Below, piece after piece: positions 1 through 64,000 of a stretch of 64,000 bases of DNA. Origin of the DNA: Oscillospiraceae bacterium (lineage in GTDB: Bacteria > Bacillota > Clostridia > Oscillospirales > CAG-272); NCBI GenBank assembly GCA_015064445.1, contig SVSE01000003.1:150324-214323 (forward strand), read 5' to 3'. How positions within the stretch are numbered: position 1 is the stretch's first letter; each line of letters opens with the position of its first letter. The notes under the pieces are model-generated. The model saw only the letters and a program-made list of their open reading frames with translations, was not told where the DNA came from and ran no database searches. Both the position numbers and the translations under genes were made by a program.

Positions 1-8169: not shown

Positions 8170-9304
8170 TAGCCCATCCCTCATGGTTTGACTGATACTG
8201 TCTTGCGATTGCAAGAGCGCCAGAGTTTACATCATCTGTTATTGTCGAGCCTGCTGCGATATATGAACCTGCACCGATTGTCAATGGAGCAATTAGGTTG
8301 ACCCCTGTGCCGATAAATGCATCATCTGCTATCTTACACTCGGTTACCTTTTTACCATCATAATTTACTGTACGAACGCCTGTGCCGATTGTTACTCTTT
8401 GTCCGATTTCGGTATCGATTATTGTAGAATGCTCGTGAACGGTAGAGCCAACTCCGAGAGTTGTTGAGCGAAGCTTAGAATAAGAGAGCACTCTTGAACG
8501 CATAAGAAGGTGGCACGAGCTGTCGATGTGACAATATGGCCCAACCTCTACCTCTTTTTCGATTGTTGATGCATATACATAGCTACTGTCGATTACACAG
8601 CCCTCACAAACGATAGAGCCAGAAATTACAGTATTAGGACCGATAAGACAGCCCTTTCCTATGGTGGTGTGTCCACAAATTTGTGTGTTTGGCAAAATCG
8701 TTGTGTCCTTGCCGATTGTTGCGCCTGCCGAGATTACAATTCCGTCACGAAGGTCGATATTCACGCCGTTTTCGCAAAGATAATCAAGAAATTCCTCTCT
8801 ATATCTTTCTCTGCGACGAATATATTCTCTTTTTGAGGCGGGAGTCGCCTTTTCATCTCCGAACGACTGACTCTCACAGGTAGCGCCACAGTTTCCTATC
8901 ATTTTAAGGAAGTCGTATGGTGTTGCGATTGTTTCCTCGGAGATAAGCTTTCCTGTGCCGATTGTGGCATAAAGGGAGCTTGCGTTTCCGACGGTTGCAT
9001 AAGCGAGGTCGTTTGTGTCAACAAAGCGAATAGCGTCCTCAATCCACTCCCTTTTCGCCAAAAACGCGAGGGGATGTGTGAATATAACGATGTCCTCGAG
9101 GTCGCAATTAAGCTCTGAGGTTACGCCCTCAAGAGTGTACGACGCCGAGCGAACAATCTCGCAATCTATTTTAAGATGATTTACCGCATCTATAAATTTG
9201 CGATAGGTATGCTCATAAATTGGGGAGAAAAACAAGGTGTCCTTATCTACATTAAGATACTCAGACTCCTGTGCCCTGCATACTACAATAAAAACCTTTT
9301 TCAT
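8153..9304 (-). CDS. GlmU-like protein with an intact left-handed beta-helix acetyltransferase domain and a degenerate N-terminal nucleotidyltransferase domain
   Basis: The C-terminal hexapeptide repeats and NYDGKK..IGTGVNLIAP..AAGSTIT resemble GlmU. The N-terminus lacks the LAAGxGTRM signature. The protein is 383 aa, versus about 455 aa for typical GlmU. Confidence 0.6.
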   Translation of the reverse strand: MKKVFIVVCRAQESEYLNVDKDTLFFSPIYEHTYRKFIDAVNHLKIDCEIVRSASYTLEGVTSELNCDLEDIVIFTHPLAFLAKREWIEDAIRFVDTNDLAYATVGNASSLYATIGTGKLISEETIATPYDFLKMIGNCGATCESQSFGDEKATPASKREYIRRRERYREEFLDYLCENGVNIDLRDGIVISAGATIGKDTTILPNTQICGHTTIGKGCLIGPNTVISGSIVCEGCVIDSSYVYASTIEKEVEVGPYCHIDSSCHLLMRSRVLSYSKLRSTTLGVGSTVHEHSTIIDTEIGQRVTIGTGVRTVNYDGKKVTECKIADDAFIGTGVNLIAPLTIGAGSYIAAGSTITDDVNSGALAIARQYQSNHEGWARRRKK

Positions 9305-9389
9305 ATTTTTTCCTACTCCAAAGCATTATTTTACAGAGTAATTATAGCACAAAACAAATAGCCTTTCAAGACTAAAATCGCATAACTAC

Positions 9390-9418
9390 TTTACAAATTA
9401 TTATTTTTGTGTTAAAAT
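9390..9418 (+). promoter_or_regulatory. Sigma-A-type promoter upstream of gdpP
   Basis: TTTACA, a 17-nt spacer ending in TGT, then TAAAAT. Confidence 0.5.
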
Positions 9419-9478
9419 ATACTATAATTTATATTTTAAGCGCACATAGTACGCACAATATAGGAGATTTATAAATTT

Positions 9479-11488
9479 ATGTACGAAAAAAAGGAAAAGC
9501 TATCTATATACTCGATTCTCTCGGGCATTATTTGTCTTGCCCTTGGCGTCGGAACTGCTGTTTTGGCAGTTTTTTGGAGCGCAAGAAGACCGTCCAGCTG
9601 GCTTCTTATTATGATTGCCCTTGGTCTTATCTTCGTTTCCCTCTCGATATGCACCTTTATCGCCTTAAAGGCAATCGAAAGAAAAAGACGAGTTGACGGT
9701 CCAAGTGGCCCTGTGCTCGGCTCTATTATGTACGATATGGTAAACACCGCAAGCGAGCCTGCGCTTATTTGCGATGAAAACAAGAGAATCATTTGGTTCA
9801 ACCACTTCGCGCAAAGGGCGTCTGGCATTTCAACCTCTCTTCTCGGCAAGGGGCTTAGCGTTATTATGCAGAATCCGTTGCCTGATGAAAACGACAAGAA
9901 ATCGAGCGAAAGACAAATCATCACCGAGCTTGCAGGTCAGACTTACCTCGTCGATGTAACAAGAATTCACGCAGACAAGGTTTACAGCCTGCTTATGTTC
10001 CGTAATATTACCGAGCAGGCGCGCCTTGAAAAGTTCGTGCGTGATGAGGACAAGGTTGTTTCTTATGTTATTGTCGATAACCTTGAGGAGCTCGTTCAAT
10101 TCGAACAGGAAAACTATCGCTCTGCTTCAAGCACCATTGAGACAATTATGCGTGAATGGGCATCGAGCGTTAATGGTATTTTGAAGGAATATGAAAAGGA
10201 TAAATATATATTTATCTTCCGTAACGAGGACCTCGAAAAATTCGTTGAGGACAAGTTTGACATTCTTGATAAGATAAGAGATGTTCGTGTTGGTGGTAGC
10301 GCTATACCTCTTACCGTTTCTATCGGTGTTGCAAAGGTTAGTGGCTCACTTGCCGATAAGGAAAAGGCTGCACACATCGCCCTTGATATGGCGCTTCAGC
10401 GTGGTGGTGACCAGGCTGTTGTTAAGTATGATGAGGCTATTGCCTTTTTTGGTGGTAAGACAAGCACGGTACACAAGAAAACAAAGGTTAAGGCAAGAGT
10501 TGTTGGTACAAAGCTCGCCTCACTTATGGCAAGCGCATCTAATGTTATCATTATGGGACACAAGTTCCCTGACTATGACGCATTCGGTGCGAGCGTTGGT
10601 CTTGCAAGATTCGCTATGTTCTGTGGCGTTAAGGTAAATATTGTAACCGACCCTAAGAACCCTAACATTAAGAAGTGTCTTAAATTCTTCGATGGCGATG
10701 AATACAAGGGAATGTTCGTTGACGCAGCAAGAGGCCTTGACCTCATTAAGAGTGAAACTCTTCTCGTTATCACGGATGTAAACAATCCTGCGATGTTCGA
10801 GTCTATCGATATTTACAACAATGTTTATAATGTGGTAATAGTTGACCACCATAGAAAGACCGCTGAAAGCGAGAGAAATCTCGCAATCGAGTATATCGAC
10901 CCGTCCTCGTCAAGTTCGAGTGAGCTTGTTTCGGAGATGCTCGAGCAGACTGTTCCACCATCAACTCTTAGAAGAGTCGAGGCGAATATGCTTTTGGCAG
11001 GAATTTCGCTTGATACCAAGCAGTTTACAAAGGGCACTGGTGCTAAAACCTATGCTGCCGCTATGTATCTTCTTACCTCAAATGCCTCATACGAGGGCAT
11101 TCAAGACCTTTTCAAGACAAGCATTGTCGATTACAGACAAATTGCAAAGTTCGGTCAAAAGGTTGAGGTTTATCGTAACAGTATGGCTATCGCTGTCAAC
11201 TTCGAGGTTGGCGACTCGAGCACTGACCGTTCACTTGCTGCAAAGGCGGCAGACGGACTTCTCGGTGTTGAGGGCGTTAGTGCGTCCTTTGCTCTTATGC
11301 AGATAGAGGACACAATTCACATAAGCGCGCGCTCGAACGGTAGCGTTAATGTTCAGCTCATTCTTGAAAAGCTCAAGGGTGGCGGACGCTATGATTCAGC
11401 TGGCGCACAGCTCAAGAGTGCTACAATTCAGCAGGCGCTTTTGAAGCTTAAGCACGCAATAGACAGTTATTTCGACTTGGAGGACTAA
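9479..11488 (+). CDS. gdpP: GdpP-type cyclic-di-AMP phosphodiesterase (TM-PAS-degenerate GGDEF-DHH/DHHA1)
   Basis: Two N-terminal TM helices, DHH motifs ([17 protein letters not shown]) and a GGGR..AGAQ DHHA1 motif. It occupies the conserved position upstream of rplI-dnaB. Confidence 0.85.
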
Positions 11489-11489
11489 T

Positions 11490-11936
11490 ATGAAGGTTGT
11501 TTTGATACAGGATGTCAAGGGACAGGGCAAGAAAAACGACATTATTAATGTCAGCGACGGATACGCAAGAAACTTCCTTTTCCCAAGAAAGCTTGCAATC
11601 GTTGCTGATGCAAAGGCTATAAATGATGTAAAGAACAAAAAATCGTCCGAGGAGCACAAAATCGAGCTTGAAAAGGCTAACGCACGCGAAATTGCAACAA
11701 GGCTTGGCGAAACCAAGGTTGTTATCAGCGCTGAGGCTGGCAAGGACGGAAGATTTTATGGTGCTATTACCTCAAAGGACATAAGCGATGCGCTCAAGGC
11801 TCAGGCAAAGCTTGATATTGACAAGAGAAAGATTGCCCTTGATGCACCTATTAAGGCGTTTGGCACATACATTGTTGATGTAAAGCTCTACTCTGGCATT
11901 AGTGGAAAGCTAAATGTACAGGTAAAGGAGAAATAA
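11490..11936 (+). CDS. rplI: 50S ribosomal protein L9
   Basis: [32 protein letters not shown] is typical of L9. Confidence 0.95.
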
Positions 11937-11937
11937 G

Positions 11938-13314
11938 ATGGACGCTTTACAAAGAAAGCTCCCCTTCTCCGTTGATGCAGAGCAAAGCGTGCTCGGAAGC
12001 ATACTTTGTGACCCAAATTGCTTTGGCGATGTTGCAGAAATCGTAACAATAGACGATTTCTACTTAGAGGAGCATAAAAAGATTTACGAGGTTTTCCTCG
12101 ATTTCAGCTATCAGAATAAGGTAGTTGACCTTGTAACAGTTATAAACGAGCTCGTTTCTCGTGGAATCTATCGTGATGATGACGAGGCGCGCTCATATAT
12201 TCGTATAATCGCCGAGGTTGTGCCAAGCGCGAGAAATGCCAAGGACTACGCAAAGATTGTCCACGACAAGAGCATTTTGAGAAGGCTCATCGAGGCTGCA
12301 GACGACATTCAAAGGGCTGCGTTTACCGAGGGAGAGGATGTTTCGCACATTGTTGACCTCGCTGAAAGAAAGATTTACGATATTGCAGGAAATAATGAGC
12401 GCCACGATTTTGTACATATTCGTGATGTTCTTCTTAAAACCTATGACCACCTAAAGGAGCTTGGCGAGGGCACAAGCGAGGAAAATCTCGGTATTCAATC
12501 GGGCTTCTCCGACCTTGATAATACTCTTGTTGGCTTCGGCAAGGGAAATATGATTATTGTCGGCGCGCGTCCTGGTGTTGGTAAAACATCATTTGCGCTC
12601 AACATAGGCGCAAATATTGCAAAGCGCACAGGCAAGGCTGTTTGCATATTCTCTCTTGAAATGTCGGACGAGGAGCTTGTTTCTCGTGTTGTTTCAAGTG
12701 AGGCAATGGTTGACTCCTATAAGCTTCGTAAGGGCGAGCTTAGCGTTGACGAGTGGGAGAAGCTTGCACACGCATCATCTACACTCTCTGAAACTAATAT
12801 TTTGATTGATGATACAACCGGAATTTCAATAACCTCTATGAAGGCAAAGCTTCGCAGAGTTAAAAATCTCGGTATGGTAATTGTCGACTATCTTCAGCTT
12901 ATGCAGCCTGAAAGACACGGTGGCGACCAAAACCGTGTAAACCAAATTGGAGAAATCTCCCGTGGTCTTAAGGTTATGGCAAAGGAGCTTGGCGTGCCTG
13001 TTATGGTGCTTTCACAGCTCTCTCGTACAGCTGAAAAGAACGGAGAAACCGGCAAGGCGACATCTCGTACACCTATGCTTAGCGATCTTCGTGATTCGGG
13101 ATCTATTGAGCAGGATGCCGATATGGTAATCTTCCTAAGTCGTGACTACTATGGAACTGATCCGGAAAGAGAAAACCTCGTTGATGTTGTCGTGGCTAAA
13201 AACCGTCACGGCTCAACCGGTAAGGTTACAATGAGCTGGATTGGTAAATATACCAAGTTCTCTACTCTCGATAAGGAAGAGGCTCAAAGATTTGGCGTAA
13301 ATTACGACTTGTGA
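11938..13314 (+). CDS. dnaB: Replicative DNA helicase
   Basis: Walker A GARPGVGKT, the DYLQLM motif and the DnaB N-terminal domain are present. Confidence 0.95.
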   Translation: MDALQRKLPFSVDAEQSVLGSILCDPNCFGDVAEIVTIDDFYLEEHKKIYEVFLDFSYQNKVVDLVTVINELVSRGIYRDDDEARSYIRIIAEVVPSARNAKDYAKIVHDKSILRRLIEAADDIQRAAFTEGEDVSHIVDLAERKIYDIAGNNERHDFVHIRDVLLKTYDHLKELGEGTSEENLGIQSGFSDLDNTLVGFGKGNMIIVGARPGVGKTSFALNIGANIAKRTGKAVCIFSLEMSDEELVSRVVSSEAMVDSYKLRKGELSVDEWEKLAHASSTLSETNILIDDTTGISITSMKAKLRRVKNLGMVIVDYLQLMQPERHGGDQNRVNQIGEISRGLKVMAKELGVPVMVLSQLSRTAEKNGETGKATSRTPMLSDLRDSGSIEQDADMVIFLSRDYYGTDPERENLVDVVVAKNRHGSTGKVTMSWIGKYTKFSTLDKEEAQRFGVNYDL

Positions 13315-13330
13315 CGCGCAAAGCACGCAA

Positions 13331-13365
13331 GTTCGAAGTGCGAAGTGCGAAGTGCGAAACGCGAA
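13331..13365 (+). repeat. Heptanucleotide array (GTTCGAA (GTGCGAA)x3 ACGCGAA)
   Basis: Five tandem 7-nt units directly after the dnaB stop codon. Confidence 0.85.
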
Positions 13366-13455
13366 GTTGTTCGCAACGAATATAAATTAAAGGAGAAATT
13401 ATAAGCTACTCTAATCGTTTCGTTTAACTTTAAACGATTAGAAGCACCGCTTATA

Positions 13456-13575
13456 TGAGCCTTCAGAATCAAGCAAGACAAGGCGCACCGGAAGAACAAC
13501 GGGCGACGGTGTATTTACATACTCCGAGGTCGGTGTTCGGGAGCAACGATGGATTGCGTAGATTATCAAGGCTCA
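13456..13575 (+). repeat. Structured ~120-nt repeat family, copy 2
   Basis: Outer arms TGAGCCTT/AAGGCTCA, block AAGGCGCACCG, a central covarying hairpin, and block GAGCAACG. Confidence 0.85.
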
Positions 13576-14319
13576 GATTTAAAGATGGAATTTAATGTAA
13601 ACCACCCTATACTATTCATCTTAGTAGGAATAATCATCGCCACGGTGTTGGCACAATCATTTTACTTTTTGATTCGTGCTTACAGGCGTGCGCTTGCAAA
13701 GGGAATGGAAAAGAGTCTGCTTAAAAAGACTATTATTTCCTCTGCCGTTTTCACTATCGCGCCTGCGATTTCAATACTTGTTGGCGTTATTTCACTTTCA
13801 AAATCGCTTGGCGTTGCTGTTCCTTGGCTTCGTCTTTCGGTTATCGGCTCACTCTCTTATGAGATGATTGCTGCAAACAATGCTATGAACGGCTTTGGCG
13901 AAACGCTTAACGGCGAAATTACAGATCCAAGCGTTTTTGTTACTGTCCTTTGGGTTATGACCATCGGCATTCTTCTCGGTCTTGTTCTTACACCTGTTCT
14001 TACAAAAAAGATTCAGGGTGGTATGATTAAGCTCGAAAAGAGCGACGCAAAATGGCGCGAGATATTCAACAACGCAATGTTCCTTGGTATGATTTCTGCA
14101 TTCCTTGGCTTCGTATTCTGCGATTTTGCAAATCTCTTCAAGGGCGACACAAGCGCACTTATCGCTCCGCTCGTAATGGCAACCTCAGCTATCATTATGG
14201 CTGTGCTTGGCATTCTTGCCGTCAAGACAAAGAAAAGATGGCTCTCGGATTATGCTCTTCCTGTATCTATGGTTGCAGGAATGGCTATGGCAATACCATA
14301 CACTGCGTGGCTCGCATAA
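13549..14319 (+). CDS. Polytopic membrane protein of unknown function
   Basis: Multiple hydrophobic helices. The ATG at 13549 lies inside the repeat and is preceded by GGGAG. An alternative start is 13585 (MEFNVNH). Confidence 0.6.
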   Translation: MDCVDYQGSDLKMEFNVNHPILFILVGIIIATVLAQSFYFLIRAYRRALAKGMEKSLLKKTIISSAVFTIAPAISILVGVISLSKSLGVAVPWLRLSVIGSLSYEMIAANNAMNGFGETLNGEITDPSVFVTVLWVMTIGILLGLVLTPVLTKKIQGGMIKLEKSDAKWREIFNNAMFLGMISAFLGFVFCDFANLFKGDTSALIAPLVMATSAIIMAVLGILAVKTKKRWLSDYALPVSMVAGMAMAIPYTAWLA

Positions 14320-14329
14320 GGAGGACATT

Positions 14330-15010
14330 ATGGATAAAAATGTAAATAAAAAGGAATTGTCCTACCTCGACAGCGTGCACCGTGATGGTAAAATCTGGGG
14401 CTTTACTCTTCTTGCAATAATCTTCCTTTTCCCACTTATCGTATGCCTTATTTTCAACGCAGTTCCTAACTGGAGTGCGCTTGGAAAGGGGCTTCTTGCC
14501 ACAGTTCCTATGTACTGGGCTGTTGGTCTTATCGAGGTTATTACCTATGTTCCTATGCTTGGTGCAGGTGGTACATACCTCTCATTTGTAACAGGTAACA
14601 TTTCAAATCTTAAGCTCCCTGTTGCGCTTGACTCAATGGAAAAGGCTGGTGTTAAGTCAAACAGCGAGGAGGGCGAAATTATCTCGACAATTTCAATTGC
14701 AACCTCGAGCATTGTAACAACTATTATCGTTATTCTCGGCGTAATTTTAATTGTTCCTTTGACACCTATACTCTCATCTCCTGTGCTCGACCCTGCGTTT
14801 GCACAAATGCTCCCTGCGCTCTTTGGTGGACTTGGAGTTGTATTCGTTTCCAAGAACTGGAAGCTTGCAATCGCACCTATCGTGCTTATGCTAATTCTCT
14901 TTATAGCAATCCCTGCACTCAATGCAGGAACTGTTGGAATTATGGTTCCTGTTGGAGTTGTATTCACAGTAATTGTTGCAAGAATTATGTACAAAAAGGG
15001 AATTCTATAA
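14330..15010 (+). CDS. Polytopic membrane protein of unknown function, probably co-operonic with the previous gene
   Basis: AGGAGG RBS 6 nt before the ATG at 14330, and several TM helices. Confidence 0.6.
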   Translation: MDKNVNKKELSYLDSVHRDGKIWGFTLLAIIFLFPLIVCLIFNAVPNWSALGKGLLATVPMYWAVGLIEVITYVPMLGAGGTYLSFVTGNISNLKLPVALDSMEKAGVKSNSEEGEIISTISIATSSIVTTIIVILGVILIVPLTPILSSPVLDPAFAQMLPALFGGLGVVFVSKNWKLAIAPIVLMLILFIAIPALNAGTVGIMVPVGVVFTVIVARIMYKKGIL

Positions 15011-15107
15011 AACACCTCATCCACCGCATAGCGGTCCCCCTTCCCCTCTAGTGGAATGCTTTGCCGTAATCGTTGCAAGAATCATGTACAAAAAGGGAAT
15101 TCTTTAA
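15011..15107 (+). repeat. 61-nt hairpin module followed by a 36-bp duplicate of the preceding gene's 3' end
   Basis: 14975-15010 and 15072-15107 match at 34 of 36 positions. The insert resembles 47986-48042. Confidence 0.85.
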
Positions 15108-15119
15108 TTTTAACAAAAT

Positions 15120-15156
15120 AAAAAAGAGCAAGAAATCTTGCTCTTTTTTTGTTTTT
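15120..15156. terminator. Bidirectional intrinsic terminator
   Basis: AGAGCAAG-AAAT-CTTGCTCT with a flanking A-run and T-run. Confidence 0.75.
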
Positions 15157-15159
15157 ATC

Positions 15160-15684
15160 TTATTCCAAGAAGAGTGCGATGGTAAGAATGAGTCCGATTA
15201 CTCCGAAAACTATCGACACAGGGAGTGCGATTGTCGCTGTAATTCTACCAACCTTTGTAAACGCATTTGGTGCGCCTGCCTCTTCGATATACTGTGTGCT
15301 CTTTCTCTTTGCAAGAACTGAGAACACAATTCCTACTACCATAAATACGATTGCATAAATAGGTACAATCGAGGTTGCGCCAAATTCAAGTGCAACAAGA
15401 CCGAATATCATAGAAATGATAGAGTTCTTCTTGCTTACCTCAGGCTTTGGCTGTGGAGCGTCAGACTGATAATAGTCATACTTTGGCTCCTGCTTTGCTT
15501 GAAGCTCTGCTTCCTTTTGCGCCAAGATTCTCTCGATGTCAGCATCTGTGTACTTTGGTGCTTCCTCTTCCTTTGCCTCTTCCTTTGGCTCTTCCTCGAT
15601 AGGTGCGCCACAGGCTGTGCAGAACTTTGCATCGTCCTGAACTGTTGCAAAGCAGCTCTTACAATACTTCTTTTCGTTTTCCAT
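15160..15684 (-). CDS. Zinc-ribbon membrane protein (N-terminal CxxC..CxxC, acidic linker, C-terminal TM helices)
   Basis: CKSC..CTAC zinc-ribbon motif and a hydrophobic C-terminal half. Confidence 0.6.
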   Translation of the reverse strand: MENEKKYCKSCFATVQDDAKFCTACGAPIEEEPKEEAKEEEAPKYTDADIERILAQKEAELQAKQEPKYDYYQSDAPQPKPEVSKKNSIISMIFGLVALEFGATSIVPIYAIVFMVVGIVFSVLAKRKSTQYIEEAGAPNAFTKVGRITATIALPVSIVFGVIGLILTIALFLE

Positions 15685-15698
15685 TGTGATTTCTCCTT

Positions 15699-16907
15699 TT
15701 ATTTCTCAAAAGATTCCTCTTTTGCGTTTTCGTTTTCAAGCTTTTTCTGCTCCTCGAGCTCCTTATCTCGCTTAAAGAGCCTCTGAACAAGAGCATCATC
15801 GATTATCTCGATTACGGATTTGGCAAGATTTTTAATCGACTTTTCCCTTGTGAGATTTTCCTCAAGGGGGACATCTGTGTCGATAATTCGGGTTGCCTCG
15901 GTTATATATTTAAGACATTCCTCGTATCCATCGCCAAAGCCACCACAAAGCATATAGGTTGTTTTATTATGATTCCACGCAATTTTAGCAACCTCCATGG
16001 CCGCCTTGCCATTTAGGCTCTGTCCATCGAGGCGTCCCTCGCCTGTAATTACAATGTCTGCCTCTTTAATTCTCTCAACAATGTTGATAGCTCTCTTAAT
16101 ATAATTGAAGCCAGGCATCAGGTCTGCGCCAAGAAATGTTCTGAATGCGAAGCCAAGTCCACCAGCTGCGCCACTGCTTTTAAGGTCGGGGTTTGCGTTT
16201 GGGAATACCTCCCTTGCACACTCGGCAAAGTGGGCAATTCCTGCATCCATTTCGGCGAGTTGGTCCTCTCTTGCTCCCTTTTGAGGGGAGAATACATATG
16301 TACAGCCTCGCTCTCCAAAGAGTGGGTTGTCAACATCACAAAGAATTGTGAAATCACACTCCTTAAGCTCTGAAAGGGTGCAAGATGTGTCGATTTTTTC
16401 AACTCTTGCTGTGCCACGAGCGCCGAATTCAACAATATCGCCCTTTGAGTCAAGGAGCTTAAAGCCGAGCGCCTGAAGCATTCCTGCGCCTGCGTCATTC
16501 GTTGCGCTTCCACCAAGACCAACAAAAAAGCTTCGATAGCCCTTGGCAATTGCGTTTTTGATAAGCAAGCCAACACCGTAGCTTGTTACTCTCATGGGAT
16601 CTCTGTCCGCCTTATCAACAAGTGGAAGTCCGATACAGGAGCTTACCTCAACAATAAGCGTATCATCCTTGCCATAGCAAAGCGCGCTTATAGACTCGCC
16701 TATTGGAGTCATCGCGTCGATATAGACGGGCTCTGCCTTATAAATGTCCTTTAATATATCGGTTGTGCCCTCTCCACCGTCTGCTATGGGAGTGAGGTCA
16801 ACCTCTGCGTTTTCATATTTTTCTAAGATAGCATCTCTTACAGCCTCGCCAGCCTCACGAGAGGAAAGCGTGCCCTTAAAGCTATCCATAGCAACAAAAA
16901 ATCTCAT
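15699..16907 (-). CDS. Glycerate kinase family protein
   Basis: The N-terminus MRFFVAMDSFKGTLSS and the ADGGEGT motif are present. Confidence 0.8.
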   Translation of the reverse strand: MRFFVAMDSFKGTLSSREAGEAVRDAILEKYENAEVDLTPIADGGEGTTDILKDIYKAEPVYIDAMTPIGESISALCYGKDDTLIVEVSSCIGLPLVDKADRDPMRVTSYGVGLLIKNAIAKGYRSFFVGLGGSATNDAGAGMLQALGFKLLDSKGDIVEFGARGTARVEKIDTSCTLSELKECDFTILCDVDNPLFGERGCTYVFSPQKGAREDQLAEMDAGIAHFAECAREVFPNANPDLKSSGAAGGLGFAFRTFLGADLMPGFNYIKRAINIVERIKEADIVITGEGRLDGQSLNGKAAMEVAKIAWNHNKTTYMLCGGFGDGYEECLKYITEATRIIDTDVPLEENLTREKSIKNLAKSVIEIIDDALVQRLFKRDKELEEQKKLENENAKEESFEK

Positions 16908-16914
16908 TTTTCTC

Positions 16915-17685
16915 CTACCTTACCTTTACAATATCGTCAGGCATCGCAACATTGAGCGCAACCTCGCAAAAGTCGTTTTTGTCAAGGTGTGCCCTTGCCA
17001 CCTGATGCGCTATCATCGGAGAGTTGTTCTCGCGACTTAGGTGCGCTAAGGTTATTGACGATGTGCCGTTTTTGGCAAGATGCAAGCAAAGCTCTGCGCT
17101 ATCCTCGTTTGCAAGGTGTCCTCTGTCCGAGAGAATACGATGCTTTAGGAATTCGGGATATTTGCCTGCAACGAGCATAAATTTGTCGTGATTTGACTCT
17201 ATAATGGCGCTTTTACAGCCACAGAGTCGTGCTTTTATCTCATCCGTAACATGCCCTATGTCAGTTGCAATTCCGAGCGTATCGTCCTCGCTTTTGATAA
17301 CAAAGCCGAGGTTTTGTGCGCTGTCGTGTGGAATCTCAAACGAGCTGATGGTAAGCGAGCCAACGCTAACCTCATAGTGAGGGGCGTGCTCCTTAGCGCA
17401 CTGAGATACATACGAGCCCTGATACGCAATCCTTGCATATGACGGTGTGCTTATGTGTACAGGAATATGATATTTTTTTGATATAATTTCAAGACCACTT
17501 GTATGGTCAGAGTGCTCATGCGTTATGAAAATTGCATCAATGTTTTTGAGCGTCGTGCCAAGCGAGGTAAGCGACTTCTCAATCGCACCGGCGCTTTTGC
17601 CTGCATCAACGAGAATTTCGTCTCGCCCGTTTTTTATGTAAATGCAATTTCCACTCGAGCCAGAAAATAATGTATATGCTATCAT
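16915..17685 (-). CDS. MBL-fold metallo-hydrolase (YycJ-like)
   Basis: HEHSDH motif and a length of ~256 aa. Confidence 0.75.
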   Translation of the reverse strand: MIAYTLFSGSSGNCIYIKNGRDEILVDAGKSAGAIEKSLTSLGTTLKNIDAIFITHEHSDHTSGLEIISKKYHIPVHISTPSYARIAYQGSYVSQCAKEHAPHYEVSVGSLTISSFEIPHDSAQNLGFVIKSEDDTLGIATDIGHVTDEIKARLCGCKSAIIESNHDKFMLVAGKYPEFLKHRILSDRGHLANEDSAELCLHLAKNGTSSITLAHLSRENNSPMIAHQVARAHLDKNDFCEVALNVAMPDDIVKVR

Positions 17686-17700
17686 AAAAATCCCTTTTTA

Positions 17701-17723
17701 AATGCGGAATTCGGAATGCGGAG
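17701..17723 (-). repeat. Heptanucleotide array (reverse orientation: CTCCGCA TTCCGAA TTCCGCA)
   Basis: AATGCGGAATTCGGAATGCGGAG is read on the + strand. Confidence 0.75.
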
Positions 17724-17799
17724 TGAAAAGGGGACGAAATCCACCAAGGCGTACCACAAAACCATGGATTTCAGGCGTTTAAGCTAAACCGTCCTAAAA

Positions 17800-17920
17800 T
17801 TAAGAGCATTTAGGCAATATTAGACAAGGCGCACCACAGTAGGCGGACGAAGGCTATCTTCGGGATAGTCGAGGTCGACTACGAGGAGCAACGCAGTATA
17901 ATGAAGCGTAAATCTCTTAA
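17800..17920 (+). repeat. Structured ~120-nt repeat family, copy 3
   Basis: Arms TTAAGAG/CTCTTAA, then AGGCAA..AAGGCGCACC, a central hairpin GGCTATC/GATAGTC, and GAGGAGCAACG. The stop codon of the galactokinase-like gene lies inside the right arm. Confidence 0.85.
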
Positions 17921-19194
17921 ATTGAAATTGCGCCGTATGGGCGAATTTTAAGCACATAGCACGCGCCTGCGCCAAATGCACCGTCAATTGCGTTACGGTA
18001 ATTTTCAACCTCTGCCATTGGAACAAAGGCTTGAATTGTGCCTGCAAAGCCACCACCGTGAACACGGAATGCGCCACCCTTACCTCTCAACACATTTTCG
18101 GTAATGCAGAGGGCGAGGGAGAGTCCCTGCTCGTACACATTCTTGGTGGTAAATACATTTTGCAAATACATAAAGGATGAGCGACCACTCTTTAATACAT
18201 TCTCAAAGAATGTGTCGATATCTCCGTCCTTAAGCGCCTTTGCTTGAATTTCTACTCTTTCGTTTTCATCGAAGAAGTGGAGTGCGCGCAAAACTGCTCT
18301 ATCTCCTACATTTTGGCGAAGTGACTTAATATCGCCAAGGAGCTGTTCTCTTGTCATTTGGCGAAGCACAGCATATCCAAAATGAGCTGCAACGCTCTTC
18401 ATCTCGGCAGGAACTGACGCATAATCCTCGTTTAGATCTGCGTGGTTTCCACCTGTATTAACAATGCAAAGTGCATAGCCTGCGCTTGTAAGGTCGAAGT
18501 TAACCTTTTCGATTACAGGAGCGCCCGGAGTCTCAAAGTCGATAGCAACGAAGCCACCAACAGCGCACGCAACCTGGTCCATAAGTCCACAGGGCTTGCC
18601 AAAGAACTTGTTCTCAGCAAACTGAGCCATCTTTGCGATTTCAACATTGTCAACCTGTCCGTCGTTATAGAGGTAGTTGAGAATGTTACCTATCATAACC
18701 TCGAATGCAGCAGAGGATGAAAGTCCCGAGCCCTTAAACACATTTGAGGTTGTATATGCTACATAGCCACCGATTTTGAGGTCGTTGTTTGTAAATGCTC
18801 TTGCCATACCTGCGATAAGAGCGCTCGATTTGAAATAATCGTCCTCGTTTGGTGTAAGATATTCCGAAATATCGACACAGTCCTCGTCAAAGCCTCTGCT
18901 CTTTATACGAATAAGAGAGTCGTCTGTCTTTGATGCAACTGCGATAATGTCAAGATTGATTGAGCCTGCAAGCACCTTTCCAAAGTTGTGGTCGGTGTGG
19001 TTGCCTGAAATCTCACTTCTGCCAGGAACGCTGAAAAGTGAAGCCTCGCGCTCGCCATACATGCTATAAAAATCATCAAGGGCGCCTATGTATCTTTCTC
19101 TTTGCGCCTCTACTGCCTCGCTACCATAGATTTCTGCGAGTCTTGCGTCAAGCGCACCTGCCTTTATGCTATTCAAAAGCTCTGTTGTTTTCAT
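17917..19194 (-). CDS. Galactokinase-family GHMP kinase
   Basis: PGRSEISGNHTDH signature and the GHMP motif GSGLSSSAA. Confidence 0.75.
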   Translation of the reverse strand: MKTTELLNSIKAGALDARLAEIYGSEAVEAQRERYIGALDDFYSMYGEREASLFSVPGRSEISGNHTDHNFGKVLAGSINLDIIAVASKTDDSLIRIKSRGFDEDCVDISEYLTPNEDDYFKSSALIAGMARAFTNNDLKIGGYVAYTTSNVFKGSGLSSSAAFEVMIGNILNYLYNDGQVDNVEIAKMAQFAENKFFGKPCGLMDQVACAVGGFVAIDFETPGAPVIEKVNFDLTSAGYALCIVNTGGNHADLNEDYASVPAEMKSVAAHFGYAVLRQMTREQLLGDIKSLRQNVGDRAVLRALHFFDENERVEIQAKALKDGDIDTFFENVLKSGRSSFMYLQNVFTTKNVYEQGLSLALCITENVLRGKGGAFRVHGGGFAGTIQAFVPMAEVENYRNAIDGAFGAGACYVLKIRPYGAISI

Positions 19195-19209
19195 AATAGT
19201 CTCCTAAGC

Positions 19210-19983
19210 TTAAAATTTAACAAGATTACACGAGGTGCACCTGAGTGTGCCCTCATCTATTTCAAAAATTGCGCCATTTGCCTCGATTTCGCCATCGGCA
19301 AAGTCAAAGCGAGTGAGCATTTTTGTCTTCATTTTGTAAATTACATTTTCCTTTTTCACGCCAAGTATGCTGTCCTTAGCACCGACCATTCCAATGTCGG
19401 TAACATAGCCACAGCGACCATTCAAGATTTGTGCATCATTTGTTTGAATATGCGTGTGTGTGCCAAAAATAACGCTTATGCGTGGAGAAAATTCATAGCC
19501 TATTGCCTTTTTCTCGCCTGTCGCCTCTGCGTGAATGTCGAGAATGGCAAAATCATATTGCCCACGATTTCTGTCAAGGCATTTTTCGATTGCCTCAAAC
19601 GGACACGCGCTCGAATCCATATAGGCACTACCAAGCGCATTAAGGCAAAGAATCCTGTAGCCGTCTATTTTGACAATACAATCTCCGTGCCCTGGATTTG
19701 TCGTGGGGAAATTAAGGGGACGAAGCACTCTTTCCTCGTCATCAAGATAGGAAAAAACGCTCGATTTTCTAAACACATGGTTGCCTGTTGTTATAACATC
19801 AACACCACTCTCAAAGAGCGTGGTAGCCCCCACACGGTCAATCCCGTTAGGCTCAGCGCAGTTCTCGGCGTTGGCAATTACCATATTTACCTTTAACTCC
19901 GACCTTACGCGCCAAAGATTTTTCTTAAGATACTCAACGGACGCAGGTCCACAAATATCTCCTATCGCTAAAATTTTGAACAT
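19210..19983 (-). CDS. ymdB: YmdB-type metallophosphoesterase (2',3'-cyclic-nucleotide phosphodiesterase family)
   Basis: The N-terminus MFKILAIGDICG and GNHVF motif are present. It lies directly downstream of rny, as in Bacillus. Confidence 0.8.
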   Translation of the reverse strand: MFKILAIGDICGPASVEYLKKNLWRVRSELKVNMVIANAENCAEPNGIDRVGATTLFESGVDVITTGNHVFRKSSVFSYLDDEERVLRPLNFPTTNPGHGDCIVKIDGYRILCLNALGSAYMDSSACPFEAIEKCLDRNRGQYDFAILDIHAEATGEKKAIGYEFSPRISVIFGTHTHIQTNDAQILNGRCGYVTDIGMVGAKDSILGVKKENVIYKMKTKMLTRFDFADGEIEANGAIFEIDEGTLRCTSCNLVKF

Positions 19984-20058
19984 TCTGTTGTTCTTCTTTC
20001 TACCGAGAGTTGTTCTCTCGAAGGGTTAATTAAGGGCGACTTTTGGTCGCCCTTATAA

Positions 20059-20219
20059 ATGAATCGGTGCTACACACCATGAATCGATGCTAACGCATCA
20101 TGAATTCTCGCTTCGCTCCATGAATCGAATTGCAACGCCAAATGCCGAAGGCAATTCATGCGATTTATCGCAATTCATGACACACAGTGTCAATTCATGC
20201 AACGCAGTTGCAATTCATT
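20059..20219. repeat. Hairpin-linker array, ATGAAT/AATTCAT family, copy 2
   Basis: Near-identical to 7980-8136. The differences are concentrated in two hairpins (first hairpin replaced, another altered) plus one substitution in the central segment. Confidence 0.85.
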
Positions 20220-20257
20220 GTAGTAGATTATGCGAACTACTTCGCATAATCTACTAC
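20220..20257. repeat. Perfect 17-bp hairpin made from the last codons of rny and their inverted copy
   Basis: GTAGTAGATTATGCGAA / TTCGCATAATCTACTAC; the stop codon (20237-20239) is in the loop. Confidence 0.8.
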
Positions 20258-21784
20258 TCTACTTTCGCGTATCAAATTAACCTTAATCTGTCCTGGATAC
20301 TCCATCTCGCTTTCAATCTTTTTAACGATTTCGCGAGCTACAAGTGCCATTGTTTCGTCATTGATTTGCTCTGGCTTAACCATGATACGAACCTCACGGC
20401 CTGCCTGAATTGCAAAGGTCTTTTCAACACCGTCAAAGCTCTTTGCGATTTCCTCGAGCTTTTCAAGGCGCTTAATGTAGTTTTCAAGATTTTCGCGTCT
20501 TGCGCCAGGTCTTGCAGCAGAAATTGCGTCAGCCGCCTGAACGATAACTGCGATTATTGAATGTGGCTCTACATCGCCATGGTGAGCCTCAATTGCGTGG
20601 ATAATTTCCTTGCTTTCCTTATACTTCTTAGCCACATCTACGCCGATTTGTACATGTGAGCCCTCAACCTCAGCTGTGAGTGCCTTACCAATATCGTGAA
20701 GAAGTCCTGCACGCTTAGCAAGTGTAACATCTGCACCGAGCTCTGCTGCCATAACGCCTGCAAGCTCTGCAACCTCGATTGAGTGAGTGAGGACATTTTG
20801 TCCATAGCTTGTTCTAAATTTGAGTCGACCGAGAAGCTTAACAAGCTCGATATTAAGACCGTGAACGCCAATTTCAAATGTAGCCTTTTCTCCTGCCTGC
20901 TTGATTGAAGCATCAACCTCGCGTTGAGCCTTTTCAACCATTTCCTCGATTCTTGTTGGATGGATTCGACCGTCAGCTATAAGCTTTTCGAGTGCAATTC
21001 TTGCAACCTCTCGTCTTACTGGGTCGAAGCCCGAAATTGTGATAACCTCTGGTGTGTCGTCAATAATAAGCTCAACACCTGTAAGGCTTTCGATTGCGCG
21101 AACGTTTCGTCCCTCGCGTCCGATGATTCTTCCCTTCATATCATCATTAGGGATTGTAACAACGGAAATTGTAGCCTCTGAAACATGGTCAGCTGCGCAA
21201 CGGGAGATAGCCAAGGAGATGATATTCTTCGCCTTCTTGTCAGCCTCCTCCTTCCATTCTGCCTCAAGCTCCATAAGCTTTTGAGCCTGCTCGTATCTTA
21301 CATCGTCCTCGAGATTCTTGATAAGAAGCGCACGCGCCTCCTCAATTGAATAGCCCGAGATTTTTTCAAGAAGCTTAAGCTGTTCCTCACGAATAGCCTT
21401 TACCTTCTCGCCGAGAGCCTCATTTTCCTTAATCTTTTGATTAAGAGTTTCTTCTTTTCTTTCGATTGCCTCTGCCTTTTTGTCAAGGTTTTCTTCCTTT
21501 GTACTTACACGCATTTCCTGACGAGAAAGCTCACTTCTTCTTTCCTTGACCTCTGCCTCAAACTCATTCTTGTCAGCAAGGATTTGCTCCTTAGCCTCGA
21601 GGACGAGCTCCTTACGCTTCGATTCAGCAGTTCTCATAGCGTCCTCAAGAAGTCTTTTAGCCTGAGCCTCAGCCGAGCCGATACGCTTTTCAGCAGATTT
21701 CTTTCTTATGATATAACCGACAGCCACGCCAACGACAGCGCCGATAACTATACCAACGATTCCACCGATAATGTAGTCTAGCAT
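20237..21784 (-). CDS. rny: Ribonuclease Y
   Basis: N-terminal TM helix, coiled coil, KH domain and HD domain (LLHDIGK). The start is MLDYIIGG with an AGGAG RBS. Confidence 0.95.
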
Positions 21785-21944
21785 AATTTTCTCCTTTCGT
21801 AAAATTTTATTATGGTCTATTGCGTAGGACACGCAATTTTATGCATCAAATGATTTTTGGCGTAAATCATATATCTACATAAAATAATTTTATAATATAA
21901 CGCAAGAAAAGTCAATAGGAATTTGAAAATTTGCGCTTTTCTTA

Positions 21945-21973
21945 TTGACTATTTCGGCGAAAATTCGTATAAT
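21945..21973 (+). promoter_or_regulatory. Sigma-A-type promoter
   Basis: TTGACT, 17-nt spacer, TATAAT, located 58 nt before the 22031 ATG. Confidence 0.6.
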
Positions 21974-22030
21974 AGGAGTAGGAGTTTAGGGCGCTTTTGC
22001 GTCCTTTAAACCAAATCAAGAGGTGATTAT

Positions 22031-22531
22031 ATGCTAAAAGCCATTGATGCCGGCCTTTGCGAGCGCCTAAGGGACGAGTTTGCCCTGCTTGGTGCGACAA
22101 GGGACGACGGAAAATTCAATTTTATGACCGTTTCCTGGGGAGGCGTTGGAATCCTTTGGGGAAAAGAGGTTTGCTTTGTGTTTGTGCGCCCTGAGAGGTA
22201 CACATACGAGTTCTGCGAGGCGAGTGAGCGCTTTTCGCTTTCGTTCTTCGACTCATCAAGAAGGGCTGACCTTGTATTTTGTGGTCGAAGCTCGGGAAGA
22301 GATGTTGACAAGGCAAGGGAATGCGGCTTTAATGTCGAAATTGTCGACGGAGTGCCTAAATTTGACGACGCAACGCTCACCTTGACTCTGCGTAAGCTGT
22401 ACGCACAGGACATCGAAAAAGCATGCTTTATCGACACATCCCTGCTCAAAAATTACGAAAACGCAGGCTTTCACAGAATGTACATTTGTGAGGTTACAAA
22501 TGCGGAATTCGGAGTTCGGAATGCGGAATGA
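22031..22531 (+). CDS. Flavin reductase-like domain protein
   Basis: FNFMTVSWGG core. The last 10 codons and the stop codon are encoded by the heptamer array. Confidence 0.6.
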   Translation: MLKAIDAGLCERLRDEFALLGATRDDGKFNFMTVSWGGVGILWGKEVCFVFVRPERYTYEFCEASERFSLSFFDSSRRADLVFCGRSSGRDVDKARECGFNVEIVDGVPKFDDATLTLTLRKLYAQDIEKACFIDTSLLKNYENAGFHRMYICEVTNAEFGVRNAE

Positions 22532-22568
22532 AAAGTGCGAAACGCGAAATGCGAAACGCGAAGTTAAA
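22499..22568. repeat. Heptanucleotide array, 10 units (AATGCGG AATTCGG AGTTCGG AATGCGG AATGAAA AGTGCGA AACGCGA AATGCGA AACGCGA AGTTAAA)
   Basis: 7-nt periodicity that overlaps the CDS 3' end. Confidence 0.85.
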
Positions 22569-22609
22569 AATAAACAAGCTTAAAATATAAGAAAGGACTT
22601 CTAACATAA

Positions 22610-24799
22610 ATGAAGGGAAACAAGTGGATTACACATCCCGAGGCGCAAATCTCGGACAATAAAACCTATTATTTCAAAAAGAGCTTCACTCTTGACGATA
22701 TCTCGGACGGTGTTGTTGAGATTTCGGCACAGGCAAGATACAAGCTTTTTATAAACGGAGAGATGGTTGGTGTTGGACCCTGCAAGGGCTCACGCGAAAA
22801 GACCTTCTTCGACACAATTTGCGTTGAAGGCTACCTCAAAAAGGGCGAAAACGAGATTTTCTGCGAGGTGCTTCAGCTCGTATCAACTGATATGGAGGGC
22901 AAGATGTCTCCTATCGAGGGCGTGCTTCGTGTTGGAAGCGCTATTCTCACAATGGAGCTTCGTGCAGGCGACACCGTTCTTCAAACCGACGAGAGTTGGC
23001 TTTGTGCTAAGGTTGACGCAATTGAGCATTTGAGCGCGCGCTCCTGCTACTCTGCTACAACAAGAGAAAGGTGGGACGGTGTGTCGCTAAAATCGCTCGA
23101 ATTTGTTAATGCCAAGGTTATGACAGGCGTTTCAAATGGCGAGGAGGACCACTACTGGTGGGGCGCTACAAACAAGTGCTTCCTTTTCGAAAGACCTATT
23201 CCGATGCTCGACTTCAAGGACAAGACCTCGATTGTCAGCTTCGACGGTACATATTTTGAGGCAGAATACCTCACATTCGGCTTCCCTCGCTTTAAGATAA
23301 GTGGCAAGGGCAAGGTTGATATTGTTTATTTTGAATGCTTCGACAGCGATAAGGGAAAGACCAACTCGCACCGTACCGACCGTTCTCTTGGAATTTGCAG
23401 AGAGATGATTGACACAGTTATCGTTGATGGCGAGCTTACCTTTGAGCCATTTTGGTTCAGATGCTTCCGTTTTATTAAAATAGAGTGCGAGGGCGAGGTT
23501 CAGGTGTCTCTTGACAAGCTCACAGAGGTTAACTATCCTCTTGAAATTCGCACAGATTACGACTTTGGACGCGACGATGATAATGCTCTTTGGGAAATCA
23601 GCGTTCGCACACTCCAAAGATGTATGCACGAAACCTACGAGGATTGCCCGTTCTATGAACAGCTTCAGTATGCTATGGACACCTCTCTTCAAATGCTTTA
23701 TAACTATCAGCTCTCCGATGACGATTTGCTTGCGCGTAAGGCGATGAGCGATTTCGATCAGGCTCAGCACGCGGACGGACTTATGCCATCGAGAACTCCT
23801 TGCGTTGTAGACCAGCACATTCCAACATTCCAATTCTACTTTATCTTTATGGTGTACGCACACTACATTCGATTTGGCGACAAGGCGCTTGTTCGTGAGC
23901 ATCTTCGTGCTATGGACGGTGTAATTGAGTGGTTTAAGCGCCATATGACACCTCAAGGTCTCGTTGGACAGAGCAAATACTGGAACTTCGTTGACTGGGC
24001 AAAGCCTTGGGGCTATGTTGAGGGCAAGTGCGATGGTGGTGTTCCTGTTTACATTGACGGTGGCGAGATAGGAATTTACAATCCTATGATGGCTTACTTC
24101 CTACAATGCGCATCAAAGCTCAATGCTATAATCGGCAGGGGCGATGTTGCAAGGGAATATCTTGCCTTGGCTGATAGCATTCTCGAGAATACAAATAAGT
24201 ATTTCTGGGACGAGGAAAAGGGACTCTATGCAGACGACCTCGCTCATAGCAGATATTCACAGCATATGCAGACATGGTGCGTGCTTTCAGGCGCTTGTGA
24301 CCGAAAGAGAGCGAGGGCTATCATGGAAAACTCGCTCAACCTCGACGCAAAGGCGACATATGCGTTTGCTTACTTCTACTTCCGTGCCCTCGAGGCTGTT
24401 GGAATGTACGACAAGACCGAGGAAATGATGGACTCATACAGAGGTCTTCTCAAGCTCGGCTGTACTACAATCCCAGAAACTCCAACCGAGTCAAGAAGTG
24501 ATTGTCACGCTTGGGGCGCACTCGCAATTTATGAATTCAGCGCAACCATTCTTGGCGTTCGCACCTTTGATGTTGAGGAGAGGTCAATCTCGATTAAGCC
24601 ATACATCAAGGGCAGAAATAGCGCAAGAGGTACTGTTTCCACAATTGCTGGTAATGTGTTTGTTTCTTGGAGATGCGAGAACGGACAATTTACAATACAT
24701 ATCAAATCCGAGGACGGCGTGCGCAAGGTGATTTACCTTCCAAACGGCGAAGCCTACGAAAGCACTCTTAACGAAATCACTTTAAGCTGTGCGATGTGA
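22610..24799 (+). CDS. GH78-like (alpha-L-rhamnosidase six-hairpin) family glycoside hydrolase
   Basis: YEDCPFYEQLQYAMD motif, (alpha/alpha)6-type central region, 729 aa. Confidence 0.55.
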   Translation: MKGNKWITHPEAQISDNKTYYFKKSFTLDDISDGVVEISAQARYKLFINGEMVGVGPCKGSREKTFFDTICVEGYLKKGENEIFCEVLQLVSTDMEGKMSPIEGVLRVGSAILTMELRAGDTVLQTDESWLCAKVDAIEHLSARSCYSATTRERWDGVSLKSLEFVNAKVMTGVSNGEEDHYWWGATNKCFLFERPIPMLDFKDKTSIVSFDGTYFEAEYLTFGFPRFKISGKGKVDIVYFECFDSDKGKTNSHRTDRSLGICREMIDTVIVDGELTFEPFWFRCFRFIKIECEGEVQVSLDKLTEVNYPLEIRTDYDFGRDDDNALWEISVRTLQRCMHETYEDCPFYEQLQYAMDTSLQMLYNYQLSDDDLLARKAMSDFDQAQHADGLMPSRTPCVVDQHIPTFQFYFIFMVYAHYIRFGDKALVREHLRAMDGVIEWFKRHMTPQGLVGQSKYWNFVDWAKPWGYVEGKCDGGVPVYIDGGEIGIYNPMMAYFLQCASKLNAIIGRGDVAREYLALADSILENTNKYFWDEEKGLYADDLAHSRYSQHMQTWCVLSGACDRKRARAIMENSLNLDAKATYAFAYFYFRALEAVGMYDKTEEMMDSYRGLLKLGCTTIPETPTESRSDCHAWGALAIYEFSATILGVRTFDVEERSISIKPYIKGRNSARGTVSTIAGNVFVSWRCENGQFTIHIKSEDGVRKVIYLPNGEAYESTLNEITLSCAM

Positions 24800-24800
24800 T

Positions 24801-24891
24801 GCGAAGCGTGCTTCGCAATGAAATCCCGCTGGGATGAAATCCGTCAAGGACGGATGAAATCCACCTTTGGTGGATGAAATCGCTTCGCGAT
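24801..24891 (+). repeat. Hairpin-linker array, GAA/ATC..GAT family (5 consecutive hairpins)
   Basis: GCGAAG/CTTCGC is followed by ATCCC-GCT-GGGAT, ATCCGTC-AAG-GACGGAT, ATCCACC-TTT-GGTGGAT and ATCGC-TTC-GCGAT. The ATC..GAT hairpins are joined to one another by GAA. Confidence 0.9.
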
Positions 24892-24940
24892 AGGAATTAA
24901 TTTTAAAAAATAAATTTAGAAAGCAAAAGAAAGGAATTAC

Positions 24941-25062
24941 CTTGAGCCTTCAGAAGCACGCAAGGCAAGGCGCACCGCAGCCGGCAGGCGATGGCTATCT
25001 TTTTGATAGTCGAGGTTGTCGGCGAGGAGCAACGCTGAATTGCACAGCTTACAAGGCTCAAG
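24941..25062 (+). repeat. Structured ~120-nt repeat family, copy 4
   Basis: 10-bp outer stem CTTGAGCCTT/AAGGCTCAAG, block AAGGCGCACCG, hairpin CCGGCA..GGCTATC/GATAGTC..TGTCGG, and block GAGGAGCAACG. Confidence 0.9.
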
Positions 25063-25079
25063 CGGCTTAAAATTAAATT

Positions 25080-25445
25080 ATGAAAATAGCTCTAATAGCC
25101 CACGACAAAAAGAAAAACGACATGATTAATTTGGCAATCGAATACAAGGATGTGCTCTCTCAGCACGAGCTTTATGCTACTGGTACAACTGGCACGCTCG
25201 TTATGGGAGAAACCGGTCTTATGGTTAACCGTATGAAGAGTGGCCCTCTTGGTGGTGACCAGCAAATCGGCTCTATGGTTGCAGAGGGAAAGCTCGACCT
25301 TATCATCTTCCTTCGTGACCCACTTACCTCACAGCCACACGAGCCTGATGTAAGTGCGCTTCTTCGCCTTTGCGATGTTCAATCAATTCCTCTTGCTACA
25401 AATGTGGCAAGCGCAAAAATAATTCTCTCGACCTTGAGAAAATAA
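25080..25445 (+). CDS. mgsA: Methylglyoxal synthase
   Basis: [26 protein letters not shown] motifs. Confidence 0.9.
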
Positions 25446-25536
25446 TTTACAAGATTTTTAACGCAGTATGTAGGGCGTTTGGCTACTCCAAATCAAATGT
25501 GGCTGAGTCCCTAACCTGTTAAACAAGGAGATTATA

Positions 25537-26985
25537 ATGGAATACGCACTTATTTCGCTTGGTGGCGTGATTTTCATTTTGCTTTTGATAATCATTTGTC
25601 GCACCATCGCGTTCAAGCCCAAGGCGCAAGGCACTCCCTGCGAGTCCGACAAGGATTTTGACAAGGAAAGATGCGTTGACACCTTGCGCTCACTTGTTAT
25701 GTTTAAAACTGTGTCAAGCAGGGACAAGTCTCTTGAGGATGAAAGTCAGTTTGAGGGACTAATTAACGCACTTCCCTCGCTTTATCCAAGAGTTTTCGAG
25801 GTGTGCGAGTTTAAGCGTATGCCCGAGCGTGGACTTCTCTTTTTATGGCACGGTAGTGAGCCAAATAACGACACAGGGGCGACTGTTCTTATGTCGCACT
25901 ACGATGTTGTAGATGTTAACGAGGACGCATGGGAGAAGCCCCCGTTTGACGGAATTATCGAGGACGGTGTTCTTTGGGGACGAGGAACTCTTGATACCAA
26001 GGCAACGCTTAATGCCTCTCTTTTCGCAGTTGACACTCTTATCGGTCGTGGCTTTACTCCAAAATCTGATGTTTACCTCGCCTTTTCAGGAAACGAGGAG
26101 ATAAACGGTCTTGGTGCGCCATCAATTGTTGACTATTTTGTTCAAAACAATATAAAAATCGGTCTTGTTCTCGACGAGGGCGGTGCTGTATGTGAGAAAA
26201 TCTTCCCAGGAGTTAAGCGCCCCTGTGGCATGATAGGCATTGCCGAAAAGGGAATGATTGACCTTGAATACAAGATTAAGACAAACGGTGGACACGCATC
26301 ATCTCCAAAGCCTCGCTCCTCTATCGGTTATCTCTCCGAGGCGTGTGGTCGAGTTGAAAAGCATCCTATGAAGATGAAAATAAGCGACCCTGTGGCAAAA
26401 ATGTTCGACACGCTTGTAAGAAACTCTAATTTCCTATACCGTATGATTTTCGCGAATTTGTGGGCGTTCGGTTGGGTTGTTGACCTGCTCGGCAAGAAGA
26501 CGGGTGGAGAGCTTAATGCCCTTGTGCGCACAACTATTGCGTTTACTCAAATGAAGGGCTCAAGCGCACCGAATGTTATTCCTCCGGAGGCAAGCCTTGT
26601 TTCAAATATTCGTATAAATCCTTGCGACAATGTCGAAAGGGTATATAACCACATAAAGAAAACGATTGCAAACGACGATATCGCTCTCACAAAGCTCACA
26701 TTCTCCGAGCCGAGCAGAATTTCTCGCGTTGATTGCCCTGAATATGAGACTGTGGCAGGCGCTGTTGCATCAACCTGGCCAGAGGCTATCGTTTCCCCAT
26801 ATCTTATGGTACAATGCTCCGACAGTCGCCATTATGGACGAGTAAGTGACCGTGTTTATCGCTTCTCTGCTATGGATATGACAAGCGAGGAAAGACGCTC
26901 AATTCACGGTAATAACGAAAAAATTCGCATCGAATCAATCCATAAATCGTGCGAATTCTATCTTAACCTTATTAAAAAATTGTAA
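25537..26985 (+). CDS. M20-family metallopeptidase with an N-terminal membrane anchor
   Basis: SHYDVV..WGRGTLDTK motifs and an N-terminal TM helix. Confidence 0.7.
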   Translation: MEYALISLGGVIFILLLIIICRTIAFKPKAQGTPCESDKDFDKERCVDTLRSLVMFKTVSSRDKSLEDESQFEGLINALPSLYPRVFEVCEFKRMPERGLLFLWHGSEPNNDTGATVLMSHYDVVDVNEDAWEKPPFDGIIEDGVLWGRGTLDTKATLNASLFAVDTLIGRGFTPKSDVYLAFSGNEEINGLGAPSIVDYFVQNNIKIGLVLDEGGAVCEKIFPGVKRPCGMIGIAEKGMIDLEYKIKTNGGHASSPKPRSSIGYLSEACGRVEKHPMKMKISDPVAKMFDTLVRNSNFLYRMIFANLWAFGWVVDLLGKKTGGELNALVRTTIAFTQMKGSSAPNVIPPEASLVSNIRINPCDNVERVYNHIKKTIANDDIALTKLTFSEPSRISRVDCPEYETVAGAVASTWPEAIVSPYLMVQCSDSRHYGRVSDRVYRFSAMDMTSEERRSIHGNNEKIRIESIHKSCEFYLNLIKKL

Positions 26986-26986
26986 C

Positions 26987-27016
26987 TAAAAAGGCACTCG
27001 TTGAGTGCCTTTTTTA
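26987..27016. terminator. Bidirectional intrinsic terminator
   Basis: AGGCACTC-GTT-GAGTGCCT with a flanking A-run and T-run. Confidence 0.75.
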
Positions 27017-27745
27017 TTTTATTACATTTAATATTTCTCTGCTTGCAAAGGAGATTTGCTCCTCGCGTGAAATTGTTGGAGTACCGTCGCCCTTTTGTGC
27101 ACCATATGCGCCAAATTGCGCGTGAGTTCCACCATAAATGACAATTTCCAAGTAGCTTTCTGGCAAATTAGCGACACATTCCTCGTATTTTTCGGAATTT
27201 AGAACCTTGTCCTCGCTTCCATAGATGCTAATTACCTCGATGTCCTCGCCTGTCAAATCTGAGGTTGAATACGAGCCAAGAAGCACGAGTGCCTTGTAAT
27301 CAAAATCGCTCTTTTCTATGTGCATTGATGCCGATGAGCCACCAAGAGAGTGCCCGCCGATTGCCCACTCCTTGACGGTTGGAAATTGCGCCCTTATATC
27401 ATCTGCGCTATTTATATCGAAAATCGCAAGCTTGAATGGCATTTTCGCAATAACGCAAACAACTCCCTCCTTTGCGATTTCTCGCATAAGAGGAATATAC
27501 GCCTCTGCCTCAACCTTGCCACCCGGATAGAATATAAAGCCGAGCTCTCCCTCGCCTATCACAATCGAGCCATCGTCAAGATACCTAATGTCGCTTGTGT
27601 CGCCTATTATGCTATCATCTGCCTCGTAAAAATCAGACACATATATGGCGCACACGACAAATAAAATCAAAAGAAAGCCCAAAATCGAGGCGCAGATTAT
27701 CAGCGCTATTTTCTTTTGCTTACTCACTTGCGAGCACCTCGTCAA
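27014..27745 (-). CDS. Membrane-anchored alpha/beta hydrolase
   Basis: GGHSLGG nucleophile elbow and an N-terminal TM helix. Confidence 0.65.
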   Translation of the reverse strand: MTRCSQVSKQKKIALIICASILGFLLILFVVCAIYVSDFYEADDSIIGDTSDIRYLDDGSIVIGEGELGFIFYPGGKVEAEAYIPLMREIAKEGVVCVIAKMPFKLAIFDINSADDIRAQFPTVKEWAIGGHSLGGSSASMHIEKSDFDYKALVLLGSYSTSDLTGEDIEVISIYGSEDKVLNSEKYEECVANLPESYLEIVIYGGTHAQFGAYGAQKGDGTPTISREEQISFASREILNVIK

Positions 27746-54308: not shown

Positions 54309-55937
54309 ATGAAAAGCAAAAGACTAATTCTCTGCCTTGCTTTCGTTTTTGCCCTTATGCTCGCGCTCGCAATCAGCTCTTACGCCGCGACTATCACTAT
54401 TCACAGTGGCGCAGATAGCACTTCCCCCTCTACCGAGTATAATGGCTCGATTACCTTGGCAGGCAACACCGAGGCAGACGAAACCGTAACGGTTTATTTT
54501 GCCGACGATGGCAGAGCCTGGAAGGCAGGCGAGACGGTATCCTTTAAGGAAAACACCGTCCTTTACACAATTGAATGTACAAAAATTTCAACCGCTGCTG
54601 AATGGAACGCTGCAACAAATGGCAACTATATTCTTGTTAATCATTTGGACTTTAACTTTGAAATACCAAAGGCTGACGGAAGTGGTGGAGAAGGCTCTGG
54701 CACTCGTAATAATGCCGGTGGCTCAATGGAATTGGCTCAAGGCTCCACAACAAGAGTGTTCTTTAATGGTTATACCATAGGAAATGGTAACGCGATGATG
54801 TTCTCTGGAAAAGATGTAAGCATTTCTTTGCTCGGAACAGGTAAGATAAATTCTTACTGGGGTGGAAGAATTTTCAGCCTCTCATTTACCGCGAATGCTG
54901 ATTCAACAATCCTTGTTGGTAAGAACATTGTTGCGAATAGCGACTGGACAAATAAGGTAGCATTGATAGGCATCAATGAATATAAGGCTACTTCAAAGCT
55001 TGACATTCATTTTTACGGTTCGTTCACAAAGGGACATTTTATAAGTCAAAACCAAACTCCTACAACCGGCTCGTACAATGTATATCTCCACGAGGGATGC
55101 GATCTTAACCTTCCAAACTCTAACGACGGCGGTAGATTTATTGCAACTGCAACAACCCCTATTGCCAATGTTTTCATTGACGGTGGTACTTATACATTCC
55201 CAAGAGAAAATTTGTTTGCTGACAATGCTGAATTTTCAAGATTCCAAATGAACATTACCGGTGGTACATTTAATTTCAGCTATGAATCCACTATGACATT
55301 CTTTAAAAACAGCATAGATCAGGAATCCAAGGCTCAAGACCTTAACGCAACCTCATTCAAGGTAGTTTGCAAGGAGTGTGATTATATAAAGACCTTGGGA
55401 GATGACTTTGTAAATCTTGCAACCGACTTTACAATTAACAACTATTGCCCAAATTGCAAGTCAGTCGGTACATCAACAAGCGTTGAGAAGGTATTTACAA
55501 CAAAGGGCTACTCTGTCAGCCAAAGTGGAACAGCAATTGACGGTGGCTACGGTGTAAATCAAAAGAGCCTTGCGCTATACGAGAGCGTTGTTGGCGAGGT
55601 AAAATACGGCATCGTAATTGCAAATGCCGATATGTTTGGTGGCAAGAGCTTCTTTGATGAAAATAACAAGGTAAACACCGAATGGGCAGTACAGATTGAA
55701 ATCGATGGTCAGTATAGCATATTTAGCTGCTCTATCGACTTCGGCACAACCTCAAATAGCTCGCTTAACCTTGTAATTTGCGCTTATGCTGTGGATTCCA
55801 CGGGCGCAAGCTTCATTCAGCATTCCACAGGCGATGCAGTTGCTTCGAGCAAAATCGCAGGTGGCGCATTCAAGAGCATCACTCTTGATATGATAGCAAC
55901 AGAGCCAGCTATCCTTTCAACAGGTAAAAACGACTAA
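54309..55937 (+). CDS. Secreted protein of unknown function with a C-terminal CxxC module and 'GYSV' domain
   Basis: Signal peptide MKSKRLILCLAFVFALMLALAISSYA. The C-terminal ~160 aa align with the C-termini of the 2521 and 30876 proteins. Confidence 0.65.
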   Translation: MKSKRLILCLAFVFALMLALAISSYAATITIHSGADSTSPSTEYNGSITLAGNTEADETVTVYFADDGRAWKAGETVSFKENTVLYTIECTKISTAAEWNAATNGNYILVNHLDFNFEIPKADGSGGEGSGTRNNAGGSMELAQGSTTRVFFNGYTIGNGNAMMFSGKDVSISLLGTGKINSYWGGRIFSLSFTANADSTILVGKNIVANSDWTNKVALIGINEYKATSKLDIHFYGSFTKGHFISQNQTPTTGSYNVYLHEGCDLNLPNSNDGGRFIATATTPIANVFIDGGTYTFPRENLFADNAEFSRFQMNITGGTFNFSYESTMTFFKNSIDQESKAQDLNATSFKVVCKECDYIKTLGDDFVNLATDFTINNYCPNCKSVGTSTSVEKVFTTKGYSVSQSGTAIDGGYGVNQKSLALYESVVGEVKYGIVIANADMFGGKSFFDENNKVNTEWAVQIEIDGQYSIFSCSIDFGTTSNSSLNLVICAYAVDSTGASFIQHSTGDAVASSKIAGGAFKSITLDMIATEPAILSTGKND

Positions 55938-55957
55938 AAATAAAAGGACGGAATTTA

Positions 55958-56250
55958 GCGTGTTATCCTTAACGGAGAACACGCATCGAGATAAATCCCT
56001 CGCGGGATTTTCGATATACGCCTATGGCGTTCGATATGTGCTGACGCACTCGATATGTTTGCTGCGCAAACGAGGGATTTATCTCATATCGAGTTCGAGC
56101 AGCCGGGGTTCCCCGAAGCGAAGAATGAGCTTTTGGGGTTCGCAGCGTAGCGAGAACATATCGAGTGGGCAAAGCCCACATATCGACAGAAAGAAAAACA
56201 AGAGCAAGAGTACAAGGAGAAAATCCTTATATTCTTGCTCTGTTTGTTTT
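55958..56250 (+). repeat. Hairpin-linker array, ATATCGA/TCGATAT family, copy B (inverted relative to copy A), with a nested GGGGTTCCCC element and a terminator-hairpin module
   Basis: Its central ~114 nt differ at one position from the reverse complement of 43490-43604. Confidence 0.9.
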
Positions 56251-56290
56251 ATTGATTAAATTATAGCATATAACGCGCACCTTTTCAATA

Positions 56291-56327
56291 AAAACAAGAA
56301 AACAGCCACTCCTGTGACTGTTTTTTG
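56291..56327 (-). terminator. Intrinsic terminator ending the microcompartment/ParA operon
   Basis: On the minus strand: AACAGTCAC-AGGA-GTGGCTGTT (contains one G-U pair) followed by a T-rich tract. Confidence 0.65.
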
Positions 56328-56346
56328 TCCTTCAAGCGATTCGCTA

Positions 56347-56706
56347 TTATAGCAAATATATCGGTAGCTCTTCTCCAATTCCGAAATACTCGAACTCTTT
56401 TCCAGCAATTCTTGTTGCAATCTTAACAGGAGCAAGCTCAGGCTCCTTTTCAAGGCTCTTTTTTGGAGCAACCTTTTTGGGTGTCGCCTTTGGTGCGCTC
56501 TTAGGTGTAGTCTTTGCTAGCGCTTTCTTTGGGGCGCTATTTGTTGTCTTTGGTGCGGTTTTTGGTGTAGCCTTTGCCACTGTCTTTTTTACAGGTGGCT
56601 TCTTTTCCTCTACTACTGCGCTATTTTCCATATCGGGCGCAGTTGTCTTAACATTTGAATAACCGTTGTTTGATATTCTGCTTATCGCATTCTTACCTAT
56701 TGCCAT
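56347..56706 (-). CDS. Small Lys/Pro/Ala-rich, predicted disordered protein (candidate ParA partner)
   Basis: AAGGAG RBS. The start overlaps the last 14 nt of the ParA gene. The central ~60 aa are (A/T)PK(K/T) repeats. It has no ParB or HTH motif and no tryptophan. Confidence 0.65.
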   Translation of the reverse strand: MAIGKNAISRISNNGYSNVKTTAPDMENSAVVEEKKPPVKKTVAKATPKTAPKTTNSAPKKALAKTTPKSAPKATPKKVAPKKSLEKEPELAPVKIATRIAGKEFEYFGIGEELPIYLL

Positions 56707-57484
56707 ATTCGATTATCTCCTTTGCTATATCCTTATATTCGAGGGCGCTTCTTGAATATTTCTTGTAAGCTACAACAGGCTTACTGTTATCCTGCGACCA
56801 CTCGATTGTGCTGTCTACCTTTACATAGTTCTCGAAAACTCGCACTCCATCGGTCTGACGGAGAGTTTTTAGCGTTTCCTTGAAGTAATTCTTTCTCTCG
56901 TCTGCCTTTGTTACCATAATTCCCATAATGTCAAGGCGAGGAGATATTTCCTTTACCTTGTTTATGAAATCGAACATATTTGCAAGACCGAAAAGTCCCC
57001 AAGGGCTTGCCTCAACAGGAATTATAACGAAATCCGAGGCGCACATAACATTCATTACCCAGCCACCAAGCGTTGGTGGTGCGTCAATTAGTATGTAATC
57101 GTAATAGCCACGCGCTCTTATGGGCTCAAGGCATTTTCTAAATACGATTTCTCTTTGCCACTTTGGGAAAAGCTCGAATTCAATGGCACTCATAAGCGAG
57201 GTTGACGGGATTATATCAAGCCCCTCATACTCGGTTGGCACAACAAAGTCGGACAAGTCCCTTTCCTCCTTAACTGCTGTGTATATGTTCTTGCCATTAT
57301 TTGAATATTCAAGCGCCCTTTCCTCATCAAAGAACGAAAGAGTTAGGTTTAACTGCATATCGCCATCGATTAAAAGCACCCTTTTGCCCATCATCGAAAG
57401 CGCACAGCCTATATTAGAACAGCTGGTGGTCTTGCCACTTCCACCCTTGTTATTCGCAAATGCGATTACCTGCGTTCTGCTCAT
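56693..57484 (-). CDS. ParA/Soj-family deviant Walker-A ATPase
   Basis: NNKGGSGKTT (with the signature Lys), IDGDMQLN and LIDAPPTLG motifs, 263 aa. Its start overlaps the stop of the pduV-like gene (ATGA). Confidence 0.85.
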   Translation of the reverse strand: MSRTQVIAFANNKGGSGKTTSCSNIGCALSMMGKRVLLIDGDMQLNLTLSFFDEERALEYSNNGKNIYTAVKEERDLSDFVVPTEYEGLDIIPSTSLMSAIEFELFPKWQREIVFRKCLEPIRARGYYDYILIDAPPTLGGWVMNVMCASDFVIIPVEASPWGLFGLANMFDFINKVKEISPRLDIMGIMVTKADERKNYFKETLKTLRQTDGVRVFENYVKVDSTIEWSQDNSKPVVAYKKYSRSALEYKDIAKEIIEYGNR

Positions 57485-57939
57485 CTTTTTCGCATAGCCT
57501 CCAATTCCTCTTTACTGTCTGCTAAAAATTCTATAAGAGCATCAAGCCCCTCGCCCGTGTAGGCGCTAACAGGGAAAATCCTCTTACAGCCTGCAAGCCT
57601 TAGCCATCTTTCAACTCTTTCGGGATTAGCATCAGGCTTGTCTATACCTGTGATAATACCAACAACCTCTCTGTTTACAAGGCTCGTAATACAGGGAGAG
57701 AAAATCGAATATGGCTCGTTTGCTGAAAGCACAAGTCCTACAACATCAGCCTCGTACGCATAAAGCGCGAGCGCTCCACTCGTCTGCCTTAGCTCCGTAT
57801 ACTCGCCCGGTGTGTCGATTATCGTATCAAGATAGTTTATATATTGTGTTTTATAGTAGTGAATTTCCTCACCATTAAGAGCCTGCGTCAAGGTCGTTTT
57901 ACCTGCCGCAACCCTGCCTATAAGAATAATCTTTTTCAT
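57481..57939 (-). CDS. pduV: EutP/PduV-family small GTPase
   Basis: P-loop GRVAAGKTTL, ~150 aa, in a BMC operon context. Confidence 0.8.
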   Translation of the reverse strand: MKKIILIGRVAAGKTTLTQALNGEEIHYYKTQYINYLDTIIDTPGEYTELRQTSGALALYAYEADVVGLVLSANEPYSIFSPCITSLVNREVVGIITGIDKPDANPERVERWLRLAGCKRIFPVSAYTGEGLDALIEFLADSKEELEAMRKR

Positions 57940-58298
57940 TATGTTCTTGTTATGTCACAGCAAACATAGAAAAGCTTGCTTGTAAAATATTCTCTTATCG
58001 CAGAAAATGCCGATTCAACGCTCGATACGCTTCCTGTGATAATAAGTGTTCCTGTAAATCTGTCTACAAATCCGATGTCTGCGCCCGATGCCTTGATGGC
58101 AATATCGGCAGCGATTACCGCACTCTCAGCAGGAGATACGGTCAAAACTCCGATTGCGCTTCTTGTGTAGTCGGTCTTTGGGTCAAGTCCGAGCTTTGTG
58201 TAAAGCACATCGTCGGGATTTGCAATTATATGGCAAAGAGTTATCTGCTTACCTGGGACAAGCTCCTGCACTATTCTCATATTTTCTTTAAGCTCCAT
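57939..58298 (-). CDS. pduU: Circularly permuted BMC shell protein (EutS/PduU type)
   Basis: Close resemblance to EutS: VPGKQxTLxHxIA..GxxTxxPxExxxIAxDxAxKA..GFxDRFxG. Confidence 0.85.
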   Translation of the reverse strand: MELKENMRIVQELVPGKQITLCHIIANPDDVLYTKLGLDPKTDYTRSAIGVLTVSPAESAVIAADIAIKASGADIGFVDRFTGTLIITGSVSSVESAFSAIREYFTSKLFYVCCDITRT

Positions 58299-58300
58299 TG

Positions 58301-59074
58301 TTAGCCTCCGATTTTACATTTAAGCCCCGAGGTTTCTGCCACTGACAAAAGATATTCCATCTTTTCCTTGCTTGGTGGCTCGATTTCCATAAGGGAATAT
58401 TTTCTTCCAAGTCCTGCGTACTTGTCCGTGCCTAATCTATGATAGGGGAGCAAATGATGCTCCTTGACGCCCGGTAGCGTTTTTGCAAAGTGCGATATCG
58501 CCCTTATCTCCTCAGGGGAGTCGTTAAAGGTTGGGATTACGGGCGTTCTTATAATAAGCTCAACTCCGCTCTCGGCGATTTTTCTTGCGTTTTCAAGAAT
58601 TCGCTCATTTCCCATGCCTGTATATTCCTTATGCTTTGCGCTATCCATATGCTTTATGTCCATAAGATAAAGGTCAACATAAGGGAGAATTTTTTCTATT
58701 TCCGAAAATGGTGCGCTTGCAGCCGACTCTACTGCTGTGTGGAGTCCCTCCTCCTTGCAGGCGATAAGCAATTCCTTCGCAAAATCTGCCTGACAAAGCA
58801 CCTCGCCTCCTGAAAGCGTCACACCCCCTCCGCTTCTGCGATAGTAGCGAAGGTCGGACAAGATTTCGGGCATAATGTCCGAAACGCTCACATCACGGCC
58901 AACTATTTTCGTCTTATCCTTTTCAATGAGCGTTTCGATTTCCTTGCTTTGAGATTCGGGATTACAGCACCACGCGCATCTCATATAACAGCCCTTGAAA
59001 AAGACAATTGTTCGAATTCCCGGTCCGTCGTGAATCGAGAATCGCTGAATATTAAATATTCTGCCCTGTGCCAT
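58301..59074 (-). CDS. Glycyl-radical enzyme activating enzyme (radical SAM), short form
   Basis: CYMRCAWC (CxxxCxxC) motif and GGEVL SAM motif, 257 aa. There is no additional CxxCxxCxxxC ferredoxin insert. Confidence 0.85.
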   Translation of the reverse strand: MAQGRIFNIQRFSIHDGPGIRTIVFFKGCYMRCAWCCNPESQSKEIETLIEKDKTKIVGRDVSVSDIMPEILSDLRYYRRSGGGVTLSGGEVLCQADFAKELLIACKEEGLHTAVESAASAPFSEIEKILPYVDLYLMDIKHMDSAKHKEYTGMGNERILENARKIAESGVELIIRTPVIPTFNDSPEEIRAISHFAKTLPGVKEHHLLPYHRLGTDKYAGLGRKYSLMEIEPPSKEKMEYLLSVAETSGLKCKIGG

Positions 59075-59094
59075 ATAATCCTCCTCTCCTTAAA

Positions 59095-61626
59095 TTACCA
59101 GCCCTGCTCGGTACGGTTTATAATATCGTCCTGAAGTGAACGAGAAAGTGTTGTAAAGAGCGCGCTATAGCCTGCAACTCTTACCACCAAGGTCTTGTAT
59201 TTTTCTGGGTTATTTTGCGCATCAAGCAATGTTTCCTTGGTTACAACATTGAATTGAACATGCATTCCCTTTTGGTCAAAGTATGAGCGAATAAGTGCAA
59301 CAAACTTTGAAAGCCCACTCGCTCCTGCGAGCGCGCTTGGATGGAACTTCTGATTTAGAAGTGTTCCGTTAGATGCAACGCCCTGCTCAAGCTTAGCAAC
59401 GGAGTTGGCTGTCGCTGTTGGGCCCTTTACATCTCTGCCCGATGCAGGACCGATTCCGTCTGCGAGTGGTGTGTGTGCGAGTCTTCCGTCGGGAGTTGCG
59501 CCTGTGCTTGCTCCGAGTGGAACATTAGCAGATACAGGATAAAGACCTGCTTGGAAGATACCTCCTCGAGGATTTTTGTATTTTTCAACCTCTTTTGTGT
59601 AGGTGTTAGCTACATCTCGTGCGAGCATATCGACATCATAAATATCGTTTCCGTATTTAGGTGCCTCCTCCTCGATTAAGCGCTTGATTTCCTTATATCT
59701 TGCCCTCTCGGCATCGCTTATCAAGCCCTGACCTGATACCTCGCTATAAATTGTGCGTATCACGCTATCGGTTATCTCAATTCCCTGTCTTGCAAGCTCG
59801 GTTGCAATCTCAGCTGTGAGCCTTTGCGCGTCCTCGCCCTCTACTCCGTAGCCAAAGTTAGCCCTTAGCGCATCGCCAAGCTCGGAAAGAGTGAATCTCT
59901 TTTCCTCAAAAACGAGCTTCTTTATAGCTACAAGACCGTCGGTATTATTTGCAATACCAAAGCCCTGTGGACCTGTAAAGTTATACACAGCCCCGCCCTC
60001 TTGGAGTGATTTTCCTCTACCGATGCAGTCCTCAACCATACAGGACTGGAAAGGAAGTGGGCATCTTGTTGCGTGCGCCATATCTATTGCGTTATTCGCA
60101 TTTACAAGTAGCCTTATCATGTAGCTTTGCTGAGTCTTATATGCCTCATAAAACTCCTCAAAGGTTTTCATTTTAGATACATCGCCTGTGTCAGGGCCTA
60201 TTTTCTTGCCCTTGTCGTAGCCATTTGAGAATACGAGCTCCATAGGACGACACATATTAAAGAACGCAGCATCGTGCCAGCCGTCAGTCTTTCCTGCCTT
60301 TTGTGGCTCAACGCATCCGATAATACAATAATCTCTTGCGTCCTCTAAGGTAAGTCCTCTTGCCATAATAGACGGAATTATGATTTCGTCATTATAGTAT
60401 GCAGGCAAGCCTGTGCCAAGTCTTGTAAGCGCTGCCGCCTTAATAAGCAAGGACTCTGGCGAGCCATTCCACACTCTTATCGAAATAGATGGCTGTGGAA
60501 GTGGAACATGCATTGATGCCTCAAGACACATATACGAAAGGTCGTTTGTGGAATCCATTCCGTGAATGTTCTGACCACCGACAATAAGGTTTTGGAACAT
60601 ACCGTAGCCTGCAAAGCCGTCTGCCGAGGCTGCATCTCTTACCTTGTTTATGTCGTTGAGCTTTACCCAAATACAGTCAAGGAGCTCCTGCGCCCTTTCA
60701 TATGTGATTTTTCCTGCGTCAATGTCGCTCTTAAAGTATGGATACATATAGACATCAAATCTTCCTGGGGAGATTGAGTGTCCACTTGATTCAATCTGCA
60801 AAATAAGCTGAATAAACCAGAAGGTCTGACAAGCCTCATAGAAGGTTGTCGCACCAAATTCAGGAACTCTCTCACAGGTGCGAGAAATCTTTTCAAGCTC
60901 CTGCTTTCTTTCAGGATTTGTCTCTTTTGATGCCATTTCCTTAGCAAGAGCGCTGTACCTGTGTGCGTAATCTATTACTGCCTGACAGCTTTCTATTACT
61001 GCGTAAAGGAAGTTGCTCCTTGAAACATAGTCGCCATCTGACACGCTAAGCTTAGCGAGTGCGCCCTCTGCCTCTGCGATAATTCCACGATAGCCTATTT
61101 TCATAACCTTGGCATAATCTACGCACACATGGCCGATTCCGTTATAGAAATAGTTGCCTGGTGTGAAGATTGCGTGCTCGGTAAATGCCTCGTATGCCTC
61201 TGGCGCCATATTCGCCTTAGCAAGGTCGCTTGTGGTTTTGCCCTTCCACCAAGGGAAGATTTCACGAAGCTCTGCCTTTGTTTTTTCGCTTATGTAGAAT
61301 GGGTCTGCCTGTCTTGTCGAAACCGTATCAAGCTCTGAAAGAAGCCACTCATAGGAATATTCAGGGAAAACCTGACAGCCACGAGGAGCGATAGTTGCGC
61401 TTCCAACAATAAGCTCATCATCTCTTATAACAATCGGAATGTTTTTAAGAATATGAGCGAGCGCCGCACTTCTACGCTTTATTATAGGGAGATTCTCGGT
61501 TGCCTTGTAGCTCTCGGTTACAAGTATGCCTCTTGCGCTCTCAATCTCGGGCATATTTTCATAGAGAGCGTCTATGAGCCTTTGAATTCTTGAGCTTTTC
61601 TCTATTGTAAATTTTATGCTTTCCAT
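59095..61626 (-). CDS. Glycyl radical enzyme, dehydratase/eliminase class (probably a B12-independent diol/1,2-propanediol dehydratase)
   Basis: C-terminal RVAGYSA glycyl-radical motif, and active-site GCVEP with Cys-x-Glu followed by GWHD, as in glycerol/propanediol dehydratases. 843 aa. Confidence 0.75.
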   Translation of the reverse strand: MESIKFTIEKSSRIQRLIDALYENMPEIESARGILVTESYKATENLPIIKRRSAALAHILKNIPIVIRDDELIVGSATIAPRGCQVFPEYSYEWLLSELDTVSTRQADPFYISEKTKAELREIFPWWKGKTTSDLAKANMAPEAYEAFTEHAIFTPGNYFYNGIGHVCVDYAKVMKIGYRGIIAEAEGALAKLSVSDGDYVSRSNFLYAVIESCQAVIDYAHRYSALAKEMASKETNPERKQELEKISRTCERVPEFGATTFYEACQTFWFIQLILQIESSGHSISPGRFDVYMYPYFKSDIDAGKITYERAQELLDCIWVKLNDINKVRDAASADGFAGYGMFQNLIVGGQNIHGMDSTNDLSYMCLEASMHVPLPQPSISIRVWNGSPESLLIKAAALTRLGTGLPAYYNDEIIIPSIMARGLTLEDARDYCIIGCVEPQKAGKTDGWHDAAFFNMCRPMELVFSNGYDKGKKIGPDTGDVSKMKTFEEFYEAYKTQQSYMIRLLVNANNAIDMAHATRCPLPFQSCMVEDCIGRGKSLQEGGAVYNFTGPQGFGIANNTDGLVAIKKLVFEEKRFTLSELGDALRANFGYGVEGEDAQRLTAEIATELARQGIEITDSVIRTIYSEVSGQGLISDAERARYKEIKRLIEEEAPKYGNDIYDVDMLARDVANTYTKEVEKYKNPRGGIFQAGLYPVSANVPLGASTGATPDGRLAHTPLADGIGPASGRDVKGPTATANSVAKLEQGVASNGTLLNQKFHPSALAGASGLSKFVALIRSYFDQKGMHVQFNVVTKETLLDAQNNPEKYKTLVVRVAGYSALFTTLSRSLQDDIINRTEQGW

Positions 61627-61653
61627 AATGCTCCTTAGTCTAAAAATCGACTG

Positions 61654-62199
61654 TTACATTTGCTTCCAAAGCTCCTCGTGTGGAGCTGGAATTACTGTAA
61701 ATGATGAGAGTGTAGACACGCTCTTTGCATAATTTGCGCCTGCCTCTACTGCCGCGGTAACATCTCCGACATCGCCTGTAATCATTACGACGCCCTTACC
61801 GCCCATTCCTCTTGAAACTCTTAGGTCATATATTTCCACCTTTGAGGTCTTAACTGCAATATCGGCTGCCTTGATTGCGCTTGGTGCTGAAAATGTTTCT
61901 ATAAGTCCAAGCGAGCCACTGCGTGAGCCAACCTGTGTGCCAAAAAGTGCCCTTATAACCTGCTCATCTATTCTTCCCATAACGGATGCGTCGATTACAT
62001 AGCCATCAAATCTGCTCTTGACATGCTCAACTGCAACAGTAACATCAGATATTGCTCCCGTAAGCACGATTTCGTACTTTCCTGGGCACGATGGATGCGA
62101 TGATACCATCTCAATTCCTGCACTCTTCAAGGCTGAGTCGGCTGCCTCAACGCCCTTAGGTATGCTTTTTAATTCAATAACGCCTATAGCCTTAAACAT
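61654..62199 (-). CDS. pduT: Tandem-BMC-domain shell protein (PduT type)
   Basis: Two BMC domains, a SCPGK motif at the PduT Fe-S Cys position, and a C-terminal PHEELWKQM resembling PduT. Confidence 0.85.
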   Translation of the reverse strand: MFKAIGVIELKSIPKGVEAADSALKSAGIEMVSSHPSCPGKYEIVLTGAISDVTVAVEHVKSRFDGYVIDASVMGRIDEQVIRALFGTQVGSRSGSLGLIETFSAPSAIKAADIAVKTSKVEIYDLRVSRGMGGKGVVMITGDVGDVTAAVEAGANYAKSVSTLSSFTVIPAPHEELWKQM

Positions 62200-62200
62200 T

Positions 62201-63520
62201 TTATCTTACCTTATCAATTATTATTTTGTTATTTCCAAGTGTTACTCTACCGTCAATGGATGCGTGCTGTGGAAGTGAAAGTCCCTCAGCCGGACTCGCT
62301 ATCAGCTGTCCCTTTGTAACCATATCTCCGTCCTTAACTGCAATAACGCTTGGTGCTCCTATGTGTGACGAGAGTGCAATTTCCACTCTGCCAAAGTCGT
62401 CCATTTCTCCACCAAAATCTGCCAGCTTATCGAATTTTGCAACGCCAAGCGCGCTCATCCATCTTTCATATGGAATCATTCGATATTCTCTTTCGGGCTG
62501 TACCTTGTAGTCACCGGGCACATCAAAGCGAAGCTTGTTTTTGGAGAGTATGCTCTTATAATTATCGATAACTGCTCTTGGCGATATGCCCTGATTGCAC
62601 GCAAGGCTCTCGCAAACTCCACAGCCACAGCAAAGCGTTGCGCTAAGCACCATCTCTGGCATAACCTCGGCAACTCCCATAGCTGTTCTTACCATTTTAT
62701 GAGGCTCAAGTGGATAGCCAAGCAGATTTCTTGGACACATATCGGTGCATCTTGTGCATTGACAGCAGGCTGTTTCAGCCCTTGCAACTGCCATTTTTGG
62801 GTTCATTCTCTTTGAAAGAATTGACTGTGAATCGTCAGGGAGAATCAATATTCCCTTTGTGGTCTTGCTTACCGAATATGTTGATACATTTATGAGCTTT
62901 CCCATTGATGGGCCACCGTCAATTACGGAATAGCCCTGTTTAACCTCTATGCCGAGTCTTTTGAAGATGTCGGCTACTTTTGTGCCCACGGGCACCTTTA
63001 TTACGGTTGGAGTCTTAACTGCTCCACCGATTGTGAGCCATTTTTCAGTTACAGGCTCAGAAAATCTTACAGCTCTTGCAAGATTATACATTGTTTCGAC
63101 ATTATAAACTATAATGCCCTGTGTAATAGGTAGCTTTCCTGGCTTTACAAGTCGTCCTGTTGCCTCGTATATAAGTCCGATTTCGTCGCCTATCGGATAA
63201 ACATCGGGCAGGGTTTTTATATATATCTTGTCGGCAAGCCTTTCGCCATCCTCAACGCCAAGGCGCTTGGCTGTGTGGTCCTTAATTGCCACGAGTGCCT
63301 TTGGTATGCCCGTGTGAGAAAGCACCTCCGAGATTCCTGTGAGAACCATGGACATCTCGTTTTTCAAGAGTATGTAGTCTGTGTACAAAAGTGGCTCACA
63401 TTCAGAGCCGTTGATAAGGAGGAGGTCTGCCCCCTCCGCAAGCTTAGCGTAAGAGGGGAACCCTGCTCCTCCAGCGCCCAAAACGCCGAATTCGCGCATT
63501 AAATTCTTAAGGTTCTGCAT
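62201..63520 (-). CDS. pduS: PduS/RnfC-like flavoprotein with SLBB domain and two 4Fe-4S motifs
   Basis: N-terminal GAGGAGFP motif, CCQCTRCTDMCP and CCGCGVCESLAC clusters, ~440 aa. Confidence 0.75.
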   Translation of the reverse strand: MQNLKNLMREFGVLGAGGAGFPSYAKLAEGADLLLINGSECEPLLYTDYILLKNEMSMVLTGISEVLSHTGIPKALVAIKDHTAKRLGVEDGERLADKIYIKTLPDVYPIGDEIGLIYEATGRLVKPGKLPITQGIIVYNVETMYNLARAVRFSEPVTEKWLTIGGAVKTPTVIKVPVGTKVADIFKRLGIEVKQGYSVIDGGPSMGKLINVSTYSVSKTTKGILILPDDSQSILSKRMNPKMAVARAETACCQCTRCTDMCPRNLLGYPLEPHKMVRTAMGVAEVMPEMVLSATLCCGCGVCESLACNQGISPRAVIDNYKSILSKNKLRFDVPGDYKVQPEREYRMIPYERWMSALGVAKFDKLADFGGEMDDFGRVEIALSSHIGAPSVIAVKDGDMVTKGQLIASPAEGLSLPQHASIDGRVTLGNNKIIIDKVR

Positions 63521-63540
63521 CTTTTCACTCTTTTCCTAAA

Positions 63541-64000: not shown

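Follow-up and report, generated by a model that had tools for sequence, protein, structure and literature searches.

Rod-like hairpin repeats that fold on one strand and keep one chromosomal direction in gut Oscillospiraceae and related Clostridia

A stretch of 64,000 nucleotides (64 kb, hereafter the window) from a contig of an Oscillospiraceae bacterium carries several dispersed copies of an imperfect palindrome of about 125 bases (about 120-135 nt). The question raised by this locus is what keeps such a sequence in place, a folded single strand (RNA or DNA) under selection or plain duplication. We call one copy a rod. An earlier note on this DNA had claimed six copies on the same strand, and a scan of the entire window with a covariance model, filters disabled, recovered exactly six, all of them on the + strand (Table 1). 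No further copy was found in the ca. 10 kb added at each side, leaving the same six across about 84 kb, and the model gave no match in 717 kb of unrelated DNA. The strict pattern AGGCGCAMC..AGGT..AGCAAC is present in five of the six copies, with a shuffle expectation of 0, and the full copies fold with z-scores of -4 to -6. Copy 1 had been described as having truncated arms, which is wrong, since they pair over the whole element when G-T pairs are included. The extra length of copy 6 comes from a separate hairpin element in its apical loop; this small hairpin represents another repeat family and occurs alone at 43340-43379. The spacing of the rods is irregular (4-15 kb), and dnaB, rny, galK and the oad operon are among the genes between them.

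Table 1. Rods and associated features in the window.
Feature	Position	Strand	Description	Context
Copy 1	5907-6032	+	Complete; P1 CTATTGGTTTTGA/TCGAAATCAATAG; type-2 inner module; core 5919-6020, 87 bits	Antisense to both neighbours; 3' arm over last two codons and stop of GDSL lipase gene (6026-6721, -)
Copy 2	13456-13575	+	Core 13465-13566, 90 bits	Sense; between Shine-Dalgarno AAAGGAG (13389-13395) and ATG (13585) of DUF5058 gene
Copy 3	17800-17920	+	Core 17811-17911, 85 bits	Antisense; overlap of P1's terminal TTAA with the galK stop codon (gene 17917-19194, -)
Copy 4	24941-25062	+	Core 24952-25052, 100 bits	Sense; between Shine-Dalgarno AAAGGAA (24930-24936) and ATG (25080) of methylglyoxal synthase (MGS) gene
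Copy 5	36592-36713	+	Core 36602-36702, 99 bits	Antisense, within oxaloacetate decarboxylase operon; P1 3' arm over last codons and stop of OAD-beta (36705-38102, -)
Copy 6	51528-51698	+	Core 51554-51672, 31 bits; 48 bits over 51540-51687 in another model run	Between convergent genes; ATTCCGC heptamer runs on both flanks
Nested small hairpin	51593-51632	+	CGAACCCCCAAAAC..TTCGGGGAACCCC, ~40 nt	In P6 apical loop of copy 6
Shell	13440-13454	+	AGAAGCA-CC-GCTTAT; both P2 strands joined, interior missing	Directly 5' of copy 2
Empty site	22591-22607		Relatives L135 and L142 carry a rod there	Between Shine-Dalgarno and ATG of rhamnosidase gene

The hosts of rods are Oscillospiraceae and related Clostridia, an uncultured lineage of herbivore guts. 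A first scan of a genome collection gave 119 loci, most of them chance matches because the scan pattern was too loose (chiefly collagen-like GGNGCAAC repeats from GC-rich genomes); ten were real and 99 others were used as a negative control. The set analyzed here, taken from the window and from about ten gut MAGs of related Oscillospiraceae/Clostridia, comprises 47 copies, 46 of them distinct and from different genera. All adopt a single long hairpin, imperfect and built of six helices (P1 to P6), which reads on the folding strand 5'-..AGRRGCAAG..AGGCGCACC(R)CA-[P5]-GGRCGA-N-[P6 hairpin]-RAGGT-[P5']-GAGGAGCAAC..GAMGCTTAT..-3'. Over the 47 copies, 87.6% of the cells are paired and the covariation score reaches 0.49; with slid partners the values are 28-41% and 0.06-0.12. 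Changes on both sides were found in 26 of the 32 pairs, some of the "conserved" core included, and single pairs run through the series GC, GU, AU. In diverged tandem copies GCGCACC/GGAGC has become GCGGACC/GGACC or GCGTTTTT/AAAAAG. The covarying central helices proposed from the letters alone are present, with covariation far above shuffled and slid controls, and so are the outer arms that pair yet differ between copies and the loop GGCG(A/C)N opposite (G/A)AGGT. The two conserved blocks proposed along with them also exist, with the correction that the 5' block comes in two variants, AGGCAA and AGAAGCAAG.

Variability is greatest in the outer arms (P1), of which there are more than 20 variants, many having TTAA at both start and end, and the apical loops differ in sequence and length (that of copy 3 is cUUCGg). 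Conservation sits in the middle of the stem, in blocks of 9-10 nt and at two internal loops, one formed by AGGCGCACC opposite GGAGCAAC and the other by GGRCGA opposite RAGGT with an invariant G.T. While the arms pair, AGGCGCACC and GGAGCAAC are only partially complementary and keep fixed mismatches; over the 46 distinct copies the same specific mismatches and internal loops are retained (A.A, GC/AA, GA/A and the invariant G.T).

The G-T pairs that had been noticed on the + strand are there, and they identify which strand folds. Leaving out the invariant G.T, there are 69 G-T/T-G cells vs. 15 A-C/C-A cells; some 12 of the 69 are a register artefact, and the corrected figures are roughly 57 vs. 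12 (about 4.6 to 1). Of the two strands, the + strand gave the better fold with RNA parameters in 33 of 35 copies, and with DNA parameters in five of five. The folded strand is therefore the one that reads AGGCGCACC...GGRCGA...RAGGT...GGAGCAAC. This asymmetry is equally strong in copies antisense to both neighbours and in the copies downstream of rny that are kept across four MAGs, so that transcription within host mRNAs cannot account for it. Together with the double-sided changes, the G-T excess and the better folding of the + strand bear out the view that selection acts on a folded single strand and that plain duplication is not the explanation.

A single orientation had been claimed for the six copies although the flanking genes run both ways, and this is the case: all are on the + strand, with flanks -/-, +/+, -/-, +/+, -/- and +/- for copies 1 to 6. 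Every multi-copy contig is strand-concordant in the same manner (6/6 in the window, 5/5 in L004, 3/3 in L135, 4/4 in L142, 2/2 in L143, 2/2 in L129 and 3/3 in contig JAFQUJ..004). Relative to the element, the flanking genes are (-,-) in 14 cases, (+,+) in four and mixed in six, and in 13 of the 16 contigs most coding bases are on the strand opposite to that of the element. Independent observations are modest in number because many sampled loci share one syntenic region; about 10 independent orientation comparisons give a p of about 0.001. The comparison with GC skew that had been advised was carried out and is uninformative, because the skew mirrors gene strand in the window, with equal magnitude on both strands, and the replication direction must therefore come from gene-strand bias. 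This bias, together with synteny to a trmE-proximal relative, suggests that the folded strand is the leading-strand template. Mobile DNA of Firmicutes shows a strong replication-linked orientation bias, and the active strand of IS200/IS605 elements sits on the lagging-strand template (PMC3971601).

The genes around the rods have no common functional theme. Three sites are sense-oriented (MGS, DUF5058 and, in L135 and L142, the rhamnosidase), and in all three the rod separates the Shine-Dalgarno sequence from the ATG. These three are certainly transcribed in the folding orientation, within 5' leaders. The Shine-Dalgarno is 120-190 nt from the start codon in the leaders that bear a rod vs. 9-12 nt in relatives or sites devoid of it, and a normal one, at 6-10 nt, precedes most genes of the window. 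After folding the effective distance is long in some copies (18-31 nt). A segment GATAAGC..CTTCTAGCC precedes several copies at sense sites; it is complementary to both strands of P2, and an alternative three-way fold that would free the start codon is predicted. Upstream of the rods, sigma-70-like matches on the + strand were not enriched (7.83 vs. 7.69 and 7.44 in controls), and no terminator-like 3' end was found.

Comparison between relatives indicates fast turnover. Presence and absence vary at the rhamnosidase, galK and rny sites, and an orthologous site can hold different variants. Thus, the site of copy 3 is empty in L142 and occupied by a different variant in L133, and that of copy 4 holds another variant in L142, a swapped inner module between identical outer arms in L139 and no copy in L143. 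In L142 two rods at separate sites are nearly identical, and so are their flanks. Between L142 and L135, orthologous copies differ in P1 by two adjacent base pairs, both compensated. Tandem rods were found in L004, L059, L076 and L106. Some positions, such as that downstream of rny, are conserved between MAGs, and rods are absent from 21-kb syntenic stretches of relatives with RNase Y 80-84% identical. Filled and empty sites gave no clean target-site duplication, a palindromic duplication being indistinguishable here from stem extension. That P1 was copied from the target flank at insertion was considered and rejected, because unrelated sites share it: one P1 is common to copies 2 and 4 and another to copies 3, 6 and L129a, which we take as subfamilies.

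None of the copies matched Rfam 15, either at the gathering threshold or at E <= 10, and the arms, with their many variants, are therefore not conserved terminal repeats of transposase type; as far as these tests reach, the earlier impression that the repeat is neither a named RNA family nor a MITE holds. The only real Rfam match in the window is Gut-1 at 24816-24885, a different element. No similarity was detected to 72,556 plasmids or to phages by blastn, nor in a scan of viral contigs, and literature on the conserved strings yielded only primers and unrelated matches. By inspection, the conserved loops fit none of the consensus forms of K-turn, loop E, attC R/L boxes or a dif-like XerC arm. 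Pfam scans of about 30 window proteins and the annotations of relatives gave housekeeping and metabolic genes only; no transposase, HUH enzyme or recombinase was found in the window or annotated relatives, and no Y1 transposase is encoded in 64-84 kb of this genome or in the 2-21-kb pieces of relatives.

In single-strand origins of rolling-circle plasmids of Firmicutes there are rod-like structures with conserved mid-stem boxes; the ssoA type has the CS-6 hexamer in its terminal loop, whereas the apical loops of rods vary and, as said, none of the 72,556 plasmids showed similarity to them. REPINs and REP sequences, mobilised by RAYT transposases (PMC3116915), are like rods short, extragenic and devoid of a gene of their own, form long single-strand hairpins, persist vertically with compensatory evolution, and adjoin stop codons or lie within operons. 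Rods also form a high-copy extragenic population with vertical persistence (six per 64 kb, 47 copies, orthologous positions kept). However, a REPIN consists of two inverted REPs of 20-40 nt with a GTAG/CGTC tag, and the rod is a unit of 120-135 nt with variable arms, two conserved asymmetric mid-stem loops and no conserved tetranucleotide at the foot of P1. Arrays of BIME type alternate in orientation, unlike rods, whose hosts are moreover Clostridia; over the stretches of their genomes covered here we saw no RAYT. Integron attC sites (PMC5371416) share the size (~60-140 nt), a structure kept while sequence is mostly free, the folding of one strand and conserved unpaired features within the stem. 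They are conserved at the base, where they carry the R''/R' boxes (RYYYAAC/GTTRRRY), and rods are conserved in the middle and lack these boxes on both strands (the nearest is GTTGCTC, on the complement and mid-stem). Nor do rods form a cassette array, as kilobases of DNA lie between them, essential genes (dnaB and rny, for example) included, and no intI or other integrase was found. In sedentary integrons the recombinogenic strand of attC is kept in the orientation suggested here for the folding strand of rods.

IS200/IS605 elements and their palindrome-associated derivatives also use strand-specific ssDNA hairpins, recognised by a HUH enzyme, make no target duplication and have a replication-linked orientation bias. 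Their polarity, though, is the opposite, if the replication direction deduced from the 13 of 16 contigs is right, and they have two similar subterminal hairpins in place of a single long one; no TnpA or TnpB was seen near the rods. ERIC, BOX, RUP and Correia elements are imperfect palindromes of ~100-150 nt in transcribed intergenic DNA that can alter the expression of neighbours; unlike in rods, their ends or modules are conserved and both orientations occur, and to our knowledge strand-specific covariation with a conserved mid-stem core has not been reported for them. MITEs have terminal inverted repeats that match a parent IS, and the ends of rods are their most variable part. In phage T4 genes 38 and 25 a stem-loop between the Shine-Dalgarno and the AUG bridges a split ribosome-binding site; these hairpins are single, short and gene-specific, whereas here a mobile repeat of 120 nt is found at that position in three different genes.

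The reading that we tentatively prefer is that rods are non-autonomous, non-coding dispersed replicators, of REPIN or attC type, that depend on a folded single strand. The element would be an intragenomic replicator whose copies spread to further intergenic sites by duplication, form tandems, exchange inner modules and are lost again. The internal loops at mid-stem would be the likely docking or cutting site of a putative trans-acting protein, and the surrounding helices may drift with compensatory changes because pairing alone is required of them. The single strand is taken to be DNA, and the protein partner, the replication direction and the reason for the polarity are equally presumptive. 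If the folding strand is on the leading-strand template it would be the least exposed as ssDNA and therefore the least prone to deletion or processing. Against such a replicator stand the lack of a mobilising gene in the window or annotated relatives, the absence of clean target duplications and conserved ends, a polarity that is the reverse of the one known paradigm of ssDNA transposition (IS200/IS605), and a replication direction that comes from gene-strand bias and synteny. In addition, the frequent G.U-type pairs, the cUUCGg loop and the purine-rich internal loops look like RNA, and three copies are transcribed. These traits feed the main rival, possible and clearly less probable, in which the AGGCGCACC strand is a structured RNA module acting in cis in leaders and intercistronic regions, or as a protein-binding small RNA. 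In leaders its compact fold could let a distant Shine-Dalgarno and start codon work together, or alternative pairing could switch them. The RNA-like covariation, the invariant G.U, the location at all three sense sites, the predicted fold with GATAAGC..CTTCTAGCC and the positions conserved across MAGs all agree with it. Most copies, however, are antisense to both neighbours (14/24) or lie over the stop codon of a convergent gene, and the host mRNA there therefore carries the worse-folding complement. Neither promoter enrichment, a terminator-like end nor a functional theme accompanies the rods; fast turnover, module swaps and tandem duplication are unusual for a regulatory RNA, strand concordance along the chromosome regardless of local gene strand is unexpected, and the distance left after folding remains long in some copies. 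A bolder form of the replicator reading, which we consider rather unlikely, would make rods a new class of structure-coded replicator, defined by a mid-stem protein site, copied or exchanged on a folded single strand with a polarity opposite to that of IS200/IS605, and routinely tolerated or even co-opted between Shine-Dalgarno and start, since folding would bring the two parts of the ribosome-binding site back together; rods would in that case be a mobile translational module.

Template switching can create and maintain hairpins (PMC8794818), and such quasi-palindrome correction, plus gene conversion, might keep the pairing of a functionless sequence, with an orientation bias due to faster deletion when the better-folding strand is on the lagging-strand template. 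The two adjacent compensated pairs of L142 and L135, easier by one templated event, the shell with its interior deleted and the tandem duplications are in line with this, but template switching should erase mismatches that are in fact retained throughout, it leaves the conserved blocks unexplained, and the preference of G-T over A-C is not accounted for either, as deamination bias on the sense strand of genes would probably give the opposite; we regard it as improbable. More improbable still is a host signal for chromosome maintenance, a polar site for replication, segregation or repair, for example for priming or loading on one template strand. Chromosome-wide concordance, the strand-specific fold with DNA parameters and the precedent of the plasmid origins speak for it; rods are nevertheless missing from long syntenic stretches of relatives, are gained and lost between close relatives and are irregularly spaced, and a leading-strand template needs no priming signals. 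The least credible of all, in our opinion, is a classical MITE, a deletion derivative of an IS moved as dsDNA via terminal inverted repeats, possibly into TTAA or TA. Presence/absence differences, the TTAA of many P1 arms and the orientation bias of IS families in Firmicutes (PMC3971601) fit; the ends are nonetheless the least conserved part and conservation is mid-stem, there is neither an unambiguous target duplication nor a visible parent IS, and strand-specific G-T pairing would not be expected of a dsDNA substrate.

A long hairpin that folds on one strand and keeps a constant chromosomal direction marks rods as a new family of genomic repeat that depends on structure. Much is known about dispersed structured repeats in Proteobacteria (REP/REPIN, ERIC) and a few pathogens; the uncultured Clostridia, which dominate gut microbiomes, have scarcely been explored for them. 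Rods provide a clean case of strand-specific folding supported by covariation, and their conserved middle and free ends invert the usual logic of transposons and point to a putative protein partner. The covariance model can be used to annotate them in MAGs and helps to avoid mis-calling them as small RNAs or riboswitches. A 120-nt hairpin between the Shine-Dalgarno and the start codon of three conserved genes poses a testable question about initiation across a structured insert. Finally, a polarity opposite to that of IS200/IS605 and parallel to that of attC in sedentary integrons would offer a second natural system in which to study the exposure of folded DNA during replication.

Searching the whole window with R1, our covariance model of the rod, with filters off, we found six copies and no more, each of them on the + strand, as the earlier note had stated, and the architecture it proposed was seen on reading all six places. 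Five of the six copies matched a strict pattern spanning the conserved blocks, with 0 matches expected in shuffles. Copy 1, previously described as truncated in its arms, is complete, its arms CTATTGGTTTTGA and TCGAAATCAATAG pairing over 5907-6032; the extra length of copy 6 is due to a different hairpin element of ~40 nt in its apical loop. Fold z-scores of the full copies were between -4 and -6 relative to dinucleotide shuffles, and every copy folds into one rod. From the outside inward it comprises P1 (outer stem, 8-13 bp, very variable), P2 (RRGC/GCYY, a conserved G.A mismatch adjoining), the variable P3 and P4, a conserved core of G-C, GC-GC and CC-GG pairs with fixed mismatches between them (GC opposite AA, A opposite A), P5 (8-9 bp, variable), an internal loop of conserved GGRCGA opposite RAGGT with an invariant G.T, and P6 (7-8 bp, apical loop of 4-8 nt).

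Rods and other features located in the window and in the related locus L143
Feature	Coordinates (strand)	Remark
Rod copy 1	5907-6032 (+)	antisense
Rod copy 2	13456-13575 (+)
Rod copy 3	17800-17920 (+)	antisense
Rod copy 4	24941-25062 (+)
Rod copy 5	36592-36713 (+)	antisense
Rod copy 6	51528-51698 (+)
Shell AGAAGCA-CC-GCTTAT	13440-13454 (+)	P2 strands joined, interior missing
DUF5058 start	13389; 13585	AAAGGAG; ATG
Gut-1 RNA (RF01706) match	24816-24885 (+)	4-5 short hairpins, fixed spacer ATGAAAT
Gut-1-type array	43083-43252 (+)	spacers CATGAAT/AATTCATG
144-nt repeat, Gut-1-type build	7994-8137; 20077-20220	97% identical
Heptamer runs	6700-6778; ~13330-13370; 17705-17725; 22520-22565; 35025-35089; 51508-51523; 51700-51712	last two adjoin copy 6
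Intrinsic terminators after heptamer runs	30833-30880; 35066-35113
YGCGAACCCCCAAAAC..TTCGGGGAACCCC hairpin	51593-51632 (+); 43340-43379 (+); ~56105-56140 (-)	first in copy 6, second alone
GTGCAAGGCGTTRCGACTC..GGAGTGTCACTTAACC repeat, ~110 nt	L143 rc, ~14030-14400 and 11530-11960	two fusions, each to the 5'-truncated inner module of a rod
ORF with MORN-type repeats	1-1029 (+)	23 residues (YEGxW...)
Tandem paralogous ORFs, 625 aa	43660-45537; 45548-47425 (-)	Gly/Ser-rich stretches
Microcompartment locus	56.7-64 kb; L147	glycyl-radical-enzyme type

The complementary helix changes claimed before were apparent in two alignments. In the MAFFT alignment of 36 copies, whose structure was hand-written from the fold of one copy, 86.9% of cells were paired (26-40% with slid partners), 24/32 pairs had changed on both sides and the covariation score was 0.475 (slid controls, 0.07-0.10). 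For 47 copies, aligned by fitting to the model and so biased toward the structure, the values were 87.6% (28-41%), 26/32 and 0.49 (0.06-0.12). None of 500 shuffles reached the observed values. Even the "invariant" core showed compensatory change in diverged copies, from GCGCACC/GGAGC to GCGGACC/GGACC or GCGTTTTT/AAAAAG.

Leaving out the invariant G.T, the helix cells held 69 G-T/T-G against 15 A-C/C-A; ~12 of the 69 are a register artefact of the P5 of type-2, one of the inner-module variants, and the corrected counts are roughly 57 and 12, in agreement with the G-T pairs noted earlier on the + strand. With RNA parameters the AGGCGCACC strand was the more stable one in 33 of 35 copies (mean free energies of -47.6 and, for the complement, -39.8 kcal/mol), and with DNA parameters in 5/5, the central part of the rod being lost in the complement. 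This asymmetry was equally strong in copies antisense to both neighbors and in sense copies. Because strand-specific pairing persists even in copies whose complement is what the host transcripts contain, it is the rod itself that is likely to act in single-stranded form.

Strand was concordant within contigs: 6/6 in the window, 5/5 in L004, 3/3 in L135, 4/4 in L142, 2/2 in both L143 and L129, and 3/3 in the single contig of L013 and L076. Counted as distinct non-tandem sites with orthologues merged, these amount to ~10 independent comparisons, all concordant (p ~0.001). The rod strand opposes the majority of coding bases in 13/16 contigs, and the genes flanking a rod were, relative to it, (-,-) in 14 cases, (+,+) in 4 and mixed in 6. 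The window has 73% of its coding bases on the - strand. Copies 2 and 4 are still in + orientation although they lie within blocks of + strand genes, so that orientation tracks something beyond the scale of the local gene. GC skew, proposed in the earlier note as a check, was uninformative, being just as large over + genes as over - genes, with the sign reversed. Gene-strand bias is strong in Firmicutes, with a leading/lagging ratio of 2.58 (PMC3971601), and from it we infer that the - strand is the leading one in the window; the co-direction of rny with the origin-proximal trmE in one relative supports this. The folding (+) strand would thus be the leading-strand template. Trinh and Sinden reportedly observed in 1991 that hairpins are preferentially deleted when formed on the lagging-strand template. 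Sedentary integrons have, in 25/30 cases, the recombinogenic strand of attC on the leading-strand template, the position in which it folds least (PMC5371416). Rod polarity agrees with both of these and is the opposite of that of IS200/IS605, to which the rod was for this reason not assigned.

In the antisense cases (copies 1, 3 and 5, plus the rny site of four MAGs), the convergent gene has its stop codon overlapped or directly adjoined by the 3' arm of P1. At the three sense sites, MGS (methylglyoxal synthase), rhamnosidase and DUF5058, the rod lies between Shine-Dalgarno and ATG. The MGS leader is AAAGGA-ATTACC-(rod)-...AAATT-ATG in the window and AAAGGA-CTTTTCAAA-ATG in L143, without rod; the rhamnosidase site is empty in the window (AAAGGA-CTTCTAACATAA-ATG) and occupied in L135 and L142. 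Most other window genes have a normal Shine-Dalgarno 6-10 nt upstream. Another sense copy, L129b, is upstream of a normal Shine-Dalgarno, so that the arrangement is frequent, not universal. In several leader rods, those of L135 and L142 among them, an upstream segment GATAAGC..CTTCTAGCC is complementary to both P2 strands, and is predicted to give an alternative three-way fold that would free the start codon.

The window is ordinary chromosome (gdpP-rplI-dnaB, rny-ymdB-galK, MGS, an oxaloacetate decarboxylase operon, glycosidases and a microcompartment locus), and its RNase Y is identical to a protein that its database sources assign to an uncultured Ruminococcaceae/Oscillospiraceae MAG. A loose pattern over one genome per species gave mostly chance matches plus ten real rod loci, all in Eubacteriales/Clostridia/Oscillospiraceae MAGs from guts of yak, goat, deer and similar. 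A tighter pattern found rods in 16 contigs (a single metagenome assembly) and none in viral contigs, and R1 had zero matches over 717 kb of unrelated loci. In 21 kb, a relative with RNase Y 94% identical has 4 rods and one at 90% has 2; three at 80-84% have none within the syntenic 21 kb, and the MAG of one of these holds rods elsewhere (L106). Given this patchy carriage, the rod family is lineage-restricted, with variable density.

Copies also turn over. P1 is common to copies 2 and 4, and to copies 3, 6 and L129a, although the sites are unrelated (subfamilies), and two sites in L142 have near-identical copies and 5' flanks. Presence varies among close relatives at the rhamnosidase, galK and rny sites, and unrelated variants occupy one orthologous site upstream of MGS (window and L142) and at copy 3 (window and L133). 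A strain variant, L139, keeps the outer arms of copy 4 with the inner P5-P6 replaced by a type-2 module plus nested hairpin. Tandem rod pairs occur in four MAGs, and a shell lies in the window.

Other repeats share these intergenic regions. Downstream of rny the window has a Gut-1-type array and five relatives have a rod; since the array build recurs and stands there in place of the rod, Gut-1 may belong to the dispersed repeats of this lineage and not be a single sRNA gene. Tandem heptamers (ATTCCGC/ATTCCGA, complement GGAATGC/GGAATTC, and CGAAGTG/CGAAACG variants) fill many intergenic regions, often directly preceding an intrinsic terminator. The YGCGAACCCCCAAAAC..TTCGGGGAACCCC hairpin (40-50 nt) also occurs alone and inserts within rods, in the P6 apical loop of copy 6 and the L139 variant and in the 5' arm in L121 and L129, and is recorded at L143 too; an AGGCG motif follows in the rod-associated cases, which suggests site-specific insertion. 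In this lineage several repeat families make up an intergenic mosaic that resembles BIMEs. Among the genes, the MORN-type repeats are visible as 69-nt and 138-nt DNA periodicity, and the two 625-aa ORFs had no Pfam match. The microcompartment locus encodes a PFL-like enzyme, activase, BMC shell proteins, PduV/EutP, aldehyde dehydrogenase and aldolase, and neither it nor the next 10 kb contains a rod.

Our preferred reading, held at somewhat less than even confidence, is a REPIN/attC-like folded-ssDNA element with a putative protein partner. A selfish or semi-domesticated replicator fits the rod better than a host RNA gene because its mid-stem core is conserved and its arms covary freely, copy number is high, copies turn over and exchange modules, and a search for a promoter signal gave none. 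What keeps a structured RNA in contention is the RNA-like spectrum of its pairs, together with the Shine-Dalgarno-rod-ATG sites, where + RNA is certainly made and its compaction plausibly matters; overall we consider this reading rather unlikely. Template switching without function (PMC8794818) and a host replication signal rank below both, as does a classical MITE. The window has no transposase or recombinase, no clean target duplication or conserved ends were seen across copies and the filled and empty sites compared, and the TTAA at the start and end of many P1 arms is ambiguous.

We found no counterpart to the rod in the literature searched, by blastn against plasmids and phages, or in Rfam 15, where matches up to E <= 10 were included, in line with the earlier note, which did not recognize it as a named RNA family. 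The rod belongs to a known broad kind, the dispersed structured intergenic repeats, from which it differs in that the conserved part is mid-stem and not terminal, that its polarity, besides being strict, is the reverse of the IS200 type, and that it recurs inside split ribosome-binding sites.

Follow-up and report, generated by a model that had tools for sequence, protein, structure and literature searches.

The window, i.e., the whole 64,000-nt stretch of DNA analyzed here, belongs to an uncultured Clostridia/Eubacteriales metagenome-assembled genome (MAG) of 1.77 Mb in 13 contigs, which is 97.3% complete. The focal locus comprises a rhamnosidase gene, a hairpin array, a spacer, a different repeat, and a methylglyoxal synthase-like gene (mgsA):

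22610–24799, + strand, GH78-like alpha-L-rhamnosidase gene (ORF list; Pfam Bac_rhamnosid6H, 4e-23)
24800–24817, + strand, hairpin H0 (7 bp, 4-nt loop)
24818–24891, + strand, four ATGAAATC linkers and hairpins H1–H4, a one-armed (forward arm only) Gut-1-type array
24823–24835, + strand, hairpin H1 (ATCCC/GGGAT, loop GCT)
24839–24855, + strand, hairpin H2 (ATCCGTC/GACGGAT, loop AAG)
24859–24875, + strand, hairpin H3 (ATCCACC/GGTGGAT, loop TTT)
24879–24891, + strand, hairpin H4 (ATCGC/GCGAT, loop TTC)
24892–24959, + strand, GGAAT word and A+T-rich spacer, common to the closest relative (L035); right boundary of the swapped module
24960–25040, + strand, different structured dispersed repeat (AGGCGCACC...GGAGCAACGC), no Rfam match
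25080–25445, + strand, mgsA-like gene (Pfam MGS, 3e-17)

The GH78-like ORF encodes 729 amino acids, and the Pfam match bears out the label given to it by a first-pass annotation made from the sequence. Its TGA stop codon (24797–24799) directly abuts the hairpin array. As that annotation had described, five hairpins with stems of 5–7 bp and loops of 3–4 nt occupy 24800–24891; the last four open with ATC and close with GAT, neighbors among H1–H4 are joined by exactly GAA, and the inner stem sequences (CC, CGTC, CACC, and GC) differ within the array. The stems of H0–H4 are all perfect. Three instances of the pattern GAAATC-N8-16-GATGAAATC are present in the window, whereas 100 shuffles gave an expectation of 0.00. 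As RNA, the focal array folds with −38.9 kcal/mol (z = −4.7), and 0 of 200 shuffles are as stable; in the minimum-energy fold, the left arm of H0 alternatively pairs with the right arm of H4, which encloses H1–H3 in a closed multiloop. Fold energy as an indicator of strand preference was discarded for this array, which is devoid of wobble pairs and folds alike on both strands (−38.9 vs. −36.4 kcal/mol).

A scan of the interval between the GH78 stop codon and mgsA gave no promoter-like site, and the sole terminator-like site is a stem (24979–24996) inside the structured repeat at 24960–25040. This repeat is older than the array, since several relatives also have it at the GH78 site. With no promoter-like site, and a terminator-like site only in the older repeat, the focal array is probably co-transcribed with GH78 and mgsA, as part of a common mRNA.

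The focal array is a gene-less, one-armed copy of a Gut-1-type hairpin-and-linker repeat. The Rfam model for Gut-1 RNA (RF01706) matches it at full length with 59.2 bits (gathering score 50), model positions 1–77 falling at 24816–24885 on the + strand. The model has three hairpins between (G/A)UGAAAU linkers, and the focal array has the same design, with four ATGAAAT(C) linkers and five hairpins. Gut-1 was first reported from 43 metagenomic sequences as “human gut only,” with neither host nor function named, and was graded a likely non-coding RNA on the basis of covariation (Weinberg et al., 2010; PMC2864571); Rfam enters its type as “Gene; sRNA.” In the literature searched, besides this 2010 catalogue, only a 2026 RNA structure-prediction study names Gut-1, as a benchmark. 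The copies described here share with published Gut-1 the three or more small covarying hairpins, the (G/A)UGAAAU linkers, and an origin in gut microbiome DNA. They differ in having uncultured Clostridia as the host lineage, ruminant guts included (the relatives comprise MAGs from goat, deer, and sheep gut, among others); in occurring in tens of copies per genome, alongside sister families with other linkers; and in that the complete forms are two-armed and linked to genes of the 23S_rRNA_IVP (IVP) family (PF05635).

In its own genome, the focal array is one of many. There are 15 matches to the RF01706 model, and a linker-agnostic scan identified 22 arrays in which hairpins are accompanied by four or more exact linkers, vs. 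one in a shuffled genome; 30 of 44 weaker arrays lie in intergenic DNA, which constitutes 7.8% of the genome. The genome holds about 35–40 arms of at least six linker families (TGAAATC, TGAATTG, ATGATAT, TCGATAT, AGTGAAG, and ATGTAAT). Across the bacterial order, the hairpin-and-linker architecture is found with at least 10 different linkers; thus, the combination of constant linkers and closing pairs with variable stems, first pointed out at this locus, is real and general. Matches to Gut-1 itself are present in 21 of the 24 genomes of the genus and in 61 of the 151 genomes of the order, with up to 48 per genome, and are often situated within 100–300 nt of contig ends, as expected for near-identical repeats. 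Among uncultured gut Clostridia, the Gut-1-type family constitutes an intergenic repeat with many copies and horizontal mobility. A complete copy has a forward arm of approximately four linkers, which meets a reverse arm with the same linker inverted. The focal array has the forward arm only, and its homologues in sister species (L032, L033, and L024) are two-armed.

The individual hairpins are also shared. Two sister species (L032 and L033) have arrays in which the CCGTC, CCACC, and CGC hairpins follow one another in this order; CCACC, CCCG, CCAAG, and CGC hairpins reappear in the other type-A (TGAAATC) copies of the own genome, which has four type-A copies in all, with common hairpins in the same order. 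The hairpins are therefore not sequence-unique, as the first-pass annotation had called them, and its argument that such a pattern is not what simple duplication produces does not hold: the array as a whole arose by duplication within a dispersed, hairpin-sharing family. Further copies in the window are as follows:

8069–8134, − strand, type-B (TGAATTG) arm of a two-armed composite array; first hairpin formed by the upstream gene’s last 14 nt and an inverted copy round the stop codon
17734–17775, + strand, truncated type-A copy preceded by GGAATKC heptamers; one linker, half a hairpin, then a reversed linker
20152–20217, − strand, type-B arm of a second two-armed composite array, with 92% identity to the array at 8069–8134
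43083–43153, + strand, second type-A arm (RF01706, 48.1 bits; U–G pairs on the + strand)
43180–43252, + strand, type-B arm directly after the type-A arm (RF01706, 36.7 bits)

The fragment previously placed at 17735–17790 is present as the truncated copy. The copy previously placed at 43090–43159 is real, including its T–G pairs, but had not been separated from the adjoining TGAATTG array. In three stems of this second type-A arm, T–G lies next to the closing A–T, and the minus strand would give C–A mismatches. The two arms form a 204-nt double array that is bracketed by a 27-nt direct duplication of the upstream gene’s last codons (43038–43064 and 43269–43295); this insert supplies the upstream gene’s new TGA stop codon.

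The arrays turn over rapidly between species. None of the relatives examined has the focal array at the orthologous GH78–mgsA site; of the 44 orthologous spacers listed, most are a few tens of nucleotides or less and repeat-free. In the closest relative (L035, 92% protein identity), a GGAATKM heptamer module stands in place of the hairpin array, with the GGAAT-TAA A+T-rich spacer and the older structured repeat following it as they do here. At a second site (window position ~8000), the orthologous spacer is 3–16 nt long and empty in two relatives, and other repeats occupy it in four relatives, including the closest (85–87% nucleotide identity). Because orthologous sites are empty or otherwise filled, arrays must have been gained, lost, and swapped between species. 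Judging from these comparisons, the focal copy arrived between the GH78 stop codon and the older repeat in this species only, either by entry or in exchange for another repeat module. Such tiny spacers would force any tolerated insertion to lie beside the stop codon, and the tight abutment to the stop codon could arise without a targeting mechanism. The first-pass annotation had named absence from close relatives, together with a lack of positional preference or transcript, as evidence that would speak against its reading: the array is missing from the orthologous sites, but the family itself is widespread in the genus, as given above, and does have a positional preference. Specifically, the upstream neighbor gene has the same sense as the array in 26 cases vs. 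11, many of the exceptions being reverse arms of two-armed arrays, and seven arrays of the own genome begin 19–24 nt after a stop codon.

Several features speak for a folded single strand. In 21 copies from 19 genomes, the first modeled hairpin has compensatory changes in six of seven pairs and none broken, with U–G as the second pair in 19 of the 21 sequences; the count covers this hairpin only, and later hairpins, of differing unit length, are misaligned in MAFFT. Among 96 distinct hairpins, G–T outnumbers A–C by 17:3 on the linker-sense (TGA) strand (p = 0.003), most of the G–T pairs being at one position dictated by the GUGAAAU linker and hence not independent events. The hairpins are G+C-rich, and their loops are U-rich, or UUCG, on the sense strand. 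The number of linkers per arm has a mode of 4 (range 3–7). The linkers follow one another at intervals of 15–30 nt and hence without phasing on a double helix; with the hairpins looped out, the linker pitch would be constant whatever the stem length. We infer that the Gut-1-type family acts as a folded single strand.

The complete arrays are associated with genes of the IVP family. Two-armed arrays, defined by a 7-mer with two or more forward and two or more reversed occurrences in the 330 nt upstream, precede 22 of 28 IVP genes in relatives, vs. 34 of 1549 ordinary genes of the own genome (2.2%); three more of the 28 have one arm. Arrays at IVP loci usually end 40–60 nt before the start codon, often behind a tRNA gene and terminator. 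In about 11 of 29 loci, the reverse arm and the IVP gene have a consensus promoter between them; in other loci the reverse arm abuts the ribosome-binding site, and in many the forward arm stands behind a tRNA terminator. Arrays at such loci are possibly poorly transcribed. Across 150 genomes from 30 families of the order, 52 have both Gut-1 and IVP, eight have Gut-1 only (mostly one to three matches), 17 have IVP only, and 73 have neither (odds ratio 28, uncorrected for phylogeny). In a protein tree, IVP lineages each have their own linker and clades track linker families, with TGAAAT, TGAATT, and TGAARTC arrays going with one well-supported clade. The coupling of linker and protein is not strict, since the linker GTGAAGT is found with two distant IVP clades; in whole-genome searches, IVP clade identities (50–63%) overlap between clades. 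We found no literature linking IVP genes to repeat arrays.

The own genome encodes three IVP proteins, all outside the window, vs. at least six linker families. Two of the genes are on contig C1 (C1:142786–143145 and C1:145887–146249), wedged into the recF–gyrB–gyrA region, and the third is at C12:148492–148845. The gene between gyrB and gyrA has inverted GGAATKC heptamers on both sides, and a gene-less copy of its upstream module is what fills the GH78 site in L035; another has GTGCGAA heptamers upstream; and the one just outside the window has a two-armed ATGTAAT/ATTACAT hairpin array upstream. These three IVPs go with the GGAATKC, GTGCGAA, and ATGTAAT words, and there is no TGAAAT-clade IVP in the own genome. 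No IVP gene adjoins the focal array, and none lies within 1.5 kb of the best-scoring Gut-1 copies (67 loci, 19 relatives); the association is thus a property of complete arrays and does not extend to all copies.

A pentameric structure of the IVP/S23p family has been available since 2006; the family is not known to have a role outside diversity-generating retroelements (DGRs). Avd, the DGR protein, is another member of this superfamily of four-helix-bundle pentamers and acts on a structured RNA. IVP1 of the present set matches PDB 2RLD (E = 1e-37), which has five chains of the same sequence, and S23p has been described as a homopentameric toroid (PMC4990558).

The best explanation, which we put forward tentatively, is that the Gut-1-type family, to which the focal array belongs, serves as a docking platform for IVP pentamers. 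The complete Gut-1-type form stands immediately in front of genes that encode small pentameric four-helix-bundle proteins (23S-rRNA-IVP/DGR-Avd family). The family would work as a folded single strand, with looped-out hairpins presenting constant linkers at a fixed pitch; and a row of four to five linkers would be the docking site of one IVP pentamer. The first-pass annotation had proposed a periodic platform for a protein; a plausible candidate for that protein is the group of pentameric IVP/Avd-like proteins, which have such arrays in front of their genes. Since the own genome has no member of the IVP clade that goes with TGAAAT/TGAATT linkers, the likeliest status of the focal copy itself is that of a passenger or relic, and any effect would not go beyond stabilizing a 3′ end. 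A bolder version, which we regard as conceivable but doubtful, is that Gut-1-type and sister arrays would be the cognate ligands of RT-less Avd-like (IVP/S23p) pentamers, each lineage reading its own 7–9-nt linker shown four to five times; gene and array would then make up a new small mobile cassette, and the dozens of solo arrays behind genes would function as docking sites and thereby modulate the fate of host transcripts.

Solo copies, the small number of IVPs, the loose linker coupling, and the promoters between array and gene are fitted equally well by docking and by co-mobility without binding. In the latter, the arrays would be selfish, structure-maintained elements that act as portable homology or landing pads; IVP cassettes would move by homologous recombination, and solo arrays would be remnants after deletion between direct copies, in the manner of solo LTRs. 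We consider this unlikely. In its favor, some IVP genes are boxed by direct forward-arm copies (L120) or flanked by inverted arms (L142), modules are swapped at common GGAAT boundaries, many near-identical copies lie at contig ends, and another repeat element is inserted inside a type-B array. Genomes of different bacterial families (L130, of the same genus, and L132, of another family of the order) have near-identical IVPs that share CTCTTAC/GTAAGAG word arrays, both cassettes being behind tRNA genes, which suggests that the cassette was recently transferred horizontally. Insertions of IVP genes between cas genes, inside cas operons, have been described (PMC3936711), and the rRNA intervening sequence has been described as a selfish element (PMC4990558). 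However, co-mobility leaves unexplained the perfect stems, the compensatory changes and strand-specific U–G pairs, the clustering at four linkers per arm, and the ending of the array 40–60 nt before the IVP start codon at most loci.

Alternatively, the arrays could be host elements of REP/BIME type, independent of IVP, in which a multi-hairpin 3′ module blocks 3′–5′ exonucleases or marks a processing site and so stabilizes the upstream mRNA. REP/BIME/REPIN sequences with RAYT, in E. coli and Pseudomonas, are short extragenic palindromes in which the palindrome sequence is conserved. The present arrays resemble them in their many copies, frequent position after genes, clusters of alternating orientation, and maintained structure; in contrast, it is the linker that is conserved here, and the stems vary and covary. 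The arrays also lack the conserved palindrome plus 5′ tetranucleotide by which REPs are recognized. Arrays that begin right after the stop codons of same-sense genes, G+C-rich hairpins with U-rich or UUCG loops on the sense strand, two-armed clusters reminiscent of BIMEs, and the probable location of the focal array inside the GH78–mgsA transcript would all suit an exonuclease block. Such a block, however, needs no constant linker, and the reverse arms point against the neighboring gene; the array is not conserved at orthologous sites, spacers of 10–40 nt would put any insertion beside a stop codon, and no RAYT gene was found in the own genome. A host element of this kind is accordingly improbable as an account of the family.

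Three further readings are very improbable. A free-standing small RNA gene, as Rfam classes Gut-1, agrees with the “Gene; sRNA” type and with the grading of Gut-1 as a likely RNA on covariation by Weinberg et al. (2010), but not with tens of copies per genome that come and go between species, nor with an array that abuts a stop codon and in or next to which the scan detected no promoter-like or terminator-like site. If the arrays were operators or iterons on double-stranded DNA, bound by a DNA-binding protein, this would account for two-armed, inverted-linker arrays next to the −35 of IVP promoters (about 11 of 29 loci), but the linker spacing of 15–30 bp has no helical phasing, and the strand-asymmetric U–G pairs and covarying palindromes point to extruded single-strand hairpins. 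Slippage, fold-back synthesis, or a templated process, giving a by-product with neither partner nor function and also raised in the first-pass annotation, could be read from first hairpins that consist of a gene 3′ end plus its inverted copy and from direct duplications of gene ends (27 and 36 bp) that flank other inserts, but the units are not identical, their order is kept between species, arm size clusters at four linkers, and no reverse transcriptase was found; fold-back may explain junctions, not the maintenance of the family.

Three known systems were also considered as models and rejected on gene content. Matches in the own genome (97.3% complete; controls matched) numbered 0 for the Y1 (RAYT) transposase (PF01797), which excludes a RAYT-driven REP model. 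No match to CsrA (PF02599) was found in the own genome, and a CsrA sponge model, prompted by the GGA-containing heptamers beside arrays, was rejected for want of the gene. CsrB/RsmZ-type sponges likewise have many short single-stranded motifs between and on small hairpins, but the linkers here carry GAA, not GGA, and are dispersed in 3′ regions rather than confined to a single sRNA gene. A retroelement or DGR origin, prompted by the Avd homology and the long target duplications, was rejected because the own genome has no match to reverse transcriptase (PF00078); unlike DGRs, it also has no template/variable repeat pair. The ORF-bearing 23S rRNA intervening sequences of Coxiella and Leptospira (PMC4990558) are similar in having a PF05635 protein and inverted repeats able to form a long stem; they differ from the present arrays, which lie outside rRNA, have arms built of linker–hairpin units, and are mostly gene-less, the focal copy included.

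An orphan in Rfam since 2010, Gut-1 can now be placed as a high-copy, fast-turnover repeat of a defined order of gut Clostridia, and as one of many linker families of the same design, complete copies of which precede IVP genes. Gut-1 and IVP, two orphans, become one testable pair. For annotation, the arrays should be treated as repeats, not as sRNA genes, and they break metagenome assemblies.

Other repeats and junctions were observed in the window and elsewhere in the own genome, where several gene ends run into arrays. At 8069–8134 and at the orthologous positions in L147, L148, and L152, the gene’s last 9–14 nt pair with an inverted copy to form the first hairpin, whose loop contains the stop codon; the arms of this gene-end hairpin covary between species, whatever array comes next. 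The structured repeat AGGCGCACC...GGAGCAACGC, which is unrelated to the arrays, occurs at 24960–25040 and at 17830–17900, 60–70 nt downstream of type-A arrays at both sites, and its inner helices covary. Arrays of the TCGATAT/ATATCGA linker family lie at 43448–43577 (two-armed) and 56011–56056. A type-B array at 47835–48166 is split by a structured element of ~135 nt, which is present in inverted orientation at C1:124199–124496; this locus is one repeat inserted into another. Many loci share one bidirectional terminator hairpin (AAAAACCGACAC..GTGTCGGTTTTT), behind which GGAATKC heptamers regularly stand; intergenic examples are at C1:124199–124496, C12:120629–120846, and C12:143400–143490.

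Follow-up and report, generated by a model that had tools for sequence, protein, structure and literature searches.

Two proteins encoded at the 3' end of a glycyl-radical microcompartment (GRM) operon, a ParA ATPase of the Soj type and a small adaptor, were found inherited together with the microcompartment (BMC) operon across many Clostridia. Judged from their sequences, the two proteins probably form a positioning module for the glycyl-radical (1,2-propanediol-type) BMC and would correspond in function to the McdAB system of carboxysomes, in which the ParA-like McdA and the small disordered McdB position carboxysomes on the nucleoid. An initial annotation had suggested that the pair may distribute a catabolic GRM microcompartment; the genomic linkage described below supports this as a presumed function. 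All coordinates refer to the window, i.e., the whole analysed stretch of 64,000 nucleotides from an Oscillospiraceae bacterium, and are compiled in Table 1.

Operon structure and genomic distribution of the gene pair

The part of the GRM operon visible upstream of pduV (57939-63995, minus strand) was assigned using Pfam and NCBIfam. On the minus strand the order is PduL, EutN, PduS, BMC-T, glycyl-radical diol dehydratase, activase, EutS/PduU, PduV, ParA and an ORF of 119 codons, the adaptor. This order and the ORF coordinates had been noted before and were borne out by the ORF positions and the Pfam domains. The nearest relative of the glycyl-radical enzyme was the diol dehydratase of Roseburia inulinivorans (5I2A, 1198 bits). 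In the NCBIfam comparison PduV exceeded the cut-off for TIGR02528 (143.2 bits, cut-off 138.35), while the EutS match of the BMC-domain protein stayed below the respective value (100.8 versus 123 bits). The stop codon of pduV and the start codon of parA share the sequence ATGA, resulting in an overlap of 4 nt. The ATG of the adaptor gene at position 56706 lies 14 nt within parA (ATGGCAATAGGTAA), and an AAGGAG is found 10 nt upstream of this start codon. Both overlaps, as given in the initial annotation, were read off the sequence. The hairpin proper of an intrinsic-terminator-like element extends from 56324 to 56299 (minus strand) and is followed by CTTGTTTTTA; its ends fall within a few nt of the span 56291-56327, at which a single terminator had been placed.

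Table 1. Features of the GRM operon and of the parA-adaptor region in the window, listed in minus-strand order
Feature	Position	Strand	Remarks
PduL C-terminus (PTAC/PduL)	63795-63995	-	Pfam; gene cut by the window end
EutN	63541-63789	-	Pfam
PduS-like flavoprotein	62201-63520	-	Pfam
BMC-T (tandem-BMC shell protein)	61654-62199	-	Pfam
Glycyl-radical enzyme (GRE)	59095-61626	-	Pfam PFL-like and Gly_radical
Activase (radical-SAM)	58301-59074	-	Pfam
EutS/PduU-type shell protein	57939-58298	-	Pfam BMC domain
PduV/EutP-family small GTPase-like protein	57481-57939	-	152 aa; Pfam PduV-EutP, E 2.6e-50
ParA	56693-57484	-	263 aa; Soj-type ParA/MinD-family ATPase, McdA-like
Small disordered adaptor (McdB-like)	56347-56706	-	119 aa, pI 9.9
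Adaptor, N-terminal motif, codons 1-11	56674-56706	-	MAIGKNAISRI; family M-[P/S/A]-[I/V/L]-G-K-x-[A/S]-[I/L]-x-R-[V/I]
Adaptor, second N-terminal block, codons 12-29	56620-56673	-	SNNGYSNVKTTAPDMENS; almost invariant, nearer clade only (ParA at least 67% identical)
Adaptor, variable Lys/Ala/Pro/Thr-rich linker, codons 30-108	56383-56619	-	(A/T)PK repeats
Adaptor, C-terminal motif, codons 109-119	56350-56382	-	GIGEELPIYLL; family Φ-G-x-[E/D]-[L/M]-P-x-[Y/H/F/W]-L-L-COOH
Terminator-like hairpin and T tract closing the operon	56289-56324	-	11-bp stem, 4-nt loop, then CTTGTTTTTA

The comparative analysis covered 80 species-level loci with ParA relatives of 63-91% identity. As proposed in the initial annotation, related genomes were inspected for a ParA gene plus a small Lys-rich ORF at the 3' end of BMC loci, and PduV or BMC shell genes were found directly upstream of parA in 79 of the 80 species-representative loci. 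PduV itself held this place in nearly all related loci, with the 4-nt pduV/parA overlap present in 34 of them. The adaptor ORF overlapped the end of parA in every complete locus; among 82 distinct related loci the overlap comprised 14 nt in 76 and 26 nt in 6 cases, and the frame was kept, which goes beyond what a chance ORF would show. Five of the six independent contexts found via divergent partner proteins again represented the 3' end of a GRM-type BMC operon, and the genes downstream of the pair differed in every case. The pair was also found behind BMC operons without GRE and activase (loci L083-85) and behind one without GRE, activase, PduU and PduV (L081). Against a dedicated module, BMC genes were missing from the 10 kb around the pair in 2 of about 86 independent loci (L080 from Konateibacter massiliensis and L088 from a Hadza MAG). 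Clostridia from ruminants and other guts, which ferment 1,2-propanediol derived from fucose or rhamnose, carry the family in abundance, and nearly all carriers are uncultured. One 357-aa protein (P0065), considered as a natural ParA-adaptor fusion, was rejected, as it represents a ParA with an internal duplication and probably an assembly artefact.

A ParA gene followed by a gene for a small basic protein resembles the gene order of type Ib partition systems, which the initial annotation had offered as an alternative. Such a type Ib-like cassette would partition a chromosome region, a plasmid or an integrated element and would lie beside the BMC operon by chance. A repeat-rich element of 270 nt (55950-56270) with TCGATATG motifs just downstream of the pair in the window and in two further loci (L008, L067) would fit this explanation. 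However, the element is dispersed, with a second copy at about 43385-43640 in the window. A few loci contain incomplete copies, but most loci lack it; it was therefore rejected as a part of the module (centromere). Rfam yielded only sub-threshold noise for it, and a repeat search found no conserved centromere-like repeat array near the pair. No close relatives of ParA were detected on 72,556 plasmids (best identity 40.5%) or in 50,697 phages (best identity 36.6%), no plasmid matched the adaptor, and the search of IMG/VR for the pair found nothing. A location of such pairs mainly on plasmids or beside parS-like centromeres, which according to the initial annotation would speak against a role in microcompartment distribution, was consequently not observed. 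Moreover, the pair is part of the operon and its genes overlap in about 80 species that differ in the flanks, and the partner, for which disorder is predicted, is neither an RHH protein nor another folded centromere-binding dimer as known from ParF/ParG and δ/ω and has no HTH fold either. The genomes with the pair also keep a normal soj-spo0J operon, located 6-9 kb from the pair in three loci (L014, L015, L023); the BMC-linked ParA shares only 34% identity with the Soj of the same genome, and the true Spo0J proteins elsewhere in related genomes comprise 294-297 aa. A type Ib-like cassette is extremely improbable on this basis.

The ATPase and its possible sites of action

The description of the ATPase as a classical ParA/Soj protein with KGGSGKT, signature lysine, DGD and DAPP was confirmed by motifs, Pfam and fold alike. 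The window ParA matched AAA_31 with an E-value of 2.5e-51 (174.5 bits, cut-off 27) and CbiA with an E-value of 4.8e-19 (69 bits, cut-off 25.4), while no NCBIfam equivalog cut-off was reached. It contains the motifs NNKGGSGKTT (deviant Walker A with the signature Lys13), LLIDGDMQ and ILIDAPPT, with DGD at residues 40-42 and IDAPP at residues 133-137, i.e., the aspartates of Walker A' and of Walker B are present. K13 and K18 were invariant in 17 diverse family members. The closest folds to the AF2 model (pTM 0.82) were B. subtilis Soj (9A6N) and M. xanthus ParA (8RAY), both with a TM of 0.83. H. pylori Soj (6IUB) was also among the closest chromosomal Soj/ParA proteins, which as a set showed 30-33% identity and TM values of 0.80-0.83. 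McdA of Cyanothece PCC 7424 (6NON/6NOO/6NOP) ranked 22nd in the fold search (TM 0.78, 20-21% identity), and its sequence match had an E-value of 4e-13 versus 1e-26 to 2e-32 for Soj/ParA. Although this β-type McdA shares the ParA/MinD fold and the deviant Walker A motif with the window ATPase, the latter is clearly closer to chromosomal Soj/ParA. By its sequence, the window ATPase is a Soj-type ParA and not an orthologue of carboxysome McdA, for which the β-type McdA was compared. The initial annotation is corrected in this point. Since McdA types are described as polyphyletic in a survey (PMC8359340), the missing orthology has no bearing on the function.

For the interaction with DNA a mixed picture emerged. 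R197, the equivalent of B. subtilis Soj R189, is invariant in the family and K202, the equivalent of H. pylori Soj K199, is nearly invariant. The arginines of the Soj PRNVRLSE motif are absent; the window ParA carries KVDSTIEW at this place, in a segment modelled at low confidence. In M. xanthus R238 sits in this motif, and non-specific DNA binding is lost in the variant R238E (PMC12462528). It is therefore uncertain whether the window ParA binds the nucleoid. The replaced arginines would agree with an ATPase which, like MinD, FlhG or PpfA, positions its cargo at the membrane or the cell pole and not along the nucleoid, and several positioning systems of the ParA/MinD family do not use the nucleoid. 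Nevertheless, no amphipathic C-terminal membrane-targeting helix was seen upon inspection, as the protein ends with ...KEIIEYGNR directly after the last core helix; a MinD-like identity was rejected for this lack of an amphipathic C-terminal helix beyond the core fold. The structures of MinD and FlhG are also further away (TM 0.66-0.70 versus 0.83 for Soj), and the two Soj-type DNA-contact positions R197 and K202 are conserved. We regard an action at membrane or pole as very unlikely.

The ATPase might also serve as an assembly or maturation factor that acts in closing the shell, controlling the size, loading cargo or delivering Fe-S cofactor to the compartment, with the adaptor recruiting it to nascent shells. 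The operon encodes the Fe-S proteins PduS, BMC-T and activase, the pair is linked to shell and core genes and not to the signature enzyme (L081, L083-85), and ParA produced weak matches to Fe-S carriers in Pfam and NCBIfam (NUBPL/Mrp-type PF10609, E 1e-10; MrpORP, E 1.7e-5). The Soj-type matches were far stronger (AAA_31, see above), however, and the closest folds all belonged to Soj/ParA proteins. Inspection revealed no CxxC cluster-binding motif in ParA, and C118 and C148, the only cysteines conserved family-wide, are isolated from each other and do not form a pair, so that the identity as an Fe-S carrier was rejected. In addition, no such pair is needed for assembly in most of the GRM, PDU and EUT compartments characterised so far. 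Overall, a role in assembly or maturation is unlikely.

Conserved ends of the adaptor and a related tail on PduV

The adaptor did not match any family of Pfam or NCBIfam. AF2 predicted no fold (pTM 0.13, mean pLDDT 58.8), and the protein is predicted to be disordered. That the partner is not ParB-like, as initially noted, is in line with these results, and neither a ParB/Srx N-terminal domain nor an HTH was present. All further elements named for the 119-aa partner were recovered, namely the K/R-containing N-terminal peptide MAIGKNAISR, about 60 aa of (A/T)PK repeats and the C-terminal GIGEELPIYLL. Homologues were found by sequence (64) and by profile (76), and a full HMM search with the adaptor resulted in 556 representative clusters, 256 of them at E<=1e-10. 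Family members comprise 72-151 aa; both termini are conserved, while the linker varies in length and sequence.

In the N-terminal head, G4 and R10 were invariant among 80 distinct sequences, K5 was found in 79 and K9 in 67 of them. The core M-x-Φ-G-K-x-x-Φ-x-R was retained in distant members, and the adaptor head has a Φ-G-(K/R) core in common with MKKGLGRGLDSIF, the N-terminus of Spo0J in related genomes. In an alignment of 31 sequences the second block contained the invariant residues N13, N14, G15, Y16, S17, V19, P24, M26, N28 and S29; this block is absent from the adaptors of L075-L086. At the other end of the protein P(-5), L(-2) and L(-1) were invariant in the 80 sequences. Position -3 was occupied by Tyr in 65, His in 11, Phe in 2 and Trp in 2 cases, the window protein ending with IYLL. 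One or more acidic residues lie at a distance of up to about five residues from the C-terminal aromatic residue in 75 of the 80 adaptors (EE at -7 and -8 in the window adaptor). The McdB tryptophan is missing from the window adaptor and from 78 of 80 relatives, just as the initial annotation had cautioned for the partner. For putative non-carboxysome McdB-like proteins, two surveys describe a variant in which Tyr or Phe occupies one of the last 4-5 positions and is accompanied by acidic neighbours (PMC8359340, PMC11321042); the adaptor family agrees with this variant. We infer from the sequences that the head may be a ParA-binding, ATPase-stimulating peptide and the C-terminal motif a putative docking peptide for the cargo, i.e., the shell.

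The linker of the adaptors has a median net charge of +7 and consists to about 51% of Ala, Pro, Lys and Thr. In the window protein the (A/T)PK-rich stretch covers residues ~34-92, and the adaptor gene contains internal DNA repeats. Precomputed Pfam matches to PF07382 (histone-H1-like HC2) exist for some homologues. A histone-H1-like linker could itself bind DNA, which speaks against a positioning module.

In a direct nucleoid tether the linker would bind DNA non-specifically and the C-terminus would bind the BMC, while ParA would only modulate or release the contact without any ratchet. An adaptor binding both DNA and compartment would leave the compartments pinned to the chromosome. The strongly basic linker rich in Ala, Pro and Lys, the HC2 matches in several homologues, the absence from ParA of the PRNVRLSE arginines that Soj uses on DNA, and PduV tails that are Lys-rich in related loci, including those without the terminal motif, are compatible with a tether. 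Against it, the linker charge goes down to -1 and neither sequence nor length is conserved, which would be surprising if the linker were an essential element for binding DNA. The invariant G-K...R head and the obligate overlap with parA argue for a central role of ParA engagement, and disordered McdBs of biased composition work without known DNA binding, as stated in PMC8359340. Overall, a tether seems rather unlikely.

A tail of the adaptor type was also observed on a second protein. In 19 related loci PduV carries a Lys-rich linker and the end (D/P)-T-W/Y-L-L, of the same kind as the adaptor tail, while the window PduV itself has no such tail. Among 2671 ORFs of at least 80 aa, [WYFH]LL ends were restricted to the partners, the PduVs and 3 others. 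An adaptor-type tail that is fused to PduV and otherwise almost absent from ORFs argues for a common docking site, and the sequences point to a shared docking peptide on both proteins. We tentatively propose, as a possibility short of an expectation, that a basic linker followed by acidic-(Pro/Thr)-x-aromatic-Leu-Leu-COOH could serve as a portable signal by which proteins dock onto the outside of metabolosome shells. This signal would be used by at least two different NTPase systems of the operon, by ParA via its adaptor and in some species directly by PduV/EutP. Such a signal may be distinct from the amphipathic encapsulation peptides that take cargo inside.

Proposed mode of action and relation to known systems

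The pair stays with GRM operons in about 80 species and for this reason probably spaces and partitions the organelle. In the positioning module that we favor, ATP-bound ParA dimers would cover a matrix within the cell, for which the nucleoid is the most likely candidate. The adaptor would be anchored on the outside of the microcompartment via its C-terminal acidic-Pro-x-Tyr-Leu-Leu peptide, and the long basic linker would allow the N-terminal Φ-G-K-x-x-Φ-x-R peptide to reach the dimers of ParA, bind to them as a tether and stimulate the hydrolysis of ATP. An N-terminal peptide of ParB is known to stimulate the ParA ATPase. Local depletion of ParA would then let each compartment move up the ParA gradient by a Brownian ratchet. 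As a result of this movement compartments would repel each other, remain spaced and unclumped and be shared between the daughter cells.

To our knowledge, McdAB function has been shown only for carboxysomes. One of the closest known systems is α-McdAB of Halothiobacillus neapolitanus (type 1 α-McdB), where, as here, the gene for the partner follows that of a signature-lysine ATPase directly in or next to a BMC operon. Like the window adaptor, α-McdB is small and almost fully disordered without a coiled coil; its N-terminus is charged, and acidic residues accompany the aromatic residue at its C-terminus (PMC8359340). There is, however, no detectable homology, and an invariant Trp stands in place of the Tyr/His found here; the cargo of α-McdAB is the carboxysome of Proteobacteria with a function that was shown, whereas the window pair would serve a catabolic GRM in Firmicutes. 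Published McdBs in general resemble the adaptor in the gene position directly after the ATPase, the charged N-terminus, disorder, biased composition and an aromatic residue among the last 4-5 positions with acidic residues close by (PMC8359340, PMC11321042). The chromosomal Soj/ParA-ParB systems provide the closest sequences and folds of the ATPase and share the Φ-G-(K/R) core with an invariant basic residue at the partner's N-terminus. In contrast to Soj/Spo0J, the adaptor has no ParB/Srx CTPase, no HTH and no parS, and ParA lacks the PRNVRLSE arginines. PduV/EutP, encoded directly upstream by a gene coupled to parA, has an NTPase fold different from that of ParA. For PduV a role in positioning Pdu compartments was proposed (Parsons 2010, cited in PMC8262871), and EutP was reported to be an acetate kinase (Moore and Escalante-Semerena 2016, cited in PMC4827028).

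McdAB-like pairs near non-carboxysome BMC operons (GRM, PDU and others) were already predicted bioinformatically (MacCready 2021, PMC8359340; Basalla 2024, PMC11321042). The positioning idea is therefore less novel than first assumed, and the window pair would be a further example of it. The published GRM/PDU pairs show the same succession of a ParA gene and a gene for a small disordered protein in or beside a GRM operon, and they share with the window pair the C-terminal Tyr, not Trp, within the last four residues and the acidic residues close to it. This comparison covers the written descriptions and not the sequence family; the surveys contain four examples and a logo (PMC8359340, PMC11321042). 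New compared to these surveys are the N-terminal Φ-G-K...R motif, the family size, the restriction to gut Clostridia and the tail on PduV. On spacing and inheritance of catabolic BMCs (PDU, EUT, GRM), a review of 2021 cites a single PduV study from 2010 (PMC8262871), to which a review of 2025 adds only the role of the shell protein PduK (PMC13052382).

The value of the finding is tempered by the earlier prediction of the concept in print and by carriers that are nearly all uncultured. It nevertheless provides concrete reagents in the form of a 263-aa ATPase and an adaptor about 100 aa long, whose head (11 residues) and tail (7 residues) can be mutated or transplanted. The PduV proteins carrying the same tail in some species thereby offer a natural control, and a defined external shell tag would be useful for the engineering of synthetic compartments. 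If the proposed docking signal is true, it would represent the first address tag for the outside of catabolic microcompartment shells that is defined by sequence. The adaptor would then be a minimal McdB consisting of a ParB-like head, a spacer and a tag, and ParA and PduV might compete or cooperate at the same site of the shell.

Operon layout and the ParA-type ATPase

On the minus strand, between 56.3 and 64.0 kb, a densely packed microcompartment (BMC) operon was identified using Pfam and NCBIfam. The gene order given by the initial annotation, from PduL to the small ORF, was borne out, and the junctions it described were present in the window sequence: pduV stop and parA start share ATGA, parA and the adaptor ORF overlap by 14 nt (ATGGCAATAGGTAA), and a hairpin with a T tract (56324-56289) closes the operon. 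An AAGGAG lies 10 nt 5' of the adaptor ATG. The best match of the glycyl-radical enzyme (GRE), at 1198 bits, was 5I2A, a diol dehydratase from Roseburia inulinivorans, and the operon was therefore assigned to the B12-independent 1,2-propanediol-type GRM.

Features of the window and of related loci from other genomes (L handles)
Feature	Position	Strand	Basis or remark
PduL, C-terminal part, truncated at window edge	63795-63995	-	Pfam/NCBIfam
EutN	63541-63789	-	Pfam/NCBIfam
PduS-like flavoprotein	62201-63520	-	Pfam/NCBIfam
Tandem-BMC shell protein (BMC-T)	61654-62199	-	Pfam/NCBIfam
Glycyl-radical enzyme, 843 aa	59095-61626	-	Pfam/NCBIfam
Radical-SAM activase	58301-59074	-	Pfam/NCBIfam
EutS/PduU-type shell protein	57939-58298	-	nearest NCBIfam model EutS, below cut-off
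PduV/EutP	57481-57939	-	Pfam/NCBIfam
ParA-type ATPase	56693-57484	-	Pfam/NCBIfam
119-aa ORF (adaptor)	56347-56706	-	Pfam/NCBIfam, no family match
542-aa ORF, hydrophobic N-terminus	54309-55937	+	no Pfam match
Two adjacent 625-aa ORFs	43660-45537; 45548-47425	-	no Pfam match
586-aa ORF	40001-41761	-	no Pfam match
BMC operon variant without GRE/activase	L083 1-7735		also L084, L085
Orphan ParA-adaptor pair	L080 10001-11102		Konateibacter massiliensis NZ_LT860098.1
Orphan ParA-adaptor pair	L088 9223-10363		Hadza gut contig
Canonical soj-spo0J operon	L014 16534-18211; L015 18249-19929; L023 17750-19461		6-9 kb from GRM operon
PduV with tail and terminal motif	L001/L002, L031, L034, L040-L042, L044, L047, L053, L056-L059, L062, L063, L066, L071		just 5' of ParA

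Elsewhere in the window, the Gut-1 RNA family (RF01706) was matched over its full length at 24816-24885 (+), with 59.2 bits versus a gathering score of 50, and the Pfam-less 625-, 542- and 586-aa ORFs have glycoside hydrolase genes (GH35, GH38) as neighbors.

The motifs claimed for the ATPase (KGGSGKT with the signature lysine, DGD, DAPP) are all present, indicating that the catalytic motifs of this operon-linked Soj-type protein are intact. Best sequence matches were 8RAY (E 1.8e-32) and 6IUB (E 1.1e-26). With the structure model (pTM 0.82), both M. xanthus ParA and B. subtilis Soj gave a TM of 0.83; by fold, Cyanothece McdA came 22nd, with 20-21% identity. Judged by sequence and modelled fold, the ATPase is Soj-like and not an McdA orthologue. 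Alignment to solved ParAs revealed conserved R197 and K202, the equivalents of B. subtilis Soj R189 and H. pylori Soj K199. KVDSTIEW was found in place of the PRNVRLSE motif, in a segment modelled with low confidence; M. xanthus R238 falls within this motif, and non-specific DNA binding is absent from the R238E variant (PMC12462528).

The adaptor and its linkage to microcompartment genes

Scanning one genome per species for ParA relatives yielded 80 loci (63-91% identity), all from Clostridia and mostly MAGs from ruminant and other animal guts. Every untruncated locus carried a small ORF overlapping the parA stop, apparently frameshifted in L055; of the distinct loci, 76 have a 14-nt overlap and 6 one of 26 nt. 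Among 80 distinct adaptor sequences, the N-terminus reads M-[P/S/A]-[I/V/L]-G-K-x-[A/S]-[I/L]-x-R-[V/I], with G4 and R10 invariant and K5 in 79/80, and the C-terminus Φ-G-x-[E/D]-[L/M]-P-x-[Y65/H11/F2/W2]-L-L, with Pro and both Leu invariant. The two termini are joined by a Lys/Ala/Pro/Thr-rich linker of non-conserved sequence (median net charge +7; total adaptor length 72-151 aa). Two extra conserved blocks are confined to the nearer clade: the almost invariant NNGYSNVKTxAPDMENS (window 56620-56673, adaptor codons 12-29) and PKKS[L/M]ExEPxLxPVKT (codons ~80-100 in close relatives, ahead of the sole predicted helix). AlphaFold, using a 31-sequence alignment, gave no fold for the adaptor (pTM 0.13), with one short helix and a turn at the C-terminus as the only structure. 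When 1.84 billion representatives were searched in full by HMM, 556 adaptor clusters passed E<=1e-3 and 256 passed E<=1e-10; both terminal motifs were present in 139 of the 143 new top matches. An adaptor predicted to be disordered, with two short conserved termini, is obligately co-encoded with ParA, and its conservation marks the small ORF as a real protein with adaptor layout. P0065, considered as a ParA-adaptor fusion, turned out to be a ParA relative of 357 aa in which ~95 residues are duplicated internally, probably an assembly artefact of its ENA contig of 1816 bp.

Co-occurrence of the pair with BMC loci in relatives, proposed as a comparative check, was confirmed: in 79 of the 80 loci PduV or shell genes were found immediately 5' of ParA (tblastn, window proteins as queries). 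Three divergent adaptor homologues, looked up independently, are each encoded last in an operon of this kind and are followed by varying genes (a GH106 gene; rpsR-ssb-rpsF; HTH genes), and two far more distant, profile-found homologues are placed likewise. Three loci (L083-85) have the pair together with the usual shell and core genes but no GRE or activase, and L081 (1-5749) is also devoid of PduU and PduV; thus, the pair tracks shell and core genes and not the signature enzyme. Their signature enzyme may be an unrecognised one or be encoded elsewhere. As two exceptions, the pairs in L080 and L088 are orphans, the 10 kb around them being free of BMC genes. The L080 pair is flanked by a GNAT gene upstream and an Fe-alcohol dehydrogenase gene downstream. 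Taken together, gene neighborhoods indicate that the pair belongs to the microcompartment operon and not to the surrounding genes.

Proposed compartment positioning versus DNA partition

The initial annotation had offered a type Ib partition system as alternative. Such a DNA-partition cassette is very unlikely given the absence of close plasmid or phage kin, a separate soj-spo0J nearby in three related loci and the failure to find a conserved repeat array accompanying the pair. Identity peaks at 40.5% for plasmid ParA proteins and at 36.6% for those of phages; IMG/VR yielded no ParA relative and the plasmid search with the adaptor no match. In the three loci with a neighboring soj-spo0J operon, the BMC ParA shares 34% identity with the Soj encoded in its own genome and is thus an extra, dedicated paralogue. 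In L003, rpsR-ssb-rpsF (10343-11354) immediately follows the GRM operon. Both soj-spo0J and rpsF-ssb-rpsR are origin-proximal in Bacillus subtilis, so that in several species the GRM operon lies near genes that are origin-proximal in that organism.

A ~270-nt intergenic repeat occurs twice in the window, at 55950-56270 (copy A, just downstream of the pair) and ~43385-43640, and the two copies share about 95% identity once a 46-nt indel is set aside. The repeat contains long, imperfect hairpins and, in several places, TCGATATG/CATATCGA motifs, and a promoter match on the minus strand (56288-56260), strong and sigma-70-like, is directed into copy A. As a dispersed repeat with a second window copy, missing from most loci (partial copies in L008, L067, L015, L019, L024), it was rejected as a component of the pair. 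Rfam gave no family above threshold; the repeat may be a MITE/REP-like element or a novel sRNA.

For the pair itself, we consider it fairly probable that it spaces and partitions the GRM microcompartment; comparative genomics backs this metabolosome-positioning reading of the initial annotation at the predicted level. The adaptor C-terminal peptide would anchor the adaptor on the compartment, and the N-terminal peptide would bind ATP-ParA dimers and stimulate hydrolysis. ParA may reside on the nucleoid, a step held with less confidence than the overall role given the replaced PRNVRLSE motif. ParA depletion zones would then create a Brownian ratchet spacing and partitioning the compartments, as described for McdAB (PMC8262871). 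The adaptor N-terminus and Spo0J of related genomes (MKKGLGRGLDSIF) have a common Φ-G-(K/R) core, and an invariant basic residue is found in both the adaptor head and the ParB motif (PMC12462528).

Lys-rich PduV tails and published predictions

Scanning all ORFs of 89 loci and the window for the adaptor-type C-terminal motif identified one other protein, PduV. Among the 2671 ORFs with 80 aa or more, 106 have an ending of the type [WYFH]LL (84 adaptors, 19 PduVs and 3 spurious-looking others). Within a clade whose ParA is 69-75% identical, 19 loci encode a PduV with a Lys-rich extension of 20-55 aa ending in GLDTWLL, LPTWLL, LETYLL or similar. Sister loci (L003, L027, L036, L049, L050, L054, L060, L061, L064) have the extension without the terminal motif, and the window PduV has no extension. 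As a basic linker with an aromatic-Leu-Leu end is found on two operon-encoded proteins, the simplest reading would be one docking site shared by adaptor and PduV tails, most likely the outside of the shell.

ParA (PF01656) was listed among ancillary BMC-locus genes by Axen 2014 (PMC4207490). In MacCready 2021, McdA- and McdB-like genes were described within or close to BMC operons of four non-carboxysome types, the McdB-like proteins carrying Tyr in place of Trp among their last four residues (PMC8359340 section 2.9). PDU and GRM were then given by name in Basalla 2024, which found that Tyr can largely substitute for Trp in S. elongatus McdB (PMC11321042). A 2025 review still lists non-carboxysome McdAB-like positioning as untested (PMC13052382). 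The window pair agrees with every published descriptive feature of the non-carboxysome systems. It differs from carboxysome McdAB in that its ATPase is no McdA orthologue and its adaptor is without the C-terminal Trp, a caveat rightly raised before and matched by the published Tyr variant. Since a McdAB-like module at GRM operons has already been predicted in print, novelty is modest. What is new concerns the head and tail motifs kept throughout the family, its scale and host range, its presence alongside Soj/Spo0J, the orphans and operon variants, and the adaptor-type tail on PduV.
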